Below the pieces are notes generated by a model that worked only from the letters and a program-made list of their open reading frames with translations, had not been told where the DNA came from and made no database searches. DNA of 64,000 bases, taken from Chthonomonadaceae bacterium. GTDB taxonomy: Bacteria; Armatimonadota; Chthonomonadetes; Chthonomonadales; Chthonomonadaceae. Both the position numbers and the translations under genes were made by a program. Below, in pieces: positions 1 through 64,000 of the stretch. The DNA lies in the NCBI GenBank assembly GCA_035650735.1, contig DASRGZ010000120.1:1-64000 (forward strand), in the 5' to 3' direction. Positions within the stretch are counted from its first letter, which is position 1, and every line of letters begins with the position of its first letter.

Positions 1-158
1 TGTTATGCCCTTTTTTGCCTGCTTCGAGAGAGGACTTGGAGGCTGATGACCGCTTGGTGCTCGCTTTCTAGCGAGCACCAAGCCTCTAATGAGCGGCTGG
101 CCTATCTCCTCAAGAGGACCCAAGTGCATCACACGCTCTAGAAAGGAGGGCAAGTACG

Positions 159-266
159 ATGGACCTACTCCATGTACTTGCTGCGGCGTATTACGCTCTT
201 GGCGCGACGTATTACGCCGTACAACTCTGGCTGCTAGTCGCCAGGCGGTCTAAAGACCGTGAGTAG
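159..266 (+). CDS. small hydrophobic peptide (35 aa), putative type I toxin
   Basis: Hand-translated MDLLHVLAAAYYALGATYYAVQLWLLVARRSKDRE*; strong SD GAAAGGAGGG at 141-150; one hydrophobic segment plus charged C-terminus; too short for the ORF track. Confidence 0.55.
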   Translation: MDLLHVLAAAYYALGATYYAVQLWLLVARRSKDRE

Positions 267-321
267 CTAGAGACTTCGGAGTCGCTCGGTACCTCGGGCG
301 GCTCCGGAGGCCTCCGCCCTT

Positions 322-330
322 AGTATACCA
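322..330 (-). promoter_or_regulatory. extended -10 element (TGgTATACT) pointing antisense into the small ORF
   Basis: Reverse complement of 322-330 reads TGGTATACT; no consensus -35 seen. Confidence 0.35.
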
Positions 331-373
331 CATTTGAGGGAAAGCCGAGTAAGACCGTCCTGCAAACGGAGAT

Positions 374-760
374 TCAGTAATTTTCATGGCCGGGATGCAT
401 GCAATGCACCTGGCCGGTCGTCGGGTCATATTGGTACGGCTCGTGGCCGACGGGGCAGGAGAGCATCTCTGACGGAAGGCGCAGTTCGCTCAGGGACGCG
501 GGATACTTCCCGTCCGGATCGGAGTCGTGCTGCATTTGCAGGCTCATGCGTATCTGAGACAGGTTGTTCTGGCACACCACATCATTAGTGCGAGTGATTG
601 GAGTGTGGACTATGTCGCCGGGCTTCTTGCCGGCGCTGCCGTGCCCCAGATAGAAGTAGGCCAGCCCGCCTCCAATCAGGACCAACAGCAGCACCACCAC
701 CAGGATTTCTACCAGCGAAAAGCCGCCGGTCTTCTTGTAGCGAGAGAATTGAAACCTCAT
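374..760 (-). CDS. prepilin-type N-terminal cleavage/methylation domain protein
   Basis: KKTGG|FSLVEILVVVLLLVLIGG type IV prepilin motif; CQNNLSQI and YPASLSEL segments; ATG at 760. Confidence 0.8.
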   Translation of the reverse strand: MRFQFSRYKKTGGFSLVEILVVVLLLVLIGGGLAYFYLGHGSAGKKPGDIVHTPITRTNDVVCQNNLSQIRMSLQMQHDSDPDGKYPASLSELRLPSEMLSCPVGHEPYQYDPTTGQVHCMHPGHENY

Positions 761-796
761 TGTTGCTCTTTCAAAGCGGCGCGGACTCGTGTTTGA

Positions 797-1007
797 CCTA
801 ACCCCCCGCCCCCCACTGCTAGGGTCGGTGCTGCGCACGCTCGCACCCCTGCAAGGGTCGGCCCTGCAACGGTTCGGGCCTCCGCCTAGCGATCCTATCC
901 GCTCGTACCTCGCTAGGGAAGGGGGGGACCCGGCTTCTGCTCTTCCCCAGAAAGGAGACCGGTCGGGTCCCTCCCTTCCCTCTTAGGGAAGGGGGCCGGG
1001 GGTTAGG
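797..1007. repeat. composite palindromic intergenic repeat (CCTAACCCCC..CCCTTCCC..GGGAAGGGG family) with nested micro-elements at 815-892
   Basis: Inverted ends CCTAACCCC / GGGGTTAGG; related copies recur across the window. Confidence 0.8.
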
Positions 1008-1511
1008 TTAGCTCTCAGCACGGACCTGGAACAGCGGCTGCCCGTATTCCACCGGTTGCCCGTCCTCCACCAGCACATCTACGATGACGCCCTCCACGTC
1101 GGCCTCAATCTCGTTAATCAGCTTCATCGCCTCGATCACGCCCACAACCTGGCCCGGTGAAACGCGCATTCCCATCCCCACCAGCGGCTTTAGATGACGG
1201 AACACGCCCACCAGCGGCGCCGTGATCCAGACCGTCGGCTCCGCTTCGGCTCCCTCGACGGTTTCGATGAGCAGTTGGCTCTCCTCAGAGCCAACGCCGG
1301 CCTCCCCCACGCCGTTCTTCTCTACCATCTCCCAGGCGGACTCAGGGGCAAAAGGCGCCAGCCTGGAGTCGGCTGCCCGCGCAGCAGAGGCGCCTTTGCG
1401 GATGGTGATCCGGACATCGCCGTTCTTAAGGGTGATTTCCCGGATGTTGGCGTTCCTGACCAGATCGGCCAGGCGTTCGACGTCGGAAGAGTGAATCATA
1501 ATCCCTTGCAT
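1008..1511 (-). CDS. accB: acetyl-CoA carboxylase biotin carboxyl carrier protein
   Basis: EAMKL biotinylation motif, [15 protein letters not shown]-terminus, downstream of efp. Confidence 0.93.
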
Positions 1512-1516
1512 CCGCG

Positions 1517-2728
1517 TTAGATCTGGATCTTGTAGACGCAGTACTCCAGTAGGCGCAGTGCCCAGGTCATCAGCACGAGGGTGGCGCAGACCAGGATGAT
1601 CACCTCAATGGGCAAAGAACCCGTCACGGCGCGCGTCAGGGTGGAGGTTCCGCCAGCATTGGCGCTGAAGGACAGGTTGCCCACCACACGGTCAAACGAG
1701 TTCATGCTGTTTGCCAGCGTCACGCGCAGCGCATCGAAATTCAGGTAGACCAGCAGCGGCACCAGCAGCGTCACTATCGGCGCCAGCAGGTTGAACTTAT
1801 GCCGCTGATGTTCCTTATAGATCAGGCAGTTGCGGCACCGCTCGCGCTTCTGCCCTTCGGACATGTGCGGGTTGTGCGGGATGCGGACCCCGCGCGGGCC
1901 GGGGCGCGTTGGCGTGCTCAGGCGCTCCGTTTTGCTCGAGGTGAGCAGGTCGCCGATGGGCACAAAGCCCGCCGCGCCTCCCGACGCCGCCTTGCTTAGC
2001 TCCGTAGGGCCGTGATCCATGTTCAGCGTGATGATGTGCGGTTCGCAGACGCAGCCGACGCGCTCCTTCCAGCACTTGGTGCGGGCGTGGTAGATCGGGC
2101 AGTTCTTGCGGATACCTTCCCGACAGAAGGGCATCTGCCAGCACTTGGCGAAGGCGCCGAACAGAGGGCGGTGGATGTCATCCTGGACGCGGTTCTGGTT
2201 ATGGGCGGGCACCGTCAGGTCTTCGTCGCCGCGCCGGAACATGCGCACGCAGAGGTTCCGCAGCACCAGCAGAACGCCGGGGATGCCTATCAGAATGCCG
2301 GTCAGCCAGAGCTCGTGCAGCGTCATCTCCGAGGCGGGACCGCGCACGTACTGGCTCGCTTCCGAGGCAAAGAGCGTATCAATGCTGTATTGCAACCCGT
2401 ACGCTAGAAACGCCGAGAGCAGGAGCAGGATAAAGCCTAGCGCCGCCCCCTCATAGTAGAGGATGACGGCAGTCGCCAACAGCACGACGAGGCTGCAATT
2501 AAGCCCTAGCGAGATGTGCTGAATATTCTCCAGGATGCGCGCCTGTTCTGCCGCCTTCAGGTGCGGGACATTGACCATCTGCCCGGAGAAGAGACCATAC
2601 AGCAAGTAGCCATACAGGGCTATCGTCACCACAAGCGATAGTTGCAGTACCGTCTTGGCGTGATCCATGAACCACACCGGAATCCAGCTTTGCGCCTCCC
2701 GCGGACGTCTGCTCTGATAGGTTGCCAT
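1517..2728 (-). CDS. hypothetical multi-pass membrane protein with Cys-rich cytoplasmic segment
   Basis: Several hydrophobic helices; [34 protein letters not shown] and CRNC clusters. Confidence 0.75.
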
Positions 2729-2852
2729 TCGAGTTCACCTGTTTCCATACATTGCAAGAAAGGCGAGATGCGCCGCTTCCGCTAAGGGAAGGCGCACCCC
2801 ACAGGGGAAGCGTCTCTGCGGTACTGCCCAGCGCGCAAGGTAACCTCCGCCG

Positions 2853-3419
2853 CTACTTTACGCGCTCCAGGTAAGTATCAGAGCGCGTGTCTACTTTAAC
2901 CTTGTCCCCGATGTTGACGAAGAACGGCACGTTGATGACGGCCCCTGTCTCCAGCCGCGCGGGCTTGGAGCCGCCGGAAGCCGTATCCCCCCGGACGCCC
3001 GGATCGGTATCCACCACTTCGAGCTCGACGAAGTTGGGCACCTCGGCGCCGAGGATCTTGCCGTTGTGTTCGAGGACTAGGACCTCCATGCCATCTTTGA
3101 GGTATTTGATGCCCTCGCCAAAAGTCGCCTTGTTGACGCCGACCTGATCGAAGGTGTTGGGATCCATCAGGTAGTACTCGTCGTCCTGATGGTAGAGGTA
3201 CTGCATGGGGTGGCGCTCCAGGATCGCCTGCTCAAACCGCTCGCCGGCGTTGAACGTCCGGTCAATGATGGCCCCGGTGCGCTGATTTTTGAGCTTGGTG
3301 CGCATCACCGCCCCGCCTTTGCCGGGCTTATGATGTTGAAACCACACGATAGTATAGATGTCGCCATCCAGCATGATGGACACGCCGTTCTTGAAGTCGG
3401 CGGTATCAATCTTGGGCAC
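2853..3419 (-). CDS. efp: elongation factor P
   Basis: KPGKGGA loop, RGDTASGGSKPARLETG; GTG at 3419 with GGAGG SD gives 188 aa. Confidence 0.97.
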   Translation of the reverse strand: MPKIDTADFKNGVSIMLDGDIYTIVWFQHHKPGKGGAVMRTKLKNQRTGAIIDRTFNAGERFEQAILERHPMQYLYHQDDEYYLMDPNTFDQVGVNKATFGEGIKYLKDGMEVLVLEHNGKILGAEVPNFVELEVVDTDPGVRGDTASGGSKPARLETGAVINVPFFVNIGDKVKVDTRSDTYLERVK

Positions 3420-3490
3420 TGCTCCAACCTCCTGCATGCGGCGCATGCCTGGGACGCCGCAATCTGTTTGGGTTCCTTTTTTCCGGGGCC

Positions 3491-3519
3491 ATTATAGCAT
3501 ATCCTAAGGCCCGACGCAA
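3491..3519 (-). promoter_or_regulatory. sigma70-type promoter for efp operon
   Basis: TTGCGT-17 bp-TATAAT with TGn extension on the minus strand. Confidence 0.6.
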
Positions 3520-3675
3520 GGAAACTCGGCCCTCTACAGGAGGTTGTCGGCTCGCTAATCGCTCCCCTTGCACCTCATAGCTTGCACCTCATAGGGAGTT
3601 AATGGATTGCTTTACTCTCATAGACGTAACTCCCACCGGTAAGGTTACATGCGAGCAGTCCAATTTTTTGCGGCT

Positions 3676-5100
3676 TCATTCGACCAGGCTGGCCTGAGGG
3701 CTGGCGTCTGCCTTCCAGCGCTGTTCCTCGGCACGACCAAAGCGCGCCGTCATCTCTACCACGAGCTGGACCAGCAGCACGACCAGCAAAATCCGTGCCG
3801 CCTGAAACGAGAGCGCGGCAAAGGACATTCGCAGCGCGCCCGGCGCTAGCTGGATCACGCGGTCGCGCGCCAGCACAAACAGCAGCAGGAACAGGTTTGC
3901 CAGCAGCGCCCAGAGCGCGGCGCGGCGGCGGTCGTCGGGGTCGGCAAGCGCGTTGAGGACGACTATCGCGGGCAGATACAGCAGACCCAGGTCCAGCCAG
4001 ACGTGATAGACGGCGAGCAGGGAAAATGCGCTCAGGCCCGCCAGCGCCCAGGTATCCAGAGCCGCAGCCTGCCCCTCTCCAGAGCGCAGCCGGTTGAGGC
4101 GCAGGGCGTAGCAGACGAAGAAGACGCTAAAGGGCAGGGCGAAAGCGGCCTCCAGCAGCCGCGCCATCATCAGCTCCCGCGCCGTCTCTGCCCCCGGATG
4201 GACGCCGTTGACCAGGCGGATCAGGTCAAAGGCCAGCACGCCGGTATGGGTCATGTAGTAACGGCGCATCCCCAGGAAGCCGGTATCGTTGATTGCGCCG
4301 ACGGCGGTCAGCCCCTTGATCGTGGCGCGGTACTCGCCCAGCATGGCGACCGGCCCATTGCCGATGAACGCTACGAGGAGCGTGAGGGCCAGGGTGATCC
4401 CGAGGCCGCAGAGGGTGGCCTGGCGCGTATCGCGGCGGATCAGATGATAAATCAGGAAGGGCAGCGAAAGGCTGGGCTTGATCAGCGCGATGGTATAGAA
4501 CAGGCCCGCAAGCCAGGTCGCCCGGACGCCCGGACGCCCGGCCCACCGCCAGGCCAGCGTCAGCCCCAGGATCACCGGGAACGAGATGCCCCCGTAGCGG
4601 GCGATGCTATAGGGCGGTGTCGAGAGAAACAGGGCCAGCAGCCAGAGTGGCAGGGCAGCGCGCGGCAGGCGTTTGCCGAACTGCTGGAACAGGGCCACGC
4701 CCAGCCCCACCAGACACGCGATATTAAAGAAGTACCAGAGCCGGTGCGAAGCCGACCAGGGCAGGGCGTAGAACGGCAGGTAGAACAGGGCAGTATGGGG
4801 CGGATAGGCGTTGGGCAGGGCGCGGTCACTCTCCGGCACGGCCACGCCCGGCCCCACCAGGCGCGTATAGTCGAGGTTCTGATAAAACGTCTTGTTCTGG
4901 AATAGCTGCTCCAGCCCCAGGTAGAGTTGGGCGTCGTCGCCTCGCCACACCTGCGCCGAGCCATAGCCATAGCGGGTCAACCCCGCCAGCGCCAGCAGCG
5001 CCACGACCCACCATATCACCCGCCAACGCGTCCAGAAGCGCGCCGTGCGCGCCTCCTGCGCTCTCTCCACAAGTAAAGAAGGAGCCTGCTCTTCTATCAT
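3676..5100 (-). CDS. GT87/DUF2029-like membrane glycosyltransferase
   Basis: NAYPPHTALFYLPF and ALIKP motifs, many TM helices; ATG 5100 chosen because the upstream extension is repeat-derived. Confidence 0.75.
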   Translation of the reverse strand: MIEEQAPSLLVERAQEARTARFWTRWRVIWWVVALLALAGLTRYGYGSAQVWRGDDAQLYLGLEQLFQNKTFYQNLDYTRLVGPGVAVPESDRALPNAYPPHTALFYLPFYALPWSASHRLWYFFNIACLVGLGVALFQQFGKRLPRAALPLWLLALFLSTPPYSIARYGGISFPVILGLTLAWRWAGRPGVRATWLAGLFYTIALIKPSLSLPFLIYHLIRRDTRQATLCGLGITLALTLLVAFIGNGPVAMLGEYRATIKGLTAVGAINDTGFLGMRRYYMTHTGVLAFDLIRLVNGVHPGAETARELMMARLLEAAFALPFSVFFVCYALRLNRLRSGEGQAAALDTWALAGLSAFSLLAVYHVWLDLGLLYLPAIVVLNALADPDDRRRAALWALLANLFLLLFVLARDRVIQLAPGALRMSFAALSFQAARILLVVLLVQLVVEMTARFGRAEEQRWKADASPQASLVE

Positions 5101-5139
5101 TCCGCCACCTTTGCCGCCCAGGGTCATTCCGTTTTTCCC

Positions 5140-5601
5140 TGCGGCCCCGCCCCCCACCCCTCCCCCAAGAACAGAGGAGGGGAGAGACCTCACCCCCAAC
5201 CCTCTCCTTCGCAAGGAGAGGGGAGAGGAGAAGCCGGGTCACTCCCTTCCCTGCGAAGGAAGGAGGACGGCTCAAAGGGGTGGGTAAGCTCGTCTGGCTT
5301 CTCTCGACGACGGGCTAAAGCCCTTCGCTGGGTGGCCTGCGGCCTAGTGACTGCTAGGGTCGGCGCTCAACGGTTCGCGCCTCCGCCTAGCGACCCCTGT
5401 GGGGACACCAAACAGCCTACCGAAGGGGGTGCCCGCGTAGGCGGGCACTAGGCCGTTAGGCTACCCAGCGAGGGAATTTATTCCCTTGTGCTAGAAGGAG
5501 CCAACGGGCATACCTACCCTTCTGAGTTGACAAGACCGAGGTCAACCCCGATGACGCCCTGCGGAGCCCACGGGCATACCTACCCTTCTAAGGGGGTTAG
5601 G
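5140..5601. repeat. nested palindromic repeat cluster (host repeat > long inverted-repeat element > 44-bp micro-element)
   Basis: Arms CCTTCGCTGGGTGGCCTGCGGCCTAGTG / CACTAGGCCGTTAGGCTACCCAGCGAGG; micro-element 5350-5393; ACGGGCATACCTACCCTTCT present twice. Confidence 0.8.
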
Positions 5602-5749
5602 TCGTAGCGCAGGTGTTTAGTTATCGGGCTGGAGGCCGTCGGCGTTTAGAGGGGCCAGGCCGTTCCAGGCTGCCGGATGTCCCTTACTTCGCGGCTGGCT
5701 GTCATTTTTCCTTTCCAATGCCGGGAAAACACGGTATAATGGCACCGCT

Positions 5750-7609
5750 ATGAACGCGCCAGCCCCGAACAAGCCGCCCAAGATCCCCTTCGACAGCCTG
5801 ACCCTGCGGGTGGTCGTTGCGGAACTGCGCCGCCAGCTTATCGGCGGACAGATTCAGGACATGCGCCAGCCCACGCCGACCGAGCTGCTGCTGGGCGTTC
5901 GCAGCCAGGGCCGCAGCTTCCTGCTCCTGCTCTCCGCCGACGCCCGACTCGCCCGCGCCCACCTGACGGCGACGCGCCGACCGAACCCGCCCACGCCGCC
6001 CAATTTCTGTATGCTCCTGCGCAAATGGATCGTAGGATATACGATCCGGGACATCCGCCAGCGAGATTTCGACCGCGTTCTGGAGATCGAGGTCGCCTCG
6101 CGGCAGGAGGGCGAGCCAACGACGGTGACGCTCATCGCGGAGTTGATGGGCAAGCATAGCAACCTGATCCTGGTCAACGCGCACGGGACGGTCCTGGACG
6201 CGGCCAAGCGCATCACCCATCGCATTAACCGCCAGCGCGAGACACTGCCCGGCCTGCCCTACCAGCCGCCCCCCGAACCGGCGGGCAAAGCGGACCCGTT
6301 CGCGCCCGATGCCCTGGAGCGCGCTCTGGAGGCGGTGCGCGCCCTCCCGGAAGTGTCAGAGAAAACGCTGGCCCGGCGTCTGCTGGAAACCTTTATGGGG
6401 ATGTCGCCGTTTCTGGCTGGGGAATTGGCGGCGCGAGCGGCGGAGTACCTAATCCCCCGGCCCCCTTCCCTACAAGGGAAGGGGGTGGCAGAGGGTTTCC
6501 CGCAAAGCAACGGAATGACGGAGAGTTCTTCTGCGGCGGGCGTTGCAGAGAGGCTGAGGGCGGCGTGGGAGGCAGTATTTGGCGCGGCGGCGCGCGAGGC
6601 GTATGCGCCGGTGCTGGTGTGGGACGAAAATGGGCAGCCGGTGGGCGCGTATCCGTTTCCCCTCCTACAATGGCCCGCAGAGGCGCAGCAGCCCGTTCCC
6701 GATCTCAACCTGGCCCTCGATACGGCCTTTACCGCCGCGCAAGAGCGCGCCGAGCTCGAGGCGGTCGCCGGGGAGCTGCGCGGCAAGATCGCCCGCGAGA
6801 TCAAGCGGCTGGAACATCAGCGGCAGTCGGTGGAGCGGACGGGACAGGAGGCGGCGCGCGCCGAGGAGTATAAGCAAAACGGAGAGCTTATTCTCGCCAA
6901 CCTCTGGCGCATCCATCCGGGCGAAACTGCCGTGACCGTGCAGGACTACTTTGACCCCGCCCTGCCCGACCGCACCATCCCCCTCGATCCCCAACTCTCC
7001 CCGCAAGAGAACGCCGAAGCCTGTTTCCGCCGCTATCGAAAAGCGCGCGACGGCCAGGAAGCGGCGCGGGAGTATGGCGCCAGAATCGAGGCGGCGCTCA
7101 GCCGACTTCAGGAAGCGCAGGCGCGGCTGGAAGCCCTGGAGACGGCGGAGGCGGCGCGAGACCTGCGCGCCGAGTTGGTGGAGAGCGGGCTGCTGCGGGA
7201 GAGCGCTGAAGAGGCGGGCGCGCGCGAAGCCCAGCTCGCCGGCCCCGACCTCCAGGGCCACAAGATACGCCGCCTCGTCACGCCGGAGGGCTATGAGATT
7301 TTTATCGGAGAGACGGCCACCGCCAACGACTTCCTGATCACCCGCCTCGCCGCGCCCAATGACATCTGGCTGCATGTCCGCGCCGCCGCCAGCGCCCACG
7401 TCCTTATCCGCACGCACGGTCGCCCCGACGCGGTTCCGCGCTCGGTGCTGGAGCAGGCCGCCCGGCTCTGCGCCCGGCACAGCAGCCAGAAACACTCCTC
7501 GCTGGTCGCCGTAGACTACACGCTCAAAAAGTACGTCCGCAAGCCGCGCGGAGCCGCGCCCGGCAGCGCCGACTACCACCACGAAACCACGCTGGAAGTC
7601 ACGCCCTAG
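5750..7609 (+). CDS. rqcH: Rqc2/NFACT family ribosome quality control protein (FbpA-like)
   Basis: FDSLTL, FCMLLRK, FDRVLE, ELMGKHSNLILV, DIWLHVR and VDYTLKKYVRKP motifs. Confidence 0.92.
   Translation: MNAPAPNKPPKIPFDSLTLRVVVAELRRQLIGGQIQDMRQPTPTELLLGVRSQGRSFLLLLSADARLARAHLTATRRPNPPTPPNFCMLLRKWIVGYTIRDIRQRDFDRVLEIEVASRQEGEPTTVTLIAELMGKHSNLILVNAHGTVLDAAKRITHRINRQRETLPGLPYQPPPEPAGKADPFAPDALERALEAVRALPEVSEKTLARRLLETFMGMSPFLAGELAARAAEYLIPRPPSLQGKGVAEGFPQSNGMTESSSAAGVAERLRAAWEAVFGAAAREAYAPVLVWDENGQPVGAYPFPLLQWPAEAQQPVPDLNLALDTAFTAAQERAELEAVAGELRGKIAREIKRLEHQRQSVERTGQEAARAEEYKQNGELILANLWRIHPGETAVTVQDYFDPALPDRTIPLDPQLSPQENAEACFRRYRKARDGQEAAREYGARIEAALSRLQEAQARLEALETAEAARDLRAELVESGLLRESAEEAGAREAQLAGPDLQGHKIRRLVTPEGYEIFIGETATANDFLITRLAAPNDIWLHVRAAASAHVLIRTHGRPDAVPRSVLEQAARLCARHSSQKHSSLVAVDYTLKKYVRKPRGAAPGSADYHHETTLEVTP
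6448..6486. repeat. palindromic repeat copy embedded in-frame in rqcH
   Basis: CCTAATCCCCCGGCCCCCTTCCCTACAAGGGAAGGGGG closely matches the reverse complement of the 973-1007 intergenic repeat. Confidence 0.75.
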
Positions 7610-8694
7610 ATGGACAGCATACGGTCGAGCGCGATGCGCGCGTCTGCGGCAATCTCCGGCTTGACCTTGATCTGGTTGCGCACTTCGCCCTTGACCAGCC
7701 CCTCCAGCGCCCACAGCAGATAGTGGGGATGGATGCGGTACATCGTCGAACACGGGCAGACGACGGGGTCCAGGCAGAAAATGGTCTTGTCCGGATGCTC
7801 ATGCGCCAGGCGGCTGACCAGGTTGATCTCGGTGCCGACGGCCCAGATCGTGCCTGCCGGAGCCTCCGCGATGGTCTTGATGATAAACTCGGTCGAGCCG
7901 TTCTTATCGGCAGCCTGCACCACATCCAGCGAGCATTCGGGATGCACGATGACGTTGACGCCGGGATATTCGGCCCGCGCCTTCTCGATCTGGCCGACAT
8001 TAAAGCGGGCATGAACCGAGCAGTGCCCCTTCCAGAGCAGCACGCGCTTGGCCCGAACCTCCTCCGGGGTCACGCCCCCGAACGGCCTGCGCGGGTCCCA
8101 GACCAGCATATCGCGCTCCGGGTCCAGGCCGAGAGCGACCGCCGTGTTGCGCCCCAGGTGCTGATCGGGGAAGAACAGCAGCTTCTCGCCCCGCTCCAGC
8201 GCCCACTGCACCACCTTGCGCGCGTTGGAGGAGGTGCAGGCTGCGCCGCCATGACGCCCGACGAACGCCTTGAGCGCCGCCGTCGAGTTGACATAGGTGA
8301 TCGGGATGACCTTAGAGACGTCGGTGGCGGTCGCCAGGTCTTCCCAGCAGGACTCGACCTGCCCGATGCTGGCCATGTCCGCCATCGAGCAGCCCGCGCT
8401 CAGGTTGGGCAGGAGGACGATCTGGTTCGCGGCGGTGAGGATGTCGGCGGACTCGGCCATGAAGTGAACGCCGCAAAAGACGATATAGGCCGCCTCCGGG
8501 TGCGCGGCGGCCAGTTGCGAGAGCTTGAGGCTATCGCCGCGAAAATCGGCCCATTTGATGATCTCGTCGCGCTGATAGTGGTGACCGAGGATGAGGAGGT
8601 CTTCGCCCAGGCAGCGGCGTGCCGTGGCGATACGCGCGTCGGTCTCCTCCGGCGTGAGCTGAACCAGCTCCTTCGGAAGGGGTTGCTGAAACAT
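7606..8694 (-). CDS. nadA: quinolinate synthase
   Basis: GHHYQ, FCGVHFMAE, GCSMAD, GHCSVH, HPEC, CPCSTM; ATG 8694 with AAGGAG SD. Confidence 0.97.
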   Translation of the reverse strand: MFQQPLPKELVQLTPEETDARIATARRCLGEDLLILGHHYQRDEIIKWADFRGDSLKLSQLAAAHPEAAYIVFCGVHFMAESADILTAANQIVLLPNLSAGCSMADMASIGQVESCWEDLATATDVSKVIPITYVNSTAALKAFVGRHGGAACTSSNARKVVQWALERGEKLLFFPDQHLGRNTAVALGLDPERDMLVWDPRRPFGGVTPEEVRAKRVLLWKGHCSVHARFNVGQIEKARAEYPGVNVIVHPECSLDVVQAADKNGSTEFIIKTIAEAPAGTIWAVGTEINLVSRLAHEHPDKTIFCLDPVVCPCSTMYRIHPHYLLWALEGLVKGEVRNQIKVKPEIAADARIALDRMLSI

Positions 8695-8704
8695 GGATTC
8701 TGAA

Positions 8705-8790
8705 CTCCTTTGGGCGCGCAGTTGGCGGCAGGCTGCCGGAACTCTAATCCGGCCAACCTCTCCAACGGGGATGTTGACATCGCCCAGAAC
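8705..8790 (-). ncRNA. candidate NAD+-I (nadA motif) riboswitch aptamer
   Basis: UGGGCG..CAACAUCCCC-GUUGG..GCCGGA-loop-UCCGGC-AGC..CCAAC-UG..CGCCCA directly 5' of the nadA SD; resembles the NAD+-I domain as recalled from the literature. Confidence 0.65.
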
Positions 8791-8904
8791 GTGGGTTTTG
8801 GGAAAGCTTCGCCTCCAAAGGCGCATGTCGCCTTTGTTCCAATTCTTACTCTATACTACGATGCGGCCCGGTTAAAAGTGGCGCGAACGCCCGTTTCGCT
8901 CACA

Positions 8905-9297
8905 CTATTTCGTCTCATTTTCGGTCGCGGCACGGCGGCGCGTTATCTCGACGCCCACCGAGGCGGCAATGGCATTCATCGGCGGGAACACCTTCTGAAC
9001 GCGCAGCCGCACGGACTGCACCGCCGGGAATTCGGCCAGGATCACCTCGGCCAGACGGCCCACCAGCGCCTCCAGCAGGCGAAACTGCTCCTCCGTGCCG
9101 ACCTGGACGATGCGCTTAGCGACGCGGGAATAGTTGACGGTATCGCTCAGGCGGTCGCTGGCGGCAGCCGGGCGCGTATCCACCGCCAGGCAGACATCCA
9201 CCAGATAGCGATGCCCTACCGTCTGTTCGTGGTCGGAAGCGCCGTGATAGGCGTAGAACTCCAGGCCGTTGATGAGTATGTGGTCAGCTTCATCCAT
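8905..9297 (-). CDS. folB: dihydroneopterin aldolase
   Basis: FYAYHG, SDRLSDTVNY, FRLLEAL, VGVEITR. Confidence 0.95.
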   Translation of the reverse strand: MDEADHILINGLEFYAYHGASDHEQTVGHRYLVDVCLAVDTRPAAASDRLSDTVNYSRVAKRIVQVGTEEQFRLLEALVGRLAEVILAEFPAVQSVRLRVQKVFPPMNAIAASVGVEITRRRAATENETK

Positions 9298-9422
9298 AGG
9301 TACGCAAGAGAGCGCAACCGAAACGCGCGGCGTATTATTGCCGTACAATTATTGTACCAGAGAGAACGAGCGAAAGCAGTCCATTTTACCGCTTTCGAGA
9401 TTTGCTTCTTGACGGAATAGAC

Positions 9423-9859
9423 ATGGAACAACGAGGACAGCGCACGCATACGGAAACTACTGAGATTGCGCCCGCAACGGCAAGCGAGGCAGGGAGCCAG
9501 CTTACAGCACCAGCACAGCCGCTTCAGACGACAGAGTCGGAAAACGTTGCCGAGTTGATAGCGGTCATAGAGCAGGAGGCGCGCGGAAGATGCAGATTGG
9601 TGATAGCAGGGTGCTGCCTCATGTAGAACACCTGGCAAAAGGGAAGGGATTTGCGGCGAAGGACAGCCGCATTCAGCAGGCGGCAGAAGAGTGTTTGCCC
9701 TTCTTATGCGAACGTATTGCAGGCCAGGATGCCGCTGAAACCCTGCTGCGCGGCTCCAGCGCCTCCAACCCCACACCAGATCAACTGCTTCGTCCCACGG
9801 CAGGAGCGCCGAAAACCGAAGCACGACAGTTGCTGTGGCCTCAGGCGCCGGAAGAGTGA
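9423..9859 (+). pseudogene. probable fragmented helical-repeat (HEAT-like) protein remnant
   Basis: Two short overlapping out-of-frame ORFs; second has QIGDSRVLPHVEHLA..IQQAAEECLPFL; family assignment is inference. Confidence 0.35.
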
Positions 9860-9963
9860 GGCCCGGATTGACGTTGACTTTTGGCAGCGAATCCCGGCAT
9901 AATAGCAGCAGTGACGACCATTGAGAAGCCTGTACGCAGGCCCGTAGTTGGAGAAAGTCCCGC

Positions 9964-11100
9964 ATGGCGGCTCCGCAACCGCACCGGGTTTTGAAGGACC
10001 GGCGCACCAAAAACCTGACGAAGCGCCTGCGACCCGGCGACATCGCCCTCATCCATCATGCCGACCTGGATACCACCGCCGCCCGCGCGCTGGTAGACTG
10101 CAAGGTATCCGCCGTCGTCAACGCCGCGCCAAGCATTACGGGCCGCTATCCCAATCGGGGGCCGAGCGTGCTGCTTGACGCCGGCATTCCCCTGCTGGAC
10201 AACGTAGGAGAGTCGGGATTTGCCGATGTCGTGGAGGGACGCCAGGCGGTGCTGGAGGGGGATTGCCTGCGCTTTCCCGACGGCCTCTGCCTGCATGGCG
10301 TGCGGCTGACCCCGGAGAAGGTCGAGGCTCTCATGGAGGCGGCCCGCGCCAACCTGAACGCGGAGCTTGACCGGTTCGTGCGCAACACCCTGGGCTATCT
10401 GGAGAAGGAAAAGTCTCTGTTGTTCGCTCCGGTAGACGTGCCCCGTCTTAAGACCCGCTTTGCCGAAAAGCACGTCCTGATCGTGGTGCGCGGCGAGGGG
10501 TACAAAGAAGACCTGGCGATGCTGGGCGATTATCTGCGTGACGTGCGCCCGGTGCTGCTGGCCGTAGATGGCGGGGCGGACGCGCTGCTGGAGGCGAAAC
10601 TCCAGCCCGATGTTATCCTGGGCGACATGGACAGCATCAGCGACGAGGCGCTGCGCTGCGGGGCCGAGCTTGTGGTGCACGGCTACGACAGGGACGACCC
10701 GCGCGGCGTGCCGGGTCTGGAGCGCATTCAGAAGTTGGGCCTCCAGGCGACCGTCTTCCATGCGCCGGGCACCAGCGAGGACGCGGCGATGCTGCTGGCC
10801 GACGAACTGGGCGCTAAGCTCATCGTCGCGGTGGGCACCCATTTTTCGCTGGAAGATTTCCTGGACAAGGGTCGGCGCGGGATGGCGAGCACCTTCCTGA
10901 CGCGCCTGCGGATCGGCTCCAAGCTGGTAGACGCCAAAGGGATCGCTCGCCTCTGGGCACAGCAGCACCCGCGTTTTGGAGAGTTGGCGCTCGTTCTGAT
11001 CGCGGCAGCGACCCCGATTATCGCCGTGCTGATGCTCTCCCCGATGGGCCGGCTCCTGCTCAAAACATTGAACGCCTGGTTGCACATCCGCTTTCATTAA
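9964..11100 (+). CDS. steA: SteA-like cytokinetic ring protein (thiamine pyrophosphokinase-like domain)
   Basis: DRRTKNLTKRLRPGDIALIHHADLD, GRYPNRGP, AVDGGAD, GDMDS, FLDKGRRGMASTFLTRLRIG. Confidence 0.88.
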   Translation: MAAPQPHRVLKDRRTKNLTKRLRPGDIALIHHADLDTTAARALVDCKVSAVVNAAPSITGRYPNRGPSVLLDAGIPLLDNVGESGFADVVEGRQAVLEGDCLRFPDGLCLHGVRLTPEKVEALMEAARANLNAELDRFVRNTLGYLEKEKSLLFAPVDVPRLKTRFAEKHVLIVVRGEGYKEDLAMLGDYLRDVRPVLLAVDGGADALLEAKLQPDVILGDMDSISDEALRCGAELVVHGYDRDDPRGVPGLERIQKLGLQATVFHAPGTSEDAAMLLADELGAKLIVAVGTHFSLEDFLDKGRRGMASTFLTRLRIGSKLVDAKGIARLWAQQHPRFGELALVLIAAATPIIAVLMLSPMGRLLLKTLNAWLHIRFH

Positions 11101-11121
11101 GTATTGCAAGGAGAGAAGACT

Positions 11122-11511
11122 ATGCTGACGGGACTGGCCCTGCTGATTGCGGGCGCAGTGTTTATCGCCTTATGGATACTGCTTCCCCGCCTCCACGCGG
11201 GCCTATCCGCCTTTATCAACCCGCAGATGCAGACGCTGGTCGCCGCGTTCTCTCCTGAAATGAGCCGCCTCATGGGCCTGCCGCGCCTGTTGCGCCCGGC
11301 AAGCGTGATCTGCGGCGTGCTTGGGATCGTCATGCTCGTGCTGGGAGTGTATGCCTTCACCGTGCAGAGCATCCCGCTGTGGCTCCATATCGTCGCCCTG
11401 GTCGCTTTCCTGGATGTTCTGGTCCTGCTTATCGGGCTGGCCCTGGCGGCAAAGAAGCTGCGCCCCCTCACGCAGCAGTGGACGGGACAGAGGCCGCGCA
11501 GCAAGCGGTAA
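11122..11511 (+). CDS. hypothetical membrane protein
   Basis: Three hydrophobic segments, GGAG SD, between steA and steB. Confidence 0.7.
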   Translation: MLTGLALLIAGAVFIALWILLPRLHAGLSAFINPQMQTLVAAFSPEMSRLMGLPRLLRPASVICGVLGIVMLVLGVYAFTVQSIPLWLHIVALVAFLDVLVLLIGLALAAKKLRPLTQQWTGQRPRSKR

Positions 11512-11524
11512 GAGAGGAGCGCCG

Positions 11525-12376
11525 GTGGGACCTGGTTTCAAATATCACGTCGTTACGGTGGCGGCGATCTTTTTCGCGCTGACTATCGGGCTGGTCGTCG
11601 GCAGCCTCTTCGTCTCGCCGCAACTGGTGGACCGGCAGACCCGCGTTCTCAAGGATATTCGCGCGACGCTGATACAGGATAATGAGGCCCAGAAGCAGAA
11701 GGTGGAGCGCTACCAGAAGTTCCTGGCCGAGATCATGCCCTCGCTGCTCAACGGCAAATTGGCCGGGATGCCCGTCGCCATTGTGCAGACCGGCGACTAC
11801 TCGGAGGCCGTCAACCCGGTACGCGAGGCGCTCCAGATGGCCGATGCGCGCGTGCTTTCGGTGACGACTATCGCACGTCCCTTCGACCGCCCCGATGAAA
11901 TCCTCGCTCCGAGCCTGGTGGCGCTCCACGCCAAAGACCCGCGCTTTCCCACCGACCGCGAGGGCCTGGCCCGCAACATCGCCTCGCTGCTGGCGCACGG
12001 CGACGCGCCCGACAACGGCCTGATGGCCGCGCTGGAACGGGAGGGCTTCGTGCAGACCGAGCCTGGAAGCGACTACCAGACCCCGGCGCGCTATGTCGTC
12101 ATCGTGGCCGGCAGCCGTATCGAAGGCACGACCCGTCCCGCCAACGTGGATCGCCCGCTCATCGCGGCCCTACAAAAGCAGGGCCTCTCCGTCGTCGCGT
12201 GCGAGCCGCAGGACGCGCTCGCCTCCGACATCACCGCCTACCGCGCCCTGGATATGGATGTCGCCACGGTAGAGAACGTGGACACAGACATCGGGCACTG
12301 CGCCCTCGTCTTTGCCCTGCGCGGCGACAAAGACGACAGCGACGTGAAAGCCGCCAGCCGTCTCCCACTGCCATGA
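11525..12376 (+). CDS. SteB/MctB (DUF3186, 'copper transporter') family protein
   Basis: FKYHVVTVAAIFFALTIGLVVGS N-terminus, ATVENVDTDIG C-terminus; GTG with GAGGAG SD. Confidence 0.85.
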   Translation: MGPGFKYHVVTVAAIFFALTIGLVVGSLFVSPQLVDRQTRVLKDIRATLIQDNEAQKQKVERYQKFLAEIMPSLLNGKLAGMPVAIVQTGDYSEAVNPVREALQMADARVLSVTTIARPFDRPDEILAPSLVALHAKDPRFPTDREGLARNIASLLAHGDAPDNGLMAALEREGFVQTEPGSDYQTPARYVVIVAGSRIEGTTRPANVDRPLIAALQKQGLSVVACEPQDALASDITAYRALDMDVATVENVDTDIGHCALVFALRGDKDDSDVKAASRLPLP

Positions 12377-13098
12377 CCTCCGCGCTGATTCCCGCCTATA
12401 ATGAAGCCGAGCGGATCGCCGCGACCATCGCGGCCCTGCGTTCCATCGCTTCGCAGATAGGGCTGGAGGAGATCGTGGTCGTGGACGACGGCTCTCAGGA
12501 TGATACGGCGGCGCGAGCGGAGGCGGCCGGCGCGGATGTGGTGTTCCGGCAGGCGAACCGGGGCAAGGGCGCGGCGCTTCAGGCCGCATTTGACCTCTCG
12601 CGAGGCCAGATTGTGCTACTCCTGGACGCCGACCTGGGCGAATCGGCGGCGGAGGCCGTCAAGCTGGTGGAACCGGTGCGCTCCGGCGCGGCGGATATGA
12701 CGATCGCGACGTTTCCGGTGATTCCCGGCAAAGGCGGCGGGTTTGGGTTGGTGGTCAAGCTGGCGCGCTGGGGCATCCGGCGGCTGACCGGCCAGCAGAT
12801 GCAAGCGCCGCTTTCCGGGCAGCGGGCCGCGCGGCGGAAGGTGATCGAGGCGGCGGGCGGCTTTGCGGCGGGCTGGGGCGTCGAGATCGGCCTGACGGTG
12901 GCCGCGCTGCGTTCGGGATATCGCGTCGTGGAGGTGCCGACGACCATGACCCACCGCGTCACTGGGCGCGCTCCCGCCGACATTCTGCACCGGGCGGCGC
13001 AGCTCTACGGGGCGGCGCGCATCCTCTTCCGGCTCTGGCTCTTTCCCGACAGGCCCCACATCCCGCGCGCGGCCCTGCCGCCGCGCGGAACGGAGTAG
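12373..13098 (+). CDS. glycosyltransferase family 2
   Basis: LIPAYNE, VVDDGS, NRGKG, LLDADL, PLSGQR; ATGA overlap with upstream gene. Confidence 0.9.
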   Translation: MTSALIPAYNEAERIAATIAALRSIASQIGLEEIVVVDDGSQDDTAARAEAAGADVVFRQANRGKGAALQAAFDLSRGQIVLLLDADLGESAAEAVKLVEPVRSGAADMTIATFPVIPGKGGGFGLVVKLARWGIRRLTGQQMQAPLSGQRAARRKVIEAAGGFAAGWGVEIGLTVAALRSGYRVVEVPTTMTHRVTGRAPADILHRAAQLYGAARILFRLWLFPDRPHIPRAALPPRGTE

Positions 13099-13103
13099 CG
13101 GGC

Positions 13104-14081
13104 ATGGACGAGATCGGTGGTGACCCGGGCGCGCATCTGGCCTCGGGCGGCTGGCTCTCCCTGCTGGATCAGGCCGACCAACTGATCGCCCGCGCGGGCC
13201 AGAAATATCCGCTGCTGGGCCAGTTGTTGGCGCGCTTCCCCCTCACGGCGCGCGGCCTGCTGCTTGCCCTCCTGGGCCTGGTGCTGCTGCTGGCTTTGCC
13301 GCCCCTGATCGGTTGGCTGCTGCGTCGCTGCGGCCGGCTGGAGGCGAACTTTCGTGGCGAGCGCATCCCGCAGAGCTACGGCCTCGTCATCCTGCTCTGG
13401 GCGGGGACGATGCTGACCCTGGCGGCGGCGCTCTTTCCGGCGGATCGGCGCGAGATCCTAACCTGGCTGATAGCAGTCGTGGGCTTTGGGACGCTCGGCT
13501 TCGTGGACGATACCTGGGGCGACCGCTGCATCAAGGGACTGCGCGGCCACTTTCGCGCCGCCCTGCGTGGGCGCACCTTCACGACCGGCTTCCTGAAGGC
13601 CGTCGGCGGCGCGCTGCTGGCCCTCGGGCTCGGCTTCCGGTGTTACCCTGTGAACCCGGCCCTGGCGCTCCTGGCCGCCGCCCTGATCGCCCTCTCCGCC
13701 AACGTCATCAATCTGCTGGACCTGCGTCCGGGGCGCGCGGGCGCGGTGTTTCTGCTCGGTGCGGCCCTGCTTTTAGCGTATAGTTTCAGGACAGGCGCGC
13801 ACGCGGGCGTGCCGCCGCTGCTCTACGTGGCCCTGCCGACCCTCCTGGTCTACGAACGGGATGCCCGCGCCCGCGTGATGATGGGCGACGTGGGCAGCAA
13901 CCTGCTGGGCGCGTGCCTGGGATTGGCGCTGGCGGCCTCCCCGGCCTCGCCCTGGACGAAGCTGATCGCGCTGCTGGGGCTTGTCGGGCTGCACCTACTG
14001 GCCGAACGCGCCTCCCTGACCGCCCTGATCGAGAAGAACCCGACCCTGCGCGCCCTGGACCGCCTGACGGGAGTACGATGA
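13104..14081 (+). CDS. MraY-like / glycosyltransferase family 4 membrane phosphotransferase
   Basis: GFVDD, INLLDLRPGRA, MMGDVGSN. Confidence 0.85.
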   Translation: MDEIGGDPGAHLASGGWLSLLDQADQLIARAGQKYPLLGQLLARFPLTARGLLLALLGLVLLLALPPLIGWLLRRCGRLEANFRGERIPQSYGLVILLWAGTMLTLAAALFPADRREILTWLIAVVGFGTLGFVDDTWGDRCIKGLRGHFRAALRGRTFTTGFLKAVGGALLALGLGFRCYPVNPALALLAAALIALSANVINLLDLRPGRAGAVFLLGAALLLAYSFRTGAHAGVPPLLYVALPTLLVYERDARARVMMGDVGSNLLGACLGLALAASPASPWTKLIALLGLVGLHLLAERASLTALIEKNPTLRALDRLTGVR

Positions 14082-14674
14082 GACCTGACCCTTTATCCAT
14101 AACGGTTCGCCGTGCCGCCCGCGAGGACGCCCTAGCCCTGATTCACCTGATCGCCGCGCTGGCAGAGTTCGAGCGGCTGGAACCCCCGGACGCGGACGCG
14201 CAGGCGCGTCTGGTGCGGGACGGCTGGCCGGAGGAGGGCGCGCGGCCCCGTTTTACCGCCTGGCTTGCGGAGATAGACGACGGCCCGGAGGGGAAGCCGC
14301 AGGCCGTTGGCTATGCCATCACGTTCGAGACCTACTCCTCGTTTCTGGCCCGGCCCACGCTCTATATCGAGGATATCTTCGTGTTGCCCTCCTACCGGCG
14401 CAGGGCGGTGGGCACGGCGCTGATGCGTCGGCTCATTCAGGAAGCGTGGGAGAGCGGCTGCGGACGCATGGAGTGGGTGGTGCTGGAGTGGAACGAGGGC
14501 GCGCAGCAGTTCTATCGGCGCCTGGGCGCGCAGCATCTTACCGAGTGGCAATACTACCGCCTGCGCCGCGAGGAGATGCCCGCCGCGCTTGGCGCAATGG
14601 ATGGTCCTTCCATTCAGGCCCCCACCCCGGCCTGCGGCCACCCCTCCCCCAAGAACAGGGGAGGGAAAAGGTAA
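14078..14674 (+). CDS. GNAT family N-acetyltransferase
   Basis: YSSFLARPTLYIEDIFVLPSYRRRAVG, RMEWVVLEWN; ATGA overlap. Confidence 0.88.
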   Translation: MRPDPLSITVRRAAREDALALIHLIAALAEFERLEPPDADAQARLVRDGWPEEGARPRFTAWLAEIDDGPEGKPQAVGYAITFETYSSFLARPTLYIEDIFVLPSYRRRAVGTALMRRLIQEAWESGCGRMEWVVLEWNEGAQQFYRRLGAQHLTEWQYYRLRREEMPAALGAMDGPSIQAPTPACGHPSPKNRGGKR

Positions 14675-14770
14675 ACGTTGGCTTCTCGGTTCCCCTCTCC
14701 TAGAATTGGGAGAGGGGGTGAGGGCCGCAGGGAAAACGGAAGGACGCAATGGAGGGAAGGGAGGCAAGCG

Positions 14771-15451
14771 ATGCGGAAACTGGCGATACAGCCGCCCATC
14801 GTGCAGGTGGCGATTGATGTGCTCAATGTGGACGACGCCCTGCGGATCGCGGAGGCGGCAGTCAAGGCCGGAGTGGACTGGCTGGAGGCGGGCACGCCGC
14901 TCATCACCTTTGAAGGCGTCCGGGCCATCGGCGCGCTGGCGCAGGCGTTTCCCGGCGTGCCCGTCCTGGCCGACTACAAGATGATGGATGGCGTGCGCAA
15001 GTACGTGGTCGAGACGGCCAATCAGGGCGGGCGGATCGCGACCATCTGCGCGGTCGCCAGCGACGCCAGCATCCGCGAGGCCGTGCGCGCCGGACAGGAT
15101 TCCGGCGTGACCCTCATCACCGACCTCTACGCTAGCCCCGCTGTGGCGGGCCGCGCCGAACAGATGGCACAGATGGGCGTGGACTCGGTCTACGTGCATT
15201 GGGGCGCCGATCAACGACGGGAGATGCCAGAGCGCGATCCACTTGCCGACCTTCCTGCCGTCGTAGAGCGCGTGGGGCTGCCGGTCGGCGTCGGCACGTT
15301 TAGCGTCGAGGAGGGCGTGCGCGCCTTCCAGCTTGGCGCCAGCATCGCGGTCATCGGCGTGCCGCTCATCCAGGCGGAGAACGTAGAGGCGGCGCTGCGC
15401 GAATATGTCGAGCGCTCCAAAGCCGCCTTCCATACCCAGTGCTGGACTTAG
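14771..15451 (+). CDS. OMP decarboxylase/HUMPS family protein (hexulose-6-phosphate synthase-like)
   Basis: VQVAID, WLEAGTPLI, VLADYKMMD. Confidence 0.8.
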   Translation: MRKLAIQPPIVQVAIDVLNVDDALRIAEAAVKAGVDWLEAGTPLITFEGVRAIGALAQAFPGVPVLADYKMMDGVRKYVVETANQGGRIATICAVASDASIREAVRAGQDSGVTLITDLYASPAVAGRAEQMAQMGVDSVYVHWGADQRREMPERDPLADLPAVVERVGLPVGVGTFSVEEGVRAFQLGASIAVIGVPLIQAENVEAALREYVERSKAAFHTQCWT

Positions 15452-15469
15452 GGTGTGTACGCGACTTCT

Positions 15470-15625
15470 AGCAGCCCACCCGTAGACGAGTGGGCTGCGG
15501 ATGGCAAGCCCCCTGAAGGGGGCTGCGTCAGGCGGAGCGGTTCCTATCAAGGGTAAAGACGTCCAACCCCTGGCAGCCCGCTTGAGCGGGCTTGCCGCCT
15601 ACAGCCCGGTCCTTTAGGGCCGGGC
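15470..15625. repeat. REP-like doublet (GGCAAGCCCC / GCCCGCTTGAGCGGGCTTGCC / CCCGGTCCTTTAGGGCCGGG family)
   Basis: Closely related copy between mreB and mreC at 51042-51190. Confidence 0.7.
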
Positions 15626-15689
15626 AGAGCCAGGGTTCTCTTAGAGCGGCGGCTTTGCAGGCCCTCATGGGAGGGCAGGGCCGGGGAGG

Positions 15690-17009
15690 TCAGGTCTTCC
15701 GGGCCAGCCACTTATACCAGCGCTTGCCCAGCGTGATGCCCTGCGCGCGCAGCGGGTCCTCCGTGCGGCCCGTCCTGGCCAGCCCCGCCGCGATCCAGGC
15801 TTCCAGTTCCGCCTCCATCTCCGCCGCCTGCTCCCAGCGCTCTACCGCCAGGTTGCGCGTCTCCTCCGGGTCGGCGGCCAGGTCATAAAGCTCGCGCGGA
15901 GGCGTGTTGTGGAAGTCCGGCTCGCGCGCCAGAATGAACTTGCTCGTTTCGGTGCGCAAGGCCCACTTCGCCTGCCACGTGCACTCGCAGCAGACGACTT
16001 GATCCCAGCCTCCCTTCTCCGCCTGCCCGGTCAGCAGCGGCCACAGGCTGCGCCCTTCCATGCTCGGCGGGACGGCGGCGCCTACGGCGTCCAACAGCGT
16101 CGGCGCCAGGTCGAGATGCTGCACCATCGGCGTCAGCACCGTTCCAGCAGAGATTTTTTTTGGATTGCGGAATAGCAGCGGCACATGAATCGTATCTTCA
16201 TACAGGCCGTGATGGTCGAAATAGATATCGTGGTGATACAGGCTCTCGCCGTGATCGCCGGTCAGCACGACCAGCGTGTCCTCGGCCAGCCCGGTCGCCT
16301 CCAGCGCGTCTAACAGCTCGGCAACGCCGTCGTCCACGTGCCGGATCTCGGCGTCGTAGAGGGAGGCAATATACTCGGCATCGGTGACCGGCCCCAGCTT
16401 GTTAAACCAGGTATCGCCGAACATGCCCCAGAACGGCTGGCGCTTGATGGGTGCGAAGGTGGTGTGCTCCGGCGCAAACGGGTCGCGGTCTGGCGGGTAG
16501 AAGGTGCGATAGCGCTCGGGCGGCAGGTAGGGTGTGTGCGGCTCCCAATAGTGGAGGAACAGGAAGAACTTCTCGCGGGCGTGGGCCTTGAGCCAGGGAA
16601 TGGCGCGGGCGTTGATCTCCTCACAGGAGACGAGCAGCCGCAGCTTGTGGCGGCAGGACGGGTTGATGTAGAACTCATAGCCGCGCGCCAGCCAGGGCTT
16701 GAGGTCGTAGAGGTTGTCCACCGCCGCCGTCGTGTAGCCGGCGCTTTGCAGCAGCTCCGGCAAGACGGGAACGCTCCGCTCCAGGTCGGCCTGCCCGCCG
16801 TGGCAGACGATGTTGTGCGTCAGCGGGTGCTGGCCGGTATACATCGTGGTATGGGCGGGCGTGGTGGGAATGCCCGGCGCAAAGCAGCGGGCGAAGCGTG
16901 CCCCCTGCCCTGCCAGCCGATCTAGAGTCGGGCTGGTCGGCTTGGGATAGCCGTAACAGCCGAGCCGACTGGCGCGCAGCGTGTCAATGACAATGAAGAT
17001 AATATTCAT
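15690..17009 (-). CDS. sulfatase-family (alkaline phosphatase superfamily) protein
   Basis: IDTLRA, LTGDHGE, HVPLL, ELYDLAADPEE; active-site motif reads TTPAH rather than CxPxR. Confidence 0.88.
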   Translation of the reverse strand: MNIIFIVIDTLRASRLGCYGYPKPTSPTLDRLAGQGARFARCFAPGIPTTPAHTTMYTGQHPLTHNIVCHGGQADLERSVPVLPELLQSAGYTTAAVDNLYDLKPWLARGYEFYINPSCRHKLRLLVSCEEINARAIPWLKAHAREKFFLFLHYWEPHTPYLPPERYRTFYPPDRDPFAPEHTTFAPIKRQPFWGMFGDTWFNKLGPVTDAEYIASLYDAEIRHVDDGVAELLDALEATGLAEDTLVVLTGDHGESLYHHDIYFDHHGLYEDTIHVPLLFRNPKKISAGTVLTPMVQHLDLAPTLLDAVGAAVPPSMEGRSLWPLLTGQAEKGGWDQVVCCECTWQAKWALRTETSKFILAREPDFHNTPPRELYDLAADPEETRNLAVERWEQAAEMEAELEAWIAAGLARTGRTEDPLRAQGITLGKRWYKWLARKT

Positions 17010-17102
17010 GGTTAGAAGTAATTATAGGCACAAAACCATTTGGCAAGTCAATCTTAAGAGGCGAAAATAGGCGACTGGGAACTAATTCCCGGTCTGCTTC
17101 GC

Positions 17103-17132
17103 TTGACAGAACAGAAAACCGCATGCTATAGT
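17103..17132 (+). promoter_or_regulatory. sigma70-type promoter upstream of LCP gene
   Basis: TTGACA-18 bp-TATAGT with TGn extension. Confidence 0.6.
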
Positions 17133-17297
17133 ACATTTGGACTTGTGTGCCAGTAACAGGATGGCACATCCCAGCGCAGTAGTAAGCGCGTCTAGGGCGC
17201 TCCCGGGGCAACGGGGCCGGCCTGTCCGGCGCGTGCTGTGGCGACCCGACTGCGTGCGAGCCGCCTATCGCAGACGTGATTAAAGGAGACCGACAAG

Positions 17298-18833
17298 GTG
17301 AAGGACTCGGACAGACCGAGCGCGACCGATTTCCCGCTGACCAATAATTCCTCCAAATGGGAAGCGCAGCAGGCCCAGGCCCAACCGCAAACCAACCAGC
17401 CCAGAAAAACTCCGGCGCGACCGCACACCGCCTGGACCTATACCAAACGCGCCCTGGCGGCGTTGGTCTGTATGGCGGCTATGGCGGCGGGAACCGTCCT
17501 TGGCAACTTCTACTGGAATAGCTCCCTGTTCCGCAGAATCGTTCACAATACCAGCCTCATCAAGTTTATCACGACCGGCGACCCCATGGAAGCCATGATG
17601 GCTTCCTACACCCCGGAGCAGCAATTTCCTCCAGACAAGCAGCATATCATTACCCTGGCCATACTAGGATGCGACCGCGATTACGAGGACGCCCGACCCG
17701 TTCCTATCAAGGGTAAGAATACCCGCAGCGATACCATTATCGTGGCGCGGATTGATTTCGATAGCAGGACTATCCGGGCCATGAGCATTCCCCGCGACAC
17801 GGCGGTGATCGTTCCGGGGCACGGCTATCATAAGATCAATGCCGCGCACGCTTTCGGCGGGCCGGAACTGACCCAGCAGACCATCAAGAACGCCTTCGGG
17901 ATAGATACGGATTACTACGTCACCCTCGACTTCGATGGTTTCCAGAAGGTCGTCAATGCCGTCGGCGGCGTGGATATCAACGTCGAGAAGCAGCTAGATT
18001 ACGACGACAACTGGGGCAACCTCCACGTCCATCTCAAACCCGGCTTGCAGCACTTGAACGGCTATCAAGCGATGGGCTACGTGCGGATGCGCCATTCGGA
18101 TAACGACCTGATGCGTGCCGAGCGCCAGCATGCGTTCCTGGAGGCCCTGCGCGAGCGAATCAAAGATAAGAAGAACTTCTTTAACCTGCCGAAGGTGCTC
18201 AACGCCCTTTCGGATAGCATTAAATCTAATCTCAACCAGGATCAGCTGCTCACGCTGGCCAACTGGGCGCGGCAGCTTCCCAAAGAGAACCTTAATATCG
18301 CCACGCTGCCTGTCATCGAAGGGCCGAGCTTCTGTTACGTCAAGGCGACTCAGAGCGCCGATCTCATCGGCAGGCTGTTCTTCGACGGCAACCCGCAGGC
18401 AGTCACGATCAACGTGCCGGGACGCAGCCTGATTGCCCGCGGCGATGATTGGACCGATACAGGCTGGGCGAGCCCGCGGCGCAACCGGCGTCACCGCCGC
18501 CACCGCTGGTCGCATCTGCCGGCGAGCGTGCCGCGCGATGACGATGGCGCTCCGCTGGAAGATACGACGGGAGAGAGCGCCCCGATGGGGGATACCGGCT
18601 CAACGGAGTCCGACAGCGGCGCCGCGCGGGAGCAGGATAGCAGCCCCGGCATGGGGAGGGACAGCGGTGACAGCGGCCGTTCGGAGCGCAGCAGCACCTC
18701 GGATACGGGCAAATCCGGCGGCGACTCGGGCACCAGCTCGGCGCCTGAAAAGAGTCCTCAGGCTCCCTCCGACGGCGGCTCCGACTCCGGGGCCGGCACG
18801 GGCGATCAGCCGGAGAAGCCCCAGAACGGTTAG
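17298..18833 (+). CDS. LytR-CpsA-Psr (LCP) family protein
   Basis: LGCD, RSDTIIV, SIPRDT, KINAA, YVRMRH, RAERQ; low-complexity Ser/Gly/Asp tail. Confidence 0.93.
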   Translation: MKDSDRPSATDFPLTNNSSKWEAQQAQAQPQTNQPRKTPARPHTAWTYTKRALAALVCMAAMAAGTVLGNFYWNSSLFRRIVHNTSLIKFITTGDPMEAMMASYTPEQQFPPDKQHIITLAILGCDRDYEDARPVPIKGKNTRSDTIIVARIDFDSRTIRAMSIPRDTAVIVPGHGYHKINAAHAFGGPELTQQTIKNAFGIDTDYYVTLDFDGFQKVVNAVGGVDINVEKQLDYDDNWGNLHVHLKPGLQHLNGYQAMGYVRMRHSDNDLMRAERQHAFLEALRERIKDKKNFFNLPKVLNALSDSIKSNLNQDQLLTLANWARQLPKENLNIATLPVIEGPSFCYVKATQSADLIGRLFFDGNPQAVTINVPGRSLIARGDDWTDTGWASPRRNRRHRRHRWSHLPASVPRDDDGAPLEDTTGESAPMGDTGSTESDSGAAREQDSSPGMGRDSGDSGRSERSSTSDTGKSGGDSGTSSAPEKSPQAPSDGGSDSGAGTGDQPEKPQNG

Positions 18834-18839
18834 AGGATG

Positions 18840-19224
18840 CCTCACCCCCGTCCCCTCTCCTTGAGAAGGAGAGGGGAGTAGCCCTCACCCCCTATCCCCC
18901 TACTGCAAGGGTCGCGCCTACAATGGTTCGGCCACTGCCAGGGTCGGCAAGGTTACGGCCCTTGCCTCCGCCTAGCGACACCTTGCCACAGCCCTCCGCC
19001 TTGCGATCCACGCTGCGGGAGAGGGGGAACGGAGAAGCCGGGTCCCCCTTCCCTAGCGAGGAACGAGCGAGTAGGATCGCTAGGCGGAGGGCTGTGGCAA
19101 GGTGTCGCTAGGCGGAGGCAAGGGCCGTAACCTTGCCGACCCTGGCAGTGGGGCGAACCATGGTAGCGCCGACCCTGGCAGTCCGTTGAGCGGCGTCCCT
19201 TGCAGTGGGGGAAGGGGCGTTAGG
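18840..19224. repeat. composite palindromic repeat with nested micro-elements; perfect 70-bp inverted repeat
   Basis: 18932-19001 is the exact reverse complement of 19082-19151. Confidence 0.85.
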
Positions 19225-19236
19225 TGCAAGCGGTGT

Positions 19237-19288
19237 AAAAACAGAGCGGAGCGGACAGAACCTTCCTGTCCGCTCCGCTCTTTGTTTT
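19237..19288. terminator. bidirectional intrinsic terminator
   Basis: 16-bp perfect stem AGAGCGGAGCGGACAG / CTGTCCGCTCCGCTCT flanked by A- and T-rich tracts, between convergent LCP and rpsU. Confidence 0.8.
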
Positions 19289-19339
19289 ACAGAATTCTGT
19301 TGGTGATCCGGCTTGCGTCCGGGCTAACCGCCGCGTCGC

Positions 19340-19549
19340 TTAGCGTCCCTCACGCCCCTCCGCCTTGCGCTTGGCATTCATAATCTTGCGCAGACGGGCG
19401 GCCTGCTCACGACGCCGCTTGTCGCTCGGCTTCTCATAATGCTCATGGGCGCGCGCCTCTTTGAGAATGCCGCTCTCCATCGTCTGCTTCTTGAACCGCC
19501 GCAAGGCCTGATCAATGCTCTCGCCAGGCTTGACGATCACTTGTGCCAA
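19340..19549 (-). CDS. rpsU: 30S ribosomal protein S21
   Basis: GESIDQALRRFKK..HEHYEKPS; TTG start. Confidence 0.95.
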   Translation of the reverse strand: MAQVIVKPGESIDQALRRFKKQTMESGILKEARAHEHYEKPSDKRRREQAARLRKIMNAKRKAEGREGR

Positions 19550-19676
19550 AATGCTTCATTCCTTTCCGAAATTGCACCGTTGATCGGGCAGAAAACTTCT
19601 CAACTATAGTATACCTCAAAATTTGCCAATTGTCTGCCCAGATTACAGCTATTTTTCCTGCTTTTTTTGCAAAGGC

Positions 19677-21347
19677 TCAGGCGCGCAGCACCTGGCCTGC
19701 CGGCTGCGGACGGTATTCCCCCTGCCAGACGACGGCGCGACCATTGACGAAGACATAAGGCAGGCCGAGAGGCGTCTGGCGCGGATGCTCGAAGGTGGCG
19801 CGGTCGGCGATGGTAGTCGGGTCGAACAGCACCAGATCGGCGTGATAGCCCTCGGCGATGCTTCCCCGGTCGGTCAGCCCCAGACGAGCGGCGGGCAGGC
19901 TCGTCATCTTGCGGATGGCCTCCGGCAGCGACAGCAACCGCTCCTCGCGCGTGTATTTTCCCAGGATACGCGGGTAGGCTCCAAAGACGCCCGGATGCGG
20001 CTTGCCGCGCCCCGTATCCCAGGCATCCGTGCAGAAAGCGCGCGTCGGATGCGCCAGGAAGAGCCGCATGCCTTCCTCATTGTTCAGGTTTCCGGTGATT
20101 CCTATGACAATCTGCTGGATGTCAGCCTCCTCGTCCAGCAGCAAGTCGGAGACGGCATCAAAGGGGCTCTTGCCCATCCGTGCCGCGATCTCCGGGACGC
20201 TACGGCCCTCGAACGGCTTGTTGCGCGGCTTGGCGACAAAGGCGATGCGGATGTTCTCCCAGCCGACGGCGCGTACGATATTGATGGGCCAGCGTCCGGG
20301 CAGCCAGGGCGGCCACTCCGGCAGCACATGCTCGATGTCGTGGCGCATTCGGGCGCGCAGGACGGGATCGCTCAGGCGCTCAAGGAAGGCGCGCAGGCCC
20401 CCTTCCAACGCCCAGGGCGGATAGAGGGCCAGCAGGGTCGTCCCCACCGAGGTATAGGGGAAGACCTCCTGCGTGTAGTCTATGCCTTCCGCGCACGCCC
20501 GCTCGGAGAGGGCGATATCGGCCTCGGCATGGCGCACCCAGTCGTGAGAGGCGACCACCTGATCGTGGGAGAGATGCACGGAGGCCCCGGTTGCGCGCCC
20601 CACGCCCACGATCTCCTCCAGAGAGGGCAGAAGGCTCTCCAGCGTGCCGCCGCGCTGGTGGAAATTGGCGAAGCGACGCCGCCCCACGCCGTTGCCGAAC
20701 GCCGCCACGACCTCGCAGAGCGCGGCTACCTCTTCGGTTGGCGCGTATTGGCCCGGCGGGTAGACCAGCCCGAACGATATCCCAAACGCCCCCTGCTCCA
20801 GCGACTCCCGCACGGCGCGGCGCATCCGGGCGATCTCCTCGGCGGTGGCCTGGCGTCCCTCCACCCCGCCCATCGCCAGCACGCGGATCGGGCCGTGCGC
20901 CACCAGCGCTGCCACATTAAGCACTAGACCGCTGCGCTCCAGATGGGCCAGGTAGTCGGCGGTCGTCCGCCAGTTCCAGGAGAGCGGCTCGGCGGCGGAG
21001 AGGAACCCCAACATGCCCTCCACGAGCGGGCGCGTTGCGGGCGTCACGGGTGCGGCGGCGAAACCGCAGTTGCCGATAAGCTCGGTGGTGATGCCCTGGC
21101 AGACCCGCCCGCGCATCAGCTCCTGCTGCCGGTCGAAAGGCTGGGCCAGCAGCGCATCGCAGTGGGAATGGAGGTCAATAAAGCCCGGCGCCAGCGTCAG
21201 GCCGTCCGCATCAATGCACGCCGCCGCCCTAGCCTCCCGCAGATCGCCTATCGCCGCTATCTTACCATCCTGAATGCCCACATCGGCGCGGAAGCCGGGT
21301 CGGCCCGTGCCGTCCAATACCTGCGCGCCCGAAATGATCGTCTCCAT
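19677..21347 (-). CDS. N-acyl-D-amino acid deacylase (D-aminoacylase)
   Basis: APGFIDLHSH, QGITTELIGNCG, PHPG..GAYPRILG, EAIRKMTSLPA. Confidence 0.9.
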   Translation of the reverse strand: METIISGAQVLDGTGRPGFRADVGIQDGKIAAIGDLREARAAACIDADGLTLAPGFIDLHSHCDALLAQPFDRQQELMRGRVCQGITTELIGNCGFAAAPVTPATRPLVEGMLGFLSAAEPLSWNWRTTADYLAHLERSGLVLNVAALVAHGPIRVLAMGGVEGRQATAEEIARMRRAVRESLEQGAFGISFGLVYPPGQYAPTEEVAALCEVVAAFGNGVGRRRFANFHQRGGTLESLLPSLEEIVGVGRATGASVHLSHDQVVASHDWVRHAEADIALSERACAEGIDYTQEVFPYTSVGTTLLALYPPWALEGGLRAFLERLSDPVLRARMRHDIEHVLPEWPPWLPGRWPINIVRAVGWENIRIAFVAKPRNKPFEGRSVPEIAARMGKSPFDAVSDLLLDEEADIQQIVIGITGNLNNEEGMRLFLAHPTRAFCTDAWDTGRGKPHPGVFGAYPRILGKYTREERLLSLPEAIRKMTSLPAARLGLTDRGSIAEGYHADLVLFDPTTIADRATFEHPRQTPLGLPYVFVNGRAVVWQGEYRPQPAGQVLRA

Positions 21348-21553
21348 CGCGGTTGCCTATCCCATCAATCTTGCGAAATTGCGTCTTTAAGCAGCGCCCA
21401 ACGGAAGCCAACGGAAGCCAAAAGCTGCTGGCCATTCCTTGCTAAATTCTGTCCTTCAAGCTCAATTCGGCCAGTTGCCATTTAAGGTGAAAGCTGCTAC
21501 AATAGTAGGGCTACTGGCGCCCAGGTCAGGCCCTATTTCCCCGGGCACCGAAT

Positions 21554-23056
21554 TTGCAGGCAAGGAGGTTTCCTGTCATCGCACCCCCGCCCCTACCGCG
21601 CGCATCTCGGCGGCGCTCTGCCCGGCGCCCCCGCATCGTAGCCGGCTTTACCGGCGCGCTCATCCTCGCCGGGCTGGCCTTTGCCGCCCTCTCGCGCTCC
21701 GCGCCCGCGGCGAAGACGCCCCCGCCCGCCGCTGTGCCAGCGCCTTCTGCCGCAGCCCAATCCGCTGCCGCGCCGCCTTCCACAGCCCCGATCCCGACCG
21801 CCCAGCAGACGCAGACGGACCTTCCGCCGCCCACGATGCCGGCCCCGACCGTCTCCAGGCCGCTCAAGCCGCTCAAGCCTCCGATGATCCATGCCGCGAG
21901 CGCCATCCTGATCGATGCCGTCAGCGGGCAGGTGCTTTACGAGAAGAATGCGGATGTGGAGCGCCCGATGGCCAGCACGACCAAGATCATGACGGCGCTG
22001 CTGTTCTGCGAGAACGTGCCGGAGGACGCAAACATCACCGCCAGCCACAATGCCTGCTACACCGGCGGCAGCTCGCTCCACCTGCACTCCGGCGAAAGGG
22101 TCTGCGGGCGGGATATGCTCCATGCCATCCTGATGCGCTCGGCCAACGATGCCTGCGTGGCCGCCGCCGAATATATCGCCGGCTCGGAAGCCGCCTTCGT
22201 CGCGCGGATGAACGAACGCGCGCAGGAGCTCGGCGCCCTGCATACCCACTTCGCCAACAGCCACGGCCTCAACGATCCTGACCATTATACCACGGCCCGC
22301 GACCTGGCGACCATCGCCCGCGCCGCCATGCAAAACCCGCGCATCCGTGAGGTGGTGCGTACCCGCTACTATCGCATCGTCCGCTCCACTGGATCACGCG
22401 ATACGCTGATGCGCAACCACTCCCACTTCCTCGGCAAATATCCGGGCGCCGACGGCATCAAGACCGGCTGGACCATCCCGGCGGGCCACTGCTACGCCGG
22501 CTCCGCCACCCGCAACGGCTGGCAGTTGATCTCCGTCGTGCTCAAGAGCCCGGATTACGTCCACGAGACCGCCTCCCTGATGAACTACGGGTTCGCCAAC
22601 TTTGAGCCGCACATCGTCGCCAAAACGGGCGATGTGGTGGGCCATTGCGAGGTGACCGGAGGCGTGCTGCCCACCGTGCCGGTTACGGTGAAATCCCCTG
22701 TCCAGTTCGTCATCCGCAAGGGCCAGTCCCCGGAGGTTGCGCCGCGAATCGCGCTCGCGCCGGCGCGGGCGCCTATCGAAGCGGGCGTGCCGGTCGGCAC
22801 GATGGAGCTTTACCGCGCGGGCAAACAGATCGCCTCCGCGCCGCTGGTCACGATGACCGCCGACCCGGCACCCCCGACGATCACCGGGTCGCGCAAAGCC
22901 GGTCCCTGGAAAAGCGCCGCCCTTGCCACTACGATTTTTACCGTGGGTCTGGTATCCTTACGGTATGGAACACGAGTTGCCGCGCTTACAAAAAGTGCTC
23001 GCCGACGCCGGCGTCGCCTCGCGCAGAGCCTCCGAGGAGATGATCGCCTCGGGTAG
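21554..23056 (+). CDS. D-alanyl-D-alanine carboxypeptidase (peptidase S11)
   Basis: ASTTKIMT (SxxK), SANDA (SxN), IKTGWT (KTG); start uncertain. Confidence 0.9.
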   Translation: MQARRFPVIAPPPLPRASRRRSARRPRIVAGFTGALILAGLAFAALSRSAPAAKTPPPAAVPAPSAAAQSAAAPPSTAPIPTAQQTQTDLPPPTMPAPTVSRPLKPLKPPMIHAASAILIDAVSGQVLYEKNADVERPMASTTKIMTALLFCENVPEDANITASHNACYTGGSSLHLHSGERVCGRDMLHAILMRSANDACVAAAEYIAGSEAAFVARMNERAQELGALHTHFANSHGLNDPDHYTTARDLATIARAAMQNPRIREVVRTRYYRIVRSTGSRDTLMRNHSHFLGKYPGADGIKTGWTIPAGHCYAGSATRNGWQLISVVLKSPDYVHETASLMNYGFANFEPHIVAKTGDVVGHCEVTGGVLPTVPVTVKSPVQFVIRKGQSPEVAPRIALAPARAPIEAGVPVGTMELYRAGKQIASAPLVTMTADPAPPTITGSRKAGPWKSAALATTIFTVGLVSLRYGTRVAALTKSARRRRRRLAQSLRGDDRLG

Positions 23057-23810
23057 AGTCAGCGTCAACGGCCGGGTGGTCACCGAATTGGGCACCAAAG
23101 TAGACCCCGAAACGGATGCGATCCGCGTGGATGGCGAGCTCATCCACACCGCCGCGCCGCCCAAGAAGGTCTACCTCATGCTCAACAAGCCCGTCGGCGT
23201 CGTCAGCACGGCCCGTGACCCGCACGCGGGAAAGACGGTGCTGGACCTGGTCGCGCAGGTGGGCACGCGGGTCTACCCGGTCGGGCGGCTGGATGCCGAC
23301 AGCGCGGGCCTGCTCCTGCTGACCAACGACGGCGAGTTCGCCAACCGCATGACCCACCCCCGCTACCACGTCCCGAAAACCTACCGCGTTCGGGCGCGCG
23401 GCTTTGTGGATCGGGAGGCTGCCACACGGCTTGCCAACGGCGTAGACCTTCCCGAGGGCAGAACCGCGCCCGCCGACGTGCGCTTTGTTGAGTACGACTC
23501 GGCCACGCAGAGCACCATCCTGGACATCACCCTCTATGAGGGCCGCAATCGCCAGGTGCGCCGGATGCTGGAGGCGGTCGGCCATCCCGTCCGCGACCTG
23601 ACCCGCATTGGTTTCGGCAATCTGCGGCTCAAGGGGCTGGCGCCCGGCACCTGGCGCAAGCTCCGCCCGGACGAGATCGCCGGATTGCTCGCCATGGCCC
23701 AGCCGACTCCCGCCCCCAGGAAGGAGACGCGCCGCCCTCGCCCCGGCCCGCGCCCTGCCCGCAATCCACGCCGCGCCCCTAACAAAACGACCGGACAAGG
23801 TGAAGCATGA
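22965..23810 (+). CDS. rluB: pseudouridine synthase RluB/RsuA family
   Basis: S4 domain RLQKVLADAGVASRR, GRLDADS catalytic motif, EGRNRQVRRM. Confidence 0.9.
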   Translation: MEHELPRLQKVLADAGVASRRASEEMIASGRVSVNGRVVTELGTKVDPETDAIRVDGELIHTAAPPKKVYLMLNKPVGVVSTARDPHAGKTVLDLVAQVGTRVYPVGRLDADSAGLLLLTNDGEFANRMTHPRYHVPKTYRVRARGFVDREAATRLANGVDLPEGRTAPADVRFVEYDSATQSTILDITLYEGRNRQVRRMLEAVGHPVRDLTRIGFGNLRLKGLAPGTWRKLRPDEIAGLLAMAQPTPAPRKETRRPRPGPRPARNPRRAPNKTTGQGEA

Positions 23811-25081
23811 GCGTGTTTATGCCCCCGGAGGCGAATGCCGGGCGGAAGGCCGCCCGGCGTGGAAATGATGCCGTTTGCCTCTCTCAGGTGAAATTAGCCC
23901 TCACCCCCTGTCCCCCCCTCCCACGCTGCGGGAGAGGGGGAACGTGCCTCTGCCCGCGTAGGTGTCACAAGCCGGAGGCGCGAACCGCTGAGCGCCGACC
24001 CTGGCAGTCAGCGGGCCGCAGGTCCCACAACGGCAGGGTTCAGCCTGCCGGGAAAGTTACCGAACAAGAAACGCAAAGACCAATCTTCCCTCATGCGAGC
24101 CTGGTCTTCCTCGCCCTGGCGATGGGCGCGCTCTTAGGGCTTGCCGGCTGCCATGCCAGTACGCCCGCCAACCCAACGGCAGCGGCGGCGCCCCAGACGG
24201 CAGCCAAACCACACCCCCGGATCGGGGTGATCACGCCCCCGCCCACAACGCCCTTCCCTCGCACTCTCACCGATGCGCGCGGCCAGCAGATCACCCTCCC
24301 CAAACCGCCGCAGTGCATCGTCTCCCTGGCGCCCAGCAATACCGAGATCCTCTACGCGCTGGACCTGGGCAATCGGCTGGTGGCCGATACGACCGCCTGC
24401 GACTATCCGCCGGAAGCCAGGAAGAAGCCCCACGTCGGCGGGTATGCGATCAATATTGAGGCCGTGCAGGTGCAGAACCCCGATCTGGTCGTCGCGGTCG
24501 GCAGCGTCAACGGGCAGGCGATCAAGGCGCTGGAGCGGACGAAGACGCCGCTCTTAGTAATCGATCCGAAGACGGTGGCCGATGTCTACGACGCCATCAA
24601 GCTGATCGGCGCGGCCACCGGGCAGGACATGCAGGCGGCCAGGGTCGTCATGGAGATGCAGGCCCGCATAGACGCCATTAAGCGGGCCGTCGCCAGCACG
24701 ACCGCCAGGCCCAGGGTCTTCATCGTCTATGGCGTCAAGCCGACCATCTATACCACCGGGCCGGGCTCCTTTATTGACGACCTCATCACCGTAGCGGGCG
24801 GCAAGAACATCGTCACCACGCCCGCGCCCGCCGGAAACACGATCTCCGCCGAGCAGGTGGTGACGGCCCAGCCGGACGTGATTATCGCCAGCAAGGGGCT
24901 GATACCCCAGATCCGGCAGATGCCCGGCTGGGCCACCGGCGTTCCCGCCGTCAGGAACAATCGGTTCTTCACGCCCGGCGATGGCGCCATCCTTGAGCGT
25001 CCGGGGCCGCGCCTGGCGGAAGGCGCGGAGGAACTGGCAAAATACCTGCACCCGGAGATATTTGACCGGAGCAAGCCATAA
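23807..25081 (+). CDS. cobalamin/Fe-siderophore ABC substrate-binding lipoprotein (BtuF-like)
   Basis: LAGC lipobox, IVSLAPSNTEIL, CDYP, ERPGPRL; start uncertain (ATGA-coupled to rluB, runs through a repeat). Confidence 0.85.
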   Translation: MSVFMPPEANAGRKAARRGNDAVCLSQVKLALTPCPPLPRCGRGGTCLCPRRCHKPEARTAERRPWQSAGRRSHNGRVQPAGKVTEQETQRPIFPHASLVFLALAMGALLGLAGCHASTPANPTAAAAPQTAAKPHPRIGVITPPPTTPFPRTLTDARGQQITLPKPPQCIVSLAPSNTEILYALDLGNRLVADTTACDYPPEARKKPHVGGYAINIEAVQVQNPDLVVAVGSVNGQAIKALERTKTPLLVIDPKTVADVYDAIKLIGAATGQDMQAARVVMEMQARIDAIKRAVASTTARPRVFIVYGVKPTIYTTGPGSFIDDLITVAGGKNIVTTPAPAGNTISAEQVVTAQPDVIIASKGLIPQIRQMPGWATGVPAVRNNRFFTPGDGAILERPGPRLAEGAEELAKYLHPEIFDRSKP

Positions 25082-25086
25082 GCCCT

Positions 25087-26223
25087 ATGCCCACCACGAC
25101 CGATCCTCCCGTCTCTATGCCGTCCGCCGACAGGCCCGACCGGCGCCTGCCCGCCGCCATCACGCCGAAGCGCCCCTGGCGGGCCGTGTTTGTCGCGCTG
25201 GCGGCGCTGCTAATGATTATGGTGCTGCTCAACGTATGGATGGGTGAGGCCAGCGTCGCCGCCAAAGTGCGCCCCGGGCTGGTGCTGCAAGTTATCGGGC
25301 GGCACATTCCCGGACTTTTCGCCTATGTCCCGCCGCTGCCGGAGAGCCTGGCGTACGTCGAGAGCATCGTCTGGGAGCAGCGGCTGCCCCGCGCCCTGGG
25401 CGGCGCGCTGATTGGGATGCTGCTGGCAATGGCGGGGGTGGCGTTCCAGAGCCTCTTGATGAATCCGCTCGCCGACCCCTACATGGTCGGCGTCTCGGCG
25501 GGCTCGGCGCTGGGTTCGGTGGTCGTCATTCTGCTGGGCGGAACGGCGCTGCTCGCCGGGTTTATGCAGCCGCTTGCGGCCTTCGTCACGGGCCTGCTGA
25601 CGATGGGCGTGGTCTATGCGCTGGCGCGCGTGCGCGGCAAGCTCTCGGCACAGACGTTCCTGCTGGCCGGAATCGTCGTCGGCACCTTCTTCTGGTCGCT
25701 GATACCGCTCTCTATCGCGCTGGCCAACCGCTCCGGCAACTTCGAGCGCCAGAGCTTGATCCTGTCGCAGCTTTTGGGCAACTTGGAAAGCGTGGAGTGG
25801 CGCAGCCTCGGCCTGCTGCTGCCCTTCGGCATCGCCGGCGGGCTGACGCTCTGGTTGGGAGCGCGCGAGCTGAACCTCATGGCGCTGGGCGAGGAGACGG
25901 CGGCACACCTGGGGGTGAACACGGAGGCGTTCAAGCGGCGGGTTATTCTGGCCGGGTCGTTGGTGACGGCGGCGGCGGTCTCGGTGACCGGGATCATCGC
26001 GTTTGTCGGCATGGTCGTGCCGCATATCGCAAGGCGCCTGGTCGGGCCGGACCATCGGGTTCTCCTGCCCGTGGCGATGCTGTTGGGCGGGCTTGTGCTG
26101 GTCGTCTCCGACTGGCTGTCGCGCGTGTTTCTGGCACAACTGGAGGTGGGCGTGATCACGTCGCTGCTGGGCGCGCCGGTCTTCTGTTATCTGATCCGCC
26201 GCCACATGACGGCGCGCTGGTGA
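25087..26223 (+). CDS. FecCD/BtuC family ABC permease
   Basis: RLPRAL, NPLADPYMVGVSAG, LGEETAAHLG, FVGMVVPH. Confidence 0.92.
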   Translation: MPTTTDPPVSMPSADRPDRRLPAAITPKRPWRAVFVALAALLMIMVLLNVWMGEASVAAKVRPGLVLQVIGRHIPGLFAYVPPLPESLAYVESIVWEQRLPRALGGALIGMLLAMAGVAFQSLLMNPLADPYMVGVSAGSALGSVVVILLGGTALLAGFMQPLAAFVTGLLTMGVVYALARVRGKLSAQTFLLAGIVVGTFFWSLIPLSIALANRSGNFERQSLILSQLLGNLESVEWRSLGLLLPFGIAGGLTLWLGARELNLMALGEETAAHLGVNTEAFKRRVILAGSLVTAAAVSVTGIIAFVGMVVPHIARRLVGPDHRVLLPVAMLLGGLVLVVSDWLSRVFLAQLEVGVITSLLGAPVFCYLIRRHMTARW

Positions 26224-26253
26224 CAACTCCCTACGGCTAAAGCCGAGGGCTGC
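26222..26253. repeat. solo GGCTAAAGCC hairpin resembling an IS200/IS605-family end
   Basis: GACAACTCCCTACGGCTAAAGCCGAGGGCTGC; a related motif lies at 44542-44570. Confidence 0.45.
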
Positions 26254-26285
26254 TTCCTCGCGATTGAAGTAAAGGTTTGTCCCTT

Positions 26286-26885
26286 ATGTCTCGAAGTGCC
26301 CCTGCATCCAAAACAAAAGCGCCCAGACAGCGCAAGACCACGCCGCCCACGCCGGAGCAGCGGAACACGCTCGATCCGGCGTTGGAGGCGGAGTTAAAGC
26401 GGCTGTTCTCCGGCTTCTTCAAGCGCATGCTCGTGCTGTTTCTTCTCGTCGGCGTCGTCACCACATTCGCGGTCGCGGCGTTGCGCTTGCCGCCGACGAC
26501 CGGAATGGCCGTCCAGTTTGCCGCAGCCTTCGGCGTCATCCTCCCCTATTGGCGTGGGATAGACCGAATATCCAAGTACATCAAGCAGATCGGGCGTGAC
26601 CGCGTTAACCAGCGCCGCTTTGCCGATGCCCGCTACGCGCTGGAATACTTCCACCGCCTGGGCAATATGAGCCTGGATATAGACGGCGAAGCGCACTACT
26701 ACCTGATGCTGGCCTATCTGGGCCTGGACGACCTGGAACGCGCCCGGCAGATGGTCACCTGGCTGCAAAAGAATCGCCCTCGCTCCAAATGGCCCGAAAA
26801 GGCGGCCAGCGTCTTCGCCTCCGCCGAGCGCGCCCAGGCCCGCCGCCAGCAGTCGGCCCAACAGCAAACGGAAGACGGTTCCTGA
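26286..26885 (+). CDS. hypothetical membrane protein with TPR-like C-terminal helices
   Basis: Two TM helices, then EAHYYLMLAYLGLDDLERARQ. Confidence 0.7.
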   Translation: MSRSAPASKTKAPRQRKTTPPTPEQRNTLDPALEAELKRLFSGFFKRMLVLFLLVGVVTTFAVAALRLPPTTGMAVQFAAAFGVILPYWRGIDRISKYIKQIGRDRVNQRRFADARYALEYFHRLGNMSLDIDGEAHYYLMLAYLGLDDLERARQMVTWLQKNRPRSKWPEKAASVFASAERAQARRQQSAQQQTEDGS

Positions 26886-27024
26886 TCTCTATTGCCGGGC
26901 CGACAAATGCCCCGGCCTGGTATCCAGTTCCTCTCCAGGAGCCATCCGATAGGCGCCGTGCCCGACTCAGGGGAGACTATTTTACGATGAGGCGAAGTTT
27001 ACCTGGCTGCTCTCAGGCGCGTCC

Positions 27025-27771
27025 ATGATCGACACGAAGCATCTCTGCAAGGACTTTTACGATAAGAAGCGGGGCCACATCCACGCCGTCAACAACGTCT
27101 CTTTCTGCTGCCGTCCGGGGGAGATATTCGGTCTCCTCGGCCCCAACGGGGCCGGCAAGACGACGCTGCTGCGCATGCTCGCCACCATCCTGGAGCCGAC
27201 GTCCGGCACGGCCACCGTTGCCGGGTACGACATCCGTGAGCATCCTCAGGAGGTCCGCCAGCGCATCGGCTACCTTTCCAGTTCCACCGCGCTCTACGAA
27301 CGCCTCACCGCGCGCGAGATGGTCGCCTATTTCGGCGCCCTCTACGGCATGACTCCCGGCCAGATCGCCCAGCGCATAGAGGCTATCTTCACCGAGCTAG
27401 ACATGCACGAGTTCGCGGATACCCGCTGCGACAAGCTCTCCACCGGCCAGAAGCAGCGCGTCTCCATCGCCCGCACCATCATCCACCAGCCGCCTGTGCT
27501 GTTCTTCGACGAGCCGACCAACGGCCTGGACGTGGTGACCGCGCGCACTATCATTCGCTTTATCCGCCGCTGCCGGGAGGAGGGCCGCACGGTCGTCTTC
27601 TCCACGCACATCATGAGTGAAGTGGAGACGCTCTGCGATACCATCGCCGTCATCTTCCAGGGCCAGATCGCCGCCATCGGCACCCTGGAGGAGCTGCGCG
27701 CTCGCACGGGCAAACAGGCTTTTGAGGCGGTTTTCCTTAGCCTCATCGGCATGGATGAGGACGATGCCTGA
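27025..27771 (+). CDS. ABC transporter ATP-binding protein (NatA-like)
   Basis: GPNGAGKTT, LSTGQKQR, FFDEPTNGLD, FSTH. Confidence 0.92.
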   Translation: MIDTKHLCKDFYDKKRGHIHAVNNVSFCCRPGEIFGLLGPNGAGKTTLLRMLATILEPTSGTATVAGYDIREHPQEVRQRIGYLSSSTALYERLTAREMVAYFGALYGMTPGQIAQRIEAIFTELDMHEFADTRCDKLSTGQKQRVSIARTIIHQPPVLFFDEPTNGLDVVTARTIIRFIRRCREEGRTVVFSTHIMSEVETLCDTIAVIFQGQIAAIGTLEELRARTGKQAFEAVFLSLIGMDEDDA

Positions 27772-27776
27772 TGCGA

Positions 27777-28163
27777 TTTCTTTTCGGGTGGCTAAAGCCG
27801 CAGCAACCAAGGCACTAAACCCGCCTGTGCGGGTTCTGCCTTCACCCCCGGCCTACTGCCAGGGTCGGGCCTACAATGGACTGCAAGCCCCGCCTACGTC
27901 GTAACTATCCGAAAGTTTGATGCTGGCCTACTGCCAGGGTCGGGCCTACAATGGACTGCCAGGGTCGGCAGGGTTAGGGCCCCTGCCTCCGCCTTGCGAC
28001 ACCTAGCGACCCTCGCAGGGAAGGGAGTGATCCGGCTTCTGCTCTCCCCTCTCCCTGCAAGGGAGAAGGGCCGGGGATGAGGGCGGCCCTACACCCTATA
28101 CCCTATCCCCTACACCCTATACCCTACACCCTACACCCTACACAAAGGGCCGGGGGTGAGGGC
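27777..28163. repeat. repeat cluster: REPIN-like arm, tandem micro-elements, heptamer array
   Basis: 27777-27850 nearly identical to 63591-63662; micro-element left ends at 27855, 27930, 27955. Confidence 0.8.
28087..28142 (+). repeat. heptamer tandem repeat (CCCTAYA-type) x8
   Basis: ccctaca/ccctata/ccctatc units, flanked by direct repeat AAGGGCCGGGG(A/G)TGAGGGC. Confidence 0.9.
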
Positions 28164-28239
28164 CACATGGGAAAACCGAAGACCCAGGATCCGATACAAA
28201 TGGCAGGAATTGGGTACCCCTGCGGTGAAGCCTGCTTGC

Positions 28240-29064
28240 ATGACGACCGCCACATCCAAGCCACCTTTCCAATTGGAGCTCGTTGATCCCGCCTTGAAGC
28301 CCCCGCTGAAATGGGCCGGCGGCAAGAGCCATCTGGTGCCCCGCCTGGCGGCGCTCTATGCGCCCCACCGCCATCGCCGTCTCGTCGAGCCGTTTGCCGG
28401 TGGGTTAGCGGTAAGCCTGGGACTGCGCCCGGATTGCGCCCTCATCAACGACATCAACCCCCACACCATCAATTTTTATCAGCAATTGAGCGATGGCCTG
28501 GTAATTGAGATGGACATGGCCAACGACGCCCGCTGCTACTACGCGGCGCGCGACCGCTTCAACGCGCTGATGCGGCAGGGGGAGATTTTCGGACGGGAAC
28601 AGGCGGCGCTGTTTTATTATCTAAATCGAACCTGCTACAACGGCCTGTGCCGCTTCAACAGCCGGGGCGAGTTCAACGTCCCCTTCGGGCAATATAAGAC
28701 CATCCACTACCGGGGCGACTTTAGTGCGTATAGGCCGGTCCTCTCTCGCGGGTCGTTCTGCTGGGGTGATTTCGAGCGCCTGAAGCTGGAGCCGGAGGAT
28801 TGGGTCTACCTGGACCCGCCCTTTGACGTGGAATTTACCCGGTACGCCAAAGACGATTTCACCTGGGATGACCAGGTGCGGCTGGCGCGCTGGGCCGCGC
28901 GGCACCCCGGACCTATCGCGGCCTCCAACCAGGCGACGGAGCGTATTTTGCATCTCTACCTGAGCTTAGGCTTCCAGATCACCGTCCTCTCCGCGCCGCG
29001 CCGTATCGCCTGCAACGGCGACCGCACCCCGGCTGCCGAGATTCTGGCAACGCGCAACCTCTAA
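28240..29064 (+). CDS. Dam-family (D12 class) DNA adenine methyltransferase, orphan
   Basis: LKWAGGK, VEPFAGG, YLNRTCYNGL, FNVPFG, YLDPPF; no adjacent endonuclease gene. Confidence 0.9.
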   Translation: MTTATSKPPFQLELVDPALKPPLKWAGGKSHLVPRLAALYAPHRHRRLVEPFAGGLAVSLGLRPDCALINDINPHTINFYQQLSDGLVIEMDMANDARCYYAARDRFNALMRQGEIFGREQAALFYYLNRTCYNGLCRFNSRGEFNVPFGQYKTIHYRGDFSAYRPVLSRGSFCWGDFERLKLEPEDWVYLDPPFDVEFTRYAKDDFTWDDQVRLARWAARHPGPIAASNQATERILHLYLSLGFQITVLSAPRRIACNGDRTPAAEILATRNL

Positions 29065-29098
29065 GCGCACAAGTGTGTCGGATACAATTCTCTTCACG

Positions 29099-29547
29099 CT
29101 ACGGCGCGGCCAGGATGTCGTCAAGAATCGCCAATATCAGGCCGGGAACCTGTCGGAAGCCAGTATCATTCGTGACGAAAAGGGTCAGCCATGCAGGAGG
29201 GCCGTGGCTGCATGGAGAGCATCTGGGGTCTTCAGGGCTGGGATAGTAGCGCGCAACCGGGCGGCTTCACGCAGAATAGCCTGCGTGATGGGCAGCAGGC
29301 GCGTATTGGCTTGTTGCCAGAGGGCTTCTCAATTATCGGCCAGAACAGTGTCGCCGTTACGCAAGGGAGCGATGAGGGTTTCCATGAGCGTCAATTCACT
29401 GCTGACGGCAGTGATGGTTCTGGCCCATACCGCTTCCCAGAGCGGGCGGCAGACGGGCGCATAGATGGGATGGCCGTCCACGGTGTAGATGGCAATCTGC
29501 GCCTCTACGTACACCAACCCAGAGGCAGGCAGCGTCAGAAGTCCCAT
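29099..29547 (-). pseudogene. PIN-domain (VapC-like) toxin pseudogene
   Basis: In-frame TGA at 29329-29331; reading continues ..REAARLRA..LKTPDALHAATA, then a frameshift near 29186 before LFVTNDTGFRQVPGL..TAG. Confidence 0.85.
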
Positions 29548-29786
29548 GAGTCGCGCTCCTGGCGGAACTCGCGCTCGACTTCAGCCCACTCCTGCGAGGT
29601 GCGCTGTATCGGCGTTAGCGAGTCCAGGAAAGCAATTACATCCGGGAATGTACGTGCCGGTTCCCCGGCTGGTTCGGGCAGCATAATGATTAGTTCCACC
29701 TCGCTGTCTTCGGGCAGTTCAGGCGAAGTGATCTCAATGCGTTTGCCAGGAAGCACCCTGGTTTTCAGTTTAAGCGCGGCCTGCAT
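29535..29786 (-). CDS. putative antitoxin partner of the PIN toxin
   Basis: 83 aa, overlaps toxin start, acidic EFRQERDSWDF C-terminus. Confidence 0.7.
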   Translation of the reverse strand: MQAALKLKTRVLPGKRIEITSPELPEDSEVELIIMLPEPAGEPARTFPDVIAFLDSLTPIQRTSQEWAEVEREFRQERDSWDF

Positions 29787-29883
29787 AGGTTCCCACCGCC
29801 TGCCTAAATTATATCATAGCTGCCCGTGTTGGGCTTGATACTCCGGTCATGTCCTGCGCTTCCATACCGGAAAGGAGAACGCA

Positions 29884-31113
29884 TTGTCATACCCGAATAA
29901 GACCAACCGCTCGCGGAGCCTCATCGTAGCAAGAAAGGAGTTCCGGGAGATCTTCCGGGATAGGCGCACGCTGATGTCGGTCATCATCGGGCCGCTCGTC
30001 ATCACGCCCGCTCTGCTGGCGGTTATCGGCATCTTCATCGGCGGGCAGGTGGAGAAGGCGAAGACTCAGATCTACCCCGTCGGCATCGTGGGCACCGACG
30101 CCGCTGCCCATCTCCTGGCGAAGATGCAGACGGCGCTGAAGAGAGTCGCGCCCAACGTCCGGGTCACGCCCATTTCCGAGGGTGACGCGGAGCGCCAGAT
30201 CAAGGCGCGTCGGCTGGATGCGGTCGCGGTGCTGCCCCCGGACGCCGATAGGCTCCTGGCCCAGCAGAAGCCGATCCCGGTCAAGATCCTGGAGGATGCA
30301 GGCGATGAGACCTCCCAGGGAGCCGCCGCCCGCCTGAGCGCGATCTGGGAGGCGATGGGGAAGCAACTGGTGGTGGAGCGGCTGCGGGCGCTGGGCCAGC
30401 CGCCGGAGTTCGCCACGCCCTTTGTGGTGACCGAGCAGCCGATTGCGCAGGGCGGCAGCGTCGCTACGCTGGTACTCTCGCGTATGCTGCCCTATATCCT
30501 GATCCTGGGCGCCTTCGGCGGCTCCATCTACGCCGCGTTCGACCAGGTGGCCGGGGAGAAGGAACGCGGCACGCTGGAGACGCTGCTGGTCTCGCCCGCC
30601 TCCCGCCGTGACATCGTCCTGGGCAAGTTCGGCGCGGTGGTTGGCGTGTGCCTGATCAGCAGCCTGCTTTCGGTGATAGGGTTCATGGTGCCGTTCTTCA
30701 GCGGCGCCAAAGCCTTTGAATGGCTCTCCAAGGGCGGTGCGCACCTGAGCCTGCCCGCCATCGGCGTCACGCTGCTGGTGCTGCTGCCGCTTTCCGTGCT
30801 GTTTGCCGGGGTGCTGCTGGCCCTCTCGACCTTTGCGCGCAACCAGAAAGAGGCGCAGACCTACCTCGGCTCCCTGTTTCCGCTGGTGCTGCTGCCAGCG
30901 ATGCTATCCATGTTTATGGGTGCCGACGCCGGCCTGAAGCTGGCGCTGGTGCCGATCCTGGGGGCCTCCATCATCATCAAGCAGGCGCTCTCCGATAGCT
31001 ACAACGCGGCATTTATCCTGATCGCGTTTGCCGGCTCCGTCCTCTGGGCCTCGCTGGCCCTGTTTGTTGCCACCAGGCTCTTTCAGAAGGAGAGCGTGCT
31101 GATCAAGGCGTGA
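29884..31113 (+). CDS. ABC-2 permease (NatB-like)
   Basis: KEFREIFRDRRTL, AGEKERGTLETLL, FARNQKEAQ. Confidence 0.92.
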   Translation: MSYPNKTNRSRSLIVARKEFREIFRDRRTLMSVIIGPLVITPALLAVIGIFIGGQVEKAKTQIYPVGIVGTDAAAHLLAKMQTALKRVAPNVRVTPISEGDAERQIKARRLDAVAVLPPDADRLLAQQKPIPVKILEDAGDETSQGAAARLSAIWEAMGKQLVVERLRALGQPPEFATPFVVTEQPIAQGGSVATLVLSRMLPYILILGAFGGSIYAAFDQVAGEKERGTLETLLVSPASRRDIVLGKFGAVVGVCLISSLLSVIGFMVPFFSGAKAFEWLSKGGAHLSLPAIGVTLLVLLPLSVLFAGVLLALSTFARNQKEAQTYLGSLFPLVLLPAMLSMFMGADAGLKLALVPILGASIIIKQALSDSYNAAFILIAFAGSVLWASLALFVATRLFQKESVLIKA

Positions 31114-31226
31114 GAAAGCAAGGATGAAGGCAGAAGGATGAAGGAAAGCCCTCGTTCTTTTCCTCCTCATCCGGGCCGCGAAGCAGAGCTACCGCATCAC
31201 GAGAGAGAAGAAAAGCCTTGTTCTTT

Positions 31227-32573
31227 TCATCCCTCATCCTTAACGAAGGCGTGGTAGATGGCCCGCACCGCCGCCGGATAGTCCGCGCTCGCCACGCCCA
31301 CGATAATGTTGATCTCCGAGGCGCCCTGGTTGATCAGGCGCACGTTGATGCCCGCCGCCGCCAGCGCCCCGAACAGCCGCCCGGCAATGCCGACGCGATG
31401 GCTCATCCCCTGCCCCACCGTCGCGATCAGCGCCAGACCGTTGAGCACCTCCATCCGATCCGGCAGCAGCACGCGCTGTAGCTCGTCCAGCACGCCCTCG
31501 CGCCGGTTGTCCAACTCCTCGTCCCGCAGCACCACAGACATCGAGTCGATGCTGCTGGGCGTATGCTCGTAGGAGATACCGTGCGCCTCCAGTATTTCCA
31601 GTAGGCGCCGCCCGAACCCACGCTCCTGGTTCATCAGCGCCTTCTCGATCTGAATCGTCGTGAAGCCCGTGCGGCCTGCAATGCCCACAATGGGAAGATC
31701 GGTGTTGGGCCGGGTGGTCCGAATCCAGGTGCCCGGCATCTCCGGGGCGTTAGTGTTGCGGATATGGATGGGGATGTGGGCCTCCCGCACCGGGAAGATG
31801 GCCTCATCGTGGAGCACCGAGGCGCCCATATAGGCCAGCTCGCGCAGCTCCTGGTAGGTCACCTCACGAATGGGGCGCGGATTCTCCACCAGGCGGGGAT
31901 CGGCCATCAGCAGCCCGTCCACGTCCGTCCAGTTTTCATAGGCGCAAGCGCCGACGGCGCGGGCGACGATAGCGCCGGTAATGTCCGAGCCGCCCCGCGA
32001 GAAAGTCTTGATCTGGCTGCTTGCATCCACGCCGTAGAAGCCAGGCAGCAGGAAAAGCCCTTCCCCTTGCAGCGCCCGCGCCGTCAATTCGTAGCTGTTC
32101 GGGTCCAGGCGGCCTTCCGGGCTGAAGCGGATACAGTCGGCGGCATCCACAAACGTCGCCCCTAAGTAGGCGGCGATCAGTCGGGCGTGCAGATACTCGC
32201 CGCGCGAGGCCACCCAGTCCTTCGACCGGCCCTGTCCCATTTCCGATTCGACGGCATCGAGCCAGCGGCGCATGTCCGGCACCCCTAACGCAGCGCTTAT
32301 CTCCTCAAAGCGCTGGCGTATAAGCGCGAACGCCTCGCTCGCCTTCAGCCCTGCCTGGATCGTATGATGGCACAGATAGAGTAGGTCGGTGACCTTGTGG
32401 TCGGCGGCATGGCGCTTACCCGGCGCAGAAACGACGAGAAAGCGTCGGCGCGGATCGGCGCGCACAATGGCGGCGACTTTGCGTATCTGGTCCGCATCCG
32501 CCACCGAGGTTCCCCCAAACTTACACACGAACGGTACTTCGGCTGTCTTCACAATGCTTCCCTTCTGGTCCAT
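31227..32573 (-). CDS. lysC: aspartate kinase
   Basis: KFGGTSVAD, VVSAPGK, FSRGGSDITG, WTDVDG, two ACT domains. Confidence 0.95.
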   Translation of the reverse strand: MDQKGSIVKTAEVPFVCKFGGTSVADADQIRKVAAIVRADPRRRFLVVSAPGKRHAADHKVTDLLYLCHHTIQAGLKASEAFALIRQRFEEISAALGVPDMRRWLDAVESEMGQGRSKDWVASRGEYLHARLIAAYLGATFVDAADCIRFSPEGRLDPNSYELTARALQGEGLFLLPGFYGVDASSQIKTFSRGGSDITGAIVARAVGACAYENWTDVDGLLMADPRLVENPRPIREVTYQELRELAYMGASVLHDEAIFPVREAHIPIHIRNTNAPEMPGTWIRTTRPNTDLPIVGIAGRTGFTTIQIEKALMNQERGFGRRLLEILEAHGISYEHTPSSIDSMSVVLRDEELDNRREGVLDELQRVLLPDRMEVLNGLALIATVGQGMSHRVGIAGRLFGALAAAGINVRLINQGASEINIIVGVASADYPAAVRAIYHAFVKDEG

Positions 32574-32737
32574 CGAGGATAGCGGCTTAGCAAGCGCGTT
32601 TATTTATGATACTCCAAGCCGGCTTTATTTCCGATCCCCGGCCTGCCAAAACTGGGCCGGTTCGTCCTCTTCTCCTCTCTCAGGCAGTTTGATACCCTTT
32701 GATTTTCTATGTTTGGCATATGACAGCGATTCCTTCA

Positions 32738-33000
32738 TTTTCCCGTTCGGGCGGCTAAAGCCCTCACTCCCGGCGCTGCGGGAGAGGGGGAACGGAGAAG
32801 CCGGGTCATCCCCTTCCCTCGTAGGGTCGCGAGGCGGAGGGCTGTGGCAAGGCGGAGGCAGGGGCCCTAACCCTGCCGACCCTGGCAGTCCATTGCAGGC
32901 CCGACCCTGGCAGTGGGGGCCGGGGGGGTTAGGTAAGTCGCCGCAGGCCGACTTCGTGCCCTGGCTGCCGCGAATGTATTCGCCCGCTACCGAAAACGGA
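32738..33000. repeat. REP-like element with nested host repeat and micro-elements (minus orientation, 32827-32914)
   Basis: GGGCGGCTAAAGCC, CGCTGCGGGAGAGGGGG, GACCCTGGCAGT x2. Confidence 0.75.
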
Positions 33001-33088
33001 AGGAGTCTGGGCAGAGATAGAGAAGTGTATATCTGTATTGCAATCGCGCTCTATGGAGTCTGCGCCGTATACAAGGAGGCAGCCAATC

Positions 33089-33652
33089 GTGACCCTGGAA
33101 ACGTGCTCGCTCATGACGGTGTATCGCGGGTGGGATGGTTACCACCGGAGCCTGGTTTCTGCCATCGCGCCCCTTTCGCGGGAAAATCTCCTCTATCGTC
33201 CAGCCCCAGACCTACGTTCTGTGGGAGAAATCGCAGCCCATATCGCCTTTGGACGCATTGACTGGTTTCATCGTATGGGTGCGCCGGGCAGCGCCGAACT
33301 CGTCGAACAGGCCGCGCCCTGGTGGCAGCCCTGGGGACAGGTGGATAACACTGTGGCGGAAAGCACGGCGGAGATCGTGCGCTGGCTGGAAGCCGGTTGG
33401 CGCATGATCGAGACCTGCCTGACCCAATGGACAGTTGCCGATCTCAGCCAGACCTACCTCCAACCCTATGGAGGCAAGACCTACGTCATATCGCGGCAGT
33501 GGACGATCTGGCGCATCATGGCCCACGATATTCATCACGGCGGGCAACTGTCCGTACTGCTGGCAGCCCAGGACATCGAGCTTCCCGAACTAGGCGACAA
33601 TGGCGGTCATATCATCGAGGTTCCGCTTGCGGATGCGTCCTCGTCCGTTTAA
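33089..33652 (+). CDS. DinB family protein
   Basis: RSVGEIAAHI and AHDIHHGGQ His motifs; GTG with AAGGAGG SD. Confidence 0.85.
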   Translation: MTLETCSLMTVYRGWDGYHRSLVSAIAPLSRENLLYRPAPDLRSVGEIAAHIAFGRIDWFHRMGAPGSAELVEQAAPWWQPWGQVDNTVAESTAEIVRWLEAGWRMIETCLTQWTVADLSQTYLQPYGGKTYVISRQWTIWRIMAHDIHHGGQLSVLLAAQDIELPELGDNGGHIIEVPLADASSSV

Positions 33653-33752
33653 CGGAAGGCTCCCATGAGAGGGGCAAAGGTCATCATCAGCGCGGGCTCC
33701 GAGGCCGCCCAAAGCGGAAAGACCTCGGAGCCACCCTGTGGGCCAGGATCGC

Positions 33753-35279
33753 TCACACGGTCACGACGACGGTACGCAGCACCTCATCCAGGGTCGTCAT
33801 CCCCTCGACGGCTTTACGAGCGCCGTCGGCCATCAGGGTGCGCATCCCGTGCGCGACGGCAATATCCGTCAGCTCCTCGGCGGAAGCCCGGCGCAGCAGC
33901 GCCTCGGTGAGCGCTTGATTCCACTCCAGCGCTTCATACAGGGCCGTGCGCCCCCGATACCCTGTATGGCGGCACTTATCGCACCCGCGCCCCCGGTAGA
34001 ACGTGGCGTTCTCCGGGATCTCGTAGCCTCCGGCGGCGGCTAACTGCTGCGCCTGCGCGAATAGAAAGCTAGAGGAGGCGAGAAGCGCAGGCTCTTTGCA
34101 GTCCGGGCAGATTTTGCGCACCAGCCGCTGCGCCACAATGCCGAGGAGGGAGATGCTAACGGCAAGCGGCTCCACGCCCAGGGCGACCAGGCGCAGCGCG
34201 GCTTCGACGGCAGTATTCGCCTGCATCTGGCCGAGCACCAGATGCCCGGTCAGCGCCAGTTCGGGCACCATGCGCGCCGTCTCAACATCCGGCAGATCGT
34301 CCACCAGAATAACATCCGGGTCCTGCCGCCAGATGGCGCGCAGCGCCGCCGCCCGCGTCATCCCGGCGCGTTCGTTGATCGGAAGCGCGGTCGTGGAGGG
34401 CACCGTATACTCGATCTGCTGCTCTACCAAAAACGTCTTCCGGTCAGGGGCTGCGATCTCATGGATACAGCCATAGAGCGTGGTCGTTTTGCCGCTGCCT
34501 CTCGGCCCGACGCAGAGGATCACGCCGTTGGGCTGCCGTATCCAGTTGCGCAGGGGATGATGCGCAGGAATGCCGATCTGTTCGAGACTCATCAGCGTGT
34601 CCGCCTTCACCACGATCCGAACCGTCAGCGCCTCTCCGTAGGCGGTGGGAATGGTGGCAGCATAAAAGACAAAGTGCTCGCTCCCATAGGAGAAGGGAAA
34701 GCGGCCATCCTGGGGCAGTTTGCGCTCCGCCGGGTCCATGTTCGCCATGAGCTTAAAGCGCACCATCAGCGCCTCATGCAGGCTCATCGGGATACGGCGA
34801 ATCTCATGCAGCACGCCGTCAATGCGAATGCGCAGCCAGACGTAAGCCTCCTCACCCCGCCGGATGGGTTCCAGATGAATATCGGAGGCGCGCGAGGCGA
34901 TGGCCAGCAGACTTATCTGCCGGATAAGCCGATCCAGCTTCCCCTCTTTGGAGTCGGTGGCGTCGCCAGCATCTTCCGGCAGCTTTGCGCCCACGCGCTC
35001 CAACTCCCCGGCGAAGAAGGCCAGTTCGGCGTCCAGTGCCTCCGCCGGGGCCGTCGCCACCGCCAGCGGATCGCGTTCGAGATAGGCGACCAGATCCGAC
35101 TTGCGGAACCGCCACTGCTTGCCCACTTTGAGGCCTCTCACTTCGCCCTGCGCCAGCCAGCGGTACAGCGTCGGCTTGCTCGTGCCGAGAAACTGCACGG
35201 CTTCGTCTAATGTCAGCAACTCCTCTTCGCCGGAAGAGGCTGCGCCGGTTCCGGCATGGTTGATCTGTGCATCGGCCAT
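33753..35279 (-). CDS. excisionase-type HTH fused to GspE/PilB-family ATPase (degenerate motifs)
   Basis: LLTLDEAVQFLGTSKPTLYRW..KVGKQWRF; ASDIHLEP, RIDGVL, PQDGRF, GPRGSGKTTT, AQRLVRKIC, GYRGR. Confidence 0.88.
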   Translation of the reverse strand: MADAQINHAGTGAASSGEEELLTLDEAVQFLGTSKPTLYRWLAQGEVRGLKVGKQWRFRKSDLVAYLERDPLAVATAPAEALDAELAFFAGELERVGAKLPEDAGDATDSKEGKLDRLIRQISLLAIASRASDIHLEPIRRGEEAYVWLRIRIDGVLHEIRRIPMSLHEALMVRFKLMANMDPAERKLPQDGRFPFSYGSEHFVFYAATIPTAYGEALTVRIVVKADTLMSLEQIGIPAHHPLRNWIRQPNGVILCVGPRGSGKTTTLYGCIHEIAAPDRKTFLVEQQIEYTVPSTTALPINERAGMTRAAALRAIWRQDPDVILVDDLPDVETARMVPELALTGHLVLGQMQANTAVEAALRLVALGVEPLAVSISLLGIVAQRLVRKICPDCKEPALLASSSFLFAQAQQLAAAGGYEIPENATFYRGRGCDKCRHTGYRGRTALYEALEWNQALTEALLRRASAEELTDIAVAHGMRTLMADGARKAVEGMTTLDEVLRTVVVTV

Positions 35280-35386
35280 TGTGACATCTCCTTTTTTTCC
35301 GGGCACATTCTGTGCCCGACAAAAGCCCGGTTATAGAATCCAGCTGGTGCTGGGGGATGCGGAACCCCCTGCGTTCCATCAGTGTG

Positions 35387-36359
35387 TCACATATACCACT
35401 GCGCCTGTGCGCCCAACATACGCACGTAGAGGCCCTTACCCCGCATCAGGTCCGCGTGACTGCCTTCCCCCACGATCTGGCCTCCCTCCAGAACGATAAT
35501 CCGGTCGGCAAGACGGGCAGAGCCGAGCCGGTGCGAGATCAACAGCACCGTCTTGCCTTCGGAGACGTCGCGAAACTGACGATAGACCTCCACCTCCGCC
35601 TTCGCATCGAGCGCCGCCGTCGGCTCATCCAGAACCAGTACCTCGGCCTCGCGCAGGTACGCTCGCGCTACGGCCAGCTTCTGCCACTGTCCCAGCGAAA
35701 GCTCTGTTCCCTCCTCGAAATCCTTCCCAAGCGGCGTCTCGTAGCTACGTTCCAGGGTAGCCACGACACGGTCTGCCCCCGAAAGCCGGGCCGCCCGCTC
35801 TATGGCCTGCGCGTCGCCCGCCCGCTCCAGGGCTCCAAAGGCGATGTACTCACATCCCGTCAGATGGTATTGCTGAAAGTCCTGCAAGACCGCCGCGCGC
35901 TCGCTCCAGCCTGTCGTAATAGTCCGGACTCTCGAAGGCGGCAAGTTCGAGGCGCAGTGCTTTTTGGTAGACGCCGCGCTCCAAATTCTGGCTGGTCCGC
36001 TCCCTGAGATGCGCGGACAGCAAGGGGGTGATCGCGTCTATAAGATTGGTAAGCACCATGACCCCGACCAGGGCTGCGCCCCAGGGCAGGAGTGGAGCAA
36101 GGGAAGAGGACGGTAGTCTCCAGGTCCCTCGGAGGCTAGCGGTGCGTGTCAGAGCATCAATGAGGTGTTTGGTAATCCAGACTTGAATGACGGGGAAAAG
36201 ACCGCTTGCGCTGCCGATAGCAAGCAGGGCGATAGTTAGCGGAGGCGAAGCACCCCAGAAGACCCGTGCGCCGAAACGAATGACATCACGGACTTCTCTG
36301 GCTCCTTTGCGGAGGGCGGACAGGCGGGCCATCAGTTGGCGGCTCTTTGGCGGCCACAT
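35387..36359 (-). pseudogene. ABC exporter (permease+ATPase) pseudogene with large internal deletion
   Basis: N-terminal TMD fragment ends at FESPDYYDRLERA and joins out of frame to VLQDF..LSLGQWQK..LDEPT..ISHRL; no Walker A seen. Confidence 0.8.
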
Positions 36360-36571
36360 AGGTTTTGGCCTTCCTTCGATGCGTTACAAGAGATAGAACC
36401 ATCTCAGTAGCTGAATGCTCATTCATTATCATTTCACATGTTAGCATGTTTTGATCAGATCGTCAAGGTGTCTGGTGCAAAATTCTGCGAAGTAGGCAAA
36501 GAGGATTCCTGTATCGTAGCCGGCAATTTTCAGGAGGAATTCGGCAGCGGTGGCACGAACAGAGTAGCGTT

Positions 36572-37294
36572 ATGACCGATTTCGCTTCTGCTTCCATGCT
36601 GGACTCGCCGGGCCAGCCCAATCCCGGAAAATCGCTTACCGCCAACATCTCCGGGCGCGAATACGTGCGCCTGCCAATACGCACCCACGTCATCGCCGAG
36701 CACGATGATCCGGTGGAGGTCGCCCGACGCTACGCCGCGCCGCACGCGCGTCCCGGCGATATCCTGGCTATCAGCGAGAAGATCATCGCCATCATGCAGG
36801 GCCGCTCGTATCCGGTGGCGGAGATTGTGCCGTCCGGCCTGGCGCGGCTGCTGGCTCGCTTCGTCGTCAAGACCAAACACGGCATCGGCATCAGCAGCCC
36901 CGTCACGATGGAATTGGCGATCAAAGAGGCGGGCGTGCCGCGCATCCTGCTGGCCGCCCTGTGCAGCGCGCTCACCAAGCCCTTCCGCATTCGGGGCGTG
37001 TTCTATCGGGTGGCGGGCCGTGCCGTCGCCGCCATTGACGGCCCGACCCCCTACACCCTTCCGCCCTATAACACCCGCGCCACCCTGGCCCCGAAAAGCC
37101 CAGACCGCGTCGCCCGGCAGATTGCCGAGGCGCTGGGCCTGCCCGCCGCCATCATTGACGCCAACGACCTGGGCGTGGAGGTGCTGGGCGCCAGCCCCGG
37201 CGTGGATCGCGCCCTCGTCCGCGCCCTGTTCCGCGATAACCCGCTCGGCCAGGGCAGCGAGCAGACCCCGCTCTGCCTGATCCGTCCCCAATGA
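36572..37294 (+). CDS. coenzyme F420-0:L-glutamate ligase family (CofE-like) protein
   Basis: PIRTHVI, ISEKIIA..QGR, AIDGP, IIDANDLG, DNPLGQGSEQTP. Confidence 0.8.
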   Translation: MTDFASASMLDSPGQPNPGKSLTANISGREYVRLPIRTHVIAEHDDPVEVARRYAAPHARPGDILAISEKIIAIMQGRSYPVAEIVPSGLARLLARFVVKTKHGIGISSPVTMELAIKEAGVPRILLAALCSALTKPFRIRGVFYRVAGRAVAAIDGPTPYTLPPYNTRATLAPKSPDRVARQIAEALGLPAAIIDANDLGVEVLGASPGVDRALVRALFRDNPLGQGSEQTPLCLIRPQ

Positions 37295-38625
37295 GTCTCG
37301 CCTGCGCTGCATGGATGCTGCTTGTGACTGTGGGCCAGCGCCCCGCCGCGCCCCCGGAGCCGTTTGTCCTGCCCAACGGCCTGCGCGTGGTGATGCGCGA
37401 ACGCCACGCCAACCCGCTGGTCGCCGTGGACCTGTGGGTGCGGGCGGGCGCGCGTGAGGAGCAGGAGGGAGAGGTCGGCTGCGCGCACTTCCTGGAGCAC
37501 ACGCTGTTCAAGGGAACGCGCACGCGCGGCCCCGGCGAGGCCGACCTGGAGATGGAGAACCTTGGCGCTACGCTGGACGCCGCCACCGGCCCCGACGCGG
37601 CCCACTACTCCGCCACCGTCGCCAGGGCGCATCTCGACGCGGCGCTGGCGGTGCTGGCCGATGTGGTGCGCAACGCCACCCTGCCGGACGCGGAGGTGGA
37701 GCGTGAGCGCGGCGTTATCCTCGACGAACTGGCCCAGCACGACGCCGCCCCCTCCGCGCGCCTGATCGATCTGCTCTACGCCGCCGCCTTCGACGCCCAC
37801 CCGTATCGCCGCTCGCCGGGAGGCACCGCTGCCGCCATCCGCGCGCGCTCTCGCGATACCCTGGCCGCCTTCTATGCCCGCACCTATGCCCCGGACCGCT
37901 GCACGCTGGCCCTCGCCGGCGACCTGACTCCAGAACAGGCCCGCGCCGCGGCCCAGCGCGCCTTTGGCGACTGGCACGCCCCGGGCATTAGCAAGAATGA
38001 GGGGTCGGGGATAAGAGCTATCTCTGCGCCCGAAGAGACGCCGCTGCGCCGCGTCCGTATCCGCATGGAGATGGCAGCGCCCCGCGTTGGCATGGCGTTT
38101 CGCGCGCCCGCCGCAGCGGATGCGGTCATGGCGTGCGCGGCGCAGGTGATCGCGGCGCTGCTGGGAGATCACAACGCCGGACGGCTCTCGGCCCTCGCCG
38201 ACACGGACATCGAGGCGTCTGCGCGCTACACGCCCCGGCGGGACCCCAGCCTGTTTGTCCTGACAGCTTCGCCGTCCGCCCACGCCTCCGGCCAGGACGC
38301 CGCCGCGCAACTGGCCGGGCTGGAGACCGCGCTGATCTCTGCCCTGAACGGCCTACAGACCGCCCCACCCGGCCCCGCCGAGATCGCCACCGCCAAACGG
38401 GCCGTGCTGGGCCGCCTGCTGTTCGAGACGGAGACGAACGGTGGGCTGGCCCAGGCCATCGGTTACGCCGATATTGTGGGCGGCGATACGCCCGAAGCGT
38501 TCCGCGCCCGCCTGCAACGCCTGACGCGCGCCGATATTCTACGCTGCCTTCAATCCTTCCTCAATCCAACCAACCGTATCACCGTAGAGCTTGTTCCTGC
38601 CAGCACAACGGGGGCGGCGCGATGA
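37291..38625 (+). CDS. M16 family zinc peptidase (catalytic subunit)
   Basis: LPNGL, AHFLEHTLFKGT (HxxEH). Confidence 0.9.
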   Translation: MSLACAAWMLLVTVGQRPAAPPEPFVLPNGLRVVMRERHANPLVAVDLWVRAGAREEQEGEVGCAHFLEHTLFKGTRTRGPGEADLEMENLGATLDAATGPDAAHYSATVARAHLDAALAVLADVVRNATLPDAEVERERGVILDELAQHDAAPSARLIDLLYAAAFDAHPYRRSPGGTAAAIRARSRDTLAAFYARTYAPDRCTLALAGDLTPEQARAAAQRAFGDWHAPGISKNEGSGIRAISAPEETPLRRVRIRMEMAAPRVGMAFRAPAAADAVMACAAQVIAALLGDHNAGRLSALADTDIEASARYTPRRDPSLFVLTASPSAHASGQDAAAQLAGLETALISALNGLQTAPPGPAEIATAKRAVLGRLLFETETNGGLAQAIGYADIVGGDTPEAFRARLQRLTRADILRCLQSFLNPTNRITVELVPASTTGAAR

Positions 38626-39989
38626 TCACAACCGGCCCCATGCAGGCTATCCCTCGCATCGAGCGGCGCGCGGCCTGGCGCGTCTGCCTCTGCGGCCTCC
38701 TGCTGCTTTTGCTAACGCTCCCTGGCCGCGCCCAAGCGCCCTCTCCCGCCGTCCGCTGCGTCACGCTGCCCGATGGCGTTCGCCTGCTCTTAAAGCCCGA
38801 GCCGGATACGGAGGTGACCGCCATCGTCGCCTTTGTGCGCACCGAGCCGGAACCCGACCCGGACCCCGCCGCCGCGGAACTGGTCGCGCGTGCCCTCTTT
38901 TTCGGCAGCCTGAATCGCTCGATGGACCGGATCAGCCGCTCCATCACCCAGGTTGGCGGCCTGCTGGAGACGCTGCGCACGCCCGATTACGTCGCCGTCA
39001 CCTGCGTTACCGTCGGCGAGCAGCTGAATGAGGCCGCGTACCTGATCTGCGAGGCGCTCAAGAACGCTGACTTCGCCCCGGAAGCCCTGGACCGCGCCCG
39101 GCAAAGCCTCCTGGACGAACGGCGAGAGCGCGCCGACGATGGATTTGAGACGGCCCGCGCCGACCTCTGCGCTCGCTTGAGCGGCGCGTCGGAGCCAGGC
39201 CAGCTCGCCCTGCGCCGGGTCACGCAGGAGCGGGCGCAGGACTACTTCCAGCGCCACTACGTCCCGGCCCGCACGGTCATTGCGGTCGTGGGCCGCTTCC
39301 AGCCGGACGCCGCGCAGCGCGCCTTTGACGCCGACCTCTACGATTACGACCACCCGGCGCCGCGCGCCAGAGCCATCACCACAGCTCCGCAAAAGCCTAA
39401 CTTTAACGCCGAAACGCAAACATTTCTAACCTCTGGCGGCGTCGCCTACGCGCTCGTCGGCGTGCCCGCGCCGGACGTCACCAGCCCCGACTACCCGGCA
39501 TTCACCGTCTTACAGACGCTGCTAGGCGGCGGGCACGCCGCGCGCTTGTTTCGCCGTGTGCGCGACACGCTCGGCCTCGGCTACGAGGTTGGCGCGACCT
39601 ATCGGGCCGACCGAGCCGATCCCCTGATCGCCTATCTCCAATGGGACACGCGCCGTGCGCTGCCCGGTCCGGCAATGGCTGCGCTCAAGCCCGAAGAGGC
39701 CCTGAAACTCCTCCAGGTGCAACTAGATGCCCTCCTCGCCGACCCGCCAACCGAAGCCGAGCTGACGCGTGCCCGCAACTATGCCATCGGGCGGGATGCC
39801 CTCCGCCACGAGCGCGCCCGTGACCGCGCCTTCCTCCTCGGCTGGTACGAGACGATGGGTCTGGGCTACGCCTTCGATGCCGAGTTCCCCCGCCGCCTCG
39901 CCGCCGTCACCCGCGCCGATGTCCTCCGCGTCGCCCACACCTACCTCGCCGCCCGTGCCACCGCCCTCGCCCTCCCCAAATCAAATTAA
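38622..39989 (+). CDS. M16 family peptidase-like (non-catalytic subunit)
   Basis: LPDGV, RLFRRVRDTLGLGY; lacks HxxEH; ATGA overlap. Confidence 0.85.
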   Translation: MITTGPMQAIPRIERRAAWRVCLCGLLLLLLTLPGRAQAPSPAVRCVTLPDGVRLLLKPEPDTEVTAIVAFVRTEPEPDPDPAAAELVARALFFGSLNRSMDRISRSITQVGGLLETLRTPDYVAVTCVTVGEQLNEAAYLICEALKNADFAPEALDRARQSLLDERRERADDGFETARADLCARLSGASEPGQLALRRVTQERAQDYFQRHYVPARTVIAVVGRFQPDAAQRAFDADLYDYDHPAPRARAITTAPQKPNFNAETQTFLTSGGVAYALVGVPAPDVTSPDYPAFTVLQTLLGGGHAARLFRRVRDTLGLGYEVGATYRADRADPLIAYLQWDTRRALPGPAMAALKPEEALKLLQVQLDALLADPPTEAELTRARNYAIGRDALRHERARDRAFLLGWYETMGLGYAFDAEFPRRLAAVTRADVLRVAHTYLAARATALALPKSN

Positions 39990-40002
39990 AAGCCAAAACC
40001 TC

Positions 40003-40130
40003 CATAGGATGAACAGGATTTTACAGGTTTAAACAGGATTTCTAAAACCTACCCAACCCCTGCTTCTATCTCTATAACCTAACCAAGCCCTGCTTTTCTG
40101 TTTTTGTCTTAATCCTGTAAATCCTGTTGA
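40003..40130. repeat. (ACAGGATT)n / (AATCCTGT)n imperfect palindromic repeat
   Basis: Same family at 53243-53337. Confidence 0.65.
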
Positions 40131-40365
40131 AAGCATTTCTGGTAATCCCTCCCAACGGTGTAGACGTATCTCCTCAGCAGCAGGCTGCGTGAGATTGATC
40201 CACACGGCTGGGAGTGTCTACCGCATTTCTAGCGTAGCGGGTGGTTTAATTTGATCTTGGCGTCTACTAGTTCTGCGCGAGAGAATATGATAGAATCTTG
40301 TCGGCACATTTGAGTGAATTTAGGGAAGAGTTTGAGCGAGGAGACAGGGGGGCGAGCACAGGATC

Positions 40366-43371
<3,006 letters not shown>

Positions 43372-43377
43372 TTCGAC

Positions 43378-43419
43378 AGGGAACACAAATCCAATTAAGT
43401 TGGATTTGTGTTCCCTTTA
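43378..43419. terminator. 17-bp perfect hairpin after uvrA
   Basis: AGGGAACACAAATCCAA-ttaag-TTGGATTTGTGTTCCCT. Confidence 0.75.
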
Positions 43420-44290
43420 GAGGGTTTAGAAAAAGTCATTCGGCCAGCCTTTTGAGCAGGTTCTGGGTCATGGCGATATACACCATGCTCTCACTGTGTA
43501 CCGGGTTGAGTTCATAGTCTTTGGCAAGACGCTTGTATCTGCCCAACCAGGCGAACGTGCGCTCCACCACCCAACGCCGAGGCAATACCTCAAAGCCGGA
43601 AACATCGTCGGAGCGCAAGACGATCTCGATGCAAATGCCCAGCGTGTCGGCAGCCCAGTCTATCAGCCAACCGGTATACTGACCGTCTGCCCATATCTTC
43701 TTCAGGCGGGGGAAATCGCCTTTACAATTTGTCAGAACCGGCTTGGCTCCCTCGCGGTCGTTCTGGTCGGCCGCCGAGACCAAGACCTTGAGGACCCGTC
43801 CCTCGGTGTCTACGAGGAGGTGACGCTTGCGCCCTTTGACCTTCTTGTGCCCGTCATAACCGATGTCGTCCTCGCCAGATCGCCCCCTTTTTCGGTCGTC
43901 TTGACCGACTGACTGTCGATGACGGCGGCCGAAGGCGTGGGTTCTCTGCCGACCCGCTCTCGGTCGGCTTCCCGAAGCGCGGTGTGGATTTTCTCCCACA
44001 GTCCGCTGCGGCTCCAACGGTTGAAGTAGCCCTAGCAACTGAGCCAGGGAGGCAGGTCATGGGGCATTAGCGACCAGGCACAGCCTGCGCGATGGATGTA
44101 GAAGATGCCGTTGAGTATCTGCCGGTAGGGATACTCTCTGGGGCGTCCGTTGCGTTTGTCAGGGCGATCCACCTTCGGGGAGAAGGGTTCCAGGAGTGCC
44201 CATTGGGCGTCAGTCAAGTCGGTTGAATACGTTTGTCTGTCCATCTTAACAGAGTCTACGAGAATCCTCATGGACTTATTCTAAACCCTC
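43420..44290 (-). mobile_element. IS5-family insertion sequence (871 bp, IS1031/IS427-like)
   Basis: TIRs GAGGGTTTAGAAAAAGTC / GACTTATTCTAAACCCTC (17/18 match); TTA duplicated at 43417-43419 and 44291-44293. Confidence 0.92.
43436..44244 (-). pseudogene. IS5 transposase with internal amber stop and -1 frame change
   Basis: YSTDLTDAQW, IDSQSVK, GYDGHKKVKGRKRH, WADGQY, RWVVERTFAW; TAG at 44032-44034; AAAAAGGGGG (minus strand) at 43883-43892. Confidence 0.88.
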
Positions 44291-44586
44291 TTACAACGTG
44301 ACCACGTATGATCGGAAGACGCGCACGCTCATGGACAATAGCTCTCCTTGTGGGTGTGGCGGTGGTTGGAGGCAAGTAACCGAGGCCAGGATAGAGGCGG
44401 TCGCTGCCAGCAACGGGGGCTACTCAGACTTAAGAAAACTAGGCTGTCGTGGCTTTCCCTAACCGGAGGTTGGCCGCCGGCTGCAAGAATTTCAACGAAA
44501 GGAGGACGGCAGGTTTTGGACGGCACGAGTTGCTGAGGAGCCTTCCTCACCCGGCTAAAGCGCGGGTATCGCCTGCCGATGGATTT

Positions 44587-45384
44587 ATGAAAAAGGGACT
44601 GACGCAGATTTGCCTGGGAGGAAACTCCCTGATCCGTGATGCGCTACAACTGTGTAAGGAGATCGGCTATCAGGGCCTGGAGATCCTGCTGACCGAGAAC
44701 GGTGAACTGACCATGCAGGCGGGGCAGGCGGAGTATGCGGCCCTCCGGCGGATGAGCCAGGAGGCGGGCGTAGAACTCACCAGCATATGCGGAGCGGGGA
44801 GCTTCACGGATAACGATCCGGCTGTCGTCGCCCAGAGTAAGGCTCAGTGCCGCAAGATGCTGGAGGCGGCGGAGGCGCTGGGCATAGATACCATCCTGGT
44901 CACGGGCGGGCGGGTAACGGAAACGGTGCCCTACGATGTGGCCTACGACCGTCTCCTGAGCGCGCTGCAAGAGCTTCGCGCGGATGCCGAGCGCCACCGC
45001 GTCCATCTCGCCCTGGAGAACATCTGGAACAAGCTGCTGATCAGCCCTCTGGAGTTCCGCGACTTCCTTGATAAGATTGGCAGCCCCTATGTCGGCTGTT
45101 ACTTCGATACCGGTAACGTCGTTCTCTACGGCTACCCCGAACAGTGGATTCGGATACTAGGCCAGCGCATCAAGAAAATCCACTTCAAGGATTTCAAAAT
45201 GGATCACCGCACGCGCCAGTATGAGTGGTCGCAGTTGATGCAGGGCGAGGTGAACTGGCCCGCCGTCATGCGGGAGATACGCGCCATCGGCTACGACGAT
45301 TATGTGATCACGGAGGTCTGCGGAGACCGCGCCACCTACGAGGAGACCTGCCGGGTGATGGATACCATCCTGGCCTTGGCGTGA
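44587..45384 (+). CDS. sugar phosphate isomerase/epimerase (AP_endonuc_2 TIM barrel)
   Basis: LALENIWNK, YFDTGN, IHFKDF, GEVNW, ITE. Confidence 0.9.
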   Translation: MKKGLTQICLGGNSLIRDALQLCKEIGYQGLEILLTENGELTMQAGQAEYAALRRMSQEAGVELTSICGAGSFTDNDPAVVAQSKAQCRKMLEAAEALGIDTILVTGGRVTETVPYDVAYDRLLSALQELRADAERHRVHLALENIWNKLLISPLEFRDFLDKIGSPYVGCYFDTGNVVLYGYPEQWIRILGQRIKKIHFKDFKMDHRTRQYEWSQLMQGEVNWPAVMREIRAIGYDDYVITEVCGDRATYEETCRVMDTILALA

Positions 45385-45472
45385 TAATAGCCCTCACCCC
45401 CTTCCCCTCTCCCGCAGCGTGGGAGAGGGGAGAGGCGGTTTCATGCGAGGGGATGCGCCCTACGCAGGAAGG

Positions 45473-48040
45473 TCAGGAAGCGCGCGTGTCTATCTTCAGT
45501 GGCGGCGCGTTCCAGGCCGTGATGCGGACGCGGCCCGGCTCTGAGAGGCGCACGCGCCAGGTGTTGCCCGGTGGAACATACATCGCGTAGCCCTCGCTCA
45601 GATACGGGCCGCCTGTGTCGTTGGCGCTGCGCAGGCGCACGCCGAGCAGCGCCCTATCGTTGTCTAGCGTGAAGCTCTTTCGGTCTTGCCCCACAGAACC
45701 GACCGCTAGGCTGGCTCCGGGCAGGCGCAGGAGAGGCGCGAACGGCGCGTCCGTATGCGTCGAGAAGAGGTAGGTGTTGCGTGCCAGCGTCTCCTCCGGC
45801 TCCTGAGCGCGCCGCCGCAGCCTCAGATCGAGCGCGAAGAGAGAAGGCGTCTCCGGCAGAGGAATGGCGATCTCTCCCATACGGATGGACCGCTCCCCGG
45901 ATGTCTCCCTCTCCAGCGCAATCCCCTCCCCCGCCAGCGCCTGGCCGTTCATCACATCCCGCCACGCCCAGGCCAGTTCATAATCGGGCGGAAGCGGACG
46001 CGAGGCGTTCAGCCAGAGGACGGCGCGGAACGTCTCCCCCCGCTTCCAGGCCAGGCGGTCGTATTGGGCGCTGACCAGATAGGGCGCGTAGGCGTTGCGG
46101 ATCGTCCAGTAGGCCGGACGCGGCTGGCCGTAGTAGTCCAGCGCGTTGGTACAGGAAGCGTTCGGCCAGGCCTCATTGAACTGCCAGGGCAGCGTTCCCG
46201 ACGTGCGCCAGGCACGCCGACGGCTTGCCTCTATCGCGTAGCGCAGCCCCTCCGCCTGTATCCACTGGCTGGCATTGATAAACCCTTCCAGGTACTCCAG
46301 AGGACCGAAGAGCGCTTCCACCTGCGGGCGGTTGAGCCACCATGCCCCATGATGCACCCAATCGGGATTGGTGCGGTCGGGCGGCCAGAAGGCATCGGCT
46401 GGCAGGAAGCGGGGAAACGCCTCCAGGTTGGCCGCACCCTCTACGCCGAACTCGGAGTGGAGCAGCGGGTCAATGGCGTTAAAGAAGACGTAATGGCCCG
46501 GATCGCCCAAGTATTTCCAGTGACCGTGCACATCGTGCATCCGGCCGATATTATCCGGAGAGGCACTGAAGACCGGGCCGGAGGGCGAGGTGGGCAGGAA
46601 GAGCGCATCGGGATGAAGCTCCTCGACAACCGCACGCAGGGCGGCCAGGGTCGGGTGGTCGTTGCCGAGCGGCGTCCCGTCGGGCGTCATTAGTTCGTTG
46701 CCGCCGCACCAGAGGAAGAGCGAAGGATGGTTGCGCCGCTGGGGGATCATCTTCACGGCCTGGTCGAGGCAGTAGGCAATGTAGGCGTCATCCGTGGCCG
46801 GCTCGTTGTCTATGCCGGAGGAGGACTGGATAAACTCCTGCCAGACGAGGATGCCCGCCTCATCGCAGAGGTCATAAAAGAGCTCGCGCTCCAGGAGTCC
46901 GCCGCCCCAGACGCGCAGCACGTTGCAGTGGGCCTCCTGCGCCATGCGGATCCAGTGGCGATAGCGCGCGGCCTGGGGCCGCCCGTAGAGTTGATCGATG
47001 GGCGCCCAATTCCATCCCTTCATAAAGACGCGCTGGTCGTTCACTTCCAGGACGTAAGGCAGGGCATCCGCCGGCGCGTTATCATTGGGCACGAAACGCA
47101 CCGCACGAATGCCGAACCGCACCGTGCGCTCGTCCAACGTTTCTCCGCTTTCCGAGGTCAGCGCGATACGCGCCTTATAGAGCGGCTGATCGCCGTAGCC
47201 GTTGGGATACCACAGCGCGGGCCGTTCTATCGTCAGCGAGAGCGTTGGCAGCGTGCCGCCTGCGGCTAGGGCTTCCTCTGCCTCGGCCACAGGCGAGTCC
47301 TCGCCGGAGCGGCGCACGCTGGCGGACAGTCGGCCACGAAGGGGATCGCTCAGCGTTATTTGAACGGTCACGGCAGCCGAATCCCGCGCCGCGCTCAGAA
47401 TTGGACGAACCCAGACGGAGTCGATCCGCGCGCCGTCGTCGGCCTCCAGCGTGACATCCTGCCAGATGCCCAGAGGGATCAGGCGCGTGCACCAGTCCCA
47501 CCCGTAGGCGAAGCGGGCCTTCCACAGCCGTATTTGATTGGTCCACCCTATCTGGCCCTGATTGTCCGGCTCAGGCGGCGCGTGATCAATGACGACCACA
47601 AGCTGATTGGGCGCATCCGTGCGTAAGAGTGCGGTAACATCGAAGGCGAAGGGATCATACATCCCGCTATGGTCGCCGAGGCGCTGGCCGTTGAGGAAGA
47701 CGTGGCAGGAGTAGTCCACGCCGCCAAAGCAGAGACGCACTCGCTTCCGTCCCTGCATCTGTGGCGGCAAGACAAACTCCTTGCGATAGACCCAATCCCG
47801 CTGAGAAACCCACTCGCACGCCCGACTATTGCGCCCGAACTCCGGGGCAGGGATCTCTCCCGCATCCCGCAGGTCCGAAGGCACATCGCCGGGCACGATG
47901 GCCGGAATCCAGGGTGGCGCCGCAGGCTCGATGCGGTCGAGGTCTATTCCAGCCTGGCCAATGCGCCGCCAGACCCACTCCGTTGGCGGCAATCCCATTA
48001 TCTGCCAATCCGCGCCGTTGAGGCTAAACGTCGTGCGCAT
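45473..48040 (-). CDS. glycoside hydrolase family 2 (beta-mannosidase-like)
   Basis: FAYGWDW, LRVWGGG, RNHPSLFLWCGGNE, HSEFG, WQFNEAWP. Confidence 0.9.
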   Translation of the reverse strand: MRTTFSLNGADWQIMGLPPTEWVWRRIGQAGIDLDRIEPAAPPWIPAIVPGDVPSDLRDAGEIPAPEFGRNSRACEWVSQRDWVYRKEFVLPPQMQGRKRVRLCFGGVDYSCHVFLNGQRLGDHSGMYDPFAFDVTALLRTDAPNQLVVVIDHAPPEPDNQGQIGWTNQIRLWKARFAYGWDWCTRLIPLGIWQDVTLEADDGARIDSVWVRPILSAARDSAAVTVQITLSDPLRGRLSASVRRSGEDSPVAEAEEALAAGGTLPTLSLTIERPALWYPNGYGDQPLYKARIALTSESGETLDERTVRFGIRAVRFVPNDNAPADALPYVLEVNDQRVFMKGWNWAPIDQLYGRPQAARYRHWIRMAQEAHCNVLRVWGGGLLERELFYDLCDEAGILVWQEFIQSSSGIDNEPATDDAYIAYCLDQAVKMIPQRRNHPSLFLWCGGNELMTPDGTPLGNDHPTLAALRAVVEELHPDALFLPTSPSGPVFSASPDNIGRMHDVHGHWKYLGDPGHYVFFNAIDPLLHSEFGVEGAANLEAFPRFLPADAFWPPDRTNPDWVHHGAWWLNRPQVEALFGPLEYLEGFINASQWIQAEGLRYAIEASRRRAWRTSGTLPWQFNEAWPNASCTNALDYYGQPRPAYWTIRNAYAPYLVSAQYDRLAWKRGETFRAVLWLNASRPLPPDYELAWAWRDVMNGQALAGEGIALERETSGERSIRMGEIAIPLPETPSLFALDLRLRRRAQEPEETLARNTYLFSTHTDAPFAPLLRLPGASLAVGSVGQDRKSFTLDNDRALLGVRLRSANDTGGPYLSEGYAMYVPPGNTWRVRLSEPGRVRITAWNAPPLKIDTRAS

Positions 48041-48255
48041 GTGGTTTTGCTCCCTGCTGGCCTTCACTCCCGAACCGGATGGTGTTCCGGCGTCCAATTC
48101 CCTCCGCAGAGCGATTTTCCCTGCTGTAATGCGCCTCTTTTTGCGTCTCCCTGCGCGCGAGCCAATCCTTCCGGCAGACGGGGGCACGTAGACTCCTGGC
48201 GGGGTGGACACCCCGGCGCAGGTCTGCTAAGATACCATCCGCAGATGAGTGAACG

Positions 48256-49671
48256 ATGGAGGAACCCATGACCGTACCGCATTCGATACCTACCGCCCTT
48301 TGCTTTGATGTGGAAGACCTAATCGCCCCGGAAAGCGACGATGCCGTCTACTGGCTAGCAGAGATCCTAGCCGAGCACGGCTTGACCGGCTCCTTCATGG
48401 TTGTCGGGGAGAAGGCACGCCTCTGGGAGCGGCGCGGACGGCGCGATGTGATCGAGGCGCTTAAGCAGCATCACCTTTCGTTCCACTCCACCTGGCACTC
48501 GGTGCATCCGACCACCACCGAGATCTGCCTGGAGCGCAACTTCGCCGAGGGCACGGAGGCCCTCTGGGACTGGGATCGGCAGGGCTGGGCCGATGCGGAG
48601 CGCATTCTGGGACGTCCTCTGCTGGGCTGGGCGCGCACCGGCAGCAGTTGGTCGCCCTCCGTGATGGGGCTGATGGGCCAGAAGGGACGCGGCTACGCCT
48701 ATAGTCTGGTCCGCCTGCCCGGTCATAACGTCTGCTGGTACGCCGGCTGCCTGGGTTTCTACGGCGAGGGCGTCGGCGGCTTCGATGCCACCTTCTATGA
48801 TGACGCTCTGTTTGAGGAGAGGCTGGCCGCGGTGCAGCGGGACGTGGATCGCTACGCGCAGTCGGAACGGCGGGGGGCGCAATGGCTCTGCTTCTTTATG
48901 TGCCATCCGACGCGCGTGATCAGCACCGAGTTCTGGGACGCCGTGAACTTCGCCAAGGGTGCCAACCCGCCGCGCGAGCAGTGGAAGCCCGCTCCGCAGC
49001 ATGACGCTTCCCTTATCCCAACGATGCAGAAGAACTACCGCCGGCTGTGCGAATATCTGCGCCGTGACGACCGCCTGGAGATCGTCGGCTGGGGTGAACT
49101 TATCCGCCGTTATGATGGACAGCGCCCCTTCGCCACGCAGGCGGACTTAGAGCAGATCGCCCGCCGAATCGCCGACGAGCGCCAGGTGCTCTTTACGGAC
49201 TTCTTCACGGCGGGCGAGATCCTGCTGATGCTCTGCCGGGCCGTCGCCGCGCCGCAGGGCCTCTATCCGCGCCCCGCCGTCTACGGTCCCCTGACGACGC
49301 CTCCCGTCTCGCCGCAGAAGGAATGGGACGCGCAGGCGGTCAAAGCCGCTGCCGCGCAGGTCGAGGAGGCCGCGCGGAGCGGCTATTTGCCGGCTTCGGT
49401 TTCCGTCGGCAAGGAGGATATCGGCCTGGGGACCTATTTTGTCGCCCTGGCGGAGGCATTCCTGGGCCGGGATAAGGTCTCCGGCCCTGCGGAAGCCCCC
49501 TACCCGCCCGCCGCCGAAGCGGTGGCGCAAGATGCGGCGCGATCCATTCCGGGCTGGGTCATCCATCCAGCGAATATGGATCTAAGCAACCTCCTGGAAC
49601 AGACGCGGCTGCAATGCTGGGCGCTCAAGCCGGCCTGGCCCCGTGATGTCCTCTTCGGCCAGAGCGCGTAG
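48256..49671 (+). CDS. polysaccharide deacetylase-like (NodB-fold) protein
   Basis: CFDVED, VVGEKAR, HSTWHSVHP, MCHP motifs. Confidence 0.65.
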   Translation: MEEPMTVPHSIPTALCFDVEDLIAPESDDAVYWLAEILAEHGLTGSFMVVGEKARLWERRGRRDVIEALKQHHLSFHSTWHSVHPTTTEICLERNFAEGTEALWDWDRQGWADAERILGRPLLGWARTGSSWSPSVMGLMGQKGRGYAYSLVRLPGHNVCWYAGCLGFYGEGVGGFDATFYDDALFEERLAAVQRDVDRYAQSERRGAQWLCFFMCHPTRVISTEFWDAVNFAKGANPPREQWKPAPQHDASLIPTMQKNYRRLCEYLRRDDRLEIVGWGELIRRYDGQRPFATQADLEQIARRIADERQVLFTDFFTAGEILLMLCRAVAAPQGLYPRPAVYGPLTTPPVSPQKEWDAQAVKAAAAQVEEAARSGYLPASVSVGKEDIGLGTYFVALAEAFLGRDKVSGPAEAPYPPAAEAVAQDAARSIPGWVIHPANMDLSNLLEQTRLQCWALKPAWPRDVLFGQSA

Positions 49672-49687
49672 GAAGCGGGCAGAGAGA

Positions 49688-50185
49688 TTATCTCTCGGCG
49701 TTGGGGTGGAGAAATCGGCGCACGAGGAAGTAGAGGGGCAGAGCCAGAACGGCATTGTAGAGCGTGGTCAGCCCGACGTTGTGCGTCCAGCGCAGCACAT
49801 GATGCTGGGGCGCGAAGAGGAAGAACAGGCCCTCCGCCAGGGCCGTGCCTAGAGCGGCCAGAAACAGGGCGATCAAGGGATTATCACGGAAGACGCGCTC
49901 CTCCAGCCAGCCGACGCCCAGGCAGACCAGCGTGCGGCTGACGATCAGGCTGCCAAAGCCTCCGTTAGGCGGGGCGGCGAGGGCCGCGTGCAGCAGCCCG
50001 GCGAAGAAGCCGAGGGCCGCGCTGCCGTTGATATCGCAAAACAGCGAGCCGAGGATGGCTGTCAGCAAGAGCAGGTCGGGCCGCGCTCCGTGTACCTGCA
50101 GGGAGTCCGCGTAAAGGCCCTGCAGAATGGCCGCGCACAGAAGCATCGCCGCCAGCCGGACGCCGCGCCGCAGGGAGGGACTCAT
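49688..50185 (-). CDS. mreD: rod shape-determining protein MreD
   Basis: GARPDLLL, hydrophobic, follows mreC. Confidence 0.88.
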   Translation of the reverse strand: MSPSLRRGVRLAAMLLCAAILQGLYADSLQVHGARPDLLLLTAILGSLFCDINGSAALGFFAGLLHAALAAPPNGGFGSLIVSRTLVCLGVGWLEERVFRDNPLIALFLAALGTALAEGLFFLFAPQHHVLRWTHNVGLTTLYNAVLALPLYFLVRRFLHPNAER

Positions 50186-51006
50186 CGCAGCACGTAGACC
50201 TGTTCCAGGCGGTCGAAGTCCACGAAGGGACGCAAGCGCGCGCTCTTGAGGAAATTGCCCTCTTCGGCCCGCACATCCACGACCGTTCCGATGGGCAGGC
50301 CCGGCGGGAACACGCCGCCCAACCCGGAGGTGACGATCCGGTCGCCGAGCTTGATGTCGGCGTCGTTGGGCAGATAGACCAGGGAAAGCGCCTTCGAGTT
50401 ATCTCCCTTGCAGATGCCGGTGGCGCGCGATTTGGCCCGCTGTACCCGTGCGCCCACGCCGGAGTTCTGATCGGTCAACATTAGGACGGAGGCCGTGCCG
50501 GGCGTCACCTCAAACACGCGCCCTACCACTCCCTCGCGCGTCACCACGACACTGTTAGGGCGCACGCCGTCGGCGCCGCCGCGCGCGATCACCAGGGTAT
50601 CAAACTTGGGGTCGGGCCGGCGCGCGATCACATCTGCCGCCAGGAGGGACGTTTTCTGCGCGCGCACAAAGCCGAGATCGGCGCGCAGGCTCTCGTATTT
50701 GATAGCCGCCTCGCGCAGCGCCGCGTTCTCCTGTTCCAACTGGGCTATGCGCTCCCGCAGTTGTTGGTTCTCTTCTGAGATTGCGTGGCCATGCCAGATC
50801 CAGCTCGTCTGCGCGCTAAACCAGCGAGAGACCTTGCCGAGCGCATTGGAGGGAGGCGCGACGACGCCCCGCACCGCCCCAACGACGATGTCGGATTTTC
50901 CCCGATCGGTCTGGTGGTTGTGCCAGGCGCCGGCCAGCGTCCCCAGCAGCAGACAGATGAGCGCTGCCCAGTAACGCCGGACGCGAGGCGTCTTTTCGGA
51001 CCTCAT
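50182..51006 (-). CDS. mreC: rod shape-determining protein MreC
   Basis: Coiled coil, GVVGRV, VTSGLGGVFPPGLPIG; ATG 51006 chosen because the upstream extension is repeat-derived. Confidence 0.93.
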   Translation of the reverse strand: MRSEKTPRVRRYWAALICLLLGTLAGAWHNHQTDRGKSDIVVGAVRGVVAPPSNALGKVSRWFSAQTSWIWHGHAISEENQQLRERIAQLEQENAALREAAIKYESLRADLGFVRAQKTSLLAADVIARRPDPKFDTLVIARGGADGVRPNSVVVTREGVVGRVFEVTPGTASVLMLTDQNSGVGARVQRAKSRATGICKGDNSKALSLVYLPNDADIKLGDRIVTSGLGGVFPPGLPIGTVVDVRAEEGNFLKSARLRPFVDFDRLEQVYVLR

Positions 51007-51041
51007 GGCGACTTTCCGCTCCCTAAAGCAAGCGGCTCCGC

Positions 51042-51190
51042 GCCCGGCCCTAAAGGACCGGGCTGTGGGCGGCAAGCCCCATCAATGGGGCTAACCTCCC
51101 CTCTTGTAGCCCCCCGAAGGGGACCAACCCACCCCTGGTAGTCCGCTTGAGCGGGCTTGCCGTCTGCAGCTCACTCCTTTAGGGGTGGAC
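51042..51190. repeat. REP-like doublet between mreB and mreC
   Basis: GCCCGGCCCTAAAGGACCGGGCTG, CCGCTTGAGCGGGCTTGCC; same family as 15470-15625. Confidence 0.7.
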
Positions 51191-51249
51191 TGCCAGCAGG
51201 TTCTCGATACGTTCTTAGGAAAGCAAGGGGAGAGGTTTCCCTACTCGCT

Positions 51250-52498
<1,249 letters not shown>

Positions 52499-52513
52499 CG
52501 GAGGGTTAAGAAG

Positions 52514-53158
52514 GTGGCTGTTGAGCAAGAGCCTACGCCCACACTTTCAGGGCGCCTCTACAAGCGGCATTCCATAGAGACCGAAGCCAGAGTAATTCCC
52601 GATCAGGAGTTCGAGCAACTGGTCCGGTTTCTAAAGGTCCTGGCGGACAAAAGCCGGCTGCGGATTCTGGGCCTGCTTGCCGAGCGCGAGTACACAGTCA
52701 AAGAGCTGGCCTCCGTTTTGGGCTTAAAGGAGCCGACGGTATCCGCGCACTTGAACATGCTGAAGTGGCATGATATGGTGAACATGCGGCAGGAGGGAAC
52801 GGCGCACTACTACAGCCTGCGGCAGGATGATGTCCACAGGCTGCTCCAGGAGCTGCGGCCCAAAGCCTTCAAAGGCGATGAGGAAGACACGGGCGGCGAC
52901 GAGTTCGAGCGCAAGGTGTTGCAGCATTTCTTCGTGGAAGGCCGCTTGAAGGAGATACCTACACGTCCCAACAAGCAGATGGTGGTGCTGCGCCGCCTGG
53001 CGGAAGAGTTCGCCTACGACCAGTCTTACCCGGAAAAGCAGGTCAACGAGATCCTCAAGCGCTTCCATCCCGACTGCGCCACCCTGCGTCGGCTGCTGGT
53101 GGATAACCGCCTGATGACGCGCCAGAACAGCATCTACCAACGACTCAAAACCGATTAA
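52514..53158 (+). CDS. ArsR-family HTH regulator with C-terminal DUF2087
   Basis: LKVLADKSRLRILGLL..TVSAHL; YPEKQVNEIL..HPDCATLRRLLVD. Confidence 0.88.
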   Translation: MAVEQEPTPTLSGRLYKRHSIETEARVIPDQEFEQLVRFLKVLADKSRLRILGLLAEREYTVKELASVLGLKEPTVSAHLNMLKWHDMVNMRQEGTAHYYSLRQDDVHRLLQELRPKAFKGDEEDTGGDEFERKVLQHFFVEGRLKEIPTRPNKQMVVLRRLAEEFAYDQSYPEKQVNEILKRFHPDCATLRRLLVDNRLMTRQNSIYQRLKTD

Positions 53159-53174
53159 ACCACCCGCTACGCTA

Positions 53175-53337
53175 GAGCCACGGAGACACGGAGGAGTCAC
53201 GGAGAAAAACAAAGAGAAAGAGAGAAAGACAAAAGCCATTGAGATAGGATGAACGGGATGAACTGGATTTTAACTACGCAGACAAGCCCTGCTTCTCTCT
53301 CCTTGTTTAATCTTGTAAATCCTGTTAATCCTGTCTA
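53175..53337. repeat. (CACGGAG)n and (AGGAT..)/(AATCCTGT)n short repeats
   Basis: Visible repeats between convergent genes; family shared with 40003-40130. Confidence 0.6.
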
Positions 53338-53381
53338 AATGGCTTTTTTATCTTTCTCTGGTGCGAACGGGTTTGGCTTGA

Positions 53382-54902
53382 TTAGAGGCGGGACAACTCG
53401 GCAAAGCGGTCGGACAGTGCAGGGTAGAGCGTTCGGAAGAAGGCGGCGGCGCGGGCATAGACGGCAGCGGCTTCGCGGTCAGGCTGTTCTTGCTCCGCCA
53501 GAGGCGCAAAGAGCGGGGCGGCGGTCGCCAGATCGGGATAGAGACCGATGCCCACTCCGGCGATCATGGCCGCCCCGCAGGAAGTCGCTTCCGCCAGCCG
53601 CGCCAATAACTGAAGCGGACGGTTATAGACGGCGGCAAATATTTTCCGCCAGAGGGCATAGCGCATCCCGCCGCCCAGCACCCGGATACTCTCTGGAGCC
53701 AGCCCCAGCTCTTCCAGAACCGCGAGGTTGCTGGCGAGCGCATAGGCGACCCCTTCCATGATGGCGCGCGCCAGTTCCGTTCGCCCGTGCGCCTGCGTGA
53801 GCCCGAAGTAGACGCCTCTCGCGTTGGCATCCCAGATCGGCGACCGCTCGCCCTGCAAATACGGAAGGAAGAAGAGGCCGTTGCTGCCTGCGGGGGCGGA
53901 GGCCGCCAATCGCTCCAGCGCGGCGTGCTCCTCTTCACCGGCCGCGCGTTCCCCGACGCCGATGGCATTCCGAAACCAATCCAGGGCCACCGAAGCGGTC
54001 TGCACCGTGCCGTAGACGACGTACTGGGCCGGGTCAAGCCCGCAAAAGACGGAGACGCGCCGCCCCGGATCGGGCCGATAGTTTGCCGTCACGGCGGCGA
54101 CCCAGGAGGTGCCGCCAAGATAGTGATAGGCGTCGCCGGGCCGCACCGCGCCTGCACCTGCTGTCGCGCACGCGCCATCGCCGCCCCCCAGCACGACCGG
54201 CAGGCCCGCAGGCAGTCCTGTCGCCTCCGCCGCTGCCAGCGTTACCGTGCCGACGATGCTGGCCGAAGGGCGTACCGTCGGCAGCAATCGCGCCGGAAAC
54301 CCTCCGGCGGCGATCAGTTCCTCCGCCCAGACGCCTCGCTCCAGGTCAAAGCAGCCCGTCAGGGAGGCATCCGAGCGGTCGGTGAGGCCCCATGCCCCGG
54401 TCAGGCGTCCGGCGATATATTCCTTGGTCTGTACGCACCAGCGCGCGCGCCGCACCGTCTCCGGCTCATGCTCGGCCAGCCAGGCCAGCTTGCCCAGCGT
54501 GAAATAGGGCGCCAGACGATTGCCGGTCAACTGGTAGGCGCGTTCCCCTCCTACCTCCCGCGCGATCCGCGCACACTGCGCCGCGCTGCGGATGTCCGCA
54601 TGGATGAGGCCGGGCCGCAGGGCATTGCCCTCCGCATCCACCAGCAAACAGCCGTTCATCATCGCCGAAAACCCGACGGCGGCCAGATGGTTGACGGCCC
54701 CCGGCGCCTGCTCCAGCAGTTGGCGCGTGCTGGCGCAGACGGCCCGCCACCAGTCTTCCGGGTCGTGCTCGGCCCAGCCGGGGCGCGGATACTGCGTCGC
54801 GTAGGGTGCAAAGGCGGACGCCAGCAGGCGGCCCTCCGCGTCAAAGAGGGTTGCCTTGTCGCCGGTCGTTCCCAGATCATGAGCTAGCAGATAGGTCAGC
54901 AT
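53382..54902 (-). CDS. FGGY-family carbohydrate kinase (xylulokinase-like)
   Basis: HDLGTTGDK, DRSDAS, GGGDGA, PYLQGERSP, MEGVA. Confidence 0.9.
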   Translation of the reverse strand: MLTYLLAHDLGTTGDKATLFDAEGRLLASAFAPYATQYPRPGWAEHDPEDWWRAVCASTRQLLEQAPGAVNHLAAVGFSAMMNGCLLVDAEGNALRPGLIHADIRSAAQCARIAREVGGERAYQLTGNRLAPYFTLGKLAWLAEHEPETVRRARWCVQTKEYIAGRLTGAWGLTDRSDASLTGCFDLERGVWAEELIAAGGFPARLLPTVRPSASIVGTVTLAAAEATGLPAGLPVVLGGGDGACATAGAGAVRPGDAYHYLGGTSWVAAVTANYRPDPGRRVSVFCGLDPAQYVVYGTVQTASVALDWFRNAIGVGERAAGEEEHAALERLAASAPAGSNGLFFLPYLQGERSPIWDANARGVYFGLTQAHGRTELARAIMEGVAYALASNLAVLEELGLAPESIRVLGGGMRYALWRKIFAAVYNRPLQLLARLAEATSCGAAMIAGVGIGLYPDLATAAPLFAPLAEQEQPDREAAAVYARAAAFFRTLYPALSDRFAELSRL

Positions 54903-55030
54903 AGCGGTTCCGAAGGTGTTTTTCCCATGCCGGGCCATTGACTCGGCGCGCGGCACAGGCCATTTCTCACGGAGCAGGCTCGCAAAGAGGCCTGCTGTGG
55001 GGCCAGCAGGGGTGAACGCTATTCCCTTTG

Positions 55031-56287
55031 TTACGGAGCGGGTTCGCAGAGAAGGGCGATGGGCTTTTCCTGCCTGCGAGTCAGTACGACAACGGCGGGC
55101 GTGCCTCCTGCCTCGGCTCCGGTCAGGCGCTTGCGGAGGTCTTCCGGCTCCAGCGGCACGCCGCGCTTCTTGATGGCAGCCACGTACCGTCCGAGGGATT
55201 TCAGCCGGGATTGCATGTGCTTGAGGTTGAACGGCATCCAATCGAGGACGCGATAGGCGGCGGCAAAGGGCGAGGCGGTCAGGGCGTCGGCGGTCAGGTA
55301 GGCGATCTGGGAGTCAAGCTGGGCGGCGCTCAGCAGCGCGGCGACCTGCGGCACGAGATGGGCGCGGAGGACGGCGGGATCGGGCTCATAGAGCCAGGCG
55401 CGCGGCGCGGAGAGTAGCGGCGGATCGCAAGGGAAGGGAGCCAGCGTCACCGGGGGCGATCCGGGGCGGAGAACGGTGGCGCAGTAGGCTTCGCCCTCCG
55501 TGTGCCGGGCCGGCGTCTCCGGGAGCGCCTCCGTCAGCGGCCCAAACCACAGGACGGCCTCCTTGCACTCGCCCCGGTCGGAGAGAAACTCCACGCGCGC
55601 CGGGTAGGGCCGCAGCGCCGCGTCCTCAATGGCAGGTGATACCTTGACGGCCAGAGAGGGAAAGTGGGCGCGCAGCGCCTCCGACCAGGAGAGCGGCGGG
55701 GTATAGGCTTCGGCGGCGCGGGCGCGGCGGCGCTGTCCGACGCGATCCTCGGTGCGCCGCGAGGGATCGAAGAAGGCGGCGCGGATGCCTCCTGCCCGCA
55801 GCCGCGCCAGATCCAGCGTCGTCACGTCGGCGCAGAGCGCAAAAACGGGATGCGGCAGATCGAGCGCCTCCGCGTTGGCGCGCGTGCAGACGGCTGCCGC
55901 CGGAACGCGATCTACGGCCAGGACCGGGCCGCGCTCGGCCAGGGCCAGCGCGTCGCCGCCGATGCCGCAGCAGGCATCCAGCACGGCCTCGCCTGCCGGG
56001 AAGCGCCCGGCCCGGTAGTGCGCGATCACCTCGCCGGTGGACTGCTCCAGGCCCTCCCCCGTGAAGAACATCCGGTCGGCCTGGGCGAATTTGGCCCGCG
56101 CACGGCGGCGCAACTCCAGCAGCTCAACGGCGGCGGCAGCCAGATCGGCCGGATAGGGATAGCGGCGGCGCAAGCGCGTCAGACGTGTCAGGCGGTCGGC
56201 AGGAAGGCGTGCGGCCTCATCCAGCAGAGCGCTGCCCGCCTGTGTATGGAGCCAGGCCAACGCGGAGGCGAGCGCGTCCGGACTCAC
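55031..56287 (-). CDS. SAM-dependent methyltransferase with THUMP-like C-terminus
   Basis: GLEQST, DACCGIGGD, FFDPSRR, YEPDPAV. Confidence 0.85.
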   Translation of the reverse strand: MSPDALASALAWLHTQAGSALLDEAARLPADRLTRLTRLRRRYPYPADLAAAAVELLELRRRARAKFAQADRMFFTGEGLEQSTGEVIAHYRAGRFPAGEAVLDACCGIGGDALALAERGPVLAVDRVPAAAVCTRANAEALDLPHPVFALCADVTTLDLARLRAGGIRAAFFDPSRRTEDRVGQRRRARAAEAYTPPLSWSEALRAHFPSLAVKVSPAIEDAALRPYPARVEFLSDRGECKEAVLWFGPLTEALPETPARHTEGEAYCATVLRPGSPPVTLAPFPCDPPLLSAPRAWLYEPDPAVLRAHLVPQVAALLSAAQLDSQIAYLTADALTASPFAAAYRVLDWMPFNLKHMQSRLKSLGRYVAAIKKRGVPLEPEDLRKRLTGAEAGGTPAVVVLTRRQEKPIALLCEPAP

Positions 56288-56730
56288 TTCACGATCAGCA
56301 CGGGACAGTGGGCGTGATGCAGCACATGATCGGAGACGCTGCCCACCAGGAAGGACTCTAGTCCGCCCAGTCCCCGACTGCCCAGGACGATCAGGTCTAC
56401 CTTCTCCCGCGCGGCCACACTGATGATCCTGTCCGCCGGATGACCTACCTCCCGCCGGGCCAGGTAGCCCACCCCCTGCTCCTCCAGGATTTTGCCCGTA
56501 TCTCTCTCGATAGCCTCCTGAATTTGCTCCCCATACTGGGCAATGAGGGCCGGATCAATGGGCACTTCCGTCAGGCCCAGAGTGGGACCTGCGGCCAGAG
56601 GTGGGTCGAAGACGGTGAGCAGCGTGACCTGCGACTCGAATCGTTTGGCGATCTCGGCGGCGCAGGTCGCCGCCTTGAGCGCGCTCTCGGAACCATCCGA
56701 AGCGATCAGGATATGCTGAAACATGGTCAT
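56284..56730 (-). CDS. universal stress protein
   Basis: ILIASDGS, DLIVLGSRG, GSVS..VLHHAHCPVLIV. Confidence 0.93.
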   Translation of the reverse strand: MTMFQHILIASDGSESALKAATCAAEIAKRFESQVTLLTVFDPPLAAGPTLGLTEVPIDPALIAQYGEQIQEAIERDTGKILEEQGVGYLARREVGHPADRIISVAAREKVDLIVLGSRGLGGLESFLVGSVSDHVLHHAHCPVLIVK

Positions 56731-56821
56731 GCACCTCAAAAGCGTGACAATTCTCCGCTAATTACCGGGACGACTCACGTTTCTCCCCTCGCCTTCCTTC
56801 TTCCTGCCGTTTTCTTTGCAG

Positions 56822-57055
56822 CCCTCACCCCCTATCCCCCTCTCCCACGCTGCGGGAGAGGGGGAGGAGAAGCCAGGTTCTACCCTCCTGCGAACTGCTT
56901 TTGGAGAAAGCGGCGGCTCTGGACGTAGGGGGAGGAGAAGCCTTGTTCTTCCCTCCTCGCCGGCCCTTCTCCCTGCTAGGGAGAAGGGAGAGGAGAAGTC
57001 AACTCTGTCTCTCCCCTCCCCTGTTCTTGGGGGAGGGGAAAAAGGGGTAGGGGCC
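56822..57055. repeat. CCCTCACCCC..CTCTCCCACGCTGCGGGAGAGGGG family repeat cluster
   Basis: Same unit at 23898, 32761, 45390 and 63653. Confidence 0.75.
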
Positions 57056-57095
57056 AGAATTAAATGGCCTTCCTGCCGGACCATCTCCGCGGTGT

Positions 57096-58343
57096 CTATT
57101 CGTGGCGGAGCGCTTCGATGGGATCGAGGTTGGCGGCGCGATAAGCCGGATACATGCCGAAGAAGATGCCCACACAAGCGGAGAACACAAACGCGCCGAT
57201 GGCGAAGGAGGGCGGCACATAGATCGCCATCCCTTTAGCGCCGGTCTGTGGATCGGTCATGGCGGGAATAAACTGGGTGATAAAGCCGATGGTATAGGCA
57301 AAGGCCGAGCCGATGACGATGCCGGTCAAGCCGCCGACGCCCGAGAGCGTCGCCGACTCGATGAGAAACTGAACGAGAATATCCTTGCGCTTGGCCCCAA
57401 TGGCTTTGCGCAGGCCGATCTCGCGGGTGCGCTCGGTGACCGAGACCAGCATGATATTCATGATGCCAATGCCGCCGACCAGCAGCGCCATGCCGGCAAT
57501 GGAGCCCAATACCAGCGTGAAGATGGCCAGGACTTGCTTGATGCTGTTGAGCATGTTGTCCAGGCTGTCCACGCGGAAGCCGATCAGGTTGTTATAGCGG
57601 CGCATCAGCAGCTGCCAGACCTGATCTTTGGCCTCATCCATGTGCTGCAAGTCTACGGCTTCGGCCCAGATGACGCCCACGAGTTCCTGGCCCAGGTAAC
57701 GCTTCTGTACCGTCGTCAGCGGAATAAAGACCTGCTTATCGGCGTCGCCGCTCAACATGCGCCCCTTGGGGGCCATTACACCCACGACCGTCAGGTTCAG
57801 GCCATTGATCTCGATGTCCTGGCCGATGGGGTCGGCGTTCTGGAAGAGGTCTTTCTCGATCTTATCGCCGATGACGCACACTTTGGCCCAGGTATCCACG
57901 TCCTTGTCGGACAGGAAGCGTCCGCGCGCCACCATGACATTGCGCATCCGCTCGTAGGCCGGCAGCACGCCGTTGGGGGTCACGTCGGTGGTGCGGCCTC
58001 TGTAGTTGGCCGTCGTGCCCTGGTTGAGCGGCAGTTCCGGGGAGAGGCTTTTGATAAGGTCACAATGCTGCTGGATGGCGCGCACGTCATCCATCTTCAT
58101 GCCGTCAATGCGGCGGGTTGTCTGCTTGCGCTCGTCGCGATCCGGCCCGTAGAAGATCAGAATGAGATTAGAGCCCATCTTCTGGAACTCGTTGGTGACT
58201 CGCGACTGGGCGCCCTGCAGGATGGAGACCATCATAATGACGGCGCTGACACCGATGATGACGCCGAGCATGGTCAGCGCGGAGCGGAGCTTGTTGGCGC
58301 GCAGGTTTGCGAAGGCGACCTGTATGCCGTGCCAGAGGTTCAT
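57096..58343 (-). CDS. MacB-like ABC permease
   Basis: NKLRSALTMLGVIIG, GGIGIMNIMLVSVTERTREIGLRKAIGA, LDPIEALRHE. Confidence 0.93.
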   Translation of the reverse strand: MNLWHGIQVAFANLRANKLRSALTMLGVIIGVSAVIMMVSILQGAQSRVTNEFQKMGSNLILIFYGPDRDERKQTTRRIDGMKMDDVRAIQQHCDLIKSLSPELPLNQGTTANYRGRTTDVTPNGVLPAYERMRNVMVARGRFLSDKDVDTWAKVCVIGDKIEKDLFQNADPIGQDIEINGLNLTVVGVMAPKGRMLSGDADKQVFIPLTTVQKRYLGQELVGVIWAEAVDLQHMDEAKDQVWQLLMRRYNNLIGFRVDSLDNMLNSIKQVLAIFTLVLGSIAGMALLVGGIGIMNIMLVSVTERTREIGLRKAIGAKRKDILVQFLIESATLSGVGGLTGIVIGSAFAYTIGFITQFIPAMTDPQTGAKGMAIYVPPSFAIGAFVFSACVGIFFGMYPAYRAANLDPIEALRHE

Positions 58344-58361
58344 GGGTTTCTCCCTGCGCGT

Positions 58362-60116
58362 CTATGGGCCTTCTCGGCGCATGTCAACCGTCTTGCGAGG
58401 CGGGCCGGTGTAGGGCGCGGGCCGTACCTTCTCCCCCACTTTCAGGCCGGAGACAATTTCAACGAAGTCGTCGCCACGCAGCCCGACCGTTACCTTGCGG
58501 GGCGTCGTCGTTTCGACCTTTTCGCCATTTTTGACGGTCTCGGTGACGATCTGAACCGTCGCGTTCGGCCCATCTCCCTGGACGCAGTTGGTGGGCACGC
58601 GCAGGACGTTGCGGCGGCGGGCCACGATGATAGAGCAGCGCGCGCTCATGCCGGGCTTGAGGCGCGCATCGGCGTGGTCAATCTGAACCTCGACCGGGAA
58701 GCGGATGACGTTCTGATTGTTTCCACCGCCCCCACCGCCTCCGTTATCCCCTCCGCCGCCGGAGGTCCCAGGCGTGGCGGTGTAGGCGGCAGGAGCGACC
58801 TTGCGGACGTGGCCGGTAAACAGGGCGCCGCGCTCGGCATCTATCGTCACCTCGGTCAGCAGGCCGCGCCGCACTTTGGCGATATCCACCTCATTGACAT
58901 TGATCTTGACCAGCATTGTGGCCAGGTCCGCGATCTGAAAGACCGGCGTGCCGGAGGAGAAGGAAGAGATACCGGAAGTGATCAGCTCGCCCTGTTCGAC
59001 GTAGCGGTGGGTTATCAGGCCCGGCATCGCCGCCACCAGCCTGGTATCGCGCTGATTGACCAGCCTCTCGTTAAGCTGGTTCTGTATCTGCTGGACGTCA
59101 GCAGCGGCGACAGCGACCTCATCCTGGCGCATTTTATCCTGCGTTTTCCCGGCGCGCATCGCGGCAAGCTGGGCCTGCGCCTGCCTGTAGGCGGCACGCG
59201 CGCTTTCCAATTCACGCCGCTTAGTGGCGGGCAGGACATTGGTCCTGGCCTGGGCCAGCGCCGCCTCCATCTGGCGCACCTGACTCAGAGCGCTGGCAAC
59301 CTGGCTGCGCGCGTTGGCCTCTTCGAGCGCATTGGCCTTATTGATCCGGTCCAGCCGCTCTTTCGCCTGGCGCAGATGCGCGGCGGAGACCTGCGCCTGC
59401 GTCTCCGCGGCCTCCACGACCTGCTGCGCGACGAAGCCCTTAGCCAACAACTGCTGCTGCCTGCGAACAGTGCGTGCATCATTATCGGCCTGAGCGCGGG
59501 CCTGATCATAGTCCGATTGCGCGGCAACGAGCGCCTGCGGGTGGGTGGACTGGATCATCAGGTCCAGGGCATCCTGCTGGGCCTTAAGTTCAGATTGGGC
59601 AGCGTCCAGATTGGCCTGGGCGATCTGGATGGCCTGCTGCGTCAGGTGCGGCTGGGCCTGCGCCTCCGCTTCCGCCGCCTTCAGCCGCGCCCAGGTCACC
59701 TCGACGTTATGCGCATACTGGTCAATGCCGGTCGCGGTCTGCGATTGCTGATAGTCAGCATTCTTGCGCGCCGCCGCCAGGTGGGCTTGCGCGCCCGCCA
59801 ACTGCGCCCGCAGCGCGGCCACCTGGCTGTTGATCTCCTGCGGGTCAATAGTCGCCAGTATCTGACCCTGCCGCACCACCATGCCCTCATCCACGAACAG
59901 CCGCGCGAGCCGTCCGCCGACTTTGGACTTGACCTCGACCTTGCGCAGCGGTTCAATGGTGCCGGTTTCGACGACCTTGATCTCCACATCGCCGCGCTGT
60001 ACCGTCTCGCTGCGCTCGGTCTTGGGCTTGGCCCTGAGCAAGGCGCGCACGCCCATAAATGTTCCCAGGCCCATGAGCAGCAACAGTAGCCCACAGCCTA
60101 TCAGCCATTTTTTCAT
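58362..60116 (-). CDS. efflux periplasmic adaptor (MacA/HlyD-like)
   Basis: VEVKSKVGG, long coiled coil, VNEVDI, LKPGMSA. Confidence 0.9.
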   Translation of the reverse strand: MKKWLIGCGLLLLLMGLGTFMGVRALLRAKPKTERSETVQRGDVEIKVVETGTIEPLRKVEVKSKVGGRLARLFVDEGMVVRQGQILATIDPQEINSQVAALRAQLAGAQAHLAAARKNADYQQSQTATGIDQYAHNVEVTWARLKAAEAEAQAQPHLTQQAIQIAQANLDAAQSELKAQQDALDLMIQSTHPQALVAAQSDYDQARAQADNDARTVRRQQQLLAKGFVAQQVVEAAETQAQVSAAHLRQAKERLDRINKANALEEANARSQVASALSQVRQMEAALAQARTNVLPATKRRELESARAAYRQAQAQLAAMRAGKTQDKMRQDEVAVAAADVQQIQNQLNERLVNQRDTRLVAAMPGLITHRYVEQGELITSGISSFSSGTPVFQIADLATMLVKINVNEVDIAKVRRGLLTEVTIDAERGALFTGHVRKVAPAAYTATPGTSGGGGDNGGGGGGGNNQNVIRFPVEVQIDHADARLKPGMSARCSIIVARRRNVLRVPTNCVQGDGPNATVQIVTETVKNGEKVETTTPRKVTVGLRGDDFVEIVSGLKVGEKVRPAPYTGPPRKTVDMRREGP

Positions 60117-60192
60117 AATGGTTCTTTCTCATTTCCGCCGCTACGGCTTCATACTGGTCCACAGGTCGGCAGGAGCAAACAAGTTCCGAATT

Positions 60193-63100
60193 CTACCACG
60201 CTCCCGCACAGTCCTCCCCAAAAGGGTAAACCTCCGGCCCATTAGCCCCGGCGCGGCGCCCGATGACGGCCAGACGCAGCAGGATGGGCGGAGCGGCCGC
60301 GGCAGCGTGAGCCTTTGTCAGCAGACGGGAAACGTCCAGGCTTATCTGCCTGTAGCGCGGGACGGCGCGCGGCAGCGGTTGGCGGGCAAGGATACGGCTC
60401 CCGGCCAGCGCCAGCAGTTCCACACGGCCCGGCCCGTTCTGCGCCCACCCGGCGTCGCCCGTGTTGTAGAGCAACAGCCGGTGCCGCTTGCCTGGGCGCT
60501 CTTGCCAGGAGAGTTCGGCGTTGGCGTACTTGAGGGGGTTGCTGCCGTTGGCCGGGACGTTGCCGACCGCCACCAGCGGCATCGTCGCCGTTGTCGTGCC
60601 GGTTCCCGGCGTGCGCACGCCGGGCCTCAGCCCTGCCGCTCGCATCCGCGCATATTCGCCGCGCCACCGCGCATAGATTCCCGCATAGCCGCGCGCGTCC
60701 GCGTCGCGATCTACCGTGATCCAGGCCGTTGGAGGCGGGTTGACCATAGCCCTCGGCAATTCTCCAGCAGCGTGCCGCTGAAGACGCCGGGCTGCCGGGC
60801 GGGGTGAGCCATCCGGCGAGACGATGCCGAAGTCGCTGTTCTCGTCCACACGCAGGCCACCGGGATACCACCACGCCGCCGATCCATTCGCCCCGGAATC
60901 CAGGAGGAGACGGTACATTTTATCATAGTAAGCGCCCTGCGCGGCGATCTTGTCCGGGGTGGTGTCCGGGTAGACGCTCTGGCCGAACTCCGCCCAGAAG
61001 ACTGGCTTGCCGTTGCCGGCCCAGCGGGCGTAGGCCGTCGTCAGCCCGCCCCCACGAAACTCCGGCCACGCCCCGCCGAGCGCGTAACCCTCCGGCGAGA
61101 TGAAATCCAGGTGCGCCGCGCCGGAAAGCAGGTCAAAGGGAGCCTGCCCCGCCACCGCCAGGCTGCCGTTGCCGCCGTAGCCGCTGCGCGCCCCGATCAG
61201 CGCTCCGTAAGGGCGCAGCACCTGCACGACCTCCCGGTAGCCCCGGCTGATGCGGTCGTCCAGAAAGCGGCGGTAGGCGGCGACCATCACGCGCCAGGGA
61301 CCATCCTGCGCCAACTGCGCATCCGAAGGATTAGTAATCTGTCCCTCCTCGCGCGGCGCGGCCAGGCCCCAATCGCGCTCGGCACCAGCAATGCTGCCAT
61401 ACTGGGCCAGTATCCAGTCCCGCCATGCCGCGTCCAGCGCCTTGCGCTCCGTATGCGCCCCGACGTGCGGCTCCCAGGCGATGTCAAAGGCGAATACCGT
61501 CGCGTTGCCGCGCAGGTGGGCGGCGTTCAGCAGCGCCCGCAGGCCGTTCAGATGGAAGTCTAGAGGATTGGCGTCCGCAACGAATACGTTGACTCTCAGG
61601 CGGTGGTTTCGGCAACGTGCGAGAAAATCGTCGAGTGCCGGCCCCTCATCAGGATTGGTATACTGCACGCTGAGCAGATTGACGCCCAGCCTCTCGCATT
61701 GGGTCAGCTCCGGCTCGACCAACTCGGGATCGTACTGGTCCGGGGCAATCCAGTGGACCCAGTAGGGCTGATTCTCTTCCCCTATCACCCAGAACGGCCA
61801 GTAGTTGACGCCGACGGGCCGCCAGGGCTTGCCGTTGAGCACAAACTCGCCGCTGCGCGCCCGGATGCGATCCTGGAACCGGGCCGTCGGTATACTTCTG
61901 GGGAGCACGCGAAACGGCATCTCGATCCTGTCCACTGGCTTTTGGGTGCCGGAGCCGCCAGTCAGCGCACCGGCTGCGAGCAAAGTTATGCGCACCGTAT
62001 ACGTGCCGGGGAGAAGGGGAGGCAGTCGGCGCCTCCATTGCGGCTCGGCGCCCAATGCCTCCGGCGCAAGCGCAAGATGGCTCCTGTAGGCCGCTATCGG
62101 CCCTTTATCTCCGCGCACGGCGATGGCCGCCTCTACGGAGCGCGCCTGTGAGCCGGTATTAACGGCCTTAAAGCCGATGGTGATCGACTCGCCCTCCACA
62201 TAAGCAGCCTTCTCTGTGCCGGCATGGGCAAGGTAGACTCCCTGCGTGAGAAGACGCACCGCCGGAAGCAAAGGGCTGAGGCTACTCTTTTGGGCTACCC
62301 CGCCCCAGAGTGCGCCCTGCATTGGCCCGGACAGACACAGATACGCCCAGGCCCTATCCCCCGGATGGATGCCTGTAGTATCGGCGCGCAACTCCACAGG
62401 CATCAGGCGACCGGGCCGCTCGCCGGTCAGGCCGATGCCGCGCTGCCGCACGATAGGAACCCAGAGGCGGCGCAGCACGGCTCCGGCAGGGCGTCCCGGC
62501 CTCTGCTTTCTCGCCGCAGAAGCAGGATTCTCCTTCACGCTGAGGAAGTACCCCTTGTACGCCGGACTCAAGCACTCCAATAGAGGCGGCGCGGCCTCTT
62601 TCATGTTGGCGGGCAGGCGCGCGGAACCGGGCGCTGCCAGCCAGAACTCGTGGGGGCCGGGAGCCATCAGGGCGTGCGACTGCGCCAGCCCGATATGCCA
62701 CTCGCGCGCGTTCTCCGGGTGGAACGAGTCGCTAGGTCCGCCCCGCCCCTGTGAGGGGGAGTCGGGCCAGTAGTGGAAATCGGCGGGCGTCAGGGCGTAG
62801 CGCTGCCAGGCGCCGGTCAGCTTCACCGCCCCGATCCAGCGGGAGCCGTCCCGCTCCTTCCACTCCATCACCAGGGCGCGCGTATGCGGCCCGCCCTTCG
62901 CCCAGAAGGTGACTGTCTGCGCGCCGGGCGCGAACGGAGAGGCCGGGAACGGCGGCGGGCTGAAGTTGTCCCATCCCGTGAAGTGGGCAAAGCGGAAATG
63001 CAGCGCGGGGCCGTGCGGGCTGCCCTCACGGGTCAGCGTCGCAGGGCTGTTCGGATCGTTGGTGGCGCGCGTCCAGGCGGCAAGGTTAGTAGCGCCGAAA

Positions 63101-63567
63101 TCCATCAGGGGCGTCGTGGGCAAGGAGAGGAGCAGGCTCTCGCGGGTCTTCCAGACGCCGCCATCGGCATAGACGTAGCGCGAGAAGGGTGCGCCTCTGC
63201 CCAGGCAGAGCAGCTTACCGCGCGCTCTCAGGAAGGCGAGCAGGTTGTCCTGCGCTGCTGCCGGGAACGTCTCCGCATGGGGCAGCACCAGCACATCGAA
63301 CGCCTGTGCGTTGAACGCGCTGGGATCGGCCAGTTGGGCGGGCATCAGGAGAGAAACCGCCTGGTGATTGGCCTTGAGGATGGCCGCAGCCGCCTTTGCG
63401 TCTGCCGCATCGGTGAGCGGCGGCAGCGCCTCCAGGATGGCAACGCGCGCTATCAGCAGCGGCTTGCTTATCACAGGGGGGGCCTGTCCGCTTGCCGTTC
63501 CGATCTTTGCGAATAGGCAACAGGCCGCGCCAAGAAGCAGCGCGCGCCAACGCCACGTCAGTTGCAT
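60193..63567 (-). CDS. large secreted glycoside hydrolase (clan GH-A-like) with accessory domains
   Basis: Signal peptide at ATG 63567; FVLNGKPWRPVGVNYWP, FDIAWEP, KPVFWAEFG, ENSDFGIV. Confidence 0.75.
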   Translation of the reverse strand: MQLTWRWRALLLGAACCLFAKIGTASGQAPPVISKPLLIARVAILEALPPLTDAADAKAAAAILKANHQAVSLLMPAQLADPSAFNAQAFDVLVLPHAETFPAAAQDNLLAFLRARGKLLCLGRGAPFSRYVYADGGVWKTRESLLLSLPTTPLMDFGATNLAAWTRATNDPNSPATLTREGSPHGPALHFRFAHFTGWDNFSPPPFPASPFAPGAQTVTFWAKGGPHTRALVMEWKERDGSRWIGAVKLTGAWQRYALTPADFHYWPDSPSQGRGGPSDSFHPENAREWHIGLAQSHALMAPGPHEFWLAAPGSARLPANMKEAAPPLLECLSPAYKGYFLSVKENPASAARKQRPGRPAGAVLRRLWVPIVRQRGIGLTGERPGRLMPVELRADTTGIHPGDRAWAYLCLSGPMQGALWGGVAQKSSLSPLLPAVRLLTQGVYLAHAGTEKAAYVEGESITIGFKAVNTGSQARSVEAAIAVRGDKGPIAAYRSHLALAPEALGAEPQWRRRLPPLLPGTYTVRITLLAAGALTGGSGTQKPVDRIEMPFRVLPRSIPTARFQDRIRARSGEFVLNGKPWRPVGVNYWPFWVIGEENQPYWVHWIAPDQYDPELVEPELTQCERLGVNLLSVQYTNPDEGPALDDFLARCRNHRLRVNVFVADANPLDFHLNGLRALLNAAHLRGNATVFAFDIAWEPHVGAHTERKALDAAWRDWILAQYGSIAGAERDWGLAAPREEGQITNPSDAQLAQDGPWRVMVAAYRRFLDDRISRGYREVVQVLRPYGALIGARSGYGGNGSLAVAGQAPFDLLSGAAHLDFISPEGYALGGAWPEFRGGGLTTAYARWAGNGKPVFWAEFGQSVYPDTTPDKIAAQGAYYDKMYRLLLDSGANGSAAWWYPGGLRVDENSDFGIVSPDGSPRPAARRLQRHAAGELPRAMVNPPPTAWITVDRDADARGYAGIYARWRGEYARMRAAGLRPGVRTPGTGTTTATMPLVAVGNVPANGSNPLKYANAELSWQERPGKRHRLLLYNTGDAGWAQNGPGRVELLALAGSRILARQPLPRAVPRYRQISLDVSRLLTKAHAAAAAPPILLRLAVIGRRAGANGPEVYPFGEDCAGAW

Positions 63568-63588
63568 TCTCTCTCCCTCCCAGGCAGT

Positions 63589-63760
63589 GTTTTCTTTCCG
63601 GGCGGCTAAAGCCGCAGCAACCAAGGCACTAAACTCGCCTGCGCGGGTTCTGCCCTCACCCCCTTCCCCTCTCCCACGCTGCGGGAGAGGGGAGGATGGA
63701 GTCGCCGGAGGGCGACTGGGTGCTCTGGTTGCTGCGGCTTGAGCCGCCCGGAAAGAAAAC
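63589..63760. repeat. REPIN/MITE-like element with ~40-bp terminal inverted repeats and nested host repeat
   Basis: GTTTTCTTTCCGGGCGGCTAAAGCCGCAGCAACC / GGTTGCTGCGGCTTGAGCCGCCCGGAAAGAAAAC. Confidence 0.8.
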
Positions 63761-63849
63761 GCAAGGCCCCTCACACAGAAAGCTTGCGCAGGAGACGACA
63801 GGCCAGTTGGCGAAGATGGACTCAGGATTCTTACGAGGAGGAAACCGCG

Positions 63850-64000
63850 ATGACGCTCCAGCCTGCCCCGACTGCGGGGGATACGTCCTGGTTTACGCAC
63901 GACCGCTTCGGCATGTTTATCCACTGGGGACTCTATGCGCTTCCGGCCCGGCACGAGTGGGTCAAGAGCATGGAACGGATAGATAACGAAACCTATCAGA
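63850..64000 (+). CDS. alpha-L-fucosidase (GH29), 5' partial
   Basis: Hand-translated MTLQPAPTAGDTSWFTHDRFGMFIHWGLYALPARHEWVK; GAGGAG SD; runs off the window. Confidence 0.85.
   Translation, partial: MTLQPAPTAGDTSWFTHDRFGMFIHWGLYALPARHEWVKSMERIDNETYQ

Follow-up and report, generated by a model that had tools for sequence, protein, structure and literature searches.

The minus strand of the 64,000-nt stretch of DNA analysed here (the window) almost certainly carries, at 8786-8711, a homologue of the NAD+-I riboswitch (nadA motif), just before the ribosome-binding site of nadA. On sequence comparison its aptamer is of the stand-alone domain-2 type, and its third stem is a private elaboration. 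We consider binding of the ADP moiety likely; that this putative aptamer works as a translational OFF switch of nadA we judge to be evenly balanced.

The open reading frame downstream of the element encodes quinolinate synthase (NadA, 362 aa; 7606..8694, minus strand, AUG at 8694) and scored 320.7 bits in the NCBIfam profile search, over the TIGR00550 cut-off of 262.9. The element thus occupies the position upstream of nadA that is typical of NAD+-I. The gene preceding nadA is folB (8905..9348, minus strand; TIGR00525 over the NCBIfam cut-off), and the intergenic gap, bounded by the folB end at 8905 and the nadA start at 8694, measures 210 nt. A scan of this region of the window for promoters and terminators returned no full sigma-70 promoter and no terminator-like site; a possible -10 hexamer lies at 8853..8858 (minus strand). 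Apparently folB also precedes nadA in the relatives represented by leaders L002, L005, L016, L018, L024 and L027 and, judged from upstream sequence, it sometimes ends right before the nadA leader; the element may thus be contained in a two-gene folB-nadA transcript.

Read along the minus strand and named by the NAD+-I crystal numbering, the element opens with the 5' strand of P1 (8775..8786), whose last two nucleotides, C6 (8776) and A7 (8775), belong to the ADP-binding pocket. The 8-nt ACAUCCCC bulge follows (J1, 8767..8774); it was placed by the RF03013 alignment and corresponds to the ligand and Mg2+ site of NAD+-I described in the available text of PMC7297122. The 5' strand of P1a (8762..8766, G16 at 8766) leads into a variable insert (8726..8761) that here forms two stacked stems and lacks the GYG loop of domain 1. 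The 3' strand of P1a (8721..8725, C45 at 8721) and the 3' strand of P1 (8711..8720, including U46 at 8720 and G47 at 8719) complete the structure, and the Shine-Dalgarno sequence (SD) AAGGAG stands immediately 3' of P1 (8705..8710); an SD-like purine run is present in 66 of 69 leaders. The P1 strands and the 5' strand of P1a were assigned from the fold, and the insert and the 3' strand of P1a from comparison of leaders; the numbered positions guided both P1 strands and the 3' strand of P1a, the relatives' leaders the 5' strand of P1a, and compensatory changes the 5' strand of P1. The sequence quoted in the original prediction was found on the minus strand at the place given for it.

The Rfam model RF03013 matches 8719-8776 with 22.6 bits (E = 0.013). 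The proposed check against the Rfam nadA model therefore yielded a match, but one below the gathering cut-off of 37.5 bits, and no gathering-level match to any Rfam family occurs in the window. Folded alone, 8710-8790 adopts P1, the 8-nt bulge and P1a as its minimum free energy (MFE) structure (z = -2.51; 3 of 200 shuffles as good). The 12-nt core occurs a single time in the 6.5-Mb genome, and R2, a model built from the new leaders, finds one site there, before nadA; nadB and nadC are present on other contigs, yet have no R2 site. Taken with the conserved leaders of relatives, the sub-threshold match and the fold bear out the earlier claim of an NAD+-I-like riboswitch in front of nadA. The claim that it lies outside the Acidobacteria also holds. 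The best named relatives of NadA (74-83% identity) all belong to the Chthonomonadaceae or Chthonomonadales, phylum Armatimonadota, and the NadA tree agrees, so that by this sequence evidence an acidobacterial genome is very unlikely.

Conservation was assessed in 150 nadA leaders from Armatimonadota, picked to spread over families and not at random, in which relatives are not independent samples. The core is present in 69 of these, always as one copy. It occurs in 35 of 36 leaders of the window's own family (f1, the window included), 12 of 22 in f3, the only leader of f2, all 13 of f16, 6 of 16 in f11, 1 of 2 in f35 and one Fimbriimonadales locus. It is absent from the remaining families and from all 14 leaders of a more distant NadA type. 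When the 81 leaders without the core were searched with a model and no filters, the best E was 0.52, and the 4 positive controls were recovered. Leader L196 (genome G031) is the only one of f1 without the motif, and the nadA of its genome matches in two pieces.

The alignment of relatives' leaders suggested by the original prediction revealed compensatory changes in the stems. In an unfitted MAFFT alignment of the 21 leaders with a continuous P1, 91.2% of cells pair, compared with 64.1% after shuffling and 25-41% after sliding, and 11 of 14 pairs vary on both sides. In an alignment of 46 rows, where two P1 registers are mixed, 81.9% paired against 72.6%. P1, the ACANCCCC bulge and P1a, with the pairs C6-G47, A7-U46 and G16-C45, are all found in the window, and every ADP-contact nucleotide is kept across the 69 leaders, an invariance that is partly imposed by the search pattern. 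The bulge and its flanking pairs persist in six families or more, alongside freely covarying stems.

When R2 was run over 151 genomes of the phylum it gave 23 matches, 21 of them at nadA leaders and 2, both weak, within ORFs. In a Chloroflexota-centred sample of the same size it returned 4 weak matches, all inside ORFs and none near nadA. A loose pattern search over 401 genomes was discarded as chance level, having matched 387 of them and the reversed controls too. In a quick, midpoint-rooted tree of 52 NadA rows, the motif-bearing Armatimonadota form one clade (SH-aLRT 96) separate from the acidobacterial one; this grouping suggests that the motif is an old feature of the phylum.

The published NAD+-I arrangement of two domains in tandem is not found in the window, and the predicted single-domain form was upheld across the phylum, where none of the 69 core-bearing leaders has two cores. 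As a control, 151 genomes centred on Acidobacteriota were searched: 9 of them score above the Rfam cut-off, each with two domains before nadA, and this sample contains no complete single-domain form. At least 120 metagenome loci matched, and of the 80 examined 64 are tandems, 2 are of tandem type interrupted by the contig end, and 3 are Armatimonadota-type singles before nadA. The other 11 of the 80 have no nadA match downstream and look like chance, one of them with only 100 nt of sequence. Cores in tandems are spaced by 61-115 nt. In 22 of the single leaders a -10-like hexamer stands within 55 nt of C6, a shorter distance than this spacing, so that a first domain would not fit; elsewhere, as in L002 and L005, the gene upstream seems to stop just before the motif.

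Which of the two domains the element represents can be read from P1a. In the available text of PMC7297122, domain 1 has a 7-bp P1a closed by an AGYG loop, of which G36 pairs with C14 and G38 with C13. Neither this stem nor this loop is found in the window, and the three-stem, domain-1-like reading of the element was not sustained: the third stem is a variable insert, in which the register of the domain-1 loop carries no GYG. Across the single leaders GYG stands in that register in 1 of 69 (not the window), versus 59 of 64 domain-1 copies in the metagenome tandems examined. C13, paired with J2 in domain 1, is variable in 9 of 69 leaders, and 65 of the 69 have U at position 11. The span from G16 to C45 ranges from 12 to 93 nt among relatives, the shortest being a 4-bp tetraloop hairpin. 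In addition, the three genuine R2 matches in the Acidobacteriota sample all land on domain 2 of tandems. The missing GYG register, the variable P1a and these matches together lead to the stand-alone domain-2 assignment.

The window element accordingly resembles NAD+-I domain 2, as RF03013 and the available text of PMC6859854 and PMC7708056 describe it, in C6-G47, A7-U46, G16-C45 and the bulge (with N mostly U), in a P1a of free length without the AGYG loop, and in being the last structure before the nadA SD, adjoining the ribosome-binding site. Unlike acidobacterial domain 2, it has no domain 1 upstream, its P1 is longer and GC-rich, a 5' CCRC is conserved, and the phylum is a different one. 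Moreover, the purine run of acidobacterial domain 2 starts inside P1' (AAGGCGGA in 47 of 64 tandems examined), whereas here no ribosome-binding nucleotides are held in the 3' strand of P1' and the SD lies beyond P1. With domain 1 (PMC7297122, available text) it shares the ligand-pocket nucleotides and the bulge, but not the P1a and its loop. Because the element is not a tandem, falls below the Rfam cut-off and leaves its ribosome-binding site outside P1', it is a variant of NAD+-I and not a plain member. NAD+-II (pnuC motif), by the published descriptions available, is likewise single-domain and tied to NAD+ metabolism; it differs in its triple helix and long-range pseudoknot and in its gene, and no Rfam match to it was found here.

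The available portions of the literature state that neither NAD+-I domain occurs alone (PMC6859854), that no single-domain examples are known (PMC10702441) and that two aptamers are invariably present in the class (PMC9481103). One published single-domain relative was found, the ubiB motif of Nocardia (PMC6859854). Compared by its description in the available text only, that motif is likewise related to the nadA motif and built of one aptamer, but it is a variant of domain 1, precedes ubiB, has a separate ribosome-binding-site hairpin and counts nine representatives; in the window the gene is nadA and the domain-1 loop is absent. Our literature search, which left subscription papers mostly uncovered, found no single-domain nadA riboswitch and none in Armatimonadota, though some could be listed in the supplementary material of PMC5737381 and PMC11109978. 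A term search of the available main text of PMC11109978 and PMC8632094 met no mention of Chthonomonadales/Armatimonadota-type taxa. The RF03013 cut-off misses every single-domain form, with no match above it in 151 genomes of the phylum. In one published model, as far as the sources are available, the two domains share one NAD+ molecule, and in another domain 2 is a millimolar sensor. The dozens of natural leaders with domain 2 only, some with a P1a hairpin of 12 nt, keep the fold without domain 1, and so speak against ligand sharing as a strict requirement. As small natural RNAs, these leaders also lend themselves to binding, structure and reporter work, in which the ligand and role of domain 2 are directly testable.

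A CCRC element, in the window at 8791..8794 (minus strand) within an A/C-rich stretch, recurs in 50 of 69 leaders, as against 47 of 276 background windows, and is missing from the other 19 leaders; in most cases C6 follows it at 16-20 nt. The segment around 8790-8801 had been taken for a decayed second core. It holds this CCRC and, given the frequency of CCRC in leaders, it is conserved and not decaying; relaxed second cores (up to 2 mismatches) at tandem spacing occur at background rate, in 4 of 69 single leaders versus 5 of 68 background windows. Neither hairpin nor covariation tests found a pairing partner for CCRC. As a hairpin competing for the 5' strand of P1 it reached p ≤ 0.1 in 3 of 35 leaders of f1, 2 of 12 of f3 and 6 of the 13, closely related, leaders of f16, and this candidate was set aside as lacking family-wide support. 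When CCRC or C13 was compared with other columns in 37 leaders, the best uncorrected p was 0.003, with no Watson-Crick pattern and partly from one genus. In leaders L012, L013 and L014, all of one genus, CCUC replaces CCRC and the SD is more distant; the U of CCUC could pair with the A before the GG of the SD.

In acidobacterial tandems the 3' strand of the domain-1 P1a is CCAC in 30 of 64 examined, some 20 nt upstream of domain 2, a placement much like that of the lone CCRC. The likeness, seen in sequence, may reflect ancestry or coincidence. It is conceivable, but distinctly improbable, that a lone domain 2 and its 5' CCRC strand make up a complete, compact NAD+ sensor in which CCRC folds along P1 to the pocket. 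If so, CCRC would supply what domain 1 or a missing co-ligand gives in the tandem, possibly including recognition of nicotinamide; this would account for the ability of the RNA family to distinguish NAD+ from ATP, and domain 2 would then seem to be the basic unit of regulation, to which domain 1 was added.

In the regulatory mechanism that we propose, the pocket would bind the ADP moiety as described in the available text of PMC7297122, through C6-G47, stacking of A8 and Mg2+. Loss of the J1-J2 (GYG) contact made binding about 35-fold weaker, and domain 2 had a KD of 3.4 mM, in the accessible part of PMC7708056. A KD of about 3.4 mM would be near cellular NAD+ and ATP levels and would suit a low-affinity sensor. 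High NAD+, or another ADP-containing nucleotide, would dock the bulge and stiffen P1 beside the SD; the stiffened P1 would reduce 30S loading and with it nadA translation. CCRC probably takes part, either in a short contact with the GG of the SD or as a stand-in for J2. A pseudoknot between the SD and the C-stack of the bulge is unlikely on geometric grounds, since a 3-nt linker, as in the window's family, would seem unable to reach across P1.

Secondary-structure modelling did not produce masking of the SD. Enforcing the aptamer, as compared with blocking P1, raised the pairing of the SD in 2 of 69 leaders and lowered it in 27, and the SD of the window is 0.27 unpaired with or without the aptamer. 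The acidobacterial mechanism, in which P1' masks the ribosome-binding site, therefore does not carry over at the level of secondary structure and, on these models, any switch must be tertiary, kinetic or due to crowding of the ribosome site. In several families the aptamer secondary structure is predicted without ligand (about 0.95 in f16). The SD is about 7-23 nt from G47 in four families and 36-59 nt in f11 and f35. The aptamer-bearing leaders in question (L111, L120, L200, L208, L219, L258, L259 and L307) are mostly without CCRC and often have a second hairpin between aptamer and SD, and the f11 aptamers begin near a -10-like site; f11 and f35 probably use a different expression platform.

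The original prediction offered another route to control, in which an upstream segment (8810-8821) would either pair with and mask the SD or fold into a hairpin of its own. The pairing exists in this genome: the segment pairs with the 3' strand of P1 and the SD at -13.9 kcal/mol (3 of 200 shuffles as good), and this is the MFE fold when the RNA begins at 8830. The alternative hairpin is also predicted, as a genome-specific 8-bp stem (8816..8836, minus strand) that overlaps part of the segment in the centroid fold of 8700-8845; in an RNA begun at 8845 the segment is buried in it. The possible -10 hexamer at 8858-8853 would place the transcription start upstream of this hairpin. Comparable anti-SD pairing (p ≤ 0.05) occurs in 7 of 61 leaders and, within the window's family, in 2 of 35, itself counted. 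Thus the pairing stands, but it is not conserved, and a switch in which 8810-8821 masks the SD by displacing P1 is exceedingly improbable; as the pairing competes with P1, ligand binding would turn a biosynthetic gene on.

The ligand and the output of the proposed OFF switch have alternatives of their own. In the available text of the two studies concerned, neither in-line probing (PMC6859854) nor ITC (PMC10702441) detected binding by domain 2 on its own. The same fold and OFF logic could therefore serve a ligand that is more than the ADP moiety: the RNA would read nicotinamide or NMN, or a pathway intermediate, or would depend on a protein or other co-ligand, with CCRC giving specificity. NMN or a co-ligand is proposed in the available parts of PMC6859854 and PMC9481103, and an undiscovered domain-2 ligand in those of PMC7708056; the fixed distance of CCRC from C6, the failure to find its pairing partner and the occurrence of the motif only before nadA, in its own genome and, two weak ORF matches aside, in the 151 phylum genomes, point the same way. 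We nevertheless regard such a ligand as unlikely, because all ADP-contact nucleotides are retained, a crystal structure of domain 2 has NAD+ in this pocket (PMC7708056, accessible part) and CCRC is not found in every leader. The two negative binding studies would also fit a structural leader that is conserved, or a relic, in which metabolite sensing has been lost, as would the lack of the motif in 10 of 22 f3 and 10 of 16 f11 leaders. That reading is very improbable in view of the unpaired 8-nt bulge and flanking pairs preserved amid freely covarying stems, and of the 81 core-negative leaders, among which no degenerate version was found.

An ADP-moiety sensor acting on transcription or RNA stability (pausing, Rho or decay) and not on ribosome access is improbable, somewhat more so than such a different ligand. 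It would account for the lack of SD masking in the models, the widely varying SD distance and an A/C-rich 5' stretch that is unpaired in many folds. Against it, the window region has no terminator-like site, and the short distance from P1 to the SD in four families is as in the translational domain 2 of Acidobacteriota.

Two families without the motif carry another signal upstream of nadA. A palindrome of the TGTGA-N6-TCACA type, resembling a Rex (or CRP-type) operator, is present in 16 of the 17 leaders of the motif-less families f6 and f8, namely L243, L246, L248, L249, L252-L254, L260 and L263 of f6 and L226, L229, L231 and L234-L237 of f8. Overall it occurs in 17 of 81 motif-less leaders versus 2 of 69 motif-bearing ones. 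PF06971, presumably the N-terminal domain of Rex, was found in all five genomes tested, including that of the window. The palindromes in the motif-less families fit NAD(H)-linked control of nadA. Several Chloroflexota nadA leaders (L079, L083, L084, L091, L095, L097, L101 and L110) share a different palindrome, of the TTAGTGT-N7-ACACTAA type, which in our estimation resembles an NrtR-type operator.
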